A stretch of 64,000 nucleotides of DNA from an uncultured Poribacteria bacterium (GCA_958296135.2 CATQHZ020000001.1:4864001-4928000); one strand, 5' to 3'. Shown: positions 1-64,000, numbered from the stretch's first letter. The notes: generated by a model from the sequence alone, not told the origin. Translations and numbers: made by a program.

Positions 1-465
1 TCCGACGTAATAGTGCTGGTCGAAGTACCAACTGGAAGACACGCCGTAAGCCCCCGGCCCGAAAGGCACGCGCACAATCCCGGCTTTGAGCGTTCCAAAA
101 TCGCCGAGGTTATATCCCAACCACGCCGTATGAATCATGCTGTAGTTGTCGTACCACCGGTATTCTAATCGACTGATGATGTTCTGATAGTCCAGATCGG
201 CGTTGAGACGGAAAATCTCAAGATCTACATCACCGATGCGTTGCCCGCGGCGATGGGGGTTATCAGCATCGCCGTAAGTGCCGTAGGCATAACTTACCCG
301 CATCGCCCCGCCAATTTTCACGGGACTTTTCTTGGGCGGCGCAGCTGCTTCCTCCGTTGTGTCTGCTACAGCGAATGCGACGATGAGTAGCAGGCAGGCG
401 AGGGCGATTTCGCCGATGGCGATGGCGCGCCTCGCGCTTTTGTAACCCTGGTTTGTGAAATTCAA
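1..465 (-). CDS. Outer-membrane porin-like protein, N-terminal part (runs off window)
   Basis: Not in ORF track. TTG at 465 behind AAGGAG, open to base 1: signal peptide, then KIGGAMRVSYAYG...IFRLNADLDY...LKAGIVRVPFG beta-strand pattern. Confidence 0.7.
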   Translation of the reverse strand, partial: MNFTNQGYKSARRAIAIGEIALACLLLIVAFAVADTTEEAAAPPKKSPVKIGGAMRVSYAYGTYGDADNPHRRGQRIGDVDLEIFRLNADLDYQNIISRLEYRWYDNYSMIHTAWLGYNLGDFGTLKAGIVRVPFGPGAYGVSSSWYFDQHYYVG

Positions 466-548
466 AGGTTTTCTCCTTCGCGACCTGAGGCCGCTCATAA
501 CAACTCTGTTTTAGTATACTGCAATAGGACAGACGCAGAACAAACCCC

Positions 549-575
549 GTAGGCGCAGCTGAAAACCGCGCCTAC
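549..575. repeat. GTAG-type REP-like palindrome
   Basis: gtaggcgcagctgaaaaccgcgcctac; related copies near 20331, 32371, 43837, 51448. Confidence 0.7.
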
Positions 576-637
576 CGAGGGAAATCGTCTATCTTGTGCA
601 AATTAACGATGCCTGTCGGTTTTCGGTTGCAGGTTAC

Positions 638-2629
638 CTATCCCCGACTTCCTTCTGACATCATCACTATCATTTGGATAAGCTGCCTAAAATCGCCGAG
701 GGTGATGAGCAATGTGGCATCAATTCCACCTTCACGTGCTTTGGCGGCGAAACCGATGCTGTAATTATCGGGGAGATTCGCCAACATTCCCGAAAACATC
801 TGCATTGCAGCCGCATTGCCCGGGTCGCTTTGTGCCAAGAGCGGCACAAAACTTTTAATCGCGATGATGGGCGAAATCGCGAAGAAGACGTGAGTATCCG
901 TGCCCAACTTTTTCGCCAAATGCTGATAACTGGGATGGGTAACCAATGTGGTGCCACTCCCCGCCATTCTGTCCAGCGCGTCTTTCAGTGCCTGCGGACT
1001 TTCGCCGAACGTCAAAAAGAGATGCCCTTCGGTGAAAGCGTAGTAGAAGTTTAACGTCGCCGGCATTGGGAGTGGGAGTTCTTCGGACTGCAAAACCTTG
1101 CCGAAGTTTGGAAAGCTGTAACTTTGAATCTCCACGCCGTTGTGCATCTCAGGGGTTCCGGGCTGTGAGCCTTCATACATGCCCAGCACGTTGGCAGCAT
1201 TTGGCACATTCTCCAGCACGCCTTGCATCAACTGCATAGAGCCCTGTAGTTGCGCCACAAATCCATCGGCCATGTATGCCCGCGCCGCCGGTTCATCTTG
1301 AATGCCATAGATGACAAGGTAGTCCGGGATGAAACTATTGGCGAAATTGAAGGAGAAACTCGTCTTTCCGTTCAGTGCATCAGAAAACGCGTTCAACCTT
1401 TCGACGAGCGGCGCCAGCATCGTCTGCTGTTCGGGAGTCTCTTGCGGCAAGAATTTCAGTCCGAACGTATTAAACGCAAGCAGTGCCTTTTTGCTCAGCT
1501 GCATCGCACCGCTGAAAGCGGCGTGCTCGGGTAACCCATCGAGGAGTGACAATTCGCCCGGCATCGTGCCGAGTGCCTTTTGCAACTCGCTGTCTGCTTT
1601 AAACGTCACGGAAGGCGCAATTTGCACATCGGCACCTTCAACCTGTAGCGTCAGCCGGAGTACCTTTATTTGTTCAATGAAAGCGGCCCCGCTGCCCAAC
1701 ATGTTCTTTACCATCGGCACCATGCCGGCTGATTCGGGGGCACTTTCTAGGCTGTCAATCATCTCGCCCAATTCTTTTTTAAGCCCCTCGCTCAACCGCG
1801 GCCCGATGGAGTCAAAGTCAAAGTGAGCAGCGAGTTGATTCGTGCCTGCTACAACATCGCCGAGAAACTCGGCATAATCGGCGTTCATGGTGACAGCCGG
1901 CATGTTCCTCTGATACACATCAATCGCGTTTTCACACACCGCCGCCTGCTGCGAGAAGACGAGAATATCATCTAAAATCGTGAAACTCCCGCCACCCCCG
2001 GCGGCGTTCCAATAGGTTACGCCGCTGTATTCAATAGGCGCGGTGCCTTCAGCCTCCATCGTAATCACCTGCATGATGGCCGCGGGCTCGGTTAAATGCA
2101 CGGTAGCAGAGAGAAACATCGGTTCCAGGCTCGTCAAGAAGATGGCGAAATCCCTGTTTAAATCGAGTCCGATCTCCTCCAATTCCGCAAGACGCTCGAA
2201 ACCTGCGCCGAAAGTATCGGCCAAAATGCTGGCGAGAAGCTCCGGCGGTTCCGCCATTGGCATCAAGTCTTGAGCCAGCGCATTCAGCCGAGCATCCAAC
2301 TCAGCCAAACTGGGGCAGTAAATGAGCCCTACCGTTTGTTCGGGAATAAGATGGAGCACACTCCCTTCCGGCACGGTAGGCAGGGCCACTTGCTCTTCCG
2401 GGAGATGAGAGCGGTGTGCCTCGGGTGGCGCTTCCATTTCTCCTTCAGCCGGTTCAACTTCCTTTGCCTCCGGCGATTCGCGAGTCATCGCTGCTTCCGC
2501 TTCTGCCGACTCAGCGGGTGCTGCAACGGCGGTGGGTGGTGGCGGTTCCTTCGCGCTACACCCGAAGAATATGAGTGCCGCGAAGAGTGCCAGCGCGATG
2601 AACGATAAGGGTAAACATCTCCTAGTCAT
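638..2629 (-). CDS. Uncharacterised lipoprotein (DUF3352-like)
   Basis: 663-aa ORF, lipobox FFGC, Pro/Glu-rich linker, AAGGAG RBS. Confidence 0.75.
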   Translation of the reverse strand: MTRRCLPLSFIALALFAALIFFGCSAKEPPPPTAVAAPAESAEAEAAMTRESPEAKEVEPAEGEMEAPPEAHRSHLPEEQVALPTVPEGSVLHLIPEQTVGLIYCPSLAELDARLNALAQDLMPMAEPPELLASILADTFGAGFERLAELEEIGLDLNRDFAIFLTSLEPMFLSATVHLTEPAAIMQVITMEAEGTAPIEYSGVTYWNAAGGGGSFTILDDILVFSQQAAVCENAIDVYQRNMPAVTMNADYAEFLGDVVAGTNQLAAHFDFDSIGPRLSEGLKKELGEMIDSLESAPESAGMVPMVKNMLGSGAAFIEQIKVLRLTLQVEGADVQIAPSVTFKADSELQKALGTMPGELSLLDGLPEHAAFSGAMQLSKKALLAFNTFGLKFLPQETPEQQTMLAPLVERLNAFSDALNGKTSFSFNFANSFIPDYLVIYGIQDEPAARAYMADGFVAQLQGSMQLMQGVLENVPNAANVLGMYEGSQPGTPEMHNGVEIQSYSFPNFGKVLQSEELPLPMPATLNFYYAFTEGHLFLTFGESPQALKDALDRMAGSGTTLVTHPSYQHLAKKLGTDTHVFFAISPIIAIKSFVPLLAQSDPGNAAAMQMFSGMLANLPDNYSIGFAAKAREGGIDATLLITLGDFRQLIQMIVMMSEGSRG

Positions 2630-2652
2630 TGTTTCGATTCTCCTTCTTTCAC

Positions 2653-2680
2653 GTAGGGCGAGGGAAACCTGTCCCTCGCC
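2653..2680. repeat. GTAG-type REP-like palindrome
   Basis: gtagggcgagggaaacctgtccctcgcc; most abundant family in the window. Confidence 0.7.
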
Positions 2681-2733
2681 TTGTCGTCACTTTAAGGGTG
2701 AAACGTCCATACCAATACCCACCCTTATGCGGC

Positions 2734-3831
2734 TTAGCGTCCTTGACTCTGCGTCGCAGCAACCCTTTCTTCAAAGGCATCAATTTCCGCGTTAGAGGTA
2801 AGCACGCCGATTTCTACCTCGTAGTGCCGGCGGCCGCCGGGCTCAATGAACTGTAGCGTCCCCGCTTCGCGCGCCGCCGCTCTGCCATCAACAAGGCAGT
2901 TTGAGGGCTCCAAGCCCATCACGTAAGTGCCTTCACCGCACATTTTCCACTGGACAAAGTTCGGGAACTGCGTCTTGTGGTAACGCACGGAGACACCGAT
3001 ACCTTGTCCATTGTTAAACGCACGGTTTACTAACGCCACGTGAATGTGGTTATGCACGTCCGCCTCCATCGTGTGATAGTAGACCTGCTCCTGGAAGTCA
3101 ACGGTTGGCGGTTCCCCGAAATTGTAATTGTTCAGGCTTTCGGCGGCGTGTTCGTCCCGGGGAGTTACCTGTGTCGACGGCGCAAGGAATTCGCTGCCCG
3201 CCGCGAGAATCGGGAACCCGACGTTAATATGGAAGAGGTACATGTGAGGCGAATCCTGATACCCCACGTTCTCGACAATGTCCTCAATATGCAACGTACG
3301 CGAACCTAACTCGCTCCAAATCCGCCGGGTGCGGCAGAGGTTCTCGCCTAACGCCGCCGTCTCCGTAACCTTTCCTTGTGCCCAGAGCAAATAGCGATGC
3401 CCTTCCCAGCGGCTGTCTATCCAAACGTTTTTCGCGGGAATGTGCGAGACGCGCCCATGCAACCCGAGTTCTTCATCGTCATCGTCTGAAGGCACACCGA
3501 CTTGCCGCATCCCGCAGGTTGTCAACAACCCACCGGAGAAACTGCGCAACCAGCCAAGCCCCCGCGGCTCATAATGCGCCGGATGCACATCGCCCGTGCC
3601 GGAACGCCAACAGAGCGGGATGCCTTGATATGCAGCATAAGAGATATCCAGCCCGCGGCTCGGCAGAACAGTAAAATTCAAGCCCGACCCTGTGCGGAAA
3701 TCGATAGCCTCAACGCCTTTTTCAGAACCGTCTGCCAGTTGGCACACCTTAGCATGCGCAATCTGAGAGATATCCCCAACGTGACGAAGCAGTTGTATTC
3801 TATCATACGTTGCCCCATATAGGTTTATCAA
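2734..3831 (-). CDS. Aldose 1-epimerase family protein (DUF4432)
   Basis: VLPSRGLDI, GLLTTCG, GLHGR, YLFHINVGFP, YVMGLEP motifs. Confidence 0.85.
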   Translation of the reverse strand: MINLYGATYDRIQLLRHVGDISQIAHAKVCQLADGSEKGVEAIDFRTGSGLNFTVLPSRGLDISYAAYQGIPLCWRSGTGDVHPAHYEPRGLGWLRSFSGGLLTTCGMRQVGVPSDDDDEELGLHGRVSHIPAKNVWIDSRWEGHRYLLWAQGKVTETAALGENLCRTRRIWSELGSRTLHIEDIVENVGYQDSPHMYLFHINVGFPILAAGSEFLAPSTQVTPRDEHAAESLNNYNFGEPPTVDFQEQVYYHTMEADVHNHIHVALVNRAFNNGQGIGVSVRYHKTQFPNFVQWKMCGEGTYVMGLEPSNCLVDGRAAAREAGTLQFIEPGGRRHYEVEIGVLTSNAEIDAFEERVAATQSQGR

Positions 3832-3938
3832 ATTAGCGTTCTCCTTTTTAAAATGTGATCTGTGGAATCAACTTTTGCCGTTTTTATGAATTATAGCATA
3901 AATGCAGAGAAAAATGCAAATCGCTGTCTAAATTTTTC

Positions 3939-3968
3939 TTGACTTGCTGTCTATTTTTGTGGTAAACT
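3939..3968 (+). promoter_or_regulatory. Putative sigma70 promoter of the tusA-dsrE-osmC cluster
   Basis: TTGACT-N18-TAAACT with extended TG in an AT-rich divergent intergenic region. Confidence 0.45.
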
Positions 3969-4053
3969 TAATCATTGAAAGCAATTCTCTCACGGGAAGA
4001 AGGGACATTCAAGATGGAATTTTTTATGATTGCAGGAAGGAGCGTCAATTGAG

Positions 4054-4347
4054 ATGGTAATGTCAAACCCTCAAAACACGGCGGCTCCTGCAACGACAGA
4101 AGAACCCGATATCATGCCAGATGCTATCCACGATTTAGGCGAACTCGGCTGCGGTGACCTGATTATCGCGATGCTGAAAGCCATGCGGCCCCTTGAACCG
4201 GGACAGATAGCACAAATCCGCGCAGTAGACCCGGGCGCGCCCGTGGACATCGCGGCATGGTGCAATATGAAAGGCAACGAACTCCTCGCCGATTGCTGCG
4301 GGGAAGACAACGCCTACTTTTATATCAAAAAAGGAGATAATTCCTAA
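4054..4347 (+). CDS. TusA/SirA family sulfur carrier
   Basis: DLGELGCG, DPGAPVDIAAWC, YFYIKKG; start codon uncertain (4030/4054/4060). Confidence 0.85.
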   Translation: MVMSNPQNTAAPATTEEPDIMPDAIHDLGELGCGDLIIAMLKAMRPLEPGQIAQIRAVDPGAPVDIAAWCNMKGNELLADCCGEDNAYFYIKKGDNS

Positions 4348-4706
4348 TGGCGAAACTCATGATTAGCATTACACACGCGAAGGATAACACCGACAAAGCC
4401 ACTGTCGGATTTGTCGTCGCCAACGCATCCGTCGCCTCCGGTGTGGAAACCGTGGTCTTCCTCAGCACGGAAGGCGTGTATCTCTCGCAGAACGGTTACG
4501 CCGATGACATCCACGAGGACGGCTTCGCGCCGTTGAAACAACTCATGGCGGATTTCGCCGAATTCGGCGGAACCATCTGGGTGTGCTCCCCGTGCTTCAA
4601 AAAGCGCGAACTAGATATGGACACCCTGGTCGATGCCGCCGCCATCGTCGGCGGCGCGAAAGCCGTTGAGTTCCTCACAACGGGTGGTTCCTGTATCACC
4701 TATTGA
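4347..4706 (+). CDS. DsrE family protein
   Basis: VFLSTEGV, IWVCSPC, AAIVGG; start overlaps the upstream stop. Confidence 0.85.
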   Translation: MAKLMISITHAKDNTDKATVGFVVANASVASGVETVVFLSTEGVYLSQNGYADDIHEDGFAPLKQLMADFAEFGGTIWVCSPCFKKRELDMDTLVDAAAIVGGAKAVEFLTTGGSCITY

Positions 4707-4889
4707 ACTCGGGCACGCGCGAGCCGGGCTCGCGACGCGACGCTGAGACGCTCCCTCCCATCGTGGAACAGATTCGCGCTATCCGCGCGGAAACCTCTCC
4801 TGGGAGGGACTCTCCATTCTTCGTAAGAGCCACCTCCTGAACGCAACGCTAGAACCGTTTCTGTAGTACGACGGTGGAAACAGACTATT

Positions 4890-5630
4890 ATGAGACAAGA
4901 AGACTTACAAGCACCCGATACCCTCCAAACACCCCACATCTGCGAAGGCGGCAACCTTGACTGCGGCTCTGGACTCCTCCTCCTCATCCGGAAATCGATG
5001 GAAGCAGTGCCAGATGGCGAAATCCTAGAGATTCGCAGCACCGAAATCAGCGTCAAGGCAGACCTGCCCGCGTGGTGCCGCATGACAGAAAACCCCTATC
5101 TGGGGTGGCGGCCCGTAACGGAACATAACAAATACTTTGTGCGCAGAGGCGAAGCGGAGCAAGATGCCGAACTCGCCTATGAACAAGCGCGAGATTACCG
5201 ATGGCAAACGCGTATCCACTGGGATGGCGGCATGCAGACGAAAGTCTTCTGCCGGAACCATTCTTGGGCGGTGGGACAACCCGCCAGTTTTGATGTCCGC
5301 GACGCTGCGCCGAGTGCAGTGGAATATGTCCTCGGCGCGCTCGGTTCTTGCCTCGCGATGGGGTTCCAGATCCGTGCTTCGCAGCAGCAGGTAGAAATCG
5401 ACGAACTCGAAATCTCGCTCAGCGGCCAGATCGATAATATCTTCGTCTTTTTGGGGACAGAGAGTGAGGGGCATAGCGGTTTTAAAGAGATTCGTGGCAC
5501 CCTCTACGTCTCTTCCGATGCGGATGATGAAGTGTTAGAGACGCTTTGGGAAGAGACGTTAGCTGCTTCGCCAGTGACGCATACGTTGACGCGAGGAGTT
5601 GAGGTTCAGGTGGAGCTGCGCGTGATTTAA
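4890..5630 (+). CDS. TusA-OsmC fusion protein
   Basis: N-terminal GGNLDCGSG/DLPAWC TusA domain; C-terminal PSAVEYVLGALGSCL...ASPVTHTL OsmC domain. Confidence 0.85.
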   Translation: MRQEDLQAPDTLQTPHICEGGNLDCGSGLLLLIRKSMEAVPDGEILEIRSTEISVKADLPAWCRMTENPYLGWRPVTEHNKYFVRRGEAEQDAELAYEQARDYRWQTRIHWDGGMQTKVFCRNHSWAVGQPASFDVRDAAPSAVEYVLGALGSCLAMGFQIRASQQQVEIDELEISLSGQIDNIFVFLGTESEGHSGFKEIRGTLYVSSDADDEVLETLWEETLAASPVTHTLTRGVEVQVELRVI

Positions 5631-6161
5631 CTGGACAGACAGACGCAGGACGATACCTGATTGTGTTCTTTATTCAGAAACAGAACAACCTTGCCCTGAT
5701 TCTGAGTGCTCGTGACATAGATAGAAAGGAGAGACGTAGGCATGAAAGCAAATGAAGTTGAACAGACTACCAGCATCTCTAAAGCGCAAACCCTGGAAGC
5801 GATAGCCGAATTTTGGGATACACATAGTCTGACAGACTATTGGGATGAAACCCACGAAGTTGAATTTGAGGTGAGGATGCAGCGGCGACACCGTGTCACG
5901 CTCGCTCCTGAAATTTACGAAAAGGTTGAAACGCAGGCGCGGATGCAAGGCGTTTTACCTGAAACCCTAGTCAATTTGTGGTTAGCGGAACGGCTTCAAA
6001 GCACCAAGTAGCCGTTTCTAGGGGATTCGCATCCCCTACATCTCTTCCGATGCGGATGATGAGGTATTAGAGACGCTTTGGGAAGAGACGTTAGCTGCTT
6101 CGCCAGTGACGCATACGTTGACGCGAGGAGTTGAGGTTCAAGTGGAGCTGCGCGTGATTTA
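5504..6161 (+). repeat. 126-bp direct repeat (5504-5629 and 6036-6161) of the 3' end of the TusA-OsmC gene
   Basis: Copies differ at about 4 positions and flank a single small gene. Confidence 0.95.
5742..6011 (+). CDS. CopG/BrnA-like antitoxin-type protein
   Basis: AEFWDTHSLTDYWD and ribbon-helix-helix-like C-terminus; AAGGAG RBS. Confidence 0.75.
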   Translation: MKANEVEQTTSISKAQTLEAIAEFWDTHSLTDYWDETHEVEFEVRMQRRHRVTLAPEIYEKVETQARMQGVLPETLVNLWLAERLQSTK

Positions 6162-6397
6162 GAGGCGTGAAAATCAATTTGACTTTTTGCGTGGAAATAG
6201 GGTATAATTAACACTAACGATTCGATACAAATCGTCAGGACGGATATCGTTCATATCCGCCCGTGTCCCGAAATCCCGTTTCATGCTATGAAAGTAGATA
6301 CGATGAGGGAAAACAGGAAACTCCTAGAGCGGGCGAACGACGCGCGCAAAAAGATGCACCACCACTCCCCATCGTGCGGAATAGGCAGTTTGCAAGG

Positions 6398-7822
6398 TTA
6401 GAGGACGCTGCGTTCGCTGAGAGGGATTTTTGGTGCCACCCCCGCGAAGTAGCCCTTAATCTCGTATATCTGCAAGCATGGACACTCAAAGTCCAACGTA
6501 GGATGTTTCCATATTCCCGCACGGGATGCCTCTTTTTGCATTTCACGCGTAGGCGGTTTCGCAACTACAAAAACACCCAATTCGGCGTTCACGTTGCCCA
6601 TCGCCGTGCGGAAATCACGGACATGTCCAAGCGTATAATTGCCACCCTTGACTTGAGCAACCATCTTCCCGTAGGATTTCCGCCCACCGCTCTTACCGAG
6701 AGGAAAATTGCGAACACCATCGACTCCGCCATCCCTACCACGAGTCGCATTTCGCTGGAAATTCAGTACGTGAGCCACGCACCACTCCTCAAAGCCAAAC
6801 GGATCCTCAGATGCAAGACGAATTGCAGAAGGAAGGTCTTCGGGGGTGCCAATAATCCTCACCTCATCACGAATGTGCGGACAGAACTTCTCCACTTGTA
6901 AATTGACAGCACCAGTAGCAAGATAGGTGAGGTCAATGCCAATCCATCGACGTCCGAGGTTCTCGGCCGCAATCACGGTTGGGCCGCATCCGCAGAACGG
7001 ATCCAGAACCAAGTCACCCTCGTTACTGGAAGCTTTAAGTATACGTTCATAGAGTGCAATCGGCTTCTGCGTCGGATATCCCGTGCGTTCGATTATCAGA
7101 CGCTGCACGGGAGTGCAGTCAGACCACCAGTTGGGCATAACCTTACCTTTTGCAACCTCCTCTGCTGAATACTCTGTATTTGTTCCCCAGCCCTTGCCAT
7201 CCAATTTGCTTCCGCGCTTGTAGGGAGTCCTGACGTTGTCAACATTGAAAGTCCATGTCGAACCTTTTGTATAAAACAGAATATTGTCGGTTTTCCTTGG
7301 AAACCATCGCCGGACATTTGCGGGCGTATCATAGCACCAAACTATCTCATTCCGGAAGTTCTTCACGCCAAAGACTGCATCCATAAGCAGTTTGAGGTAG
7401 TGGCCGGCAGATGAATCGCAGTGCAGGTAGATGCTCCCAGTGGGCTTCAGCACGCGGTGCATTTCCACTAGGCGGACCCCCATCATCACTAGATACGCCA
7501 TCATCGGAGTTTCTTTGAGAAATGTCCACATTCCCATGATTGTTTCTCCCACAAGCCCGCCGACTTCCGTAATCAGCTTATCACAAGCCGTCTCCGCTGC
7601 ATGCCCCCAACCCCAAGTGTCAGAAAACGCCTTCACGAGAGTTTCGGGTTCTTTACCTTGCTCGTCGCGGAACGGCACAAAGTAATCGCGCTTGGAATTA
7701 AACGGTGGATCGGTAGCGATGATGTCCACCGCCTGGTCTGGGAGCCTCTCCATCCATTCAAGGTTGTCACCCCTAAACAAGGTGCGGTTGATAGTGCTAG
7801 GATTCAGATCCAGATTTAACAT
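6398..7822 (-). CDS. N4/N6 DNA methyltransferase fused to Mrr-like endonuclease domain
   Basis: DPPF, YPTQKP, LDPFCGCG motifs; C-terminal DGGVDG...QVKGG. Confidence 0.9.
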   Translation of the reverse strand: MLNLDLNPSTINRTLFRGDNLEWMERLPDQAVDIIATDPPFNSKRDYFVPFRDEQGKEPETLVKAFSDTWGWGHAAETACDKLITEVGGLVGETIMGMWTFLKETPMMAYLVMMGVRLVEMHRVLKPTGSIYLHCDSSAGHYLKLLMDAVFGVKNFRNEIVWCYDTPANVRRWFPRKTDNILFYTKGSTWTFNVDNVRTPYKRGSKLDGKGWGTNTEYSAEEVAKGKVMPNWWSDCTPVQRLIIERTGYPTQKPIALYERILKASSNEGDLVLDPFCGCGPTVIAAENLGRRWIGIDLTYLATGAVNLQVEKFCPHIRDEVRIIGTPEDLPSAIRLASEDPFGFEEWCVAHVLNFQRNATRGRDGGVDGVRNFPLGKSGGRKSYGKMVAQVKGGNYTLGHVRDFRTAMGNVNAELGVFVVAKPPTREMQKEASRAGIWKHPTLDFECPCLQIYEIKGYFAGVAPKIPLSERSVL

Positions 7823-7952
7823 TCGTGTCTCCTTATAGATTCATTTCTATTCGACGGTGACTCTAATGTCTCCCCCTTACCCTACGTTATATCACCTATT
7901 GAGCAAAAAGTCAAGTCTAAAAGCGAGAAAACAATCGCGCTGCGTTTTTTCT

Positions 7953-7982
7953 TTGACATGCAGCCGCTTTTTGTGATATACT
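7953..7982 (+). promoter_or_regulatory. Putative sigma70 promoter
   Basis: TTGACA-N18-TATACT with TG, about 40 bp upstream of ATG 8021. Confidence 0.55.
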
Positions 7983-8020
7983 TAAGAGTGTATCCTCGTA
8001 TGCCTCACAAAGGAGAAACG

Positions 8021-8242
8021 ATGAAGGAAGCAACCCCTGAACACCAGGACCCGGACATGCTCGACGAATACGACTTCAGCAACGGCATCCGCGGCAAATA
8101 TGCTGACAGGTTTGACGATTTTACCATCCTCGTGAAACTCGACAACGATGTCGCCAGAATGTTCCCTAATGCCAAAGCCGTTAACGAGGCTTTGCGCGCA
8201 CTGGGCAAAATCATCGCGGAGCATCAACCGAAAGCGGAATGA
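8021..8242 (+). CDS. BrnA-like antitoxin-type small protein
   Basis: DEYDFSNGIRGKYA...LDNDVARMFPNAKAVNEALR; AAGGAG RBS. Confidence 0.75.
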   Translation: MKEATPEHQDPDMLDEYDFSNGIRGKYADRFDDFTILVKLDNDVARMFPNAKAVNEALRALGKIIAEHQPKAE

Positions 8243-8275
8243 GTCGCTAGCGTTAACCACGAAGAACTCCCCACA

Positions 8276-8980
8276 ATGAAGCAGGACTTGCACGAACCTG
8301 TCCGCCTCAAAGCAGAGCAGGTGTTTGAGGATTCACCCAGTCTGATGTCCGTTGACAGAGTTCACTGGTTCCTCGCTCTTTTCGATGAACTCGGCGTTGA
8401 AGTCTGGCTCGACGGTGGATGGGGTGTTGATGCCCTACTCGGTAAATGCACGCGTAACCACGGAGATCTGGACATTATGATTTCGTGGCCAGATTCAGTC
8501 CCGTTGATTGAAGCACTCTTCGCGCATGGCTTCGTTCACATCTATACCGATGACCGGAAAGAGCGAAACTTCGTGATGGGGCATCGGGCGCACGGCCTAA
8601 TTGACTTTCATGTCATCGAACGGACAGAGGGAGGCGGGGGTGTCTATGGGCCCGGGGAGATTGACTGGGTTATCGATGCATCGGAACTGAACGCTGTCGG
8701 CTTTATTGAAGGAAGAAAAGTGCGATGCCTCTCGGTTGATTACCAGGTCCGCTCGCACACGGGATACACGTTGAAAGACACAGACTTCGCTGACCTGCAG
8801 GCATTGCAGGAAAGATACGGGGTCGCGTTGCTCCCTGAACAGATTCAGGACAGCGCAACTACGAAACAGGAAAATGATGATGAAGGAGGAGGAACGCATG
8901 CAAAATCTACCCCCATTCCCTGTCACCGTTGTCGGGAGTTTGCCACGCTCACGGGCGGTCGCGAGGGCATTGCGAAATAG
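8276..8980 (+). CDS. Aminoglycoside/lincosamide nucleotidyltransferase family (ANT(2'')/LinA-like)
   Basis: WLDGGWGVDALLG...RNHGDLDI, VRCLS, HTGY motifs. Confidence 0.8.
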   Translation: MKQDLHEPVRLKAEQVFEDSPSLMSVDRVHWFLALFDELGVEVWLDGGWGVDALLGKCTRNHGDLDIMISWPDSVPLIEALFAHGFVHIYTDDRKERNFVMGHRAHGLIDFHVIERTEGGGGVYGPGEIDWVIDASELNAVGFIEGRKVRCLSVDYQVRSHTGYTLKDTDFADLQALQERYGVALLPEQIQDSATTKQENDDEGGGTHAKSTPIPCHRCREFATLTGGREGIAK

Positions 8981-10076
8981 ACAGAAAGGCCGCATCGCAG
9001 ACACCGAATTTAATAGCATCGCAGACGCAGCCGTGCTCGAAAGCCTCAAACTGCAGGAAGCAAACGGCGTGGACATCGTCAGCGACGGTGAGCAACGCCG
9101 CGACAACTTTTATTCCTTCATCACCGATTCCATCGAAGGCATCCGGCTGATGACGCTGACGGAAATGCTCGATTACGTCGAGGATAAAGCCGCCTTTGAA
9201 CAGCTCCTCAACGCACTCGATGTTCCCGCGTTTGCGCTGAAAAATCCAGTGGTTGACGGGCTCGTGGTGCGCTTCGCGCCGTTCGCGTTGAACGACTACC
9301 TGTTCCTCAAGAAACACACGAAAAAACCGATCAAGGTTACGCTTCCCGGTCCCTATCTCCTAACCCGCTCAATGTGGGTAAAGCGGCTCTCCGCCCACAT
9401 CTACCCAGATAAGGAATCCCTTGGGAAAGATGTCGTCGCGGTGCTGCGGGAAGAGGTGAAGGCACTGCAAGAAGCAGGCTGTCAATTCATTCAGTTCGAT
9501 GAGCCAGTTTTGACAGAGGTTGCGTTCACGGGACCGCATGAAACGCACAGTTTTATGTGCGCCGCGCTCTCGGAGAAGAGCAGTCCGGAAGAGGAACTCG
9601 ATTTCGCAGTGGATTTAATCAATCGCGTCGTTGACGTATTGAATAGGAATAGGAACAAGAAAGTGAAGACCGCGGTGCATGTCTGCCGCGGCAATTGGAG
9701 TCAGGAAGAAGAGGTGCTGCTGCGCGGCTCCTATGATAGACTCATTCCCTATTTTAGCCGCATGAACGTCGATCAGTTCGTGTTGGAATACGCGACAGAA
9801 CGCGCCGGGAGCATCGATGTCCTCGGCGAACTGCCAGAGGACAAGGAAATCGGGCTCGGCGTTGTCGATCCCCGCACAACAGAGGTGGAATCGGTAGATT
9901 TCGTCTTAAACAAAGTCCGAGCACTGCTCAAGCATCGGAAGCCGGAGCAGATTTATCTGAACCCAGATTGCGGCTTCGGCACCTTCGCCGATCGCCCTGT
10001 CAACACAACAGACATCGCGGCGCGAAAACTGCAGGTTATCCATGAAGCCGCAGAGATATTGCGGGCGGAGGGATAA
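8898..10076 (+). CDS. Cobalamin-independent methionine synthase II family (catalytic domain only)
   Basis: VGSLPR, DGEQRR, IQFDEP, Zn ligands in HVCRGN, LEYA, NPDCGFG. Confidence 0.9.
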   Translation: MQNLPPFPVTVVGSLPRSRAVARALRNRQKGRIADTEFNSIADAAVLESLKLQEANGVDIVSDGEQRRDNFYSFITDSIEGIRLMTLTEMLDYVEDKAAFEQLLNALDVPAFALKNPVVDGLVVRFAPFALNDYLFLKKHTKKPIKVTLPGPYLLTRSMWVKRLSAHIYPDKESLGKDVVAVLREEVKALQEAGCQFIQFDEPVLTEVAFTGPHETHSFMCAALSEKSSPEEELDFAVDLINRVVDVLNRNRNKKVKTAVHVCRGNWSQEEEVLLRGSYDRLIPYFSRMNVDQFVLEYATERAGSIDVLGELPEDKEIGLGVVDPRTTEVESVDFVLNKVRALLKHRKPEQIYLNPDCGFGTFADRPVNTTDIAARKLQVIHEAAEILRAEG

Positions 10077-10080
10077 ATGC

Positions 10081-10175
10081 GTAACGGGCGGATAGAGACA
10101 TCCGCCCGTTACAGTACCCGACACGGCGAGGGGAACCCTCGGCGATTCGCGCTCGCCGGGTTTTCCCTCGCCCTA
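10081..10175. repeat. Two adjacent REP-like palindromes between convergent genes (possible terminator)
   Basis: gtaacgggcggatagagacatccgcccgttac, then a composite ggcgaggg...ccctcgccctac element. Confidence 0.7.
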
Positions 10176-10192
10176 CGGACTCGGATAATTTG

Positions 10193-11155
10193 CTACCGAT
10201 TTAACCACCCCGGCAACGAGACACCCTCAGACAATCTCCACGCGGTGAGGTAGAGCGAAGCAGTCCAGCGCACCGCCTCACGTGCCCGCTCATTCCCAAA
10301 ATCGACGAGCGCAGGCGTTGGATTCCGATAATTTTCCAGTGCATCTTCTAAGTCATAGACGTTATCCACGAGGCTATGTCCCTCTTGAATCTGCTGGAAG
10401 ATAGCCGGAAGCAACGCCTCTAATGGCGCAACCTGCTGCTCCATCGCCAGATCGGTAACCTTCAGCCCAAGCCGTTCAATCAGCGCATCAACGTTCTCAT
10501 GGATGCCCGTGCCCGGCGACGAACCGTCCGGCTTCGCGCGCCCGTTGAAATGGACTGTCAGGTGCAACGGCTGACACATATCCTGGGCATAATGCGCAAC
10601 AAACCCCGCATAGACAAGACATTTGCTCTGAATTATGGGATTGTCCGGCCATTTGCGATGCTCCTGGAAGGCGATGGCGAGACGTTCCGTCCACTCTGCC
10701 AACGCATACGGTAGCGTCCCGACGCTGTGGTATGACGTTCCGAGTTTAGCACACAGCCGGATATGCTCCCCAAGGTTATCGGCGAACGGCCTGCCTTGCA
10801 GCAACTCCACGTCGAAATAGTGTTGTGGGGACTCCGCAGCACGGGCATTCGGCGCGCTACGGTTCCTCGCAAGATCCGGGTCATAGACACCGTGCGCAAT
10901 GGCTTTTTCGGCGAAGGCTGCACGGAAAAATTCGGGCACCTCTTCCGGCAGGGCTTTCACCGATGCCTGCGTGAGGATGTCGTGTCCACCGCCCCACCAA
11001 GCCCACGCAGGCGCAGTGAACGTGAGTAGGAATAGACATAAAATGGAGAACGTAGCATGGCGAGGAACAGGCCCTCGCCCTACAGCTAACGCGGAGTTCT
11101 CTACGGCATCGCGAGGGACAGGCCCCCGCCCTAAGGTATGATGGAAATGCTTCAT
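10193..11155 (-). CDS. S1/P1 nuclease / Zn-dependent phospholipase C family secreted protein
   Basis: Signal peptide then W-W-G-G-G-H, HYFD, HYAQDMCQPLH, GIHENVD Zn ligands. Confidence 0.8.
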   Translation of the reverse strand: MKHFHHTLGRGPVPRDAVENSALAVGRGPVPRHATFSILCLFLLTFTAPAWAWWGGGHDILTQASVKALPEEVPEFFRAAFAEKAIAHGVYDPDLARNRSAPNARAAESPQHYFDVELLQGRPFADNLGEHIRLCAKLGTSYHSVGTLPYALAEWTERLAIAFQEHRKWPDNPIIQSKCLVYAGFVAHYAQDMCQPLHLTVHFNGRAKPDGSSPGTGIHENVDALIERLGLKVTDLAMEQQVAPLEALLPAIFQQIQEGHSLVDNVYDLEDALENYRNPTPALVDFGNERAREAVRWTASLYLTAWRLSEGVSLPGWLNR

Positions 11156-11170
11156 AAGTCTCCTCTGTCT

Positions 11171-12157
11171 TTATAGACTCAGGTATGCGGCGGAATTCGC
11201 TTCCTGCCACAGAAATTGGAGCGCCGCAGTCTCATGCGGCTTGAACGATTCGGCGACGGTGTCCACCACAGGGCCGACTATCTCAATCTTGTCCAGATCC
11301 GCGATGCCGTAGCCCATCTCGTTCGCATAGTGGAACAGCCCGATATCCAGCGGTTCAAACCCCATCGCCTTCGCGGTGACAGCATCCGCAGCGAACACGT
11401 CGGCACTCGCAACGGCGATGCCCAAGGGAACAGAATCGGTGCCGCCGGGGCCATTCCCTTGCAACCCAACCGTGCCATCAACGATAGCAATATCCGGCCG
11501 CAAGGGACGTGATAGCCGAAGCAGATTCATATTGAGCGTCTGCGCCTCGCGCGGCAGCACCCGGTCTGCATGGCTATGATACCCGTGCACCTTAATCCGG
11601 TCTGCCTTGTGCAGCGTCCCCATAATCATGTTCTTCATCGCGAGCGTCACCACGCCAGCATCGTGCGTTTTGGCAATCGCCACCGAAATCGTGCAGGGAC
11701 AATCCAACACCAGTTTCGGCATCCGGACGGTATCGGTTTCTCGGCCAGCAAGCAACACCTCCGCCTCTTCCCACTCAGTCTCCTCATGCAAATCGACGAG
11801 GCGGATGGGAATGTCATATTCCGCCTGCAGTGCCTCATAACCGAAGACCTGGAATGCTTCACCAGAGAATTTCTCATTCGCACCCTCGGCGATGATAACC
11901 TCGGTCGGTGGGCTCGGTGTGCTGAGCAAAAAATCCAACGCACCGCGTATCGCATCCACATGCGACGAGGCGAGCTGATTCGTGCTCGAGAGGAAATTCG
12001 GTTTCAACAGCACCCGCTCACGAACGCTCGGCGTGAGTGCCTCTCGGATATTGTCCATCGCCTCAAAAACGTTAGAACGTCGTCTGCCGGTTTTGGCAAG
12101 TCCGACTTTTGTAGGTTTCATAAGGTAGCTCCTTGATAGGCGGATCTGACTTTTCAT
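11171..12157 (-). CDS. DUF362 domain protein
   Basis: VLLKPN, AKTH...TLAMKN, IVDG...GNGP, SADVFAAD. Confidence 0.85.
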   Translation of the reverse strand: MKSQIRLSRSYLMKPTKVGLAKTGRRRSNVFEAMDNIREALTPSVRERVLLKPNFLSSTNQLASSHVDAIRGALDFLLSTPSPPTEVIIAEGANEKFSGEAFQVFGYEALQAEYDIPIRLVDLHEETEWEEAEVLLAGRETDTVRMPKLVLDCPCTISVAIAKTHDAGVVTLAMKNMIMGTLHKADRIKVHGYHSHADRVLPREAQTLNMNLLRLSRPLRPDIAIVDGTVGLQGNGPGGTDSVPLGIAVASADVFAADAVTAKAMGFEPLDIGLFHYANEMGYGIADLDKIEIVGPVVDTVAESFKPHETAALQFLWQEANSAAYLSL

Positions 12158-12220
12158 AAGCCCGGCCGCCCTTTACCATATCGGGAAAACGGGCAGATAG
12201 AGACATCCGCCCTTACAATA

Positions 12221-13102
12221 CTACTCTGCTAAAATAGGGCGCAGAAACCCATCATGTTTGTCTAATAACGCGATGGCATCGGTTGCATTGAGCCCCTTCG
12301 CCAACATCGCAATGGCCACTTTTGCCTTGCCATCCGCCGCCGCTAAAGCAGCTTCGGCGCGTGTCGCATCAACACCCGTGACTTCCTGAACAATGCGGAT
12401 GCTCCTGTCTACCAGTTTGGCATTGGACGCATGCACATCTACCATGAGGTTGTCATAAACCTTGCCGATTTTCACCATTGAAATCGTCGTCAACCTGTTC
12501 AAAACGAGTTTTGTCGCGGTGCCGGCTTTCAACCGGGTAGAGCCGGTCAGAATTTCCGGTCCCACCATTGGCGCAATAAAATGAGTGACAAAAGCCTTCA
12601 AAGCGTCTGGCGGTGAGACACAACAGAGGCATATCGTCGTCGCGCCGATGGCGCGCGCTTCCTTTAAAGCCCCAATGACATAAGGCGTGCGCCCGCTACT
12701 CGCGATGCCTATCAACACATCTCGCGGCGTAAGCTGCCGCTCTCGGATGGCTGCTGCACCGCGTTCCGGTTTATCCTCTTCGCCTTCCACGGCGCGGCGT
12801 AAGGCGACATCGCCGCCAGCGATAAGTCCCTGCACCCTCTCCGAATCTGTGCTGAAAGTTGGTGGGCATTCGGATGCATCCAGCACGCCGAGTCGCCCGC
12901 TTGTTCCTGCACCGATGTAAAAGAGCCGTCCGCCGTGCCGAAAGGCGGATACGATTATTTCAACTGCTTGTGCAATTGCCTCAGATTCAGCCTCTACCGC
13001 GGCGACAGCTTTCCGGTCCTCCTCGTTAAAAAGTCGAACGATTTCTTGCGTTGACTTCAGGTCAAGGGCTGCTGAGTTCGGGTTACGTTGTTCTGTAAGC
13101 AT
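12221..13102 (-). CDS. murQ: N-acetylmuramic acid 6-phosphate etherase
   Basis: TEQRNP, GAGTSGRLGVLDASECPPTF, GPEILTGSTRLKAGTATK. Confidence 0.95.
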   Translation of the reverse strand: MLTEQRNPNSAALDLKSTQEIVRLFNEEDRKAVAAVEAESEAIAQAVEIIVSAFRHGGRLFYIGAGTSGRLGVLDASECPPTFSTDSERVQGLIAGGDVALRRAVEGEEDKPERGAAAIRERQLTPRDVLIGIASSGRTPYVIGALKEARAIGATTICLCCVSPPDALKAFVTHFIAPMVGPEILTGSTRLKAGTATKLVLNRLTTISMVKIGKVYDNLMVDVHASNAKLVDRSIRIVQEVTGVDATRAEAALAAADGKAKVAIAMLAKGLNATDAIALLDKHDGFLRPILAE

Positions 13103-13995
13103 TAGATGATTCGCTGCTGTGCTAACAACACCGCGCCATACGCCGGTTCGTGTTCCGGGAGCATCACGGGGACTGCCAGCAGACCGCGGAGTTCTTCAAC
13201 AAACAGCTGTTGATGCACCAGATTCCCACCACTGAGAACGATATGAGGCTGTTCCATGAATCTTAACCGTTTCATCACCACCGCCGCCGCGCAGGCGAGT
13301 TCATCTGCCGAGACGGTGACAATCTGTCTGGCACACCTGTCTCCTGTTTCCGCCGCGCTGAATACAATTTCGGCGAGTTGCGCGATAACGTCTCGGCCCG
13401 CCGCATGCACCCAGCGGATGAGTTCACTTGGTGCATCCAAACCAAGTTTTTCAAGAACCAGAGCTGTTAATGCCGTCGGTTCGGCTCTGCCATCGGCGGC
13501 GCGTGCGACAGCTTGCAGCCCTTTCAAAGCGATGTCGTAACCGCTGCCCTCATCGCCGAGGAGGTATCCCCAGCCGCCGGCGCGTGCCTCTTCGCCCTGC
13601 GCGTTGATGCCGTAGACGATGGAGCCGGTGCCGGAGATGATAATTATCCCTTCCGGCTTCCCGATGCCGCCGACAAGGGCGATATGTGCATCGTGCGTGA
13701 GGACGCGGTTTTTTCCTAGTCCTAACGCATCACAAATTCGCCCGATGACACCCCGGTCCTCGGCGCGTCCTAAGCCTGCCATTCCTAAACAGAACGCGGT
13801 GTCGCTTGTCAACGGCAAACCAGCCTGATCAAAAAGGTTTGTGATCACCTCCGCCAAAACCTCCCGCGTCTTTTCTTCGCCGACGACGTGATAATTTGAA
13901 GGCCCGGCATCGGCGCGTGCGATGCGTTCGCCGGTTTCTGTCGTTAGGATGCCGACTGTTTTCGTGCCGCCGCCATCAATTCCGATGATGTGCAT
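13102..13995 (-). CDS. BadF/BadG family N-acetylglucosamine/MurNAc kinase
   Basis: IGIDGGGTKT, SGTGS, GGWGYLLGDEGSG; coupled to murQ. Confidence 0.9.
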   Translation of the reverse strand: MHIIGIDGGGTKTVGILTTETGERIARADAGPSNYHVVGEEKTREVLAEVITNLFDQAGLPLTSDTAFCLGMAGLGRAEDRGVIGRICDALGLGKNRVLTHDAHIALVGGIGKPEGIIIISGTGSIVYGINAQGEEARAGGWGYLLGDEGSGYDIALKGLQAVARAADGRAEPTALTALVLEKLGLDAPSELIRWVHAAGRDVIAQLAEIVFSAAETGDRCARQIVTVSADELACAAAVVMKRLRFMEQPHIVLSGGNLVHQQLFVEELRGLLAVPVMLPEHEPAYGAVLLAQQRII

Positions 13996-14164
13996 GATGT
14001 ATCCGAATCTGCCTCATGTACTCGTCATGCTTCCCAATCCAAAACCAGGATAAGCCCGCTTCAGCAGTCCGAGCCATCCCGCTCCTGAATCTTCGCTGTA
14101 TGAACCTGCGCCATTCGTTTATTGTACCGTTTAACAGACGCTTTGTCAAACAAATGGAAACCGC

Positions 14165-14194
14165 TTGACAATTTATTGCACTTTCTGCTATCAT
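14165..14194 (+). promoter_or_regulatory. Putative sigma70 promoter
   Basis: TTGACA-N18-TATCAT with TG. Confidence 0.5.
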
Positions 14195-14220
14195 GTAGTT
14201 TATCATGACATCCGAATATA

Positions 14221-15219
14221 ATGCAATCCAATTTGTGGAGGCACAGCGAAATGGCGAAATTCAAAACAGGCTTTCAAACGAAAATCGTGCGCAAGCAATC
14301 GTTCCGGCTCGCATGCATCATTTTCTGCGGTAGCCTTGCGTTCTTAGGTTGCTCCGAAGATGCGGCGCAATTTGAGTGGAAACAACTCAAGAGCGGCACG
14401 GAAGCACATCTCTACGGGGTGCACTTCATCGATGCGAAGCGCGGATGGGCAGTCGGCACGGAAGGCGTTGTCTTGTCCACCAAGAACGGCGGGACGAGTT
14501 GGGCATCCACCTCCATTGCGAAAAGCGCGTTGACGCAGGTGCATTTCACAACGCCGAACAACGGCTGGATTGTTAGCATCGGAACGGTGCTTTATACCGG
14601 TAGCGGCGGCATCTCGTGGAGTGCACAAGGCGTGAACACAAAGAGTGGCCTTTTAGATTTGTATTTCGTCAGCACCACAGAGGGATGGGCAGTCGGTGGA
14701 AAAGGCACAATCCTCCATACGGAAAACGGCGGCCTCCGATGGGAACATCAGCGGCGTTCTTCTGAAAACCACCTGTGGGGTATCCATTTTGTCGATAACC
14801 TGCACGGATGGAGTGTCGGCGAAGAAGGAGAAGTGCTTCATACACAAAACGGCGGTAAACAGTGGATACCCCAACAAAGTGGTGTCGAGCAGCCGCTCTT
14901 CGCTGTCCATTTCGCAAACCTAACGCACGGCTGGATAGTCGGAACAAACGGGCTCATCCTCCAGACATCCAACGGTGGACAGACGTGGCATCAGCAGAAA
15001 AACCCTGTGAAACAGAACCTGCGCGATGTGGCATTTCACAATGAGACAGAGGGATGGGCAGTCGGCGAGAAGGGGCTCATCTTGCACACCACTGACGGTG
15101 GCACGACGTGGAGCCGTTATCCTTCGCCGGCACAATATAATTTGCAGAACATCTATTTCTTGAAAAATGCGGGGTGGATTGTCGGCGCGAACGGGACTAT
15201 GCTGCGGCGTTATTATTGA
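14221..15219 (+). CDS. YCF48-like/BNR-repeat beta-propeller lipoprotein
   Basis: Seven F....GW.VG..G.ILHT.NGG..W repeats; lipobox FLGC; start may be 14251. Confidence 0.9.
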   Translation: MQSNLWRHSEMAKFKTGFQTKIVRKQSFRLACIIFCGSLAFLGCSEDAAQFEWKQLKSGTEAHLYGVHFIDAKRGWAVGTEGVVLSTKNGGTSWASTSIAKSALTQVHFTTPNNGWIVSIGTVLYTGSGGISWSAQGVNTKSGLLDLYFVSTTEGWAVGGKGTILHTENGGLRWEHQRRSSENHLWGIHFVDNLHGWSVGEEGEVLHTQNGGKQWIPQQSGVEQPLFAVHFANLTHGWIVGTNGLILQTSNGGQTWHQQKNPVKQNLRDVAFHNETEGWAVGEKGLILHTTDGGTTWSRYPSPAQYNLQNIYFLKNAGWIVGANGTMLRRYY

Positions 15220-15278
15220 AACGAAATGGCACTTCTATGACGAAAAAAAGATTTGACTTTCGTTTCCTTTCAACGATG

Positions 15279-16100
15279 TCAGTGCCGTCTCCGAGGGCGA
15301 TGCGGACGTTTGCCTCGCGTTTTTTCACCCGCCGAGCCAGGGCGATGCACGGGCACACGTTTTTTCACGCCAGCCGAACGCAATGCCGTTCTCTTATCGG
15401 CCCGCGTCACGACACCTTTGAGCCCCGTATTCATCTCAAGGCGACTTGTGATACCGTCGGCGGCAACCCACACACGTGACGAATGCTGCTTCCTCTTCCG
15501 CTTCGCAACAGCTTGAACGACATCAAAGACTCGGAGCAGGCCCGCCTGTGCCAAATCGCCACCGCTCTCCTCCATCACAAAATGAAGCTCGGTTTTGACA
15601 GGCACAAGCGATGTCACCTCAAAGATGTGATAGTGCTGTTTCTCGCCGATATCCAGGGGATGCCGGCTGAGCAACTCGCTTATCCCTGTTGGCAGACAAA
15701 GCGAAAGCAAATCGGACGGCACGGCGACTTCACAGGAAGTCGTTTCGTTGGGCGAACCAGTCTTCCGCCGAGTCCCCCGCGCCGATGTGGTTTGCTTGAC
15801 ATGCGCAACGCCTTCCCTAACGTCCACTTCTATCTCCTCAAACACGTTTTGCTTCGTCTCCGTTTTGAGCGAGTGGCGCAATGTTAAATCCAAACCGGTG
15901 TACTCAACGTGGGTGACTTCACGGTTCACACCCGCTGTACTGACGGTAGCAGGCACCTGAAGGCGAACTACCCAATCGGTTTGACTCCGAATTGCAGCCT
16001 CACCTTGGTAATCCACCCGGTCAGCGACAGCATAGATATATCCGGCGGGGATTCCCATTATCGTGAGGGTATACCAATGTTCCTGAGGGTATTGTAGCAT
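15279..16100 (-). CDS. Hypothetical protein, possibly truncated
   Basis: Long ORF with protein-like core (EHWYTLTIMGIPAGY); basic low-complexity tail; start chosen at ATG 16100. Confidence 0.45.
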   Translation of the reverse strand: MLQYPQEHWYTLTIMGIPAGYIYAVADRVDYQGEAAIRSQTDWVVRLQVPATVSTAGVNREVTHVEYTGLDLTLRHSLKTETKQNVFEEIEVDVREGVAHVKQTTSARGTRRKTGSPNETTSCEVAVPSDLLSLCLPTGISELLSRHPLDIGEKQHYHIFEVTSLVPVKTELHFVMEESGGDLAQAGLLRVFDVVQAVAKRKRKQHSSRVWVAADGITSRLEMNTGLKGVVTRADKRTALRSAGVKKRVPVHRPGSAGEKTRGKRPHRPRRRH

Positions 16101-16248
16101 GGTTTTGTCGCTCTCAGTTGCGTTGTTCAAGTGTCGTTCGGGCGAGCCCAAGCCCGAATAGGACAAACTCAGATGAAGATGAAGAAAATAAATAGGTAAT
16201 TTTCTGCGATGGATACGGGCGGATATAGAAATCCGCCCTGACAACGCC

Positions 16249-17304
16249 CTATTCAGTGCTGCGCGGGAGGGAGATAGAATTCGGGACGACGATTTCGCCT
16301 GAAATAATCTGCGCCTTCAACGCTTCAACGGTGGTTAAAATCTCGTCGGATAGCACGGGTTGGTTGTGTTCATCAACAGCATAGTCAACGCCGCCCTCGG
16401 CGACACCGAAGTATCGCACGCCCATCATCAGATTGCCTTCGGTGGCTTCACGGAGAACGCCGAACACCGAATCGCCAATTTGCTTCACCATGCTCGTCAA
16501 GACGAAGCCGGGGATGAGATGGTTGCCGTTGGAATCCACCCAAATCACATATTTTTCCGCACTCTTGGCGGCTCCAATAACACCCATCCCCGCACCGCCG
16601 GCAACAGCGTAAATGACATCAACGCCGTTTGCGTATTGGGCTAACGCCAACTCTTGCGCTTTGTCGGGCTGCCTGAACCCATCTGCCTCGAGGCTGATGT
16701 ATTCTATCGAAAGCGCGGCTTCGGGATTGACGGCCTGCACACCGGCGACGTAGCCAGCCTCAAATCCATGCAGTAACGGCACATCCGCGCCGCCGACATA
16801 GCCGATTTTCCCAGTCTCCGACTTTAACGCCGCAATAGCCCCAACGAGAAAAGAGCCTTCGTTTGCCTTATAGTTAATGGCAGCGACATTCGGTTCCTCC
16901 AGCACAACGTCGACAATCGCGAAGTGCACCTCGGGGAATTCCGGGGCCACGCGCGCGAGGGGCTCACCGGTTTGGTAGCCCGCCGTTAACACCATGTCCG
17001 AACTTTGCGCGGCTTCACGCAACTGCGCATCTAACAAGGAATCATCGTCATCCATTCCAAACACCTCGGTGAGCTGAATGCCGAGCTCCGCCTCGGCGCG
17101 CTTGGCACCACTCTGGATACTGTCGCAGTAAGAACCGTCGCCAATGCAATCGCCCGGATAAAGGACAGTCACGCGCAGCGGCGCGGTATCTGACTCGGTT
17201 GGCAACTCAGTGACGATAGTCTTCTGAATGGAGTCACACCCACAGATTAACAGGAGCGCTAACCCCAGAAAGAGGTATGTTCTGAAGATACAAAAAATTT
17301 TCAC
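16249..17304 (-). CDS. BMP family ABC substrate-binding lipoprotein
   Basis: EGSFLVGAIAA, KIGYVGG, FEAGYVAGV, DVIYAVAG; GTG 17304 behind AAGGAG. Confidence 0.9.
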   Translation of the reverse strand: MKIFCIFRTYLFLGLALLLICGCDSIQKTIVTELPTESDTAPLRVTVLYPGDCIGDGSYCDSIQSGAKRAEAELGIQLTEVFGMDDDDSLLDAQLREAAQSSDMVLTAGYQTGEPLARVAPEFPEVHFAIVDVVLEEPNVAAINYKANEGSFLVGAIAALKSETGKIGYVGGADVPLLHGFEAGYVAGVQAVNPEAALSIEYISLEADGFRQPDKAQELALAQYANGVDVIYAVAGGAGMGVIGAAKSAEKYVIWVDSNGNHLIPGFVLTSMVKQIGDSVFGVLREATEGNLMMGVRYFGVAEGGVDYAVDEHNQPVLSDEILTTVEALKAQIISGEIVVPNSISLPRSTE

Positions 17305-17424
17305 AATTTCTCCTTTCGCGACCGGCAGGTCGCGCTTACCATTTTTCAGGTAGCACCCATCTCTGCCGATTAAAATCAGGCGACTTTGAACAGCAGGGAC
17401 GAGATGCCTCAACGTAATTCGAGA

Positions 17425-17826
17425 TTACAAGGCTTTCCATACCTTGTCCAGCCATACGGAGAAGGTGATGAGAAGCCCACCGATGAGAACCACATTTCGG
17501 ATGCGGCGGGAACATTGGTGCCACGTCCGCCTTAACCACGTCGGAAAAAACGCCTGAACGAGTGCAAGGCCGACGAGGAAGAAAGAGAACGGATGATACT
17601 GCCACGCAGCGGCAAACTCCCCTTGCGTTAGCGAGAGGCATGCACGTGTCATGCCACATCCAGGACAAGGAATGGCTGTTAGCGCGTGAAACGGGCAAGG
17701 GACAAACGACAACTCTGCCGGTGAAACGCCCCGCAAGGCAACGAAGAATCCCACAGCGGCTAAGCCAATGAGGAACAAGCGTGCGAGATGGATGTCGTTC
17801 ATACAAGCCGGGCGAAACCGTAACAT
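17425..17826 (-). CDS. DUF2752 membrane protein
   Basis: CPFHALTAIPCPGCGMTRA motif. Confidence 0.85.
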   Translation of the reverse strand: MLRFRPACMNDIHLARLFLIGLAAVGFFVALRGVSPAELSFVPCPFHALTAIPCPGCGMTRACLSLTQGEFAAAWQYHPFSFFLVGLALVQAFFPTWLRRTWHQCSRRIRNVVLIGGLLITFSVWLDKVWKAL

Positions 17827-18200
17827 TATATGCCCTTATAGAGCTTGTTAATCTGCTCTTGCTGGATTGCGATTGAGGCGATGCCCAACCCAAAAATCGC
17901 TAGCAACACACAGACAGCCGGCAAACTCGCATTTACCCACATCCCGTTGTTCGCGCGAACCTCGTTGAGGCCATTCGCCATCTTGGACTCGTAGTAGAGC
18001 GCGTAGATGCCGACGGTGAAAATCGAGAAGAAGAACCACTTCCAAAAGGAAAACTCGTCTCTTCCCAACCACGCATTGAGCATCTTTATCTGTTTGCTTT
18101 GCCAATAGAGCATATAAATACCGCAAGTCATCAGCGTCAGCAAAATGCCAACCCCGATACTCCGCACCGCGGCGGACTCTGGATAAGGATAATCCTGCAT
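17826..18200 (-). CDS. DUF4234 membrane protein
   Basis: RSIGVGILLTLMTCGIYMLYW, IQQEQIN. Confidence 0.8.
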   Translation of the reverse strand: MQDYPYPESAAVRSIGVGILLTLMTCGIYMLYWQSKQIKMLNAWLGRDEFSFWKWFFFSIFTVGIYALYYESKMANGLNEVRANNGMWVNASLPAVCVLLAIFGLGIASIAIQQEQINKLYKGI

Positions 18201-18247
18201 GACAATCTCCTTTCATATCATCGCGCCCTGAGAAAAATCAGCGCGAT

Positions 18248-18523
18248 TCAAGTGAAATATTTCCGAACCCGGTGCCAGCGCAACTGCCACAGCAATTGTC
18301 GCCGCCCGATACGATGGACAAAAAGCCGCTTCCCATCCATCTTAAGGACCGGAATCAGATTTTTATATTGCGTAAACAACCCAAGATTCCGGGTGATGTC
18401 AATCTCTTCAACCTCAAACCTCGGTGCCTTCGCCACGAGGCCTTGCAGCACTGATGTTGCTTCATCACACAGCGGGCAATCCGGTTTTGTGTAGAATTGG
18501 AGTTGGATTGGTTCCATCTTCAT
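18248..18523 (-). CDS. Glutaredoxin-like protein (DUF836)
   Basis: YTKPDCPLCD, IDI, IPVL. Confidence 0.85.
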   Translation of the reverse strand: MKMEPIQLQFYTKPDCPLCDEATSVLQGLVAKAPRFEVEEIDITRNLGLFTQYKNLIPVLKMDGKRLFVHRIGRRQLLWQLRWHRVRKYFT

Positions 18524-18600
18524 GCTTTCAGTATCGCTAGGTTTCTGATTTGACTTTGCCTTTTATCTTAACATAAATCTATAAATTAATCAAACTTTTT

Positions 18601-18720
18601 CATTGACGTAATTTTTTTGGAACTTTTTGTGACTTATGGTGTATAATATTTTCGTAAGTTCATTGACGTAATTTTTTTGGAACTTTTTGTGACTTATGGT
18701 GTATAATATCTTCGTAAGTT
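18601..18720 (+). repeat. 60-bp tandem duplication containing promoter-like motifs
   Basis: Two copies with one mismatch, each with GGAACTTTT and TATAAT. Confidence 0.95.
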
Positions 18721-18752
18721 CAATATCCCTTCTCTTTGAGGTTTGTGGAGCA

Positions 18753-28052: not shown

Positions 28053-29246
28053 TCATTTTGCCCAGAGAGGCAGCAGCACCCTCGTTAACTTCGCGAGGCT
28101 CTCCAAATTGTGCGCCGGGAGAAAATAATCTACGTAAGGCAACGCCGTGCGGATGCCTCGACAAATCGGTTGATACCCCTCACTGCCGAGCAACGGATTG
28201 AGCCATATCAGCCGATGGGCATGCCGGTGGAGCATCTCCATCGCGCGGCGGAGCACCGCCGCATCGCCCCTATCCCAGCCATCGCTGATAAGAATGACAA
28301 CTGAACGGTAAGCAGAGAACGAAGGCGCGAACTGCCGATAAAACGCCAGCAGACTTTCGCCTATTTTCGTCCCACCAGCCCAGTCCTGCACGATGTTTGC
28401 TACCTCATTCAACCCCTCCGCTAATCCCTTGCGGCGGAGGAGTCCGGTGATGTTCGTCAAGTGCGTGCTGAAGACTGCCACCTCCACCTCTCGCAGTTCC
28501 TGTTGCATCCCGTAGATAAATTGGATGAGGAACTTGGCGTAGCAATCCATGGAGCCGCTCACGTCGCAGAGCAGGAGGATTTTCGTCTTTTTAATTTTCT
28601 GCCGTCTCCGAATGAGTTCCAGCGGTTCACCGCCGTGTGCGAGGTTTTTTCGCCAACTTTGCCGGAAATCGATCGTGTGTCCTTTGCCGCCTGTCACCTT
28701 TCTGCGGCTCAGTTTTGTGGCGAGGAGAGCCGCCAATTTGGCGATAATCTCCCGCGCCGCCTCCATATCCGCCTCCGTGAAATCGCTAAAATCCTTCCGA
28801 GTTAGCACTTCCTCCGCGCTATAAGCGATAGCATCCTCGTCTGTCCCTTCTTCGTCCGAGTCTTCCTCGAAATCAAGCCATTGCTCAATGATGTTCTCTT
28901 CGTCGGCTTCGTCGGCGAGCTCTTGCAGGGATAGCGGTTCGGGTGCTTCGCCTTCGGTATCGACAGCTTGGAATTCGGGGCGTGGGTATCGCCAGAAGAG
29001 GTTGAACGCCGTGTCAAACGTCTCCCGGTCAGCCGCTGTCGCGATGAGGTTCGTGCGCGCCGCGTGATAAAACGCCTCACGCTGGCTGATGTCAATCAGC
29101 GGCACGCTCCTGCACCAGCTGAGTTGATTGGTGGTGCTGACGTTCACGCCCATCTGGCGTAGCAGGCGGCAGAAGTCAGTGATTTGTTGGAGGAGAACCC
29201 GGTGTTCCCAGCTCTCTGATTGTAGAAGAGTGTGCTGATTGCTCAT
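28053..29246 (-). CDS. CoxE-like VWA domain protein
   Basis: DVSGSM, FSTHL, GGTKIG, ISDGWD, LIWLNPL. Confidence 0.9.
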   Translation of the reverse strand: MSNQHTLLQSESWEHRVLLQQITDFCRLLRQMGVNVSTTNQLSWCRSVPLIDISQREAFYHAARTNLIATAADRETFDTAFNLFWRYPRPEFQAVDTEGEAPEPLSLQELADEADEENIIEQWLDFEEDSDEEGTDEDAIAYSAEEVLTRKDFSDFTEADMEAAREIIAKLAALLATKLSRRKVTGGKGHTIDFRQSWRKNLAHGGEPLELIRRRQKIKKTKILLLCDVSGSMDCYAKFLIQFIYGMQQELREVEVAVFSTHLTNITGLLRRKGLAEGLNEVANIVQDWAGGTKIGESLLAFYRQFAPSFSAYRSVVILISDGWDRGDAAVLRRAMEMLHRHAHRLIWLNPLLGSEGYQPICRGIRTALPYVDYFLPAHNLESLAKLTRVLLPLWAK

Positions 29247-30187
29247 CGGCTGGCTCCCCGTTTTTCTACGCACGCGACGAACTTATCTAACTGTTCAGAG
29301 ACGCTGTCAAACATCGTGCAGACCTGCCTCGCGTTCCTTAATGTTTTTTTACGCTTAATCTCAAAGAGATAACTATTATTGAACCGGTGGCGAAACCTTA
29401 AAATCGGATGCAATTTTTCAGCAGTTTCCGGCGAGATTACCGGTGGACGGGACAGGTGTGCTTGCGTCATTTGCACCAGCAAGGCTTTCTGCCAATCTTC
29501 TCCTTTCGGCACACGCCCATCAATTTCCCGAGCGACGCGCCGGAAGATATTCTCCAGTCCCGAGTAGAAACGAGAAATACTGAGGGCAATCATGCCGACA
29601 GACTCTGTCCTGTATTGAACAGGAATCTCTTCTATATTTTCGAGACATTTCATCTGAGTGACAGCTCGTTCCATTTTCGCGCGTTCATCGGCGATGCGCT
29701 GGAGCAGTTTTCGCCGACTCACTTCGTAGGGTGCCTCCGGTGTCATCAGGTGGGATTTCCACATCTCCGTAGAACCTGTTTCCCCGATTTGAATCGGCAC
29801 CGCTTGGCTCTCTATCCGCTCGCGGAAACGCCCTTTACAACTGTCGAAATCGACGAGATCTACCTTGAACTCGGGGCTCAAATAGTAGACATCGTAAGCC
29901 GCCCTCAGATACGCGCTATTGGAAAGCCCCCAGACGGCGATGTCAATATCCGACCCTTTGGAGAACCAATCGCGCTCGGCGAGCGAACCGAACACTGCAA
30001 CGCGCGTCGCACCGAAGTCTTCATAAAGCATCGCCGCCACCCGATACGCTGTCTGCCACGCACGCTGCAGCAACGCCTCATCCACTTGCCGAGAGCGAAA
30101 GTGTGCGTCAAGACGTTCGCGGTATGCCGCCAGTTCCGCCGGCGATAACTCTTTCGCAGTGCGATGAGTATCTGTTGATTGATGCAT
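29243..30187 (-). CDS. Fused minimal nucleotidyltransferase (MNT) and HEPN domain protein
   Basis: FGSLA...SDIDIAV N-terminus; FYSGLENIF...RFRHRFNNSY C-terminus. Confidence 0.85.
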   Translation of the reverse strand: MHQSTDTHRTAKELSPAELAAYRERLDAHFRSRQVDEALLQRAWQTAYRVAAMLYEDFGATRVAVFGSLAERDWFSKGSDIDIAVWGLSNSAYLRAAYDVYYLSPEFKVDLVDFDSCKGRFRERIESQAVPIQIGETGSTEMWKSHLMTPEAPYEVSRRKLLQRIADERAKMERAVTQMKCLENIEEIPVQYRTESVGMIALSISRFYSGLENIFRRVAREIDGRVPKGEDWQKALLVQMTQAHLSRPPVISPETAEKLHPILRFRHRFNNSYLFEIKRKKTLRNARQVCTMFDSVSEQLDKFVACVEKRGASR

Positions 30188-30373
30188 GGTAAAAATCTCC
30201 TTGGAAAATAGGATACCATGAAAACGGTTGGAAATGCAAGAAAAAAAGAGAGGCTCGCAGCGTTGCGAGCCCCTCTATCGGGACCAGCGGAGATATACAG
30301 AGACCTTTAATTGTCCTGTATCTGTGTTGCGAGCCCCTTTATCGGGCCCCGAGGTCTTTCCTACTGGGCCCGG

Positions 30374-30598
30374 CTATGCCGGCAGCGCGCGGAATTTTCC
30401 TGCCACTTTCACAACGACAGGAAATCCCTCAAAAGTCGTTTCACTTTTGAGTCTCCGCGTGATAGGAGAATCGGCATCTGCTACGTAGGCATGCAACGCG
30501 TCGGAATCCGCGATGCGGCCGATGCCTATGCCGACGAAACCTTCTTCGGAACGATAACGTGCTCCGAAGTGTTTCTTTGCCTCAAAAATCGCTTTCAT
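30374..30598 (-). CDS. Small protein resembling a protease prodomain, copy 2
   Basis: 74 aa, 57/74 identical to 31047-31271 by manual alignment. Confidence 0.75.
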   Translation of the reverse strand: MKAIFEAKKHFGARYRSEEGFVGIGIGRIADSDALHAYVADADSPITRRLKSETTFEGFPVVVKVAGKFRALPA

Positions 30599-30602
30599 AA
30601 GG

Positions 30603-30911
30603 CTACCCATTTGTCAAGGGCTTAGGGACTGCGTGCTCTTGTAGGTAATCCACCAGCGATTGCGCGGAGGCCGGAAGCGTCGCATCATCATAGATGACAG
30701 AGATTGCCAAGTCATCACCCTCAATCGTGATGCGGTACTGCTGGAGATCCCGGCCCGACTTAGAGAAAAACTCTCCCGAGGTCGAAATCCCACTTGCATT
30801 AGCGATTTGCTCCAATTCTTGGGCCGTGTCCGGGGCAAGCCCTTCGGTATCAAGTTCACACGCCTTGAGCATCCCCATAAAACCGCCTGACTGAACAAAA
30901 CTGATTTTCAT
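30603..30911 (-). CDS. Emfourin (protealysin inhibitor) family protein
   Basis: MKISFVQSGGFMG, GRDLQQYRITIE, DDATLP...LVDYL. Confidence 0.8.
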   Translation of the reverse strand: MKISFVQSGGFMGMLKACELDTEGLAPDTAQELEQIANASGISTSGEFFSKSGRDLQQYRITIEGDDLAISVIYDDATLPASAQSLVDYLQEHAVPKPLTNG

Positions 30912-31046
30912 TCGCTTCCCTCCGCATATACACAGGATATCCGTCTCCTGTAGGTGCGCGCTCACGGTCGCGAGGCTTTCTAGCGCAGACCGCGGCTTTT
31001 CAAAAAGCGCGAGGTTCGCCGCTTGCGAGCCCCTCTATTGGCCGGG

Positions 31047-31271
31047 TTATGCAGGAAGCGCGCGCACCTTTCCCATCACTTCCACAACGATAGGAAATCC
31101 CTCAAAAGTCGCTTCACTTTTGAGTTTCTGCGCGACGGGAGAATCGGCTCCTGCCACATAAACCCGCAAAGCCTCGGAATTTGCGGCGCGGCCAATGCCT
31201 ACGCCGACAAAACCTTCTTCGGAACGATAACGTGCTCCGAAGTGTTTCTTTGCCTCAAAAATCGTTTTCAT
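31047..31271 (-). CDS. Small protein resembling a protease prodomain, copy 1
   Basis: GVGIG...LRVYV...FEGFPIVVEVMGKVRA; GAGG RBS. Confidence 0.75.
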   Translation of the reverse strand: MKTIFEAKKHFGARYRSEEGFVGVGIGRAANSEALRVYVAGADSPVAQKLKSEATFEGFPIVVEVMGKVRALPA

Positions 31272-31275
31272 GACT

Positions 31276-32249
31276 TTATTCCTCTTGTCCAACGACAGTT
31301 ACGCCGTAGTGTTGGAGAACTAGCTTTATGGGATTTGCGATAGTTATCTCGCCATCCTCTGATCCAGCAAAGAGCAAGGCAACCGGATCACGTGTCTCAG
31401 CATCCACAATGAGTGAACCAGAGTCACCACTTTGGGAGAAGAAACCTGAAGAACCCTTGTTCTTTACCACAATCTGGTTTTCAAACCATGCCCGAAGGTT
31501 TTGAGTACCGTCCCCATAATTTACCCAGAAGTCCCCGCTAATATCCGATACGACACCGGTCGTGTGCCCTGTTGTTCGACCATACTTTCGGACGGTTTGA
31601 CCCTCCATGGCCGTTCGCGGCGTAGAGTTAAGTCTTCCAATATCAATAATCTCTGGTGAGACGACATCTTGGTTACAGTCTCCAACCAATGCTATCGCTG
31701 CATCGATATCGTTAGACCTTCCGGTGAAATTAATCTCTTGGTACGGTTCAAGAGTCGCAATCCTATCATCAGGGAGCGTTCCACCATCCGCTGAGCCGGG
31801 TTGAATCACCGGATCCCCTTCTCTCGCGGCATTACTGTTAGCCAACACATGGTTGTTACTCAAGATGTAGTGATTCCCATCTCTTTCAACAAGGCACCCG
31901 AGTGTTCCTGCCGTAACGTCTGGGTGTCCAGCAGAAACACCACATGGAGTCGGACGGTGTAGATCTCGGTAAGCAACAATCTGACCTACTGCGACAACAT
32001 CAGTCGGCAGATCACCGAACTGGTCGGGAAATCTTTGATTTGGTAATAATTCGCGTACGTAGACTCGAACTGTGGATTCCCCAGACAAAACCGTGCCATC
32101 AACGATTTTTGCCCCAATGCCCCAGCCGATTATATCTTCTGAGATGGGCCCGGGCTCTATTGATCTTCCAACTGCCTCCGCTGAGACAGACGGACCACGA
32201 AAGTACGCGGATACCGCCTGCTTGCCTTAAGTTGTCTTGGAGTGAGCAT
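31276..32249 (-). CDS. Nal1-like trypsin-fold serine protease with an apparent 1-nt frameshift near codon 10
   Basis: GTLGC, LSNNHV, DIDAA, GRTTG, GDSGS; GGAGG+ATG at 32249 is one base out of frame. Confidence 0.8.
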
Positions 32250-32392
32250 GCAAACCTCCGGTTTGGTTTAGGCTTAATGCCTAACACTTACTATACACAA
32301 TTTTTCTACAAAAAACAACATTAAAATTTTCATGAAAGGCGAGGGACAGGCCCTCGCCCTACGTTTCGCGGTAGGCGCGCTTTGAAAGCGCG

Positions 32393-33796
32393 CTACTTCC
32401 GAATCAACATCTTCTTGGTTGCAGAGAATTCACCGGCTTTGAGCGTGTAGAAATACACCCCGCTCGCAACAGGCTCTCCCTGTGCATTTCGGCCATCCCA
32501 ATATGCAGCACGGGATTTGTCCGAATAGACACCCGCTGGAACTTGGCCCAACTCCAATGTGCGAACCAGTTTCCCATCCGCCGAATGGATGGAGACCGAG
32601 ACTTCAGCAGACTGTGCCAACTGATACGGTATCCACGTTTCCGGGTTAAACGGATTCGGATAGTTCTCCAGTAGTGCTGTTACGGGCGGTGCCAGTTGCG
32701 CGGGTTGTTCGGGTGCCGCAAGTGCACTCCCGCCTGTCCAACGGTAGATGCGGACGTAGCCATCCGAACAGCCGACAGCCATCTTTTTTCCGTCGTCACT
32801 AAATGCGATGCAATACGGCGTGGACGGAATATTAACTCTCGCATCAAGATCACCGTTGGAAATGTCCCAGAAAAGCACCTGTTGGCTCCCTGTCTTATCT
32901 CCACAATACGCGAGAATTTCCCCGTTCGGCGTGAATTCTATGTCGCGTATATAGTAACTCGAGTCGAGGGTACGCAGCAGATCACCGCTCCAATTCCAGA
33001 TGTAGAGGCGGTTCTGCCAATCGACTCCGGCTACCCGTATGGAGTTATTGGAATAGTTATCGGTGATTGCAATGTCTTTAATGGATTCTGAGCCCCAGTA
33101 GTTATCGGTTATTTTGCCATCGGGACCATAAGTCCATTCATCAATGTTGCGGTCGCCATCCGCGACGTAGACTCTCGATCCGTCAGGAAGGATATCTATA
33201 GCGTTCATGTCCAAATGGTCCGCTCCTCCTGCGATTTTGAGTTGCCACCCGTTGGTCCCCCATGTGTCATAGATTGCCCAGCCGTGATGACGGACCTCTA
33301 CGCAGACGGGGCCGAACGCAACAGTCTGATCCCATTCAGCACATGAATTACCACCTGCTACTGCGACATAGTCCGCATCATCGTCTATAGCGATCTGTCG
33401 CCCCGACGAGCTACCAAAACCGCCAACTATGTGAGTCGAAGCGATACCGGGCATGTCGCCAGTTGTATGCCGCAAGTGAAGGCTCTGATTGTACATCACG
33501 GCGAGAACACTGAAATTCTTTGCAACGTCAATAGAGTGCACGCGTCCGCTGCCATTCCAATCTCTCCACCAGTACCGGCCTGACGAGATGTCCCATTTGT
33601 AAAGCCGATCTCCCTTACCGAAGAAGACCTCGTTGTTGCCCTTAAACCCTACATCGAGGATCTCGGAATTAATATCCTCATCGTTGGCCTGACCGTTAAG
33701 ACTCAGGTCATACACCCATGATTGCGCTGCTGTCATCTGGCATAACGTTGCCATGAGCAGCACGGCAGTTAGGGTGAAAACTAAACTTCTCATCAT
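32393..33796 (-). CDS. Secreted WD40-like propeller with C-terminal FlgD-Ig/sorting-like domain
   Basis: Signal peptide, WD-like repeats, NYPNPFNPETWIPYQL...WDGRN...ASGVYFY. Confidence 0.88.
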   Translation of the reverse strand: MMRSLVFTLTAVLLMATLCQMTAAQSWVYDLSLNGQANDEDINSEILDVGFKGNNEVFFGKGDRLYKWDISSGRYWWRDWNGSGRVHSIDVAKNFSVLAVMYNQSLHLRHTTGDMPGIASTHIVGGFGSSSGRQIAIDDDADYVAVAGGNSCAEWDQTVAFGPVCVEVRHHGWAIYDTWGTNGWQLKIAGGADHLDMNAIDILPDGSRVYVADGDRNIDEWTYGPDGKITDNYWGSESIKDIAITDNYSNNSIRVAGVDWQNRLYIWNWSGDLLRTLDSSYYIRDIEFTPNGEILAYCGDKTGSQQVLFWDISNGDLDARVNIPSTPYCIAFSDDGKKMAVGCSDGYVRIYRWTGGSALAAPEQPAQLAPPVTALLENYPNPFNPETWIPYQLAQSAEVSVSIHSADGKLVRTLELGQVPAGVYSDKSRAAYWDGRNAQGEPVASGVYFYTLKAGEFSATKKMLIRK

Positions 33797-34178
33797 AATT
33801 CTCCTTGCTCGCCACAAGAGCAAGCAATAAAAATGATTGTGGTTAATAGCGGCGGCATTACTCGCGCCGCCGCATCACATCGGAAAAACACCTGCCGCCA
33901 TCAAGATCGCTATCCCGTTGCCCCCATCTCCTCGGTTCGCCCACTCCATCGAAAACGCGCGAAGACAGTAACTCACGCCCCCAAACGCAGCGCGCGGAAA
34001 CTTCTCGCTGAGGCAAAACTGGACAAACGGGGAAAATAATGGAAACGGTGGCAACCGGAAACGTGGCAGGGAAATGCATCGGGCCAGTCCCAATGCAACA
34101 GAAATAGCCCGCCACGCAAAGAATGCGTGCGGGATTGATGACAAAACGCCGAATATCGACGCTGTCAAGCGGATAAAT

Positions 34179-34358
34179 TTACTTAACGCCCGTGAATGTC
34201 GGGGGGGGGGTGAAGCCTCCCCTTGGGGCATCAAGGCGAACGGGAACGTGTGACGGCGCGACAACGGGCATAGACGCACGGTGCGCGTGCATCTCACGGT
34301 GCCCTGGCAGGTCTACGGTGACCTTTTTCGCAATGGGATTCAAAATTCGCTGGTTCAC
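34179..34358 (-). CDS. Putative 59-aa leader ORF containing a C10 homopolymer
   Basis: GAGG RBS then GTG, downstream of a strong promoter; below the ORF-track cutoff; no recognisable family. Confidence 0.35.
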   Translation of the reverse strand: MNQRILNPIAKKVTVDLPGHREMHAHRASMPVVAPSHVPVRLDAPRGGFTPPPTFTGVK

Positions 34359-34439
34359 GTGTCGTTCCTCGTTCAGCTAGTTTGCGGATTTCGTTCTCGC
34401 GGTGGCGCGTTTTTTCGCGCCTTCACCACGTTTGCATTT

Positions 34440-34469
34440 ATTATACACAAAAAATGCAATAAATGTCAA
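34440..34469 (-). promoter_or_regulatory. Near-consensus sigma70 promoter
   Basis: TTGACA-N18-TATAAT on minus strand. Confidence 0.7.
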
Positions 34470-34606
34470 CGTTTTTTCGCGAAAAATCGAGAAAACAGTC
34501 GAATTTAAGCGAAAAATTGACAAAAACGTTCAAAACTGATGTTATTTTAGCAAATTTTGCATTTTTTGTCAAGTTTTGCAAAAAAACGAAAAACGCTCCC
34601 TCTACC

Positions 34607-35381
34607 GTAGCGCGAGGGCCTGTCCCTCGCGATCTCCCGAAGAAAACAGCCTTCTTTGAACGTAGCGCGAGGGCCTGTCCCTCGCGATCTCCCGACCTAT
34701 GCGAGAACCGTCCTTGGTTGAGGTGCCTAAGGACGGTTTCTGTGACGACCGAGGCATGGCGAGGCACAGGACCTCGCCCTACGGTGAGGGGGGCGGGACT
34801 TAGCCGTAGCGCGAGGGCCGTTACGCCGAAACTTTGTCCTCTCTGCAGCCTCGCTGCAGAGATGTCCACTGTCCCTCGCGATCTCTCGACCGCCACGAAA
34901 AATGCCCGCAGCCCAGAAGCCGCGAACGTTTTTGACAGGATCGGGCATGGCGAGGCACAGGCCCTCGCCCTACGGTGAGGGGGCGGGACTTAGCCGTAGC
35001 GCGAGGGCCGTTACGGTCACGCCTACAGCAAACGTGCGTGTGTCGCCCCGCGTAAACACGGTCACGTCTACAGTAAACGTGCGTGTGTCGCCCCGCGTAA
35101 ACACGCTACCTTACTTTAACGTTGTCCTCTCTGCAGCCTCGCTGCAGAGATGTCCACTGTCCCTCGCGATCTCTCGACCGCCACGAAAAATGCCCGCAGC
35201 CCAGAAGCCGCGAACGTTTTTGACAGGATCGGGCATGGCGAGGCACAGGCCCTCGCCCTACGGTGAGGGGGGGGGCGGCTCGATGCATAGCGAGGGACAG
35301 GCGCTGGCTCGAGTTGAAAGATAGCGCGATGGTTCGTTTCGGGCGGCTCGATGCATAGCGAGGGACAGACCCGCGCCCTAC
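34607..35381. repeat. Dense cluster of REP-like elements with internal duplications
   Basis: Several GTAG palindromes in both orientations, about 150-bp direct repeat (34835 and 35122), 45-bp tandem repeat at 35013. Confidence 0.9.
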
Positions 35382-35435
35382 GTTTTGCAAGGAATGAACG
35401 CGCATCGTCCCTACATCCCTTTAACTGTTTTCACC

Positions 35436-37382
35436 CTACGGCCAAAAATTATACATCGGCTGCTGCGTCACAACACTAATTAGACTCCAAATCCCACCTA
35501 CCGTGAAATCGCCGAGCATCAACCCTATCGCGAACATCACTAAACGTTGCGAAGCGCGCGGGCCCGCTATCTTCAAGACTGCCCACTTGACAACAGAACT
35601 CACTAACATGCAACTCCAGAGATACCGCATCCCCCAATCGCTACAGACGACAAACCCGATCGGATGGAACGGCCACCAGAAGAAACGCGCCCGCATAAAC
35701 ATCAAAACCGTCGAAAAGCACAACCCGAAAAGGATGCCGCCGGTGGCATAGAAATTCGGCTCCGTCGGATAATAGAGCCAGCGTTGCAACCCGTTGAAGA
35801 CGCGCCCACCGAAGCCTGTCGCCCAACTACTGGTGCCGCTCATGTTCAACGCGCCGTAGGTATAAAATAGATACAGGATAACGCCGAATACCATCACGGC
35901 GGCGAACGCGGAAATGCCGAGTATCGCGAAGAACAACCGACTCGGCGCGATAGCGGAACGTTCCAAGAGTTTGAAGCCTTCCAACTGATGTGGCATCGGG
36001 TTGCTGGTATAACTCCGATTGAACCAGCGGTAGAGCGTCAATGCAACAAGGTTATTCGTGCCGAGTGCCCGCGTGCCGAAACTGTCAACGAGGATGTGGT
36101 GGTTCGGCATGTTCTCCATCGCATGCACAGGGAACCCTTGCTCGGCGCGCATCCGCGTCAGCACGAAGACGATGATGAAATAGATGGCGAAAAAGAGCGG
36201 CATCAACCAGAACGACATGCCGATACGCTTGGAGAAGAGGAAGAGTAGCGCGAGCCCACCGATGATACCCCACAGCGCAAATCGATAGGATACCGGTTCA
36301 TCTGCATCTTCGCCAGTGCGGTGCCGCGCGATGCGGAAAACACCCCGGAAATGCCGCAGGTTCAGCACGAACACGGAGATGAAAATTCCGACCGCGGCAC
36401 CGAAGCACTGCCTGTCGATATACGGAAACCCCGGCAGGCTAGAGAGCCCGGCTGCACTGGTGATGACTAATTGCGCCTTATAGAAGAGGAAGAAGAACCA
36501 ACTTGAAAACGCCAGATCGAGCGGCATCAACAGCCCTAGCCCGATGACGAACGGATAATAGGACATGCTGATACCGCCGATGGCGTTCCACGGCTTTTCT
36601 GTAAAAAGATGTCCGAACCCTTGCCACCCGCCGATGCGCTTAATCGGCAGATTCGGAATTGTTGGATAGAGGAAACTGAGCCCGTTTAGCACGGCAATTG
36701 AGGCGGCAATTCCGAATCCGAGCCACGTGATACGATGCGAGAATAGCGATTTTGTATTGTGGGTGACGTGAAAGGCGATTTGTGTAATCGGATAGGCGAG
36801 CCGTTCGCGTTCTACCCACTGCTTCCGCAAGATGACGTTAATGCACAACATCACAAGGACGATAGCCGTCATGAACGCCGCCCACGCTAGCGTCGGCCCG
36901 AGCCAGGCACTAATAATTTCTAGCGTGGTGAGGCTCGATTCACCGGTGTAATACCCTGCAAGCACTTTCTGTTCATCAACGAGGAGCCATCTCGGTAGGT
37001 AATCCCAAAAGAGCTGCTTCCATTCGTTTTCGGGGGTGGCGAACCAGAAGGCGTGTCCAATGGTAGTGACGAGAATCGTCATTAGCGTGATGGACGGGAA
37101 CGCGCACGCCGTGCTGAGCAGAATGTATATCGTGAGGAGCTCCGCATTGTCAAGTAGAACTCGGCGCGTCGTTCGCTTGGCGACAAGGGTGAGCAGCGTC
37201 AACGCGAAGACGACGAAAACGACGTTGTAAAACGGAACGGCGTAGGTATTCAGCGCATACCCGACGAGCCCGACTTCACCCGCGATAATCCAATAAAAAT
37301 TGAACGGCATCAGCACGAGCGTGATGGCGATGGATTTCCACGTTACGCCTTGTGCGCGATGTAGGCGTTCATCATCCTGCAT
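35436..37382 (-). CDS. Polytopic membrane protein (DUF6785/DUF6784-like, putative transporter)
   Basis: 648 aa, many TM helices, RKQWVERERLAYP, RMRAEQG, WWPFHPIG. Confidence 0.8.
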   Translation of the reverse strand: MQDDERLHRAQGVTWKSIAITLVLMPFNFYWIIAGEVGLVGYALNTYAVPFYNVVFVVFALTLLTLVAKRTTRRVLLDNAELLTIYILLSTACAFPSITLMTILVTTIGHAFWFATPENEWKQLFWDYLPRWLLVDEQKVLAGYYTGESSLTTLEIISAWLGPTLAWAAFMTAIVLVMLCINVILRKQWVERERLAYPITQIAFHVTHNTKSLFSHRITWLGFGIAASIAVLNGLSFLYPTIPNLPIKRIGGWQGFGHLFTEKPWNAIGGISMSYYPFVIGLGLLMPLDLAFSSWFFFLFYKAQLVITSAAGLSSLPGFPYIDRQCFGAAVGIFISVFVLNLRHFRGVFRIARHRTGEDADEPVSYRFALWGIIGGLALLFLFSKRIGMSFWLMPLFFAIYFIIVFVLTRMRAEQGFPVHAMENMPNHHILVDSFGTRALGTNNLVALTLYRWFNRSYTSNPMPHQLEGFKLLERSAIAPSRLFFAILGISAFAAVMVFGVILYLFYTYGALNMSGTSSWATGFGGRVFNGLQRWLYYPTEPNFYATGGILFGLCFSTVLMFMRARFFWWPFHPIGFVVCSDWGMRYLWSCMLVSSVVKWAVLKIAGPRASQRLVMFAIGLMLGDFTVGGIWSLISVVTQQPMYNFWP

Positions 37383-37409
37383 GCGGCGAGTTCCTCCGCG
37401 TAAAGCATG

Positions 37410-37736
37410 TCAAGATACCTCTTCATCCTTCTTGTGCTGCGCGAGGGCCGCCGCGAACCTGTCAAAGTCAGTGGACACGCGGGCAAAGAGCCGATGAATC
37501 TGCTTTGCATGCGCCTCGGTGAGCTCGTAAACCAGCTCTTCGGGATAGATGTTGCGAACTTTGTGGCGGAATTCTAAGAGTTCCCCAAGGAGTACCGCCG
37601 TTTCTTGGGAGATGACAGGCGGCCGTTGCGTGCGAGGTTCTGCCATCTGCACAAGCAAGGCTTTGTGCCACTCTTCGCCACTCGGCACGTGTCTGTCTAT
37701 CTCACGGGCAATCCGCTCAAAAATCTGCTCAATAGT
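37410..37736 (-). pseudogene. 5'-truncated HEPN domain remnant
   Basis: IEQIFERIAREID...WHKALLVQM...EFRHKVRNIY matches the C-half of 29243-30187; similarity stops at a REP element. Confidence 0.7.
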
Positions 37737-37869
37737 GGTGTCCGACCGCGGGGGACAGTGGACATCTCTGCAGACAACGTCTCGGCGTAACGGCCCCCAC
37801 GCCTAGGTAATTCTCTGCAGGAAGCCTGCAGAGATTTTTTGCCTCTAGACGTGCCCCCGCTAGGTGTGC

Positions 37870-38853
37870 CTACGGCAAGATGGCCCCGGCATACACATCT
37901 TGCAATGCATCTTCGGGGTGCGGTTCGGGACTGTTTTTGGCGAACGCGAGGGCATCCTCCAAATCCTTAGCGAGCTCTGCCTCAATCGTCGAGAGCTCCG
38001 GTTCGGTAACGCCTTCCTTCTCGGTGAGGACTGCGGCGAGCCGCCGAATCGGGTCGCGTTTCCGCTCCTGCTCTTGCACCTCTTCCCTATCGCGGTAGGA
38101 TGTCCCCGGGTCGCCGATGTGGTGCCCCCGGAACCGGTAGGTATCGCAATTGAGGAGCGTCGGTCCGCCGCCTTCGCGTGCGCGCGTGACTGCCTCCTGC
38201 GCCGCCGCGTAAACCTTAAGCACATCGTTGCCATCGACGGTGACACCCGGCATATCGTAGGCAGGGGCACGAACGGCGATATCCTCTACGCGTTGATGCT
38301 CGCGCTGCGGTGTGCCCATCCCGAATCGGTTGTTCTCACAGACAAACACCACCGGCAAAGCCCACACAGCGGCAAGATTGAGGGTTTCATGGAAGACACC
38401 CTGGTTCGTCGCGCCATCGCCGAAGAAGGAGACAGCGACTTGTTTCGTGCGCCGGAGTTTGGCAGAGAGCCCGGCGCCGGCGGCAAGCGGAATGCCCGCG
38501 CCGACAACGCCGTTGGCACCCAAAATCCCAGTCGCTTTATCGGCGATGTGCATGGAGCCGCCCTTGCCTTTACAGTAGCCTGTCGTGCGCGCGAACAACT
38601 CCGCCATCATCCGGTCGCGTTTGCCGCCCTTCGCAATGAGATGCCCGTGCCCGCGGTGCGTGCTGGTAATGTAATCGGCATCTTCAAGGTGCGCGCAAAC
38701 GCCTACGGCTGTCGCTTCCTCACCGATATAGAGGTGCAAGAAGCCGGGGAGTTGCCCGCTCTGATACAGTGTCCCGGCGGCTTCTTCAAACTGACGGATT
38801 TCTACCATCTTGCGGTACATCCAAAGCATCCGGTCTTTGCTCGGTTTTGACAT
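37870..38853 (-). CDS. TPP-dependent acetoin/pyruvate dehydrogenase E1 alpha subunit
   Basis: GFLHLYIGEEA, GKGGSMH, FFGDGA, CENN, TYRFRGH. Confidence 0.95.
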   Translation of the reverse strand: MSKPSKDRMLWMYRKMVEIRQFEEAAGTLYQSGQLPGFLHLYIGEEATAVGVCAHLEDADYITSTHRGHGHLIAKGGKRDRMMAELFARTTGYCKGKGGSMHIADKATGILGANGVVGAGIPLAAGAGLSAKLRRTKQVAVSFFGDGATNQGVFHETLNLAAVWALPVVFVCENNRFGMGTPQREHQRVEDIAVRAPAYDMPGVTVDGNDVLKVYAAAQEAVTRAREGGGPTLLNCDTYRFRGHHIGDPGTSYRDREEVQEQERKRDPIRRLAAVLTEKEGVTEPELSTIEAELAKDLEDALAFAKNSPEPHPEDALQDVYAGAILP

Positions 38854-39444
38854 CGTTTTCTTCCTTTTTGTATTGGCGCAAAGCGTTCGGTAAAGCAGGT
38901 TTGGCAGGGGAACCTCCTCTGCGTCTCCGCTGCGCTGGGGCCCCTTTGGCTAAAATGAAACAGGTCATTCCTGTCTGAAACAGCGCACGGGCGAGGGTGC
39001 GCGCTTACAACGCGCGCCTAGTCCATCCTAATGACAGATAAAACGCCTGGCTCAGGCACTAATAATATGATACAAAAATCGCAGTGAAATGTCAACCTAT
39101 TTTATTTTTCTCGGGCGATTTCGTTTTCTCCGCAGGGGCGCGCTTTTCTCTGTGCCCATTTTTAATAGTGACAGATGTGACACTTTTTCTCTCTTTTTTG
39201 CAACAGCCGCGGTGACACGATGAGAGTTCATTTGACTTTCGTGACGATATCGCTGCCGTATGGGGGCGCATTGCGCAAAACAGCCGATTTTGCCAGGAGC
39301 ACTTTGGTTTTCATAGAGCCATCCGCCCTTACACACACCGCGTGCACGCCTCCAGAAAAGTATCCGATTTAAGACTGAAACTTCCTGCAATTGCAAAAGA
39401 CAGAGACAGGCTAACTAAACGTCTCGGCAATGTAAAAAAAATTA

Positions 39445-39473
39445 TTGCATTTTAACGCAAAATGTGTTAAAAT
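39445..39473 (+). promoter_or_regulatory. Putative sigma70 promoter for HNH-rnpA region
   Basis: TTGCAT-N17-TAAAAT with TG. Confidence 0.5.
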
Positions 39474-39539
39474 ATATACATATCCTAAAAACTCGGCGGT
39501 ATCTGGAGGAAACGAACCGGTTCTGTCAGGGGAAATTCA

Positions 39540-40079
39540 ATGGAAACGTCTGTCTTGGTTCTCAACGCCAGTTATGAGGCGATTAACATTTGCAATATAA
39601 GGCGTGCCTTGAAGATGGTTTTCAAGGGGACGGCGCAGACAGAAGAGGCATCGGAAGCGGTGCTTCATTCTCCCAGCGCGGTGATGCAAGTGCCGCACGT
39701 CATCCGGCTGGTAAATTACGTGAACGTGCCGCGCAGCGTCGTCAAATTCTCGCGCAAGAACGTCCTCGTCCGCGACCGGCACCGGTGCCAATACTGTCGG
39801 CAGGAATTCCCGACAGCCCTGCTCACGTTGGACCATGTCGTGCCGCTCTCCCGCGGCGGCACAACCACCTGGGAAAACGTCGTCACCGCCTGTAAAAAGT
39901 GTAACAACAAAAAGGGCAACCAGCTCGTCTCGGAAGCAAAGATGCGCCTCGAACGGCAGCCGAAAACGCCCTCAATCCTGACCTATTTGCAGCTCAACCG
40001 TTCCAGCGGCTATCACGGGCGCGGTTACCATCCATCGTGGAGAAAATATCTGTATCTCAACTATGACTATTCGACGTAA
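39540..40079 (+). CDS. HNH endonuclease (McrA-like)
   Basis: VLVLNASYE, RDRHRCQYC, TLDHVVP.SRGG, ACKKCNNKK. Confidence 0.92.
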   Translation: METSVLVLNASYEAINICNIRRALKMVFKGTAQTEEASEAVLHSPSAVMQVPHVIRLVNYVNVPRSVVKFSRKNVLVRDRHRCQYCRQEFPTALLTLDHVVPLSRGGTTTWENVVTACKKCNNKKGNQLVSEAKMRLERQPKTPSILTYLQLNRSSGYHGRGYHPSWRKYLYLNYDYST

Positions 40080-40120
40080 CCGAGGCAGCCCGTAGGAGAG
40101 AACGCCCGCGTCTTGACACC

Positions 40121-40400
40121 GACGCATCGGGACAGGGAGGGCCCTCCTACGGGCTGACGCATCGGGACAAGGAGGGCCCTCCTACTGCCCAACGCATCGG
40201 AACAGGGATGTCCCTCCTACGGCCTAACGCATCGGGACAAGGATGTCCCTCCTACTGCCCAACGCATCGGGACAAGGATGTCCCTCCTACGGCCTAACGC
40301 ATCGGGACAGGGAGGGCCCTCCTACGGGCTGACGTATCGGGACAAGGAGGGCCCTCCTACGGGCTGACGTATCGGGACAGGGAGGGCCCTCCTACTGCAC
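40121..40400 (+). repeat. Tandem array, 8 x 35 bp, REP-derived
   Basis: Unit (g/a)acgcatcgggaca(g/a)gga(g/t)g(g/t)ccctcctacNNNNN, no unique spacers. Confidence 0.95.
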
Positions 40401-40414
40401 AGGGCCGGCGAATT

Positions 40415-40804
40415 ATGCAATACCAACTGCACCCGGACAGACTCAAAAAGCGGTGGGAATTCCAGCGTGCCTATCAGAAAGGTAGGAAATACTTGAATCG
40501 CTATTTTGTGATATACGTATTTGCGCGCTCGCAAAGCGCGCCCACCAGCGGAGACACGGAAACGATTGCCGATTGCAATGCCGGTGCACGCTTGGGAATC
40601 ACCGCCAGCAAAAAAGTGGGCAAAAGCGTCCAACGCAACCGGGTCAAACGGCTCATCCGTGAAGCGTTCCGCGCGCTGCGGCCACGGATGCAGCCAGAAT
40701 ACGATGTGGTGGTTGTCGGTAGAACAGCCGCCTGCCCCCTCACGTGTCAGGAGGCACAACGGGGATTATATAGCCTCTTCCGCAGAGCCGCTATCTTGAA
40801 GTGA
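40415..40804 (+). CDS. rnpA: Ribonuclease P protein component
   Basis: [35 protein letters not shown]. Confidence 0.95.
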
Positions 40805-40815
40805 GAGGCGCAAAG

Positions 40816-41022
40816 ATGATGATATTCCAACACGCCATTCGCTTTTATCGCCGGTTTATTTCGCCAATGCTGCCGCGGACGTGCCGATTCTACCCAACGT
40901 GTTCGCAGTACGCGCTAGAGGCACTGAAACGGTATGGCACCATCAAAGGCATCTGGCTAACGCTAAAACGACTTTCAAAATGCCACCCGTATCACCCCGG
41001 TGGCTTCGACCCGCTCAAATAA
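40816..41022 (+). CDS. yidD: Membrane protein insertion efficiency factor
   Basis: ISP...[11 protein letters not shown]...[12 protein letters not shown]. Confidence 0.95.
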
Positions 41023-41150
41023 ATGGTTGTAGGGTCGCGAAGCGTTCGTTCAGGGTTATCTTGGCAGAGCCGCTGTCCTGCACAGGGGTTATCTCTGCAG
41101 GAAAACCTGTCAAAGAAAACATCAAACCACCGCTAGGAAATAGGGGAAAA

Positions 41151-42986
41151 ATGGGAGCACGATACATTATTGCCATGGTTCTCATGATTGCAGTCATGCT
41201 CGCGTGGAGCCTGCTGTTCAGCGAACGTTTTGCACCGCAACCGGAAGAACCAGCAACTACTGAACAAACCGAAACAACTGATACAAAGGAAACCGCCGTA
41301 GAAGAGATACCGCCGACGGTGAACGAGGTGACACCACCGCTCAATTCCGACTTTTTTGCGCCGATTCAGGAAAGTCCCGAGGATGCGAAGGTGCATGTCC
41401 AGACCGGCAACTATCACATCACCTTTAATGAAAAATTCGCGATTGCGAAACGGTGGGAATTGGCTCACTTCGCCGACCGGGCGGATATCACAGAGGTGCC
41501 CCTGAACCTGATACCGGACGATGCGCTCAATTGCCTCGCGCTGCGGTTTGGGAACGCACAGCTGCAACTTGATTCACTCAGCACCACATGGCAGGCGGAT
41601 AAATCGGAAATAGCCCTCGCGGCGGCTCAGGAGCCGGAAACGCTCACTTTCACGACGACGATTGCGGAGAAACTGCATGTCGCAAAGCAGCTCACCTTCT
41701 ATCCGGATACCTACACCGTCGATTTGGCATTGACGTTCCGGAATGTCTCCGATGCCCCCTTGCTCATAGGCGGTACTGAGCCCACCAGCGGCTACCAACT
41801 CCGCTGGGGCGCGGGCATCAACGCGGATTTACTCCGACACGAGAAAAAGAGCGGGAAACGCGGCAGACACGGCAAGGAGGGCGCGAAGACTATCCTTGAC
41901 GAAGGAAATCCGACGCGCGAACTAAAGGAGGAACAAGCACTATCTACAGTCCTCTGGGCAGCATTGGACAGCCAATACTTCAGCGCAGTTATGATTCCCG
42001 ACCCGGGGTTGGAAGCAACCTATCTGTTGGATGCATCTAAAGCGGCGAATAAGAACGACATCCAGACCGCGGCACCGACAGAAACAGCAGTCCTGGCAAT
42101 CCCGCGGTTTCAACTTGCCTCCCAAAAAGAGGTGACGCACGCTTTTCAGCTCTATGTCGGTCCGAAGGACGATGCGCTCCTCAAACAGGTAACGGCACCC
42201 AACGCGCCGGAAAAACCGGTTCGCCTCTCCAAAATCATCGATTTCGGGTTTTTCTGGCCGGTTGCATGGGGAATGCTCTGGATATTCAAGGGTTTGCACG
42301 CAGTCTTCCAAAATTACGGCATCGCCATTATCCTGCTGACCTTGCTGATGAAGGTAGTCTTCTACCCGCTCACCCGCAAGGGACACCACTCCATGAAGGA
42401 GATGCAGAAACTTCAACCGGAATTAGCGGAACTCAAGGAGAAATACCGCGATGACCCGCAGAAACTGAACCGCGCCACGATGCGCCTCTATAAAGAGCAC
42501 GGCGTTAACCCGTTAGGCGGCTGTATCCCGATGCTCCCACAACTGCCGATTTTCTGGGCACTGTTTTCCCTACTCGGCAGTGCAGTTGAACTGCGCGGCG
42601 CACCGTTCTTACTCTGGATTGATGATCTTTCTGCACCAGACGTTTTGTTTGAGCTCCCGTTTACGATACCGCTGATCTTCACGGAAATCGATGCTGTCCG
42701 TTTTCTGCCGATACTGAACGGGCTCACCACGTGGCTACAGCAGAAACTCGGAGTAGGGATGACACCGACGCCGACTGGTGATAACATGCAGGCGAAACTG
42801 ATGCAGTTTATGCCGCTGCTTTTCGTCTTTCTTTTTTACAACTGGGCATCCGGATTTGTGTTATACTGGTTGTGCAATAACGTCTTCACGATGGCGCAGC
42901 AATATTTACAGACACGGTATTCGGACGATGCGGAACAGCCAACACCCGCATCGAACAAAAAGACGAGCGGCCCACGGAAACGCTAA
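41151..42986 (+). CDS. yidC: Membrane protein insertase
   Basis: YVGPK, IDFG, NYGIAIILLT, VNPLGGCIP, LWIDDLSAPD; start at ATG 41151. Confidence 0.97.
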   Translation: MGARYIIAMVLMIAVMLAWSLLFSERFAPQPEEPATTEQTETTDTKETAVEEIPPTVNEVTPPLNSDFFAPIQESPEDAKVHVQTGNYHITFNEKFAIAKRWELAHFADRADITEVPLNLIPDDALNCLALRFGNAQLQLDSLSTTWQADKSEIALAAAQEPETLTFTTTIAEKLHVAKQLTFYPDTYTVDLALTFRNVSDAPLLIGGTEPTSGYQLRWGAGINADLLRHEKKSGKRGRHGKEGAKTILDEGNPTRELKEEQALSTVLWAALDSQYFSAVMIPDPGLEATYLLDASKAANKNDIQTAAPTETAVLAIPRFQLASQKEVTHAFQLYVGPKDDALLKQVTAPNAPEKPVRLSKIIDFGFFWPVAWGMLWIFKGLHAVFQNYGIAIILLTLLMKVVFYPLTRKGHHSMKEMQKLQPELAELKEKYRDDPQKLNRATMRLYKEHGVNPLGGCIPMLPQLPIFWALFSLLGSAVELRGAPFLLWIDDLSAPDVLFELPFTIPLIFTEIDAVRFLPILNGLTTWLQQKLGVGMTPTPTGDNMQAKLMQFMPLLFVFLFYNWASGFVLYWLCNNVFTMAQQYLQTRYSDDAEQPTPASNKKTSGPRKR

Positions 42987-43183
42987 CACAAATCCGTAGG
43001 GTGAGGGCCTGTTCCTCAACATGCCACGAATTATCGCAAATCCGTAGGGTGAGGGCCTGTTCCTCAACATGCCACGAATTATCACACAAATCCGTAGGGT
43101 GAGGGCCTGTTCCTCAACATGCCACGAATTATCACACAAATCCGTAGGGTGAGGGCCTGTCCCTCAACATGCCACGAATTATC
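42987..43183 (+). repeat. Tandem array, 4 x 48-50 bp, REP-derived
   Basis: caaatccgtagggtgagggcctgttcctcaacatgccacgaattat four times, filling the yidC-jag spacer. Confidence 0.95.
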
Positions 43184-43199
43184 AAAGGAGAACCTCACT

Positions 43200-43823
43200 G
43201 TGCAAAACTATATTGAAACTGAGGGCACCACTGTCGATGAGGCAATTGAACGTGCCCTCACCGAATTGAATGTGGCGCGCGCCGATGTCACGCTTGATGT
43301 CCTGAATGAACCGACAAAGGGCATTCTGAACTTTGGCGCGAAACCCGCCAAAGTCCGTGCGACGCTCAGGGAGGATGCCGCCACTGCTCCGGACACAATT
43401 CTGAAGGAATTGCTGACGCGGATAGGCATCAATGCCGATATTGAATTGGAAGTGATTGATGGCAACACACACCTCAACATGACAACGGACGCGCCCGCGC
43501 TGCTCATCGGAAAACATGGCCAGACGCTTGATGCCCTTGAACGTCTGCTCAACTGTATCGTCAATAAAGCGTCGGAGGTCAAGAACCGCGTTTTTATTGA
43601 CACGGAGGGTTACCGCGTCCGCCGAGAACAGTCGCTTGTGGAGCTCGCGCATCAGGTGGCGACGAAGGTGCGGCACACGGGACGTGAAGTCGTCCTTGCA
43701 CCGATGTCACCCCGCGACCGGCGCATCATTCATCTTACGTTAAAACCCGACAATGTTGTGAATACCTACAGCCAGGGTGAAGGCGATCTGCGCCGCGTTA
43801 TCGTCACAACGGAGGAACCTTAG
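43200..43823 (+). CDS. jag: Jag/EloR RNA-binding protein (KH and R3H)
   Basis: GTTVDEAI, LLIGKHGQTLDAL, RRIIH, SQGEG; GTG behind AAGGAG. Confidence 0.93.
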   Translation: MQNYIETEGTTVDEAIERALTELNVARADVTLDVLNEPTKGILNFGAKPAKVRATLREDAATAPDTILKELLTRIGINADIELEVIDGNTHLNMTTDAPALLIGKHGQTLDALERLLNCIVNKASEVKNRVFIDTEGYRVRREQSLVELAHQVATKVRHTGREVVLAPMSPRDRRIIHLTLKPDNVVNTYSQGEGDLRRVIVTTEEP

Positions 43824-43979
43824 GGATGCTCGGGCAGCGCGCTTGCAAAGCACGCCTACGGAATTGATGGAAAGCCGATTTTGACGTAGGTTTATAGGTT
43901 TACCTATAAACCGAAGATGTGCTGTTTGGCTTTCGCAAACAGCACTGCGTCAAAATCGGAATCGGAACGAGGCGACGTT

Positions 43980-45515
43980 ATGGGATTCGACGATACTATT
44001 GCTGCCATCGCAACGCCACGCGGCGAAGGCGGCATCGGCATAGTCCGGGTCAGTGGTTCGCGCGCGATTGACATCGCCTGTCAGGTGTTTCGTTCGCCGC
44101 GCGGGGTTTCACCCGCCGAACTGCCAACGCATACGCTGACATACGGGCACGTTGTTAGTCTTTTGCCCGCGGGGGACATCGCGGGGGACAGGCCCCCGCG
44201 CTACGAGAAAAAAACGGACTCTCAACCAAGGCACTATGAACAAATTGACGAGGTGCTGCTCGGGGTAATGCGCGCGCCGAAAACCTACACAGCCGAAGAC
44301 ATCGTCGAATTCAATTGCCACGGTGGAATTGTGCCGCTAACAGCGGTGCTAGAAGTCGTCGTGAAGGCAGGGGCTCGGCTCGCAGAGCCGGGCGAATTTA
44401 CCAAACGCGCCTTCCTCAACGGCCGCCTCGATTTGGCGCAGGCGGAGGCTGTCGCGGAACTCATCGGTTCAAAAACAGAACTCAGCCGGAAAATCGCCCT
44501 CAACGCACTAGAAGGCAAACTTTCAGAGAACGTCAATCATCTCAGCGACAGGGTTGCAGGATTATTGGCAGAAATCGAGGCATCCATCGACTTCCCAGAG
44601 GAAGAACTAGATTTCATGAAGGTGGAGATGCAGCACCAAACGGCGCACACTATTCAAGCAGATTTAACGCGCTTGCTAGAAACCGCCGAAGAAGGACGGC
44701 TCATCAAGGAAGGAATCAACGTTGCCATTTTAGGCAAGCCGAACGTCGGCAAATCCAGTCTCCTCAATGCGCTCGTGCAGCGTGAGCGCGCGATTGTCAC
44801 CGACATCCCCGGCACCACGCGCGATACGATTGAGGAGACGATTCTTCTGATGTTGCAGGAACCCACGGCAATTGGGCGGAAAAACGTTACTGATGAAGAA
44901 GACGTTATTTTCTGCAACGATACGAAAAGCCTCGGCGGCATCCCGATGAACCTCATCGATACCGCCGGCATCCGACAGACAGCAGACATCGTTGAACAGG
45001 AAGGGGTTCAACGAAGTAAAGCGGTGCTGGATAAAGCGGAATTCCTGCTGCTGATGTTTGATGCGTCGCAACCCTTGGCTGAAGCGGATGTGGAACTCTT
45101 GCAAACGGCGAATTCACATCAGGCAATCCTCATCTTAAATAAAACGGATTTGCCTATTGTCACTCGGCCAGAGGCACTGCGTGAATTTTGCCCCGAAAAA
45201 CGGGTAGTGCAGACAGCAATTCCGGAAGGGAACGGCTTAGATGCGCTGAAAGCGGCTATTCGTGAGGCACTGCTCGGTGACGCATTTGTGATGGGCGATT
45301 CGCCGATTGTTACCAATGCGCGGCATCAAGACGCGTTGCGGCGCGCTAACCAAGGGCTCAACGATGCAATCGAGAGTTTAGCAAACGCAATGCCCCCGGA
45401 ACTCGTCGCCGTAGATTTGCACATCAGTCTCGATGCCCTCGGCGACATCGTCGGAAAAACGACAACGGAAGACATTCTGGACCGGATTTTCTCGCAGTTC
45501 TGCATCGGCAAATAA
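43980..45515 (+). CDS. mnmE: tRNA modification GTPase
   Basis: [36 protein letters not shown]; two internal insertions. Confidence 0.97.
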
Positions 45516-45517
45516 TT

Positions 45518-45847
45518 TGCAGAAGCTTTTTACCGTAGCGCGGGGGCCCGGCAGTCACTAACTGCCGAGGGTTTCCCCCGCGATGCCCGTGCTGCCAGTC
45601 GCACTGACGTTGTCAATGCTCATGGTTGTGGCTTTTCTGCTGTCCATAGGCGCGCTGCCACCTTGTCCGTAGGCGCGGTTTGATGCAGAAGCTTTTTACC
45701 GTAGCGCGGGGGCCCGGCAGTCACTAACTGCCGAGGGTTTCCCCCGCGATGCCCGCGCTGCCAGTCGCACTGACGTTGTCAATGCTCATGGTTGTGGCTT
45801 TTCTGCTGTCCATAGGCGCGGTGACACCTTGTCCGTAGGCGCGGTTT
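45518..45847 (+). repeat. Tandem duplication, 2 x about 166 bp, with composite REP elements
   Basis: Copies start at 45518 and 45684. Confidence 0.92.
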
Positions 45848-45983
45848 CAAACGGCATCGTGTATTTTAATTTTTATTGGAACTTTTATCGGCACAAGGTG
45901 TGTTTAAGAATGATACGCAATGAACCTTCGTCGTTTGAGTTCGTCCTACGCCTCAGATTCATTGGGTATACAAGGAGTTTTCC

Positions 45984-46169
45984 ATGTTAGCAACGAAACA
46001 ACAGTGGTGCCCGCGCTGCCAACGGCATGTATTAGCCGAGCAGAAGCAGTCCCACGTTGGTAGACAGAAGAACCTAGTTAAGATAATTGTTACGTGCCTC
46101 AAGTGTCGGACAACGCTGTCAAGCAAAACCGCGGTTGCATCGGCTCTTGAGGAATCAACCGAGAATTAA
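45984..46169 (+). CDS. Small zinc-ribbon protein
   Basis: CPRC...CLKC, AAGGAG RBS. Confidence 0.7.
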   Translation: MLATKQQWCPRCQRHVLAEQKQSHVGRQKNLVKIIVTCLKCRTTLSSKTAVASALEESTEN

Positions 46170-46310
46170 TCCGAAAGAAACCGTTAGGCGCGAGATGTTA
46201 GGCTCGTGCCGTAACTCAGCTCCAACAGAGTGCAATGTCTAATGGACAGTCGTGGCTATCCATTCCTTTTAAGCATTCCAGCGGAGTGCAATGTCTATAG
46301 GAGAAAAAAC

Positions 46311-47213
46311 ATGTTTAAATCCGTTTTGTCCCGTCTCTCACTGGCGATAGTTTTGCTGATGGCAGTCGCAATTCCTGCGCACATCGCAGACGCGGAAATC
46401 GAGTGGGGGAAGTCAATTGAAGAAGGGATGAAAGCCGCGGCGAAAGCCGACAAACCGCTCATGCTCGATTTCTACACCGATTCGTGAGGTGCGTGTGCTC
46501 GGCTGGATGCCGAAACGTTCACTGACGCTAACATCACTACCATCGCCGGAAAGTTTGTGCCTGTCAAAGTCAATCTGAGTTATCCGGATGATCTGGCGGC
46601 TCAGGATGCCGCGAGACGGTATGGGATTAGAAGCATCCCGACAATCACGTTCCTCAGCAAGGATGGCGGATTCATCGGCGAAAGCATCGGGTTCCTCCCA
46701 CCGGAACAATTCGCGCCGGTAATGGAAAACGCTTTGCAAGCCGAAGTGATGTTCCAAGAAAAATTGGCGAAGCTAAAGGAGATGCCCGACGATGCCAAAC
46801 TGAACGGCGAAATCGCGCTCACCTATCTGGAGCGGCAGCAACTGGAAAAAGCAATTCCGCTCAGCGAGAAAACGTTTAAAGGTGACGCGGACAATACGAC
46901 GGGACTCCTGCCCAAACTGCACACCGCCTTGGGCATCGCCTACGGCATGACACCGGAAGACGATGAAAATGTCGAGGTGTCTCGTGAGAAAGCTGTCACG
47001 CATCTCCGCACCGTCATCAACGCCTATCCGGAAAGCGATGTGTACGAACAGGCGCAGCATTATCTCGGCGTAGTGTATGCCATCCGAGAGGAATTTGACA
47101 AAGCCATCGAGGTGCTTGAGAAGTTGGTGCAGCATGCTACCGACGAACAGATTCGGATGGCAGCGGAAGCCATGCTTGAACAGGTAAGAGATTTGAGCCA
47201 ACACGGGCAGTAG
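46311..47213 (+). CDS. Secreted thioredoxin-family plus TPR protein with UxxC site (probable selenoprotein)
   Basis: KPLMLDFYTDS-TGA(46485)-GAC..., in frame with ORF 46557-47213 (FVPVKVN, YGIRSIPT, TPR-like helices). Confidence 0.88.
46482..46523 (+). promoter_or_regulatory. Candidate bacterial SECIS hairpin
   Basis: tcggc-TGGAT-gccga stem-loop; loop starts 16 nt after UGA with G at loop position 2; possible lower stem gtga/tcac. Confidence 0.55.
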
Positions 47214-47270
47214 GCGGCGCGGTTTGAAACCGAGCCATCAGTTTGTCAGGGCGGATTTCCATAGCCGCCC

Positions 47271-48002
47271 TCACACTTCATTATCATCATTTCCTAAACC
47301 AGCAACCTCCGCCGGGGACAGCAACCGATGCTGCCCCGGCGGCAGATTGCCGAGTCTCAGCTCACCTACCTGAATTCGCTTTAATCGGACAACGCGGTGC
47401 CCTACCGCTTTAAACATCAAACGCACCTGCCGTTTCTTCCCTTCGTGGATAATTACCTGGATTTGTGAAACCGTGCCCTCGGTGCAGGCGCGCCCGCCTA
47501 CGCGCGATACCTCCGCCGGCGCAGTGCTCCCACCGGGAATAGTGACACCTTCGCGCAACCGCTGAATGGCCTTGTCACTCGGAACGCCATCCACCCACGC
47601 GAGATAGGTTTTCGGAATCTCGTGACTCGGATGCGTCAGCCGATAGGCGAAGTCACCGTCGTTTGTCAACAGCAACAGCCCCTCTGTCTCTAAATCCAAG
47701 CGGCCGACAGGATAGATATTTTCAGAGATGTCTCGCACTAAGTCCATGACAATCGGGCGGCCCCGCTCATCCCGCCGCGTTGTCACATAGCCGGCAGGTT
47801 TATGGAGCATGACGTAGATGCGTTGCGCTGGCAGTGTGACGCGTTGCCCTTCAAACCTAACGCAATCGGTATCCATGTCAAGGGGATGCCCCGGCATGAA
47901 AATCTGCACACCGTTGACGGTGACGCGTCCCTCGTGAATCGCTTTCTTCACGGCTCGCCGCGAGGCGATGCCTGCAGTGGCGATATATTTTTCAAGTCTC
48001 AT
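47271..48002 (-). CDS. rRNA pseudouridine synthase (RsuA/RluB family)
   Basis: MRLEKYIA..GIASRR, HKPAG, PVGRLDLETEGLLLLTNDG, EGKKRQVR. Confidence 0.95.
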   Translation of the reverse strand: MRLEKYIATAGIASRRAVKKAIHEGRVTVNGVQIFMPGHPLDMDTDCVRFEGQRVTLPAQRIYVMLHKPAGYVTTRRDERGRPIVMDLVRDISENIYPVGRLDLETEGLLLLTNDGDFAYRLTHPSHEIPKTYLAWVDGVPSDKAIQRLREGVTIPGGSTAPAEVSRVGGRACTEGTVSQIQVIIHEGKKRQVRLMFKAVGHRVVRLKRIQVGELRLGNLPPGQHRLLSPAEVAGLGNDDNEV

Positions 48003-48129
48003 TTTTGGGTTGTTCGCAATGCATTCCAAGCAGAAGCTTTTTACCGTAGGACGAGGGCCTGTGCCTCGCCATGCACCGGCCCCCGCGATGCTCCCAACCT
48101 AAGGCACTTTACGGGAATGTGTTCTTTTC

Positions 48130-48774
48130 TTACTGATGAAACCATTGGACTTCCCATCCCCTTTCGGTGGCGATTTGCTGTAACCGCCGGTCAGGATTTA
48201 CGGCGACAGGATGCCCGAAGAGCGCCAATTTATGCACATCGGTGTGATGATTGCCGTAGGCGTAAGAACCTGCCAGGTCAAACGCGTGTGTCTCTGCTAA
48301 CTGCAGTGCCAGTTTTCCTTTGTTTTGCGCGTAGGGATGCAACCCGATGCGTCGCCCTGTAAACTTCCCATCTACCACTTCCAGTTCATGCGCTATCAGC
48401 ATGTCGGTTCGGAAATGCTCGTGAAACGGCTTGACGAGGAGCTCCAACGAACCCGACATCAGGACAATCGTTCGCCCTTCTTCTCGATGGAAGCGCATTA
48501 ATTCTGGGATGCGCGGCGAAATGTTATCGCGCAGTGATGCCACAAAACAGGTTCGCGCGATGTCGCGGAGACGCGTCTCTTCCAACCCGCGGAGATGCAT
48601 CTTGTTGGACTTTGCTTGCGGCAGATGCCGCACCTGCAGGAAATTGGCTATCCACGCCAGCAGATTCAGTATCGGGATTTCGCCGTGCTCCAAGAGATAC
48701 GTCAGGAAAACCTGCTCTGAAGAGAGGCCGATGATTGTGCCATCCAGATCGAACACCGCACACGTTTTTGTCAT
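48130..48774 (-). CDS. HAD-IB family hydrolase
   Basis: FDLDGT, MSGS, AYGNHHTD, PVAVNPD. Confidence 0.9.
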   Translation of the reverse strand: MTKTCAVFDLDGTIIGLSSEQVFLTYLLEHGEIPILNLLAWIANFLQVRHLPQAKSNKMHLRGLEETRLRDIARTCFVASLRDNISPRIPELMRFHREEGRTIVLMSGSLELLVKPFHEHFRTDMLIAHELEVVDGKFTGRRIGLHPYAQNKGKLALQLAETHAFDLAGSYAYGNHHTDVHKLALFGHPVAVNPDRRLQQIATERGWEVQWFHQ

Positions 48775-49592
48775 ATTTTTTGCCCTAACGCCACACGATA
48801 CGCCTTCACCGCCGCATCCATGCCGATATAGAGGGCATCCGCCATCAAATGGTGCCCGATGGATACCTCCAGGAGCCCCGGCACTTTCTGCATACGCGGG
48901 AGGTTCTCCAGGTTCAAATCATGCCCGGCGTTGACTCCCATGCCGAGGCGAGTCGCTGCCGCTGCCGCCGTGACAAGCTGCCCGAGCTCACGTTCAATCT
49001 CTGCTTCCGTTTGTGCCATCGCATAAGGAGCGGTATAGAGTTCGACCCGGTCTGCGCCGATATCGCGAGTCATCGCTATCTGCTCACAATCTGTACCGCT
49101 GAATAGGCTGACACGGATGCCAGCACTCTTCATCGACGCGATGATAGGTTTCAGCATGTCGCCATCTTCGCGGATGTCCCAGACGGTGTGACTTGTTACT
49201 TCGCCTTTGACGACAGGGACAAGGGTGCATTGCGTGGGTTGTGTGCGTAGCACCATCTCAATCAAATCTGGCCTCGGGTCGCCTTCAATGTTATATTCAA
49301 TGTTTTTCGTTTTTCGCGAGGGATTCGGATATGCAGACCGGTCGAATAACAGCCCCCTGCGTAACCTGTCATCGCCGTTGGCGATGACTAGATTTTTTTG
49401 ATACAAATGCGCGGCGATGTCGCGGACATCTGCGGGGGTGATGTGGCGCTGATCTGCGCGGGGATGCACGGTGATGCCTTGCGCACCCGCGGCGATACAG
49501 GTATCTACCGCTTTGATGAGCTCTGGGATGTCGCCCCCACGCGAATTGCGCAACGTGGCGATTTTGTTGACGTTGACGCTGAGCACTGTCAT
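48771..49592 (-). CDS. pdxJ: Pyridoxine 5'-phosphate synthase
   Basis: LSVNVNKIATLRNSR, GITVHPRADQRHI, VNAGHDL, EVSIGH. Confidence 0.95.
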   Translation of the reverse strand: MTVLSVNVNKIATLRNSRGGDIPELIKAVDTCIAAGAQGITVHPRADQRHITPADVRDIAAHLYQKNLVIANGDDRLRRGLLFDRSAYPNPSRKTKNIEYNIEGDPRPDLIEMVLRTQPTQCTLVPVVKGEVTSHTVWDIREDGDMLKPIIASMKSAGIRVSLFSGTDCEQIAMTRDIGADRVELYTAPYAMAQTEAEIERELGQLVTAAAAATRLGMGVNAGHDLNLENLPRMQKVPGLLEVSIGHHLMADALYIGMDAAVKAYRVALGQKI

Positions 49593-49650
49593 TTTTTTCT
49601 CCTCTCTAAAGCGCGAAGGACTGTCCTTCGCTAACCTTTACCGCCCCTTT

Positions 49651-49863
49651 CACCGTAGCGCGAGGGCCGTTACGCCGAAACTTTGTCATATCTGCAGCCT
49701 CGCTGCAGATATGTCCACTGTCCCTCGCAATCGTAGATTGAAACGAAGAACCGCTCCTTCCACCGTAGCGCGAGGGCCGTTACGCCGAAACTTTGTCATA
49801 TCTGCAGCCTCGCTGCAGATATGTCCACTGTCCCTCGCAATCGTAGATTGAAACGAAGAACCG
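49651..49863 (+). repeat. Tandem 2 x 110-bp composite REP element
   Basis: gtagcgcgagggc[cgttacgccgaaac...ctgcagcctcgctgcag...]ctgtccctcgc twice; same element at 34807. Confidence 0.92.
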
Positions 49864-49883
49864 GGTCTGCAAGACTCTGGAAC

Positions 49884-51329
49884 TTACGGAAAAATGCCCA
49901 ATTGCAGATACGCCTCCGCAATTTTATCGATAGCGGTAATAAACGAAGCTGTGCGAAGGTCTGCAGCAGGGCAGCGTCGCCGATGTGTCTCGCGAATTTC
50001 ATGATACGCCGTTATCATCGTATCCTCAAGTCCCGAATCCACTAAGTCATTTTCGTCAGCACCGTGCCCGATGAGCGCAATTTCTGTCGATGAAAATTGA
50101 TAGCCGGTCGCTTTCTCGACGGCTTGTAGCATGCTTTTATATTGGTTTTCTTCAAATCGCCTGCCGAGCCGGCCAAACCGCACGTGCGAGAGGTTGCGCA
50201 GCCATTCAAAATAGGAGACGGTAACACCCCCGGCGTTGAGATAGGTATCCGGAAGAATCAGCATGTTTCGCTGTTTGAGGTGTTCGTCTGCTGCTGCCGT
50301 TGTCGGGCCGTTCGCCGCTTCGGCGAGGATACGTGCCTTGAGGCGCGGTGCGTTCTCCGCCGTGATCTGGTTTTCTACCGCCGCTGGCACGAGGATATCG
50401 CATGCCAATTCCAACCCATCTTGCGGATTATCAATGAGGGTAGCATCGGGATAATTACGAATCGAACCGCTCTCCTCACGACACGCGAAGACCTTTTCGA
50501 CATCAAGTCCTTCGGGGTTATAGAGCGCGCCATCTATCTCAATGATGCCTGTCACGATGGCTTCGCCTTCGCTGAGAAACTTGGCGGCGTGGTATCCGAC
50601 GTTGCCGAACCCTTGGACTACGACGGTTTTGCCGGGGAGGCCGGTGGAGAGCCCGAGCCGTTTCATATCTTCTGCAATCGCGCATGCCTCGCGGAGCCCG
50701 AAGAAAACGCCCCTGCCGGTGGCTTCCTTTCTGCCGCGAATGCCGTTTTGCTCAATCGGTTTCCCGGTCACGCAGGCGATTGCATCGAGTTTATCCGCCG
50801 CCATGCCGAGATAGGTATCCAACATCCACGCCATTTCGGTTTCGCTGGTGCCGAAATCGGGGGCAGGCACGTCTACGCCGGGGCCGATGTAGTTTTTCTG
50901 GATGAGTTCATAGGTATAGCGGCGGGTGATGCGCTCCAATTCACTCTCGGAGTACTCGCACCTATCCAGCTGGATTCCCCCTTTCGCGCCGCCGAACGGC
51001 ACATCAACGATAGCACATTTGTAAGTCATCAACGCCGCCAATGCCATAATCTCGTCTTCATTCACGAGGGTGCTGTAGCGGATGCCGCCTTTCGTCGGCA
51101 GTTTATGATGGCTATGTTCGGCGCGCCAGCCGTGCAGCGTCTCAATCGTGCCATCGTCACGTTTAATCGGAAACGTGAAGTGGCAGCTGCTGTTGCAAAT
51201 CTTGATTTGCTCTAACATCCCCCGCGGGTGCGTTGTAAACCGCGCAGCGCTATCAAATTGTTGGTTCACCTTTTGAAAAAAGGATTTTTGTATTGGCGCA
51301 AGGCGTTCAATTAGGGTTTCTGTCGCCAT
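49884..51329 (-). CDS. gdhA: Glutamate dehydrogenase (Glu/Leu/Phe/Val family)
   Basis: KGGIRY, PFGGAKGG, DVPAPD, QGFGNVG, EAANGP, NAGGVTVSYFEW. Confidence 0.93.
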   Translation of the reverse strand: MATETLIERLAPIQKSFFQKVNQQFDSAARFTTHPRGMLEQIKICNSSCHFTFPIKRDDGTIETLHGWRAEHSHHKLPTKGGIRYSTLVNEDEIMALAALMTYKCAIVDVPFGGAKGGIQLDRCEYSESELERITRRYTYELIQKNYIGPGVDVPAPDFGTSETEMAWMLDTYLGMAADKLDAIACVTGKPIEQNGIRGRKEATGRGVFFGLREACAIAEDMKRLGLSTGLPGKTVVVQGFGNVGYHAAKFLSEGEAIVTGIIEIDGALYNPEGLDVEKVFACREESGSIRNYPDATLIDNPQDGLELACDILVPAAVENQITAENAPRLKARILAEAANGPTTAAADEHLKQRNMLILPDTYLNAGGVTVSYFEWLRNLSHVRFGRLGRRFEENQYKSMLQAVEKATGYQFSSTEIALIGHGADENDLVDSGLEDTMITAYHEIRETHRRRCPAADLRTASFITAIDKIAEAYLQLGIFP

Positions 51330-51477
51330 GTCGGTTTTCTCCGTAGCCCCGCATGCGCCGTTGTTGCATGCTAGGTTTTTTGGCGGAGTTTGCAAAGACA
51401 TTGTCAATCGTTACGTCTACAGACGTTTTTGTTGTCATTTCGGTTCGGTAGGCGCGCTTTGAAAGCGCGCCTCTCAT

Positions 51478-52338
51478 TTACCGTTGCCGGATGAACTTTT
51501 GTAAGCGCGCATCCGCTTGGACTTCGCCGACGTAGATGTCGCCGCGCGAATCGCACCAGATGCCGTGCGGACAGGCGAGAAATTCGCCGGGGACGGTGCT
51601 ACCGCGCTCACTGCCCCATTGTGAGACTACCTCGCCATCCAGCGTCAGGATAGTGACACGCTGGTCCAATTCTGCGACGTAGATGAGCTCATCCTCGTCA
51701 ATATAGATAGTGTCGGGATGCAGAAGATTGCCCCACTCCTCAATGTATTCGCCATCCAGCGTGAAAAATTGGATGCGATTGTTCTCCCGGTCTGCCACCA
51801 TGAGCCGATTGCGCGGATCGACTCTGACGCAGTGCGGCAAGTCAAATTCGCCGGGGCCACTTCCCGGTTGCCCCCAAGACTTGATTAGTTCTCCCTCAGG
51901 GGAGTATTTATGAACGCGGGCGTTGCCGTAGCCATCGCAGATAAACATCTCGCCATCGGGGCCGAGAGCCAGATCGGTGGGCTGGTTGAAGGGTTCGCCT
52001 TCGGGGCCCGGTTTGTCGGGTGTGCCGAGCGTCATCAGCAGTTCGCCCTCTGTAGTGAACTTGCGCATGACATGGGTGTCGCGTTCTACGCAGTAGACGT
52101 AGTCTTCGGCATCAATGAAAATGCCGTGCGCGTCCTTGAGAATGTCCTCACCCCAAGAGGCAAGGAAATTGCCATCCCGGTCGAAGACTATCATCGGCCG
52201 TTCGCTGCGGCTGTAGACATAAACCCGGTCTTGCGAATCCACGGCAATAGCGGGGATCCAGCCAAATTCCCATCCTTCCGGCAGCGTCCACCAATTTTCT
52301 TGCACCGTGTACTGATGCGAGCCTTGTCCAAAAGTCAT
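51478..52338 (-). CDS. NHL-repeat protein (peptidyl-alpha-hydroxyglycine lyase family)
   Basis: AHGI, FNQPTD, DGYGNARV, FDLPH, VADRENNRIQ. Confidence 0.9.
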   Translation of the reverse strand: MTFGQGSHQYTVQENWWTLPEGWEFGWIPAIAVDSQDRVYVYSRSERPMIVFDRDGNFLASWGEDILKDAHGIFIDAEDYVYCVERDTHVMRKFTTEGELLMTLGTPDKPGPEGEPFNQPTDLALGPDGEMFICDGYGNARVHKYSPEGELIKSWGQPGSGPGEFDLPHCVRVDPRNRLMVADRENNRIQFFTLDGEYIEEWGNLLHPDTIYIDEDELIYVAELDQRVTILTLDGEVVSQWGSERGSTVPGEFLACPHGIWCDSRGDIYVGEVQADARLQKFIRQR

Positions 52339-52445
52339 GAGTTCTCTCCAATCAAAACGATTTGGGAACGATTTTAGCAGGTTTCCTGCAATTTCGCAAG
52401 CGAGATTTTCGTTGTTCGCAAGGCGTTGTGAAACCGGTGAGTGTA

Positions 52446-54113
52446 TCAGCATTCCCCTCTCAGTTGTGACACCGAACACCGATATGCCGCCTCTTCCTCC
52501 GACAAATCGGACGGCCGCTCCTGCACCACCGGAATCACATAACTCCGAATTTTGAATCCCTCTACTATCTCTGTCTCCGTGCGCGGCTCCGGATTCTCAC
52601 GATGGTCGAATACGACATAGTAGCCTTCCGATGCTTCTTCCAATTGGAGATAGGCAGCCAACTGTTTCTTGCCGCCCTGATACTCCCGTTCACTCCCCCA
52701 TATCTTGAACTCCACGATATACTTCCGGTCGCGGTGCAACACTACCAGATCCATCCGGCCCCGCCCTGTCGGCAGTTCTAGATACAGGTTCCCGCGCATC
52801 GTCCGCACGAACGTATCAAGATAAGTGGCAAGCAGATGTTGCCCAATTGATTCGCGCGGGAGGTCTGGTTCTTGGAGGATTCGGAACCCGATGCGCGCGA
52901 TGAAGTCGCGGAAGTTATCCAACAGCGGCTCCATGGCGAGATGTCCGTCTGCGGTGAGATAATCCGAGAACTGGATGCCGCTGTCTTCTGGGAAGTAGTC
53001 CCGCCGCAGCCCGTTAATCGCCGGTTGGAACGCTTGCATGATGCACACCTGATAAATCGGATTGACGCTCTCACATAAGTCCCCGGCCCCCCTCTTGATG
53101 ACACCGTAAGAGGTAAGTTCGCTCATGAGTTCATCGCGCGGATTGAAATCCACCCCTTTTTCCGAAGTGGCGATTTCCATGAGGACGCGTTCAAAGTGAG
53201 GATGCCTGCGGACATTGGTAGTCAGATGATGAAAGTTGACGTTTTGTTCCCGTAGGAGCGCGGTATGCGCCTTTGCAAAATGCGCAACGGTAATGGTTTC
53301 CGTTTTCGCGATATCCAGCTCCGCCGTGAGAATTTGCGCGAGGCGGTTGACGAGAAACGGCTGTCCCGCTGTCTGCCGATGCAACAACTCCATGACATCC
53401 GGTGCGAACGCTTGTCCTACCTCCTCGGTATACTGCCCGAAGAGTTCCTGCACTTGTGCCAGCGTGAAGTTTGACAAAGCGAACTCATCCTGAATATTGA
53501 ACGGCGAAATAGATCTGTCGTAATTCAGCTGCGTAATGCTTTTCACGCCGACGATGCCGACGCTGTAAGGACACCGCGCACGGGTGCTGTCTTCAAGGTA
53601 GATATCGCGAAGGGTGTATAGAAAATCGCTCAAGACGGTTTGCGGGATGCCGTCAAATTCGTCAATCACGAGCACCACCTGCCGCGCATCCAGCACACTC
53701 GGCAACTCCCAAAAGAACTCGCGCAATGAAAACTGGTCTGTGAGCGTGGCATTCTCGAAAAATTGCGTTAAAGTGTCCGGTAGTACACGCTCCCATCGCT
53801 GAAAAACTCGCGTAATTGCCCGCCAAATGTCACGATGGAGAACCCGATAAAACGTCTCCGGAGTAGCGTTTCTGTAAGTCTGGAAACTCAACGCAAGCGG
53901 AAAATAGTCCGAGTCTTCGGTAGCGAGCAGCTCCAAGGCGCGGCGGAAGAACGTCGTCTTACCTGTCTGACGCGGCGCGAAGATGACGACATAACGTCCC
54001 TCTTCCACGCGGTGGATGAAATCGGCGAGCTCCTCCGTGCGCGCGACGACGTAGTTGCGTTCGAGTTTCACGGGCCCGCGGGTTTCAAAGGTTTTGGTTT
54101 GTCGATGCTCCAT
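52446..54113 (-). CDS. AAA-like ATPase with C-terminal PD-(D/E)xK-type domain
   Basis: APRQTGKT, VIDEFD, SPFNI, GQPFLVN; GRMDL...IVEFK. Confidence 0.88.
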   Translation of the reverse strand: MEHRQTKTFETRGPVKLERNYVVARTEELADFIHRVEEGRYVVIFAPRQTGKTTFFRRALELLATEDSDYFPLALSFQTYRNATPETFYRVLHRDIWRAITRVFQRWERVLPDTLTQFFENATLTDQFSLREFFWELPSVLDARQVVLVIDEFDGIPQTVLSDFLYTLRDIYLEDSTRARCPYSVGIVGVKSITQLNYDRSISPFNIQDEFALSNFTLAQVQELFGQYTEEVGQAFAPDVMELLHRQTAGQPFLVNRLAQILTAELDIAKTETITVAHFAKAHTALLREQNVNFHHLTTNVRRHPHFERVLMEIATSEKGVDFNPRDELMSELTSYGVIKRGAGDLCESVNPIYQVCIMQAFQPAINGLRRDYFPEDSGIQFSDYLTADGHLAMEPLLDNFRDFIARIGFRILQEPDLPRESIGQHLLATYLDTFVRTMRGNLYLELPTGRGRMDLVVLHRDRKYIVEFKIWGSEREYQGGKKQLAAYLQLEEASEGYYVVFDHRENPEPRTETEIVEGFKIRSYVIPVVQERPSDLSEEEAAYRCSVSQLRGEC

Positions 54114-54336
54114 AGTCAGTTCCTCCAGCGGAGCAGACAGAGACATCCGCTCATTGAAAAATCTCCTTTTATTGTGCGCGGGGTTGAGGCACTCGGATTG
54201 GAAACGTAATCTATCTCTCTCTGTCGGCGCGCGTGGTTCGCGCGGGGTTGTGTCAAAACGTTTGTTTTGACGGGTTTGTGTTTATGCGAGGGAGAGGGTT
54301 TTCTCTCTCCCTCGCGCGAGGGGAACAGGGACATCC

Positions 54337-55173
54337 CTATCTTTTCAGACGCGCAACGGCTTCCTTTATGCCCATGGCTATAGGGTACATAATCTCATCG
54401 TTTGCTTGCAGCGCCTCCAATTTCGGCAGGAGGATGTACTCTACAATGCCATCTAATTCCGCACGGTGCTGCGCCCCGATATGGCTTAAGACCTCAGAAG
54501 CTACACTCATGCCCATGCTGCCCAAGTTATCGGGAAATTGCGGCGATGGATCTTCTTCACCTTCACCCATATCGTCCAGATAGGGGATGAGATAGGGGAC
54601 AACGGGCGGCCCCATGGCGATGAGGGCTCTCTGGACATTGCCACTGAATATGTTCTCACCACACTGATATGCGATGAGGGTTTCGATGGACCGCGGGTCG
54701 CGGAGATCGGCGAGTGGGTCTAGCAGGCTGTAGATTTCTTCGGCGTGTGCCTCACCCTCAATCATATCGGGGGGTGGCATCAATTGCTGTATCAGCCCTG
54801 GGGTTCGGGGGTCAGCGGTGCCGCCCCAGGCGAATCGGTTGTCGGCGATGTCGTCAAGTTTGGCCCAGGCTTTGGCGACGGGGTCGTCTGCATCGAGTTC
54901 GTCGAGGTTGCCGGGTTTGACGAGTGCTGGCAGTTCAATATGTTGTTGCCAGTCGACGCTGGGTATCAGGTCGCCGGTGTCGTCATGTGCATCGTCGGCG
55001 GCGGGTTTCCAGTCACCGTCGGGTTTCCCGTGGCCGCCGGGTTGTTCGTCGGCGGGTGGTGGCACGGGGAGTGCTGCGTCAAAGCGCTGCTTCTGCCATT
55101 CGGCGTAGAAGTAGATGGCGAGGCAGAACGCGAGTAGGAGGCATAAGCTGCTGATGAGGGTTTTGGCGTTCAT
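54337..55173 (-). CDS. Membrane-anchored hypothetical protein with HEAT-like C-terminus, paralog A
   Basis: N-terminal TM; strongly similar to 59358-60161. Confidence 0.8.
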   Translation of the reverse strand: MNAKTLISSLCLLLAFCLAIYFYAEWQKQRFDAALPVPPPADEQPGGHGKPDGDWKPAADDAHDDTGDLIPSVDWQQHIELPALVKPGNLDELDADDPVAKAWAKLDDIADNRFAWGGTADPRTPGLIQQLMPPPDMIEGEAHAEEIYSLLDPLADLRDPRSIETLIAYQCGENIFSGNVQRALIAMGPPVVPYLIPYLDDMGEGEEDPSPQFPDNLGSMGMSVASEVLSHIGAQHRAELDGIVEYILLPKLEALQANDEIMYPIAMGIKEAVARLKR

Positions 55174-55342
55174 GAGGGTTCTCCTATTGGAAACGTTTTA
55201 TGGCAATCAAGTATCGAGACGCGGGAGTCTCTCCTACCGAAGGGGAGTCGAGACGCGGGAGTCTCTCCTACCGGGCCTCAAGACCTTTTGTCTCTCCTAC
55301 GGGACTCCGCTTCATCTCGGTTTCGACTCCCTAACAACCGCG

Positions 55343-58300
55343 CTACTTATTAACCAGCAGCTGATTAAACAGCGCGCGCGTCGTCTCTGTCCACTTGCCG
55401 TAATCCCTCGAAAACGCTGCATCCGCCGGATTCTCCTCGGTATGCGCATACCCGAGCCGCCGTGCCAACTGTTCTAACTCGGAACGATTCGTGGGTAAGG
55501 CTTCCAACGGCCGGTCATGCACAATCCGCAGCGCGTTCTCGACGCGCCTCAGGTATTGATATGCCTCGGACAATCCCTCTCGCTGTGTCGCTGTCAGCAC
55601 GCCGATGTCGTGCAATCTGTCGACTGCGAAGAGGGTGTTTTGCTCGCGGATCGAAACTGCGTCAGTTCCGTGGACGAGTTGAAGGGTTTGCACGGCGAAT
55701 TCAATGTCAACCAGGCCGCCGTATCCAGATTTGACATTCGGGGCGGGTGCCTTGGTTTGTCCGCGCCGTCTGCGGGGTGTTCTCGGTTTCCGTGTGGCTT
55801 GCGCCTCTTTCCGTTGGCGCGTTCGGACAATTTCGGCGATGCCTTCCGGTGTGAGCGGTGCGCCGTATGCAAACCCGTGTGCGATGTCCAAGAACCGCGC
55901 GCCCACACCCTCGGTGTCTCCCGCGACCGGTCTGGCGCGTGTCAATGCCTGACGTTCCCAGGTCTGCGCCGTGGTGTCGTAGTAGTGCTGGTACCCTTCC
56001 AACGGCAGTGCAATCGCGCCGCCCTTGCCGTGAGGCCGGAGCCTCAGGTCGAGTTCGTAGATACCCATCCCCTGATTTCCCGCGAGTTGCTTTACCAGCT
56101 CCAAGCCGAGGGCGGAGAAATAGTTCGCGTTCGGCGTGCCTTTCGTCGTTTCGCCATCTTCCGAGTAGACGAACATGATGTCCAAATCGGAGCTAAAGTT
56201 GAGCTCGCGGCCGCCAAATTTGCCGAGGGCGATAATCGCGAACGTCACCGGGTTGCCATCGGGATTGCGGGGTATGCCGTGCGCCTCGCGAATCTGCGCT
56301 TCTACCTGCCGGTAGAGAGCCTGTGTGACTGCTTCAGCCAGGTCGGAGAGCTCTGTCGTCGTCGTGGGGAGCGTGGCATTGCCGAGGATATTCCGCAAGG
56401 CGATGCGCCAGATTTCGTCGTTCTTATACCGTCGCAGCAAGGGCAGCATTTTTCCCTCTGGCGCGCTTTCCACAACCTTGAGTGCTTCCGCCTGTTTCTC
56501 CTCAAGCGTCTTGGCGCGTTCTACCAAGTCAGGCACCGTGAGCAGGTCGAAGAGTTCGGGGCTCCCGACGAGGAGCTCGGCAAGATAGAGGCTGGTGCCA
56601 CAGACACCGGTGAGTGTTTCCAGGGTTGAGGGTTTCTCCAAGAACATGGTGTAGTAACTACTGCGTGCGCCGACCTTATCGGCAAAGGCGGAGAGGTAGC
56701 GGAGCGCCATGTCCGGATTGGGTGAATCGCGCAAGATGTTGAGGAGCGTGGGTGCGAGTTTAAAGAAGGAACGCCGCACACTGGGTGAAAACTGGACACC
56801 ATCGCCGCCGTTCGCGAGTCTTTTCAGCAACCGCTGGGCCTCCTTCACACTCTCGAATCCGTAAGAACGGAGGAGTTCATCGAGTTGCTGCGTCTCGTCT
56901 TCCGCGAGCAACACCCCGATGTCCACGCCGGTTTCTTCATGCTGCAGTGCGGTGGCGGTTACCTCTTCAAAGATGGCGCGGACGCGTTCGGTGTGGGCAC
57001 GGTGCTGCCGCCGAAACGCTTCCAATTCATCGCCATCCCTGGTGCTACGATAGCCGGTGCGCCGAGCCAATTCACGCTCTTCTTCCTCCTTGTCGGGAAT
57101 GGAGTACCGCTGCTGGTCTGCCTCAATTTGGATGCGGTGTTCCACGGTGCGCAGGAACCGATACGCGGTTGCGAGTGCTTCTACATCGTCCGAGCTCAGC
57201 AACTGCGCCTCTTCCAACGCCGCAAGCGTCTTCAACGTATTCTGCGAGCACAGCGACTTGCGTCTCCCGCCGTGAATCATCTGGAGACACTGGACGGTAA
57301 ACTCAATATCCCGAATTGCACCGGGACCGAGTTTGACGTGTTTCTGCAGGTTACCCTTTTCACTCACGATGCGTTCTTCAATGCGCGCTTTCGTGCCACG
57401 AATATCCGCCTTAATTTCGCTCAAGGTCACGCCGTCTAAATAGCGTTGATAGACAAACGGTTGGATCATCCGGATGAACTCTTGCCCGAGGGTGTGGACA
57501 TCGCCAGCGACAGGCCGTGCCTTAATCAACGCCTGCCGCTCCCAGAGTTCACCCCAGCCTTCGTAATAACTCTCATAACTTTCCATGGAGCGGGCAATCA
57601 CGCCGGCACTGCTTTCGGGACGGAGGCGGATGTCAACGCGGAAGACGTATCCCTCAGACTTTATCTCGCTCATCGCCTTGATGATAAACTCGCACAACCG
57701 GGCGTAGTATTGATAATTCGGCGTGCCGGTGTCGGTGTAGCCATCGTCGGAATAGACGAAGAGTAGATCGATGTCGGAACTAAAGTTGAGTTCAGAACCG
57801 CCGAGTTTGCCCATGCCAACGACAACGAATTCGGCGGGTGCGGTGCCGTCTTCGTTCAGAGGTGTGCCGAACCTGGCTTTGAGCACGACATCGCGCCCGA
57901 GCTCATAACAGTGCTGTAACGTCGCTTCTGCGAGATTGCTCAACTCTAACGTGACGGTTTCAAGGCTTGCGATTTCGAGCAGGTCGCGTACGCCGATGCG
58001 GAGGCTTTCTAGGCGTTTATAGCGGCGCATCTCGTTGAGTTTACCGTCAAGCTCGGGCACTTCCGCAAGCAGTTCGCCGAGCTCATCGTAATAGAACTGC
58101 TGCGTTTTGGACACTTCCATGATACCGGGGTTCAGGATGTCAAAGAAGAATTCGGGGTTGCGGATGAGGATATCCGACAGGTAAGAGGAGGCACCGAGGC
58201 TCTGCAGCACGCGCCGCGTGAGCTCGGGGGTGTTGACTAAGAGTTCATAGAGCCACTTCTGGCTGAAGGCTGCTTCGGCGAAGCGTGAGAAGTGGTTCAG

Positions 58301-58528
58301 GGCTGCGATTGCCCTGGGTGAGTCGAGTGCCTGCACGAGCAGGGGTGTGGCGAGTTGCGCGAAGGCGGCTTGCGTGTCGGCATCGTCACCTGCAAGCACT
58401 TTTAACCGCCGGTCGAGGTCGGTTTGTTGCAGTCCTGCGCTTTCTGCGACCTCACGTGTGACTTGCGTGAGGCGGCTGCGTTGTTCTTCAGGCACGTGCG
58501 TGAGCCAGTTGGTTGTGATATTATTCAT
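55343..58528 (-). CDS. glnE: Glutamine synthetase adenylyltransferase/deadenylylase
   Basis: Two GK.GG.ELNFSSD.D domains, D.RLRP, WERQAL, K.G.G...DIEF. Confidence 0.96.
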   Translation of the reverse strand: MNNITTNWLTHVPEEQRSRLTQVTREVAESAGLQQTDLDRRLKVLAGDDADTQAAFAQLATPLLVQALDSPRAIAALNHFSRFAEAAFSQKWLYELLVNTPELTRRVLQSLGASSYLSDILIRNPEFFFDILNPGIMEVSKTQQFYYDELGELLAEVPELDGKLNEMRRYKRLESLRIGVRDLLEIASLETVTLELSNLAEATLQHCYELGRDVVLKARFGTPLNEDGTAPAEFVVVGMGKLGGSELNFSSDIDLLFVYSDDGYTDTGTPNYQYYARLCEFIIKAMSEIKSEGYVFRVDIRLRPESSAGVIARSMESYESYYEGWGELWERQALIKARPVAGDVHTLGQEFIRMIQPFVYQRYLDGVTLSEIKADIRGTKARIEERIVSEKGNLQKHVKLGPGAIRDIEFTVQCLQMIHGGRRKSLCSQNTLKTLAALEEAQLLSSDDVEALATAYRFLRTVEHRIQIEADQQRYSIPDKEEEERELARRTGYRSTRDGDELEAFRRQHRAHTERVRAIFEEVTATALQHEETGVDIGVLLAEDETQQLDELLRSYGFESVKEAQRLLKRLANGGDGVQFSPSVRRSFFKLAPTLLNILRDSPNPDMALRYLSAFADKVGARSSYYTMFLEKPSTLETLTGVCGTSLYLAELLVGSPELFDLLTVPDLVERAKTLEEKQAEALKVVESAPEGKMLPLLRRYKNDEIWRIALRNILGNATLPTTTTELSDLAEAVTQALYRQVEAQIREAHGIPRNPDGNPVTFAIIALGKFGGRELNFSSDLDIMFVYSEDGETTKGTPNANYFSALGLELVKQLAGNQGMGIYELDLRLRPHGKGGAIALPLEGYQHYYDTTAQTWERQALTRARPVAGDTEGVGARFLDIAHGFAYGAPLTPEGIAEIVRTRQRKEAQATRKPRTPRRRRGQTKAPAPNVKSGYGGLVDIEFAVQTLQLVHGTDAVSIREQNTLFAVDRLHDIGVLTATQREGLSEAYQYLRRVENALRIVHDRPLEALPTNRSELEQLARRLGYAHTEENPADAAFSRDYGKWTETTRALFNQLLVNK

Positions 58529-58764
58529 GGTTTGCTCCTTTCCGTGCTGTGCGCGGTGGCGCGATTTTAACGATGCATGCATTGTCCTTTCGGGGTGCTG
58601 CTGGATTCCTGTTACACTAAGGTTTTCGCAAAGGTGCAGGACTCACTAACTTTTTTGCGATTTTTCTACAGCACCAACGAAGATGAGGGCCTTTCGACCC
58701 ATTTCTCGGGCGGCTTGCCAGTGTTGGTTTCGTGCCTCCGCGACAGATGGCAGGGTCACGAGCA

Positions 58765-58992
58765 CTAATGTCGGGCCTTCTGGAGAACCTGCCCTATCTG
58801 CTTTGTCAGCAGGCCGGCGCAAAAGCCGACGCAAAAAAGCAGATAGGCGAGGATTGCAATCACGAATGCGGTGACGATGAGACTTGTAACAACACGAGGT
58901 TCTTCAAAAATCTCAACGATACGCGGCAGTCTTGCGCAAAATGCAGCAGCCAAGTACACAAGATACTGGCGCTTCAGTTTAGAAATGAACAC
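58765..58992 (-). CDS. Small hypothetical membrane protein
   Basis: 75 aa with a hydrophobic segment; no family recognised. Confidence 0.3.
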   Translation of the reverse strand: MFISKLKRQYLVYLAAAFCARLPRIVEIFEEPRVVTSLIVTAFVIAILAYLLFCVGFCAGLLTKQIGQVLQKARH

Positions 58993-59357
58993 AATATTTT
59001 TCCGTGCGCGCGTGATGTGCGCGGTTGGTAAACGTTATCTGAAGTCCGCGCGGGGTTGTGTCAAAATTCGTAGTTTTGACAATTATAACTGATTTTAACA
59101 CGAATTGATTTTTTTGTCAAGAATAATGCGCGTTAAAATATGCGATTCAGTTGGTAGCGGCGAGAGCCGGGTCCTCGTGCTACGGTTCGGGTTGATGATA
59201 CCGCAGGCATCAAGACGCGGGAGGGCGCGCCTACAAAGCATCGAGACCTTTTGTCTCTCCTACCTGTCTCAAGACTGGGAGGACTCTCCTACCGGATATG
59301 CTGCGATTGCATGGCGGGGGACGGGCCCCCGCCACGCGGGAGTGGCCGGGAGTGCCG

Positions 59358-60161
59358 TTATTGCTTCAGCCGGTCAATTTGTTCCTCCACGTCTTTCCTC
59401 ACATCTGACGAAGATGTGGTTGCGAGTATCTCCTCCAATTTCGGCAGGAGGATGTATTCGACGATGCCATCTAATTCCTCCCGGTGCCGCTTCCCGATAT
59501 TGGCTAAGAAACCCGAGGCTGTAATGAAGCCCAAAAAAGCCTCTCCCTCTCTGGGGGGCTCTTCCTCCAGGTAGGGGAGGAGATAGGGGATGGCGAGCGG
59601 CCCCATGGCGGAGACTGCGGGGCCCAGAGGTGCGTACGCCATGTCACTCCAACAGAGGTAAGCGACGAGGGTTTCGATGGCTCTCGGATCTCGGAGGCGG
59701 ATGAGATCGTCCAGCGGTAGGAGGATTTCTTCTGCGTGTCCGTCATCCTCGATTCCATCGGGTCTCGGCATGAGTTGCGCGATGAGCCCTGGGGTTCGGG
59801 GGTCTGCGGTGCCGCCCCAGGCGAAGGGGTTTTCAGCGAGGGAGTCAACTTTTGCCCAGGCCTTAGCGACAGGGTCGTCTGCATCAAGTTCGTCGAGGTT
59901 GCCGGGTTTGGCGGCTTCGTGCGGCTGGGTGTTCGGTGGTTTCCAGTCAACGCTGGGTATGAGTTCGGTCTCGCCGGTGTCGTCATGTGCATCGTCGGCG
60001 TGCCATTCACCGTCGTGCCAGTGGCCGCCGGGTTGTTCGTCGGCGGGTGGTGGCACGGGGAGTGCTGCGTCAAAGTGCTGCTTCTGCCATTCGGCGTAGA
60101 AGTAGATGGCGAGGCAGAGCGCGAGCAGGATACATAAGCTGCTGATGATTTTGGTTTTCAT
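59358..60161 (-). CDS. Membrane-anchored hypothetical protein, paralog B
   Basis: N-terminal TM, GGHWHDGEWHAD motif; similar to 54337-55173. Confidence 0.8.
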   Translation of the reverse strand: MKTKIISSLCILLALCLAIYFYAEWQKQHFDAALPVPPPADEQPGGHWHDGEWHADDAHDDTGETELIPSVDWKPPNTQPHEAAKPGNLDELDADDPVAKAWAKVDSLAENPFAWGGTADPRTPGLIAQLMPRPDGIEDDGHAEEILLPLDDLIRLRDPRAIETLVAYLCWSDMAYAPLGPAVSAMGPLAIPYLLPYLEEEPPREGEAFLGFITASGFLANIGKRHREELDGIVEYILLPKLEEILATTSSSDVRKDVEEQIDRLKQ

Positions 60162-60511
60162 TTCGGTTCTCCTTTGGAAACGTTTTATAGCAATCAAGTA
60201 TTGAGACGCAGGAGGGCTCTCCTACCGAACGCATCGAGACGCGGGAGGGCGCGCCTACAAAGCATCGAGACCAGGAGGTCTCTCCTACGGGGAGTCGAGA
60301 CTGGGCAGTGGTTGTTTCATCGCCCCGGTTGCGGGGAGATGAAGAGGTGTTGTTCGGTGAGCCCTAACGTGATGCGCCGGTCGTCTTTTTCGATATTCAA
60401 ACATTGCTAAAGATGTTCTTTGTTTTAGTCAGTCAGTCAGTCAGTCGGGGCCCCACGAGGGCAGGCTCTCGCGCTACGGACTCAGGGACGGTAGAAAAGG
60501 CAATAGCGTCT

Positions 60512-61711
60512 TCAATACTTCCCCCGAAACGTCACACTCATAACATGATGACGATAGTTGAGGAAATCCAGGACCGGGTCTGCCTCATTTGTGCGGTTTT
60601 GCGTGAACTGATATTCGGCGTTCAACGTGAGATATGAAAAGAATTGCCAATTCGCTTGTGCCAGCACGCCGAATTGTGTATCGCTGCGGTTCGGTGCGTT
60701 TTCTGGGCTCAGCCCTGTCTCATCCCGAATCTGTCTACCTTCAAAGCGCACCCACAGCCGAGAAAGCCGCAACCGAAACCATCGCGCGGTATCCACTCGA
60801 TAAAACGCGCTTAGGGCGGCTTCGGCACTGGCGAAATTGAAGAAGTTGACGTTGGAACGGTTGAGAAAGAGGTTGAATTCTTCCTGAAAAACGAGGTGCT
60901 CTGCTGCTACTTGTAGCACTTTTGCTGAACCGAAATGTCGCCAATCGCGTCGGCGTTCGTCGTCTGCAAGTCCGGTGACACCTAAAATAAGGTTATTCAA
61001 GTTAGTCTGGTAACTTCCGTATTCAAGTCCGTATTCGGTTTTGGCAAGCATCTGTCTTGGCAGGCTAAATTGCAGTCGGGCGGTGGCTTTGTGCCTGTTT
61101 GAGCCGATGAGGAGAAAGTCTTCTCGGAGGGAACTTTCATCGTCAAATCGGTGGATGCGCAGTTGATATTCTAGCACGCGCCCAAAGCGGATGCCGAGCT
61201 GCCGTTCGGTGTTGTTATAGACATCGGATGTGCGCGCGAGGCGTTGAAACTGATGCGAGGCGACGATGGGCGGCAATCCTTCCGCCGGGCGGAAGCTGAG
61301 CTCGGTTAAGAACGTGTCGGTGAACGCGTCGAATTCGTTGAGTTTTCCTTCGGCCCCGGTGTAGTTCTCTATCTGCGGCGCGTATTGCAGGTTGAGCCGA
61401 AACCTGTGGGCGATGGGCAATTCGCCGCGGAAGTTCATGCCGATGCGGCTGATGAGCCCTTCCAACTGCGGATTCTCTTGTCCGGCGAGGCTGCTGGTGT
61501 AAGGATCGACGCTCAAACCGAGTTCAATGTGATTGTTGAACGTGTTGGAGAGGTGGTAATCTATCGTGAGTTTTGCGGCATCCGATTCGGGAGCTTCCTG
61601 TTTTTTGGGGAGGAGGCTTTGGCCGAATTCGGGTTGGAATTGTGCGCGTGCCAAGAGGGGCGCGCCTATGATGAGCATGCATAGAGAAAAAAAGCGTGAT
61701 ATTTTTTTCAT
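60512..61711 (-). CDS. Putative outer-membrane beta-barrel protein
   Basis: Signal peptide, alternating beta strands, C-terminal aromatic residue; ATG overlaps upstream stop. Confidence 0.7.
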   Translation of the reverse strand: MKKISRFFSLCMLIIGAPLLARAQFQPEFGQSLLPKKQEAPESDAAKLTIDYHLSNTFNNHIELGLSVDPYTSSLAGQENPQLEGLISRIGMNFRGELPIAHRFRLNLQYAPQIENYTGAEGKLNEFDAFTDTFLTELSFRPAEGLPPIVASHQFQRLARTSDVYNNTERQLGIRFGRVLEYQLRIHRFDDESSLREDFLLIGSNRHKATARLQFSLPRQMLAKTEYGLEYGSYQTNLNNLILGVTGLADDERRRDWRHFGSAKVLQVAAEHLVFQEEFNLFLNRSNVNFFNFASAEAALSAFYRVDTARWFRLRLSRLWVRFEGRQIRDETGLSPENAPNRSDTQFGVLAQANWQFFSYLTLNAEYQFTQNRTNEADPVLDFLNYRHHVMSVTFRGKY

Positions 61712-63528
61712 CGGTTTCCTCTGAATAATTTCAATTTTCCTTCCGAGGCGATGAGCGTATAGCAGGCCTCGATTTCCGATGCGATTTTCGATGCGATTGG
61801 GGCATCGCGAGGGAGAAACTCTCGCTCTACGGGGGCGGCAGTTGGTTCGTTTGGGGTGCCCCAAAGTAGCAAATAGTCGACGTTGTCAGCATACGCGCAC
61901 AAATCGATCTTTTCGGGCTGCCAATGGACGATTTGTACCCACTCCTTCTCTTGGATGGGTGTCTCAAAATCGGCGTTGAAGCGGACCGGAAAATAGTCAA
62001 ACTGCACTTCGTAGTTGCCGAGGTTAATGCCCCCGTTGTCAAGGCAGTAGTAGTTCGCGGCGTTGACGAAGATGCCGACTTTGAGGGAACTCCCCCTCGG
62101 CTCAAAATGGAGCGGCAAGATAACTTTGTTTTTCTCTATCTTCCCAACAAAGGCGTTGAATTCGCGCAATTCGGCGTTGAGATTTTTGCAAAGCACCCCG
62201 ATGTAAAGCACGTTTATCACGGCGAGCAATGTTACGATGCCGGTAAAAACCTGCCGCCACCGCGGTTTATCGCTTTCACGAAACCAAGCGAATAGCGTGA
62301 GTGTGGCGAGAATGGCGAGTCTATCGTTTACCCAGCCGCCTGGCCCGATGGAGTTCGGCAAGATTAGATACAACCCGAAAAGCACGCCGGATAGGATGAG
62401 GAAGGCACGGGGTGCATTCATACCGTAGCGCGAGGGCCTGTCCCTCGCGAACCCCCGGTCTCCAACAGACTCGTCCGGCACCCCGTAGCGCGAGGGCCTG
62501 TCCCTCGCGAACCCCCGGTCTTCATGAAAATCTTCGGCATGGCGAGGGGAACCCTCGGCGATTCGCGCTCGCCGGCCCCTCGTCCTACGGGGCCGGGAGG
62601 TTCTTCTATTTTGCCAAAGTGTCCACACGGCAAGAAAAATTAGGAGCGCGGAGACGGCGTAGGAAATCAGTGCCTGCGCTTCGTTGAAGGCGATTAGGAC
62701 TTTCAAACCGAGGAGGTTATCTAGTAGTTCGCCGAGGCGATTCAGTCCGAATTCTGGGGGCTCCCCTGCCACCAGATCAGATGTGGGGAGATAGACGAGC
62801 AACAGCAGTGCGGCGGGGAGAATAGAGAGCCCTGTCCGGAAGATTTGCGGCAGGTTCCGCTTGAAATGGAGCACGGACAGCAGCGCGATGGCGAATAAGA
62901 GGAACGCGTAAGAAATGAGATGCGCGAAATAGGTGATGACGATGAGCAGGTTCAACAGCACGGCGCGCTTCAGACTTATCGCATCCCGATGTCGATACCA
63001 ATACCCGAGCGTCAGGAAGAAGAGCGGCACACTCACGGCGAAATTATAGAATCCCATCAACAGGAGGTAGTTGTAGATAAAGGTGAAACTGAGGATGACG
63101 AGCGACTGTCGGCCCGGCTCTTTTGTAAGGGGGTTCGATTGGCCGAACTTGGCACTAACATTCTGCAGCGTATCTCGTCGGAGGGTTTCTGGCTTATACC
63201 TGTGTGCGGCGTTCAGAAAATAACGCATCGCCAGCGGGAATAGGATGACGTAGAGGCTCAGAAACACCTTCTCTGCGATGAGCGGCGGGAAGACGAACAT
63301 CAGCATCGCCAATGCGAAATGCGAGAGCCAGTTCGGGAAAGGATACCAATTGATTTCGTAATAGGCGCGGAATTCGTAGTCGGGGTTGCGGTATTCGGTT
63401 AAAATCTGCGAGTTATAGACATGGCTCACGCCGTCTTGCGTTGGAAAATAGGGGAACAGCCATATCGGTAGCAGGTAGGCGATAATGAGCGCGCCCAGTA
63501 GCAGTGTGGATTTTGAGAAGAATGCCAT
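61708..63528 (-). CDS. Polytopic membrane protein (GT-C glycosyltransferase-like) with REP-derived insertions
   Basis: PTQDGVSH, PNWL, MGFYNF, many TM helices. Confidence 0.75.
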   Translation of the reverse strand: MAFFSKSTLLLGALIIAYLLPIWLFPYFPTQDGVSHVYNSQILTEYRNPDYEFRAYYEINWYPFPNWLSHFALAMLMFVFPPLIAEKVFLSLYVILFPLAMRYFLNAAHRYKPETLRRDTLQNVSAKFGQSNPLTKEPGRQSLVILSFTFIYNYLLLMGFYNFAVSVPLFFLTLGYWYRHRDAISLKRAVLLNLLIVITYFAHLISYAFLLFAIALLSVLHFKRNLPQIFRTGLSILPAALLLLVYLPTSDLVAGEPPEFGLNRLGELLDNLLGLKVLIAFNEAQALISYAVSALLIFLAVWTLWQNRRTSRPRRTRGRRARIAEGSPRHAEDFHEDRGFARDRPSRYGVPDESVGDRGFARDRPSRYGMNAPRAFLILSGVLFGLYLILPNSIGPGGWVNDRLAILATLTLFAWFRESDKPRWRQVFTGIVTLLAVINVLYIGVLCKNLNAELREFNAFVGKIEKNKVILPLHFEPRGSSLKVGIFVNAANYYCLDNGGINLGNYEVQFDYFPVRFNADFETPIQEKEWVQIVHWQPEKIDLCAYADNVDYLLLWGTPNEPTAAPVEREFLPRDAPIASKIASEIEACYTLIASEGKLKLFRGNR

Positions 63529-63550
63529 GGTGAGTCCTCTAAAATATGTC

Positions 63551-64000
63551 TCACGCGGTTTGTTCTACCATGCTGGCGAGGATGCCGAGGATTTTGTCGC
63601 ACTGCGAGATTTGGTAGGCGTTCATGTCAATATGGAGTTGCTGTCCTTCCAATTTGAGGAACAGCCAATCTAGTCCTGACGTGATGCCCCCATAAACGCA
63701 AGGAATGTCATTCCCCTCTTCCGCGTTGAAGCGTTGCGCCGCCACCATCTCGGCAACACACTGCCCGAGTCCGGCTTCTAGGTTATCGTTTTTTGCCGCA
63801 ACCAGGACGATGACAGGTGCCTCTAAGGAAAATTGCAGCGGCGACAGACTTATCAAAAAATCGCAAACACCCATTAAGCCGTTATCTTTATCTACGTTGA
63901 AGTTGATGCCCGAAAAAAGACTGACGCGCCGGTTGAAGTGTTCGCGAAGTTCAACGAGCAGATCGGCGACAATCAGTTCGGATTTCGCCTTCTCTGTGCC
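63551..64000 (-). CDS. PD-(D/E)xK-like hypothetical protein, C-terminal part (starts beyond window)
   Basis: Open to window end: EKAKSELIV...GVCDFLIS...LVAAK...GLGQCVAEMVAAQ. Confidence 0.75.
   Translation of the reverse strand, partial: GTEKAKSELIVADLLVELREHFNRRVSLFSGINFNVDKDNGLMGVCDFLISLSPLQFSLEAPVIVLVAAKNDNLEAGLGQCVAEMVAAQRFNAEEGNDIPCVYGGITSGLDWLFLKLEGQQLHIDMNAYQISQCDKILGILASMVEQTA

Follow-up and report, generated by a model that had tools for sequence, protein, structure and literature searches.

The window analysed here is a stretch of 64,000 nucleotides from the genome of an uncultured Poribacteria bacterium (G000:C1:4864001-4928000), part of a 5.01-Mb contig (the chromosome) with a GC content of 54%. 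At window positions 34607-35381, an array of GTAG-tagged palindromes lies between a gene for a WD40 protein that carries a type IX secretion sorting tail (32393-33823, minus strand) and a gene for a DUF6785+DUF6784 protein (35436-37382, minus strand). The latter gene shares 93% and 91% nucleotide identity with its counterparts in congeners, where its neighbours differ. Open reading frames of 99-171 codons overlap the REP array (window 34441-35405; for example 34463-34978, plus strand) and are very likely spurious translations of the repeats. Read from left to right, the array opens with a pair of plain hairpins and an inverted variant; next come a composite whose 'loop' measures 55 nt, a plain copy in inverted orientation and a second composite, with a 'loop' of 153 nt, and a further inverted copy and two degenerate copies close the array. 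The flanks of the second composite are near-identical to those of the first, which makes the two a pair that differs as cassette A against cassette A with two A2 units. The features of the array, followed by related elements elsewhere in the window, are as follows.

34607-34631, plus strand: basic REP, GTAG and an 8-bp stem (CGCGAGGG/CCCTCGCG) with loop CCTGT; predicted fold -10.8 kcal/mol, z -3.0
34662-34686, plus strand: basic REP, unit 2 of a 55-nt tandem pair
34750-34783, minus strand: inverted REP variant, GGCGAGG..CCTCGCC, with a CTAC end; paired with the next forward REP in a BIME-like arrangement
34806-34880, plus strand: composite REP, outer arms with the 50-nt cassette A at CC^TGT
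34949-34973, minus strand: basic REP, inverted, with G-type arms
34996-35168, plus strand: three-level composite; within the REP arms lies cassette A, which in turn holds a tandem pair of 45-nt A2 units
35013-35057 and 35058-35102: the A2 units within that composite, in tandem, 45 nt each
35237-35261, minus strand: basic REP, inverted
35281-35382, minus strand: two degenerate inverted REP copies at the end of the array
2653-2680, plus strand: REP with the A-run module alone, loop AAACCTGT
10125-10176, minus strand: composite with A-run (AAAA) and cassette B
22527-22645 (about 22527-22574; 22598-22645), plus strand: two tandem cassette-B composites, the first with a degenerate head, ATAG
About 37747-37806, minus strand: truncated composite A that has lost half of its inner palindrome and has a degenerate head
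45535-45582 and 45701-45748, plus strand: two cassette-B composites within a 166-nt local duplication, with arms CGCGGGGG and of the CGGCAG/CTGCCG variant
49655-49839 (49655-49729, 49765-49839), plus strand: two A composites, arranged as a 110-nt tandem repeat
62425-62588: two basic REPs (plus strand), then an inverted, slightly degenerate cassette-B composite (minus strand, about 62541-62588)

An earlier note on this DNA had claimed that one pair of arms occurs either empty or with different hairpin cassettes in its loop, and its coordinates held. The copies at 34607-34631 and 34662-34686 are empty; the CTGCAG type, here cassette A, reported at 34807, 49655 and 49765 was found at 34806-34880, 49655-49729 and 49765-49839; and the CGGCGA..TCGCCG type, here cassette B, was found at all of 10125, 22528, 22598 and 62541. 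The variant described near 37742 is a copy of cassette A, now placed on the minus strand and seen to be truncated. The CGGCAG..CTGCCG type is present at 45535 and 45701 as well, but it proved to be a variant of B in which two stem pairs have changed in a compensatory way, and its copies belong to a local duplication. Beyond these claims, we identified the A2 units in 34996-35168 and an A-run module at the 5' side of the loop. The family's words are also in excess over shuffled sequence: the window contains 19 copies of GCGAGGGC, where 3.84 would be expected (100 shuffles, largest 10), and 13 of GTCCCTCGC, where 0.59 would (largest shuffle value 3). Four contigs from one sample break at the array repeats and none spans the stretch.

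Copies on the whole chromosome were counted with a pattern of GTAG and an 8-nt arm followed by the nearest reverse-complementary arm, with at most one mismatch. This returned 1313 family heads, 1211 of them with a matching right arm; GTAG directly abuts the 8-nt arm in the 1313 heads, and the consensus there is near-invariant. Loop lengths fall genome-wide into sharp classes of 5, 8/9, 28, 32, 55, 104/108, 153/157 and 202 nt. By content, the 1313 copies divide into 596 basic REPs, 143 with B, 46 with A-run and B, 132 with A, 1 with A-run and A, 34 with A and one to four A2 units, and 81 short variants (71 of them A-run), together with 64 that span more than one REP, 114 classed as 'other' and 102 in which the right arm is absent. 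Composites thus make up 356 of the 1313 copies, at least a quarter. Among the 5-nt loops, CCTGT is found in 476 of 572.

Compared with the features that define the GTAG superfamily, these elements carry the tag at the foot of the hairpin, have a short GC-rich stem (8 bp) and occur in high copy number, mostly between genes and in alternating arrays; position between genes was judged against crude long-ORF calls, outside which most heads lie. The short loop of that superfamily (2-5 nt, or a short second stem) is found in the 596 basic copies but not in the composites, whose loops measure 28-202 nt, and the composites are therefore derivatives of the GTAG-REP family and non-canonical members of it. 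Adjacent pairs of a REP and an inverted REP, as in REPINs, are present in the arrays; the composites themselves are nested and non-adjacent. The 12 nt that flank the elements are 35-50% off consensus, against 4% for cassette A and 7% for cassette B, and such divergent outer flanks around conserved cassettes indicate that the copies are dispersed elements and not segmental duplications. The family is real, genome-wide, modular and GTAG-tagged, and its scaffold is that of a GTAG REP. The second contig of this genome (C2, 143886 bases) has a GC content of 36.8%, against 54.4% for the chromosome, and is nearly devoid of REP words (3 arm matches); possible identities are a plasmid, foreign DNA and a contaminant introduced by binning.

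The loop modules differ in position, size and design. The A-run is AAA or AAAA in a slot between GGG and CC (GGG^CC) and is found in about 118 copies. Cassette B is a 23-nt hairpin after CC (CGGCGA-7 nt-TCGCCG-AGGG) with unclean boundaries, as the TGT of the loop is changed to TTY (TTT or TTC), which is not a simple insertion. Cassette A measures 50 nt, has a 12-bp consensus hairpin and lies between CC and TGT. Inside it, after ..ACG, stand one to four tandem copies of the 45-nt hairpin unit A2, which amounts to 105 units in the genome with 39 adjacent pairs spaced exactly 45 nt. Elements with A and with A+A2 differ by more than an indel, the former reading CCGAAAC and the latter CCTTTAAC. Counted by loop class there are about 170 copies of A and about 190 of B, and they are spread over the whole chromosome rather than confined to the window as local duplications. 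Read on the opposite strand, A is a GTGG-tagged and A2 a GTAG-tagged hairpin, both resembling inverted mini-REPs, and these tags are conserved (CTAC in 100 of the 105 A2 units; CCAC in about 182 copies of A); B carries no such tag. The same C/T mismatch in the inner stem (CTGCCG vs CTGCAG) is seen in 43 of 110 A copies, reminiscent of the stem mismatch that E. coli TnpA-REP needs for binding.

A deliberately strict core scan, which undercounts variants, placed 74 of 74 A-core and 54 of 55 B-core matches in a REP context, and a looser hairpin search, with the listing judged by eye, found one A-stem-like hairpin outside a REP context in the genome. That one free hairpin lies in the window at 37812-37834 (to 37840 with its T-run), 5 nt from the truncated composite A; it is terminator-like, with a 10-bp stem followed by the T-run, and its stem is nearly identical to that of cassette A. 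It is possible that this hairpin is a relic of the origin of cassette A.

Folding had been proposed as a check in the earlier note, and the predicted folds of single-stranded DNA keep the outer REP stem and place the cassettes within it as inner hairpins or branches. For the composite at 34806-34880, the predicted fold retains both the outer stem and an inner hairpin of 10 bp, compared with the 12 bp of the family consensus. Compensatory double changes were found in the inner stems of 4 A copies (2 of them in the window) and of 11 B copies, the latter with two pairs changed in each, and in both A composites of 49655-49839 an inner-stem C-G pair is replaced by A-T, a compensatory change. The outer stem shows compensatory pairs at two positions, with counts that are biased by the arm filter of the census.

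The content of the loop also differs between neighbouring copies that are otherwise much alike. Among 85 pairs of same-strand neighbours whose 40-nt flanks align well, the loop class differs in 10 rows (7 loci), and these include B against A and B against A+A2. Full alignment of two pairs of tandem units, C1:4017733/4018004 and C1:4473055/4473305, showed that the units of each pair differ by exactly one 50-nt block, gained or lost at the loop, while their arms agree and their flanks are about 99-100% identical; in one pair, one unit has B and the other A+A2. No direct repeat flanks the 50-nt A block, and apart from its internal hairpin the block lacks terminal inverted repeats, so that the terminal inverted repeats and target-site duplication by which a MITE is recognised are both absent. 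Readings of the cassettes as MITEs or IS elements were rejected, as terminal repeats, a target duplication and a gene are all lacking.

These pairs bear on the alternative that each composite arose through a single chance insertion or duplication and was then copied as a whole, with local differences produced by gene conversion or recombination through the shared arms. Such copying would account for the strong linkage of modules, in which the A-run accompanies B in 46 elements and A in 1, and for the uneven use of arms by A, with CGCGAGGG in 83 of 117 A copies compared with 231 of 572 basic REPs and GGCGGGGG arms never found in A. It also gains from the pairs in which identical flanks enclose B in one copy and A or A+A2 in the other, since these need replacement and not simple insertion. 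On the other hand, the arms offer just 8-13 nt of homology, the basic and A units differ by exact 50-nt blocks between the same arms and near-identical flanks, and B sits on all four main arm variants in proportions about as in basic REPs. We regard whole-composite copying from single chance events as a rather doubtful account. Module linkage together with the skewed arm use of A does indicate that much of the pattern is lineage spread rather than free insertion, and we conclude that two processes both act, a discrete change of loop content and the copying of whole composites.

We compared the family with that of two congeners, G001 (86% complete) and G002. As an exact match, the basic 24-mer occurs 293 times in the genome under study (G000), 517 times in G001 and 1961 times in G002, and was not matched in any of 28 further genomes from the same family and order. 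With tolerant patterns, cassette A was found 208 times in G000 and in neither G001 nor G002, and cassette B 197 times in G000, once in G001 and not in G002, while a B-like cassette of G002 was found 602 times there, 18 times in G001 and not in G000. The REP scaffold is therefore common to the three congeners and the cassette sets are species-specific.

For orthologous positions, the sample was one 400-kb block of G002 that is collinear with G000 at about 85% identity. Of its 163 orthologous gaps, 94 have a REP in neither genome, 46 in G002 alone, 8 in G000 alone and 15 in both. Composites occupy 12 of the 163 gaps in G000, and 10 of these 12 hold REPs in G002. Most orthologous REP arrays in the block are too rearranged for base-by-base alignment; in the readable alignments, G002 has a plain REP where G000 has a composite at 3 positions (one A, two B). 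At C1:604579 the composite and its G002 counterpart differ also in the closing pair of the arm, and in one case a whole composite A of G000 stands at a site that is REP-free in G002, both of which are in favour of the copying of entire composites. The intergenic region of the array itself is non-syntenic in G001 and G002, where another gene lies beside the DUF6785 ortholog, so it provides no direct empty site for the array 34607-35381. Taken with the nested folds and the exact 50-nt A blocks, the three plain-versus-composite positions support the suggestion in the earlier note that palindromes have inserted into palindromes, although each single difference may be an insertion or a precise excision. 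Its further suggestion that composites spread as units is likewise supported by the unrelated flanks of copies genome-wide, the composite at a REP-free congener site and the linkage between modules.

The cassette of G002 follows the design of B (CC, hairpin, mGGGTTy) with a different 9-bp hairpin. It resembles the right arm and tail of the REP followed by their inverted complement (CCCTCGCATGC...GCATGCGAG(A)GGG compared with the REP tail CCCTCGCCATGC), and by eye the B cassette of G000 shares this arrangement. This resemblance suggests that B-type cassettes may derive from the REP sequence itself. It also lends something to the idea that errors of replication at REP hairpins, and not a transposase, gave rise to the cassettes; fold-back or template switching would have formed inverted duplicates of arm and tail and carried loop content from REP to REP. 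The tandem 45-nt steps in which A2 changes (the 39 pairs above) are what slippage would give, and the G002 cassette has been amplified with no Y1 gene found beside its REP family. Errors would not preserve the opposite-strand GTGG and GTAG tags that A and A2 conserve, however, and there are no direct repeats around the 50-nt block to support slippage, while hundreds of dispersed copies require a copying mechanism. An origin of the cassettes in replication errors is therefore unlikely.

The orientation of the composites follows the local GC skew by about 3:1. With skew taken as the slope of cumulative GC skew in +/-100 kb windows, B has 17 plus and 57 minus copies where the slope rises and 65 plus and 20 minus where it falls (p = 1e-11), and A has 10 plus and 44 minus against 47 plus and 19 minus (p = 7e-9). 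After local clusters are collapsed, the bias persists for both (p = 1.6e-8 for B and 4.9e-6 for A). Basic REPs with C-type arms have the same bias in weaker form and those with G-type arms have none. No such bias was found for gene strand against skew (crude gene calls, whole genome), and the orientation of composites relative to neighbouring genes is only about 60:40.

The gene dnaA lies at 14 kb, near the region of the skew minimum, and replichores of 1.6 and 3.4 Mb are estimated from GC skew and the position of dnaA alone. The cumulative skew is irregular, with a maximum at 1.59 Mb, a minimum at 4.92 Mb, a flat stretch at 0-0.5 Mb and a reversed bump at about 2.75-3.25 Mb, and this suggests that the replichores are unequal, or that there is an inversion or a misassembly. 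On the assumption that the leading strand is the G-rich one, composites have their outer GTAG strand mostly on the leading-strand template, contrary to what the IS608 rule gives for an active strand. The other strand, on which A reads as GTGG and a hairpin and A2 as GTAG and a hairpin, is then on the lagging-strand template. Since the IS608 rule fits the A and A2 cassettes but not the outer REP, and B is untagged, we treat the direction of the bias as unexplained; it would agree with the rule only if processing acted on the inverted tags of the cassettes or on the iREP strand.

A bias of this size is like that of polar chromosome motifs, and it raises the alternative that composites are host-selected structured elements, whether RNA stabilisers, terminators or strand-oriented replication or segregation signals, in which selection keeps both loop and orientation. 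The preservation of inner stems through compensatory changes would agree with this, as would the preference of REPs for convergent over divergent gaps (109 vs 46 basic REPs, at equal gap numbers). Against it, the cassettes differ from species to species, with A absent from both congeners; orientation follows flanking genes by only the ratio given above; no Rfam match was obtained in the window at the gathering threshold; and copies accumulate in tandem arrays and around a transposase gene. We consider host selection the least probable of the explanations weighed here.

As the earlier note had stated, no mobilising transposase is encoded in the window. The genome contains two Y1_Tnp genes. The canonical one scores 125 bits against NCBIfam REP_Tyr_transpos and is flanked by a second GTAG family, GTAGGAG[AG]GAC...GTC[TC]C, with 369 regex matches (gene and flanks at G000:C1:3732978-3736307). 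In six elements, a copy of this second family lies inside the loop or right-arm region of a REP of the first family, and the cleanest of these copies are bordered by repeated CTGTCCC. The other Y1_Tnp gene, 72 kb upstream of the window (G000:C1:4791068-4791610, 181 aa), encodes a divergent RAYT-like protein that passes Pfam Y1_Tnp with 29.8 bits and scores about 57 bits (57.3) against NCBIfam REP_Tyr_transpos, whose cut-off is 80. By eye it contains the motifs HFH and AYIENNP, the latter with an Asn at +4 from the Tyr, the spacing of the active-site residues Y115/N119 in E. coli TnpA-REP (Messing et al., PMC3479197). Phmmer found no relative of the protein in the PDB at E <= 0.01, and a search for related loci recovered distant relatives alone (28-51% over parts), in MAGs of Acidobacteriota and Bacteroidota.

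Forward copies of the present family flank the divergent gene, one of them basic, one with B and four with A, and inverted copies follow further out on both sides. The proposal to look for RAYT genes flanked by the family thus led to a Y1 gene amid basic, B and A copies, although one that stays below the NCBIfam cut-off. The hallmark of a REPtron, a Y1 HUH gene flanked by one and the same REP family, is accordingly present at G000:C1:4791068-4791610, but the co-occurrence of RAYT and REP across relatives is not, as the REPs are found in three congeners and the gene in one. No ortholog was found in G001 (at the completeness given above) or G002 at E <= 1e-5. Of the Y1 matches in G002, one is orthologous to the canonical RAYT and the other is a broken IS605 TnpA, and no Y1 gene adjoining this REP family was found there. 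G002 has a further GTAG-tagged palindrome family (GTAGTTCGGGAGC...GCTCCCGAAC) that is interleaved with its REP arrays and flanks its canonical RAYT. Given that G002 has some 2000 basic REPs and its own cassette in 602 copies, with no such gene found, amplification is not obviously dependent on the divergent RAYT-like gene, and the tie of this gene to the A and B bursts is a weak correlation in one genome.

The explanation that we favour, at a probability of roughly 0.55, is a genus-specific GTAG REP family in which the loop acts as a docking slot for hairpin modules, with RAYT-type single-strand processing and cassettes that hitch-hike. One slot, GGG^CC, would receive the A-run; the other, CC^T, would take B or A; and the inner slot of A would take one to four A2 units. 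Each composite retains GTAG and the foot of the stem, the parts that a RAYT-type HUH Y1 transposase would recognise, and for this reason it should stay mobilisable while the contents of its loop are carried along. Cassettes may enter and leave on single-stranded DNA at replication forks, the DNA being cut and rejoined at sites of the C^T type, among them the CC^T of the loop. The species-specific RAYT-like gene 72 kb upstream is a candidate driver of the A and B expansion in G000. Of these elements, we infer RAYT-type single-strand processing at the loop as the best supported.

A more specific version would make the REP loop a dedicated landing pad. Here A and A2, as inverted GT(A/G)G mini-REPs, would be cut and pasted by the RAYT-type enzyme into CC^T on the lagging-strand template, nested hairpins would travel together, each species would keep its own repertoire, and a newly acquired RAYT would have launched the A and B bursts. 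We put this version forward tentatively, as possible and somewhat less doubtful than the copying of chance-formed composites.

The docking-slot reading, and the family itself, matter in several ways. The movement and diversification of REPs are still argued mainly from E. coli and Pseudomonas. Loop cassettes, exact empty and filled pairs and species-specific sets are natural markers, with which single events become visible and countable. The position of the cassettes points to the CC^T of the loop, a testable site that matches the published TnpA-REP motif, and the replication-linked orientation bias is a rare signal, within a genome, of REP-type processing at forks. For surveys and annotation there are more immediate consequences: surveys that drop 'unusual loops' will miss a large part of such a family, here at least a quarter of it, and REP arrays produce spurious ORFs of 100-170 codons, an annotation hazard.

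We found no description of multi-level nested cassettes with empty and filled pairs in the REP, RAYT and stem-loop literature searched, a body of work to which subscription journals largely do not belong. The BOX elements of Streptococcus pneumoniae are modular (boxA-boxB(n)-boxC) and have a variable internal tandem module. Unlike the cassettes described here, BOX modules are linear neighbours and are not nested in the loop of a GTAG hairpin, and no RAYT is known to be involved.

Further counterparts are the GTAG families of Di Nocera, De Gregorio and Rocco (2013, PMC3733652), some of which have complex self-complementary loops with an inner part of up to 27 bp. Such loop variants include enterobacterial GTAG-3 and Bradyrhizobium GTAG-14 (27 bp), and their abundance depends on the strain (PMC3733652). 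The present family shares with these REPs the GTAG tag at the foot, a stem of 6-13 bp, hundreds of copies, dimers and clusters, and the coexistence of loop variants. It differs in its loops of 55-202 nt with at least three separable modules and three-level nesting, in the tandem amplification of its innermost unit and in its exact empty and filled pairs. According to that survey, repeats with unusual loops were discarded (PMC3733652), so that nested-loop forms would have been missed.

REPs are also known as preferred insertion targets of IS1397, ISKpn1, IS621 and ISPpu9/10 (PMC1525189, PMC3184786). Those IS elements have their own transposase genes and ends, whereas the inserts described here are hairpins of 23-50 nt with no genes, no terminal inverted repeats and no target duplications.

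The family also resembles the REPtrons of E. coli and Pseudomonas, in which a Y1 HUH gene lies amid REP arrays in both orientations and the REPs carry a GT[AG]G tag (PMC3333891, PMC3479197, PMC6006769). GT[AG]G is an accepted REP tag, and 'long' REPs with a second stem have been described (Quentin et al., PMC6006769). Two differences stand out: the flanking gene in our case is divergent, below the NCBIfam cut-off and present in one of three REP-bearing congeners, and nested cassettes are absent from those systems as described. Both GTAG and the stem are required by E. coli TnpA-REP, whose cleavage site is CC^T or C^T (Ton-Hoang et al., PMC3333891), and this published cleavage consensus coincides with the position of the cassettes in the loop.
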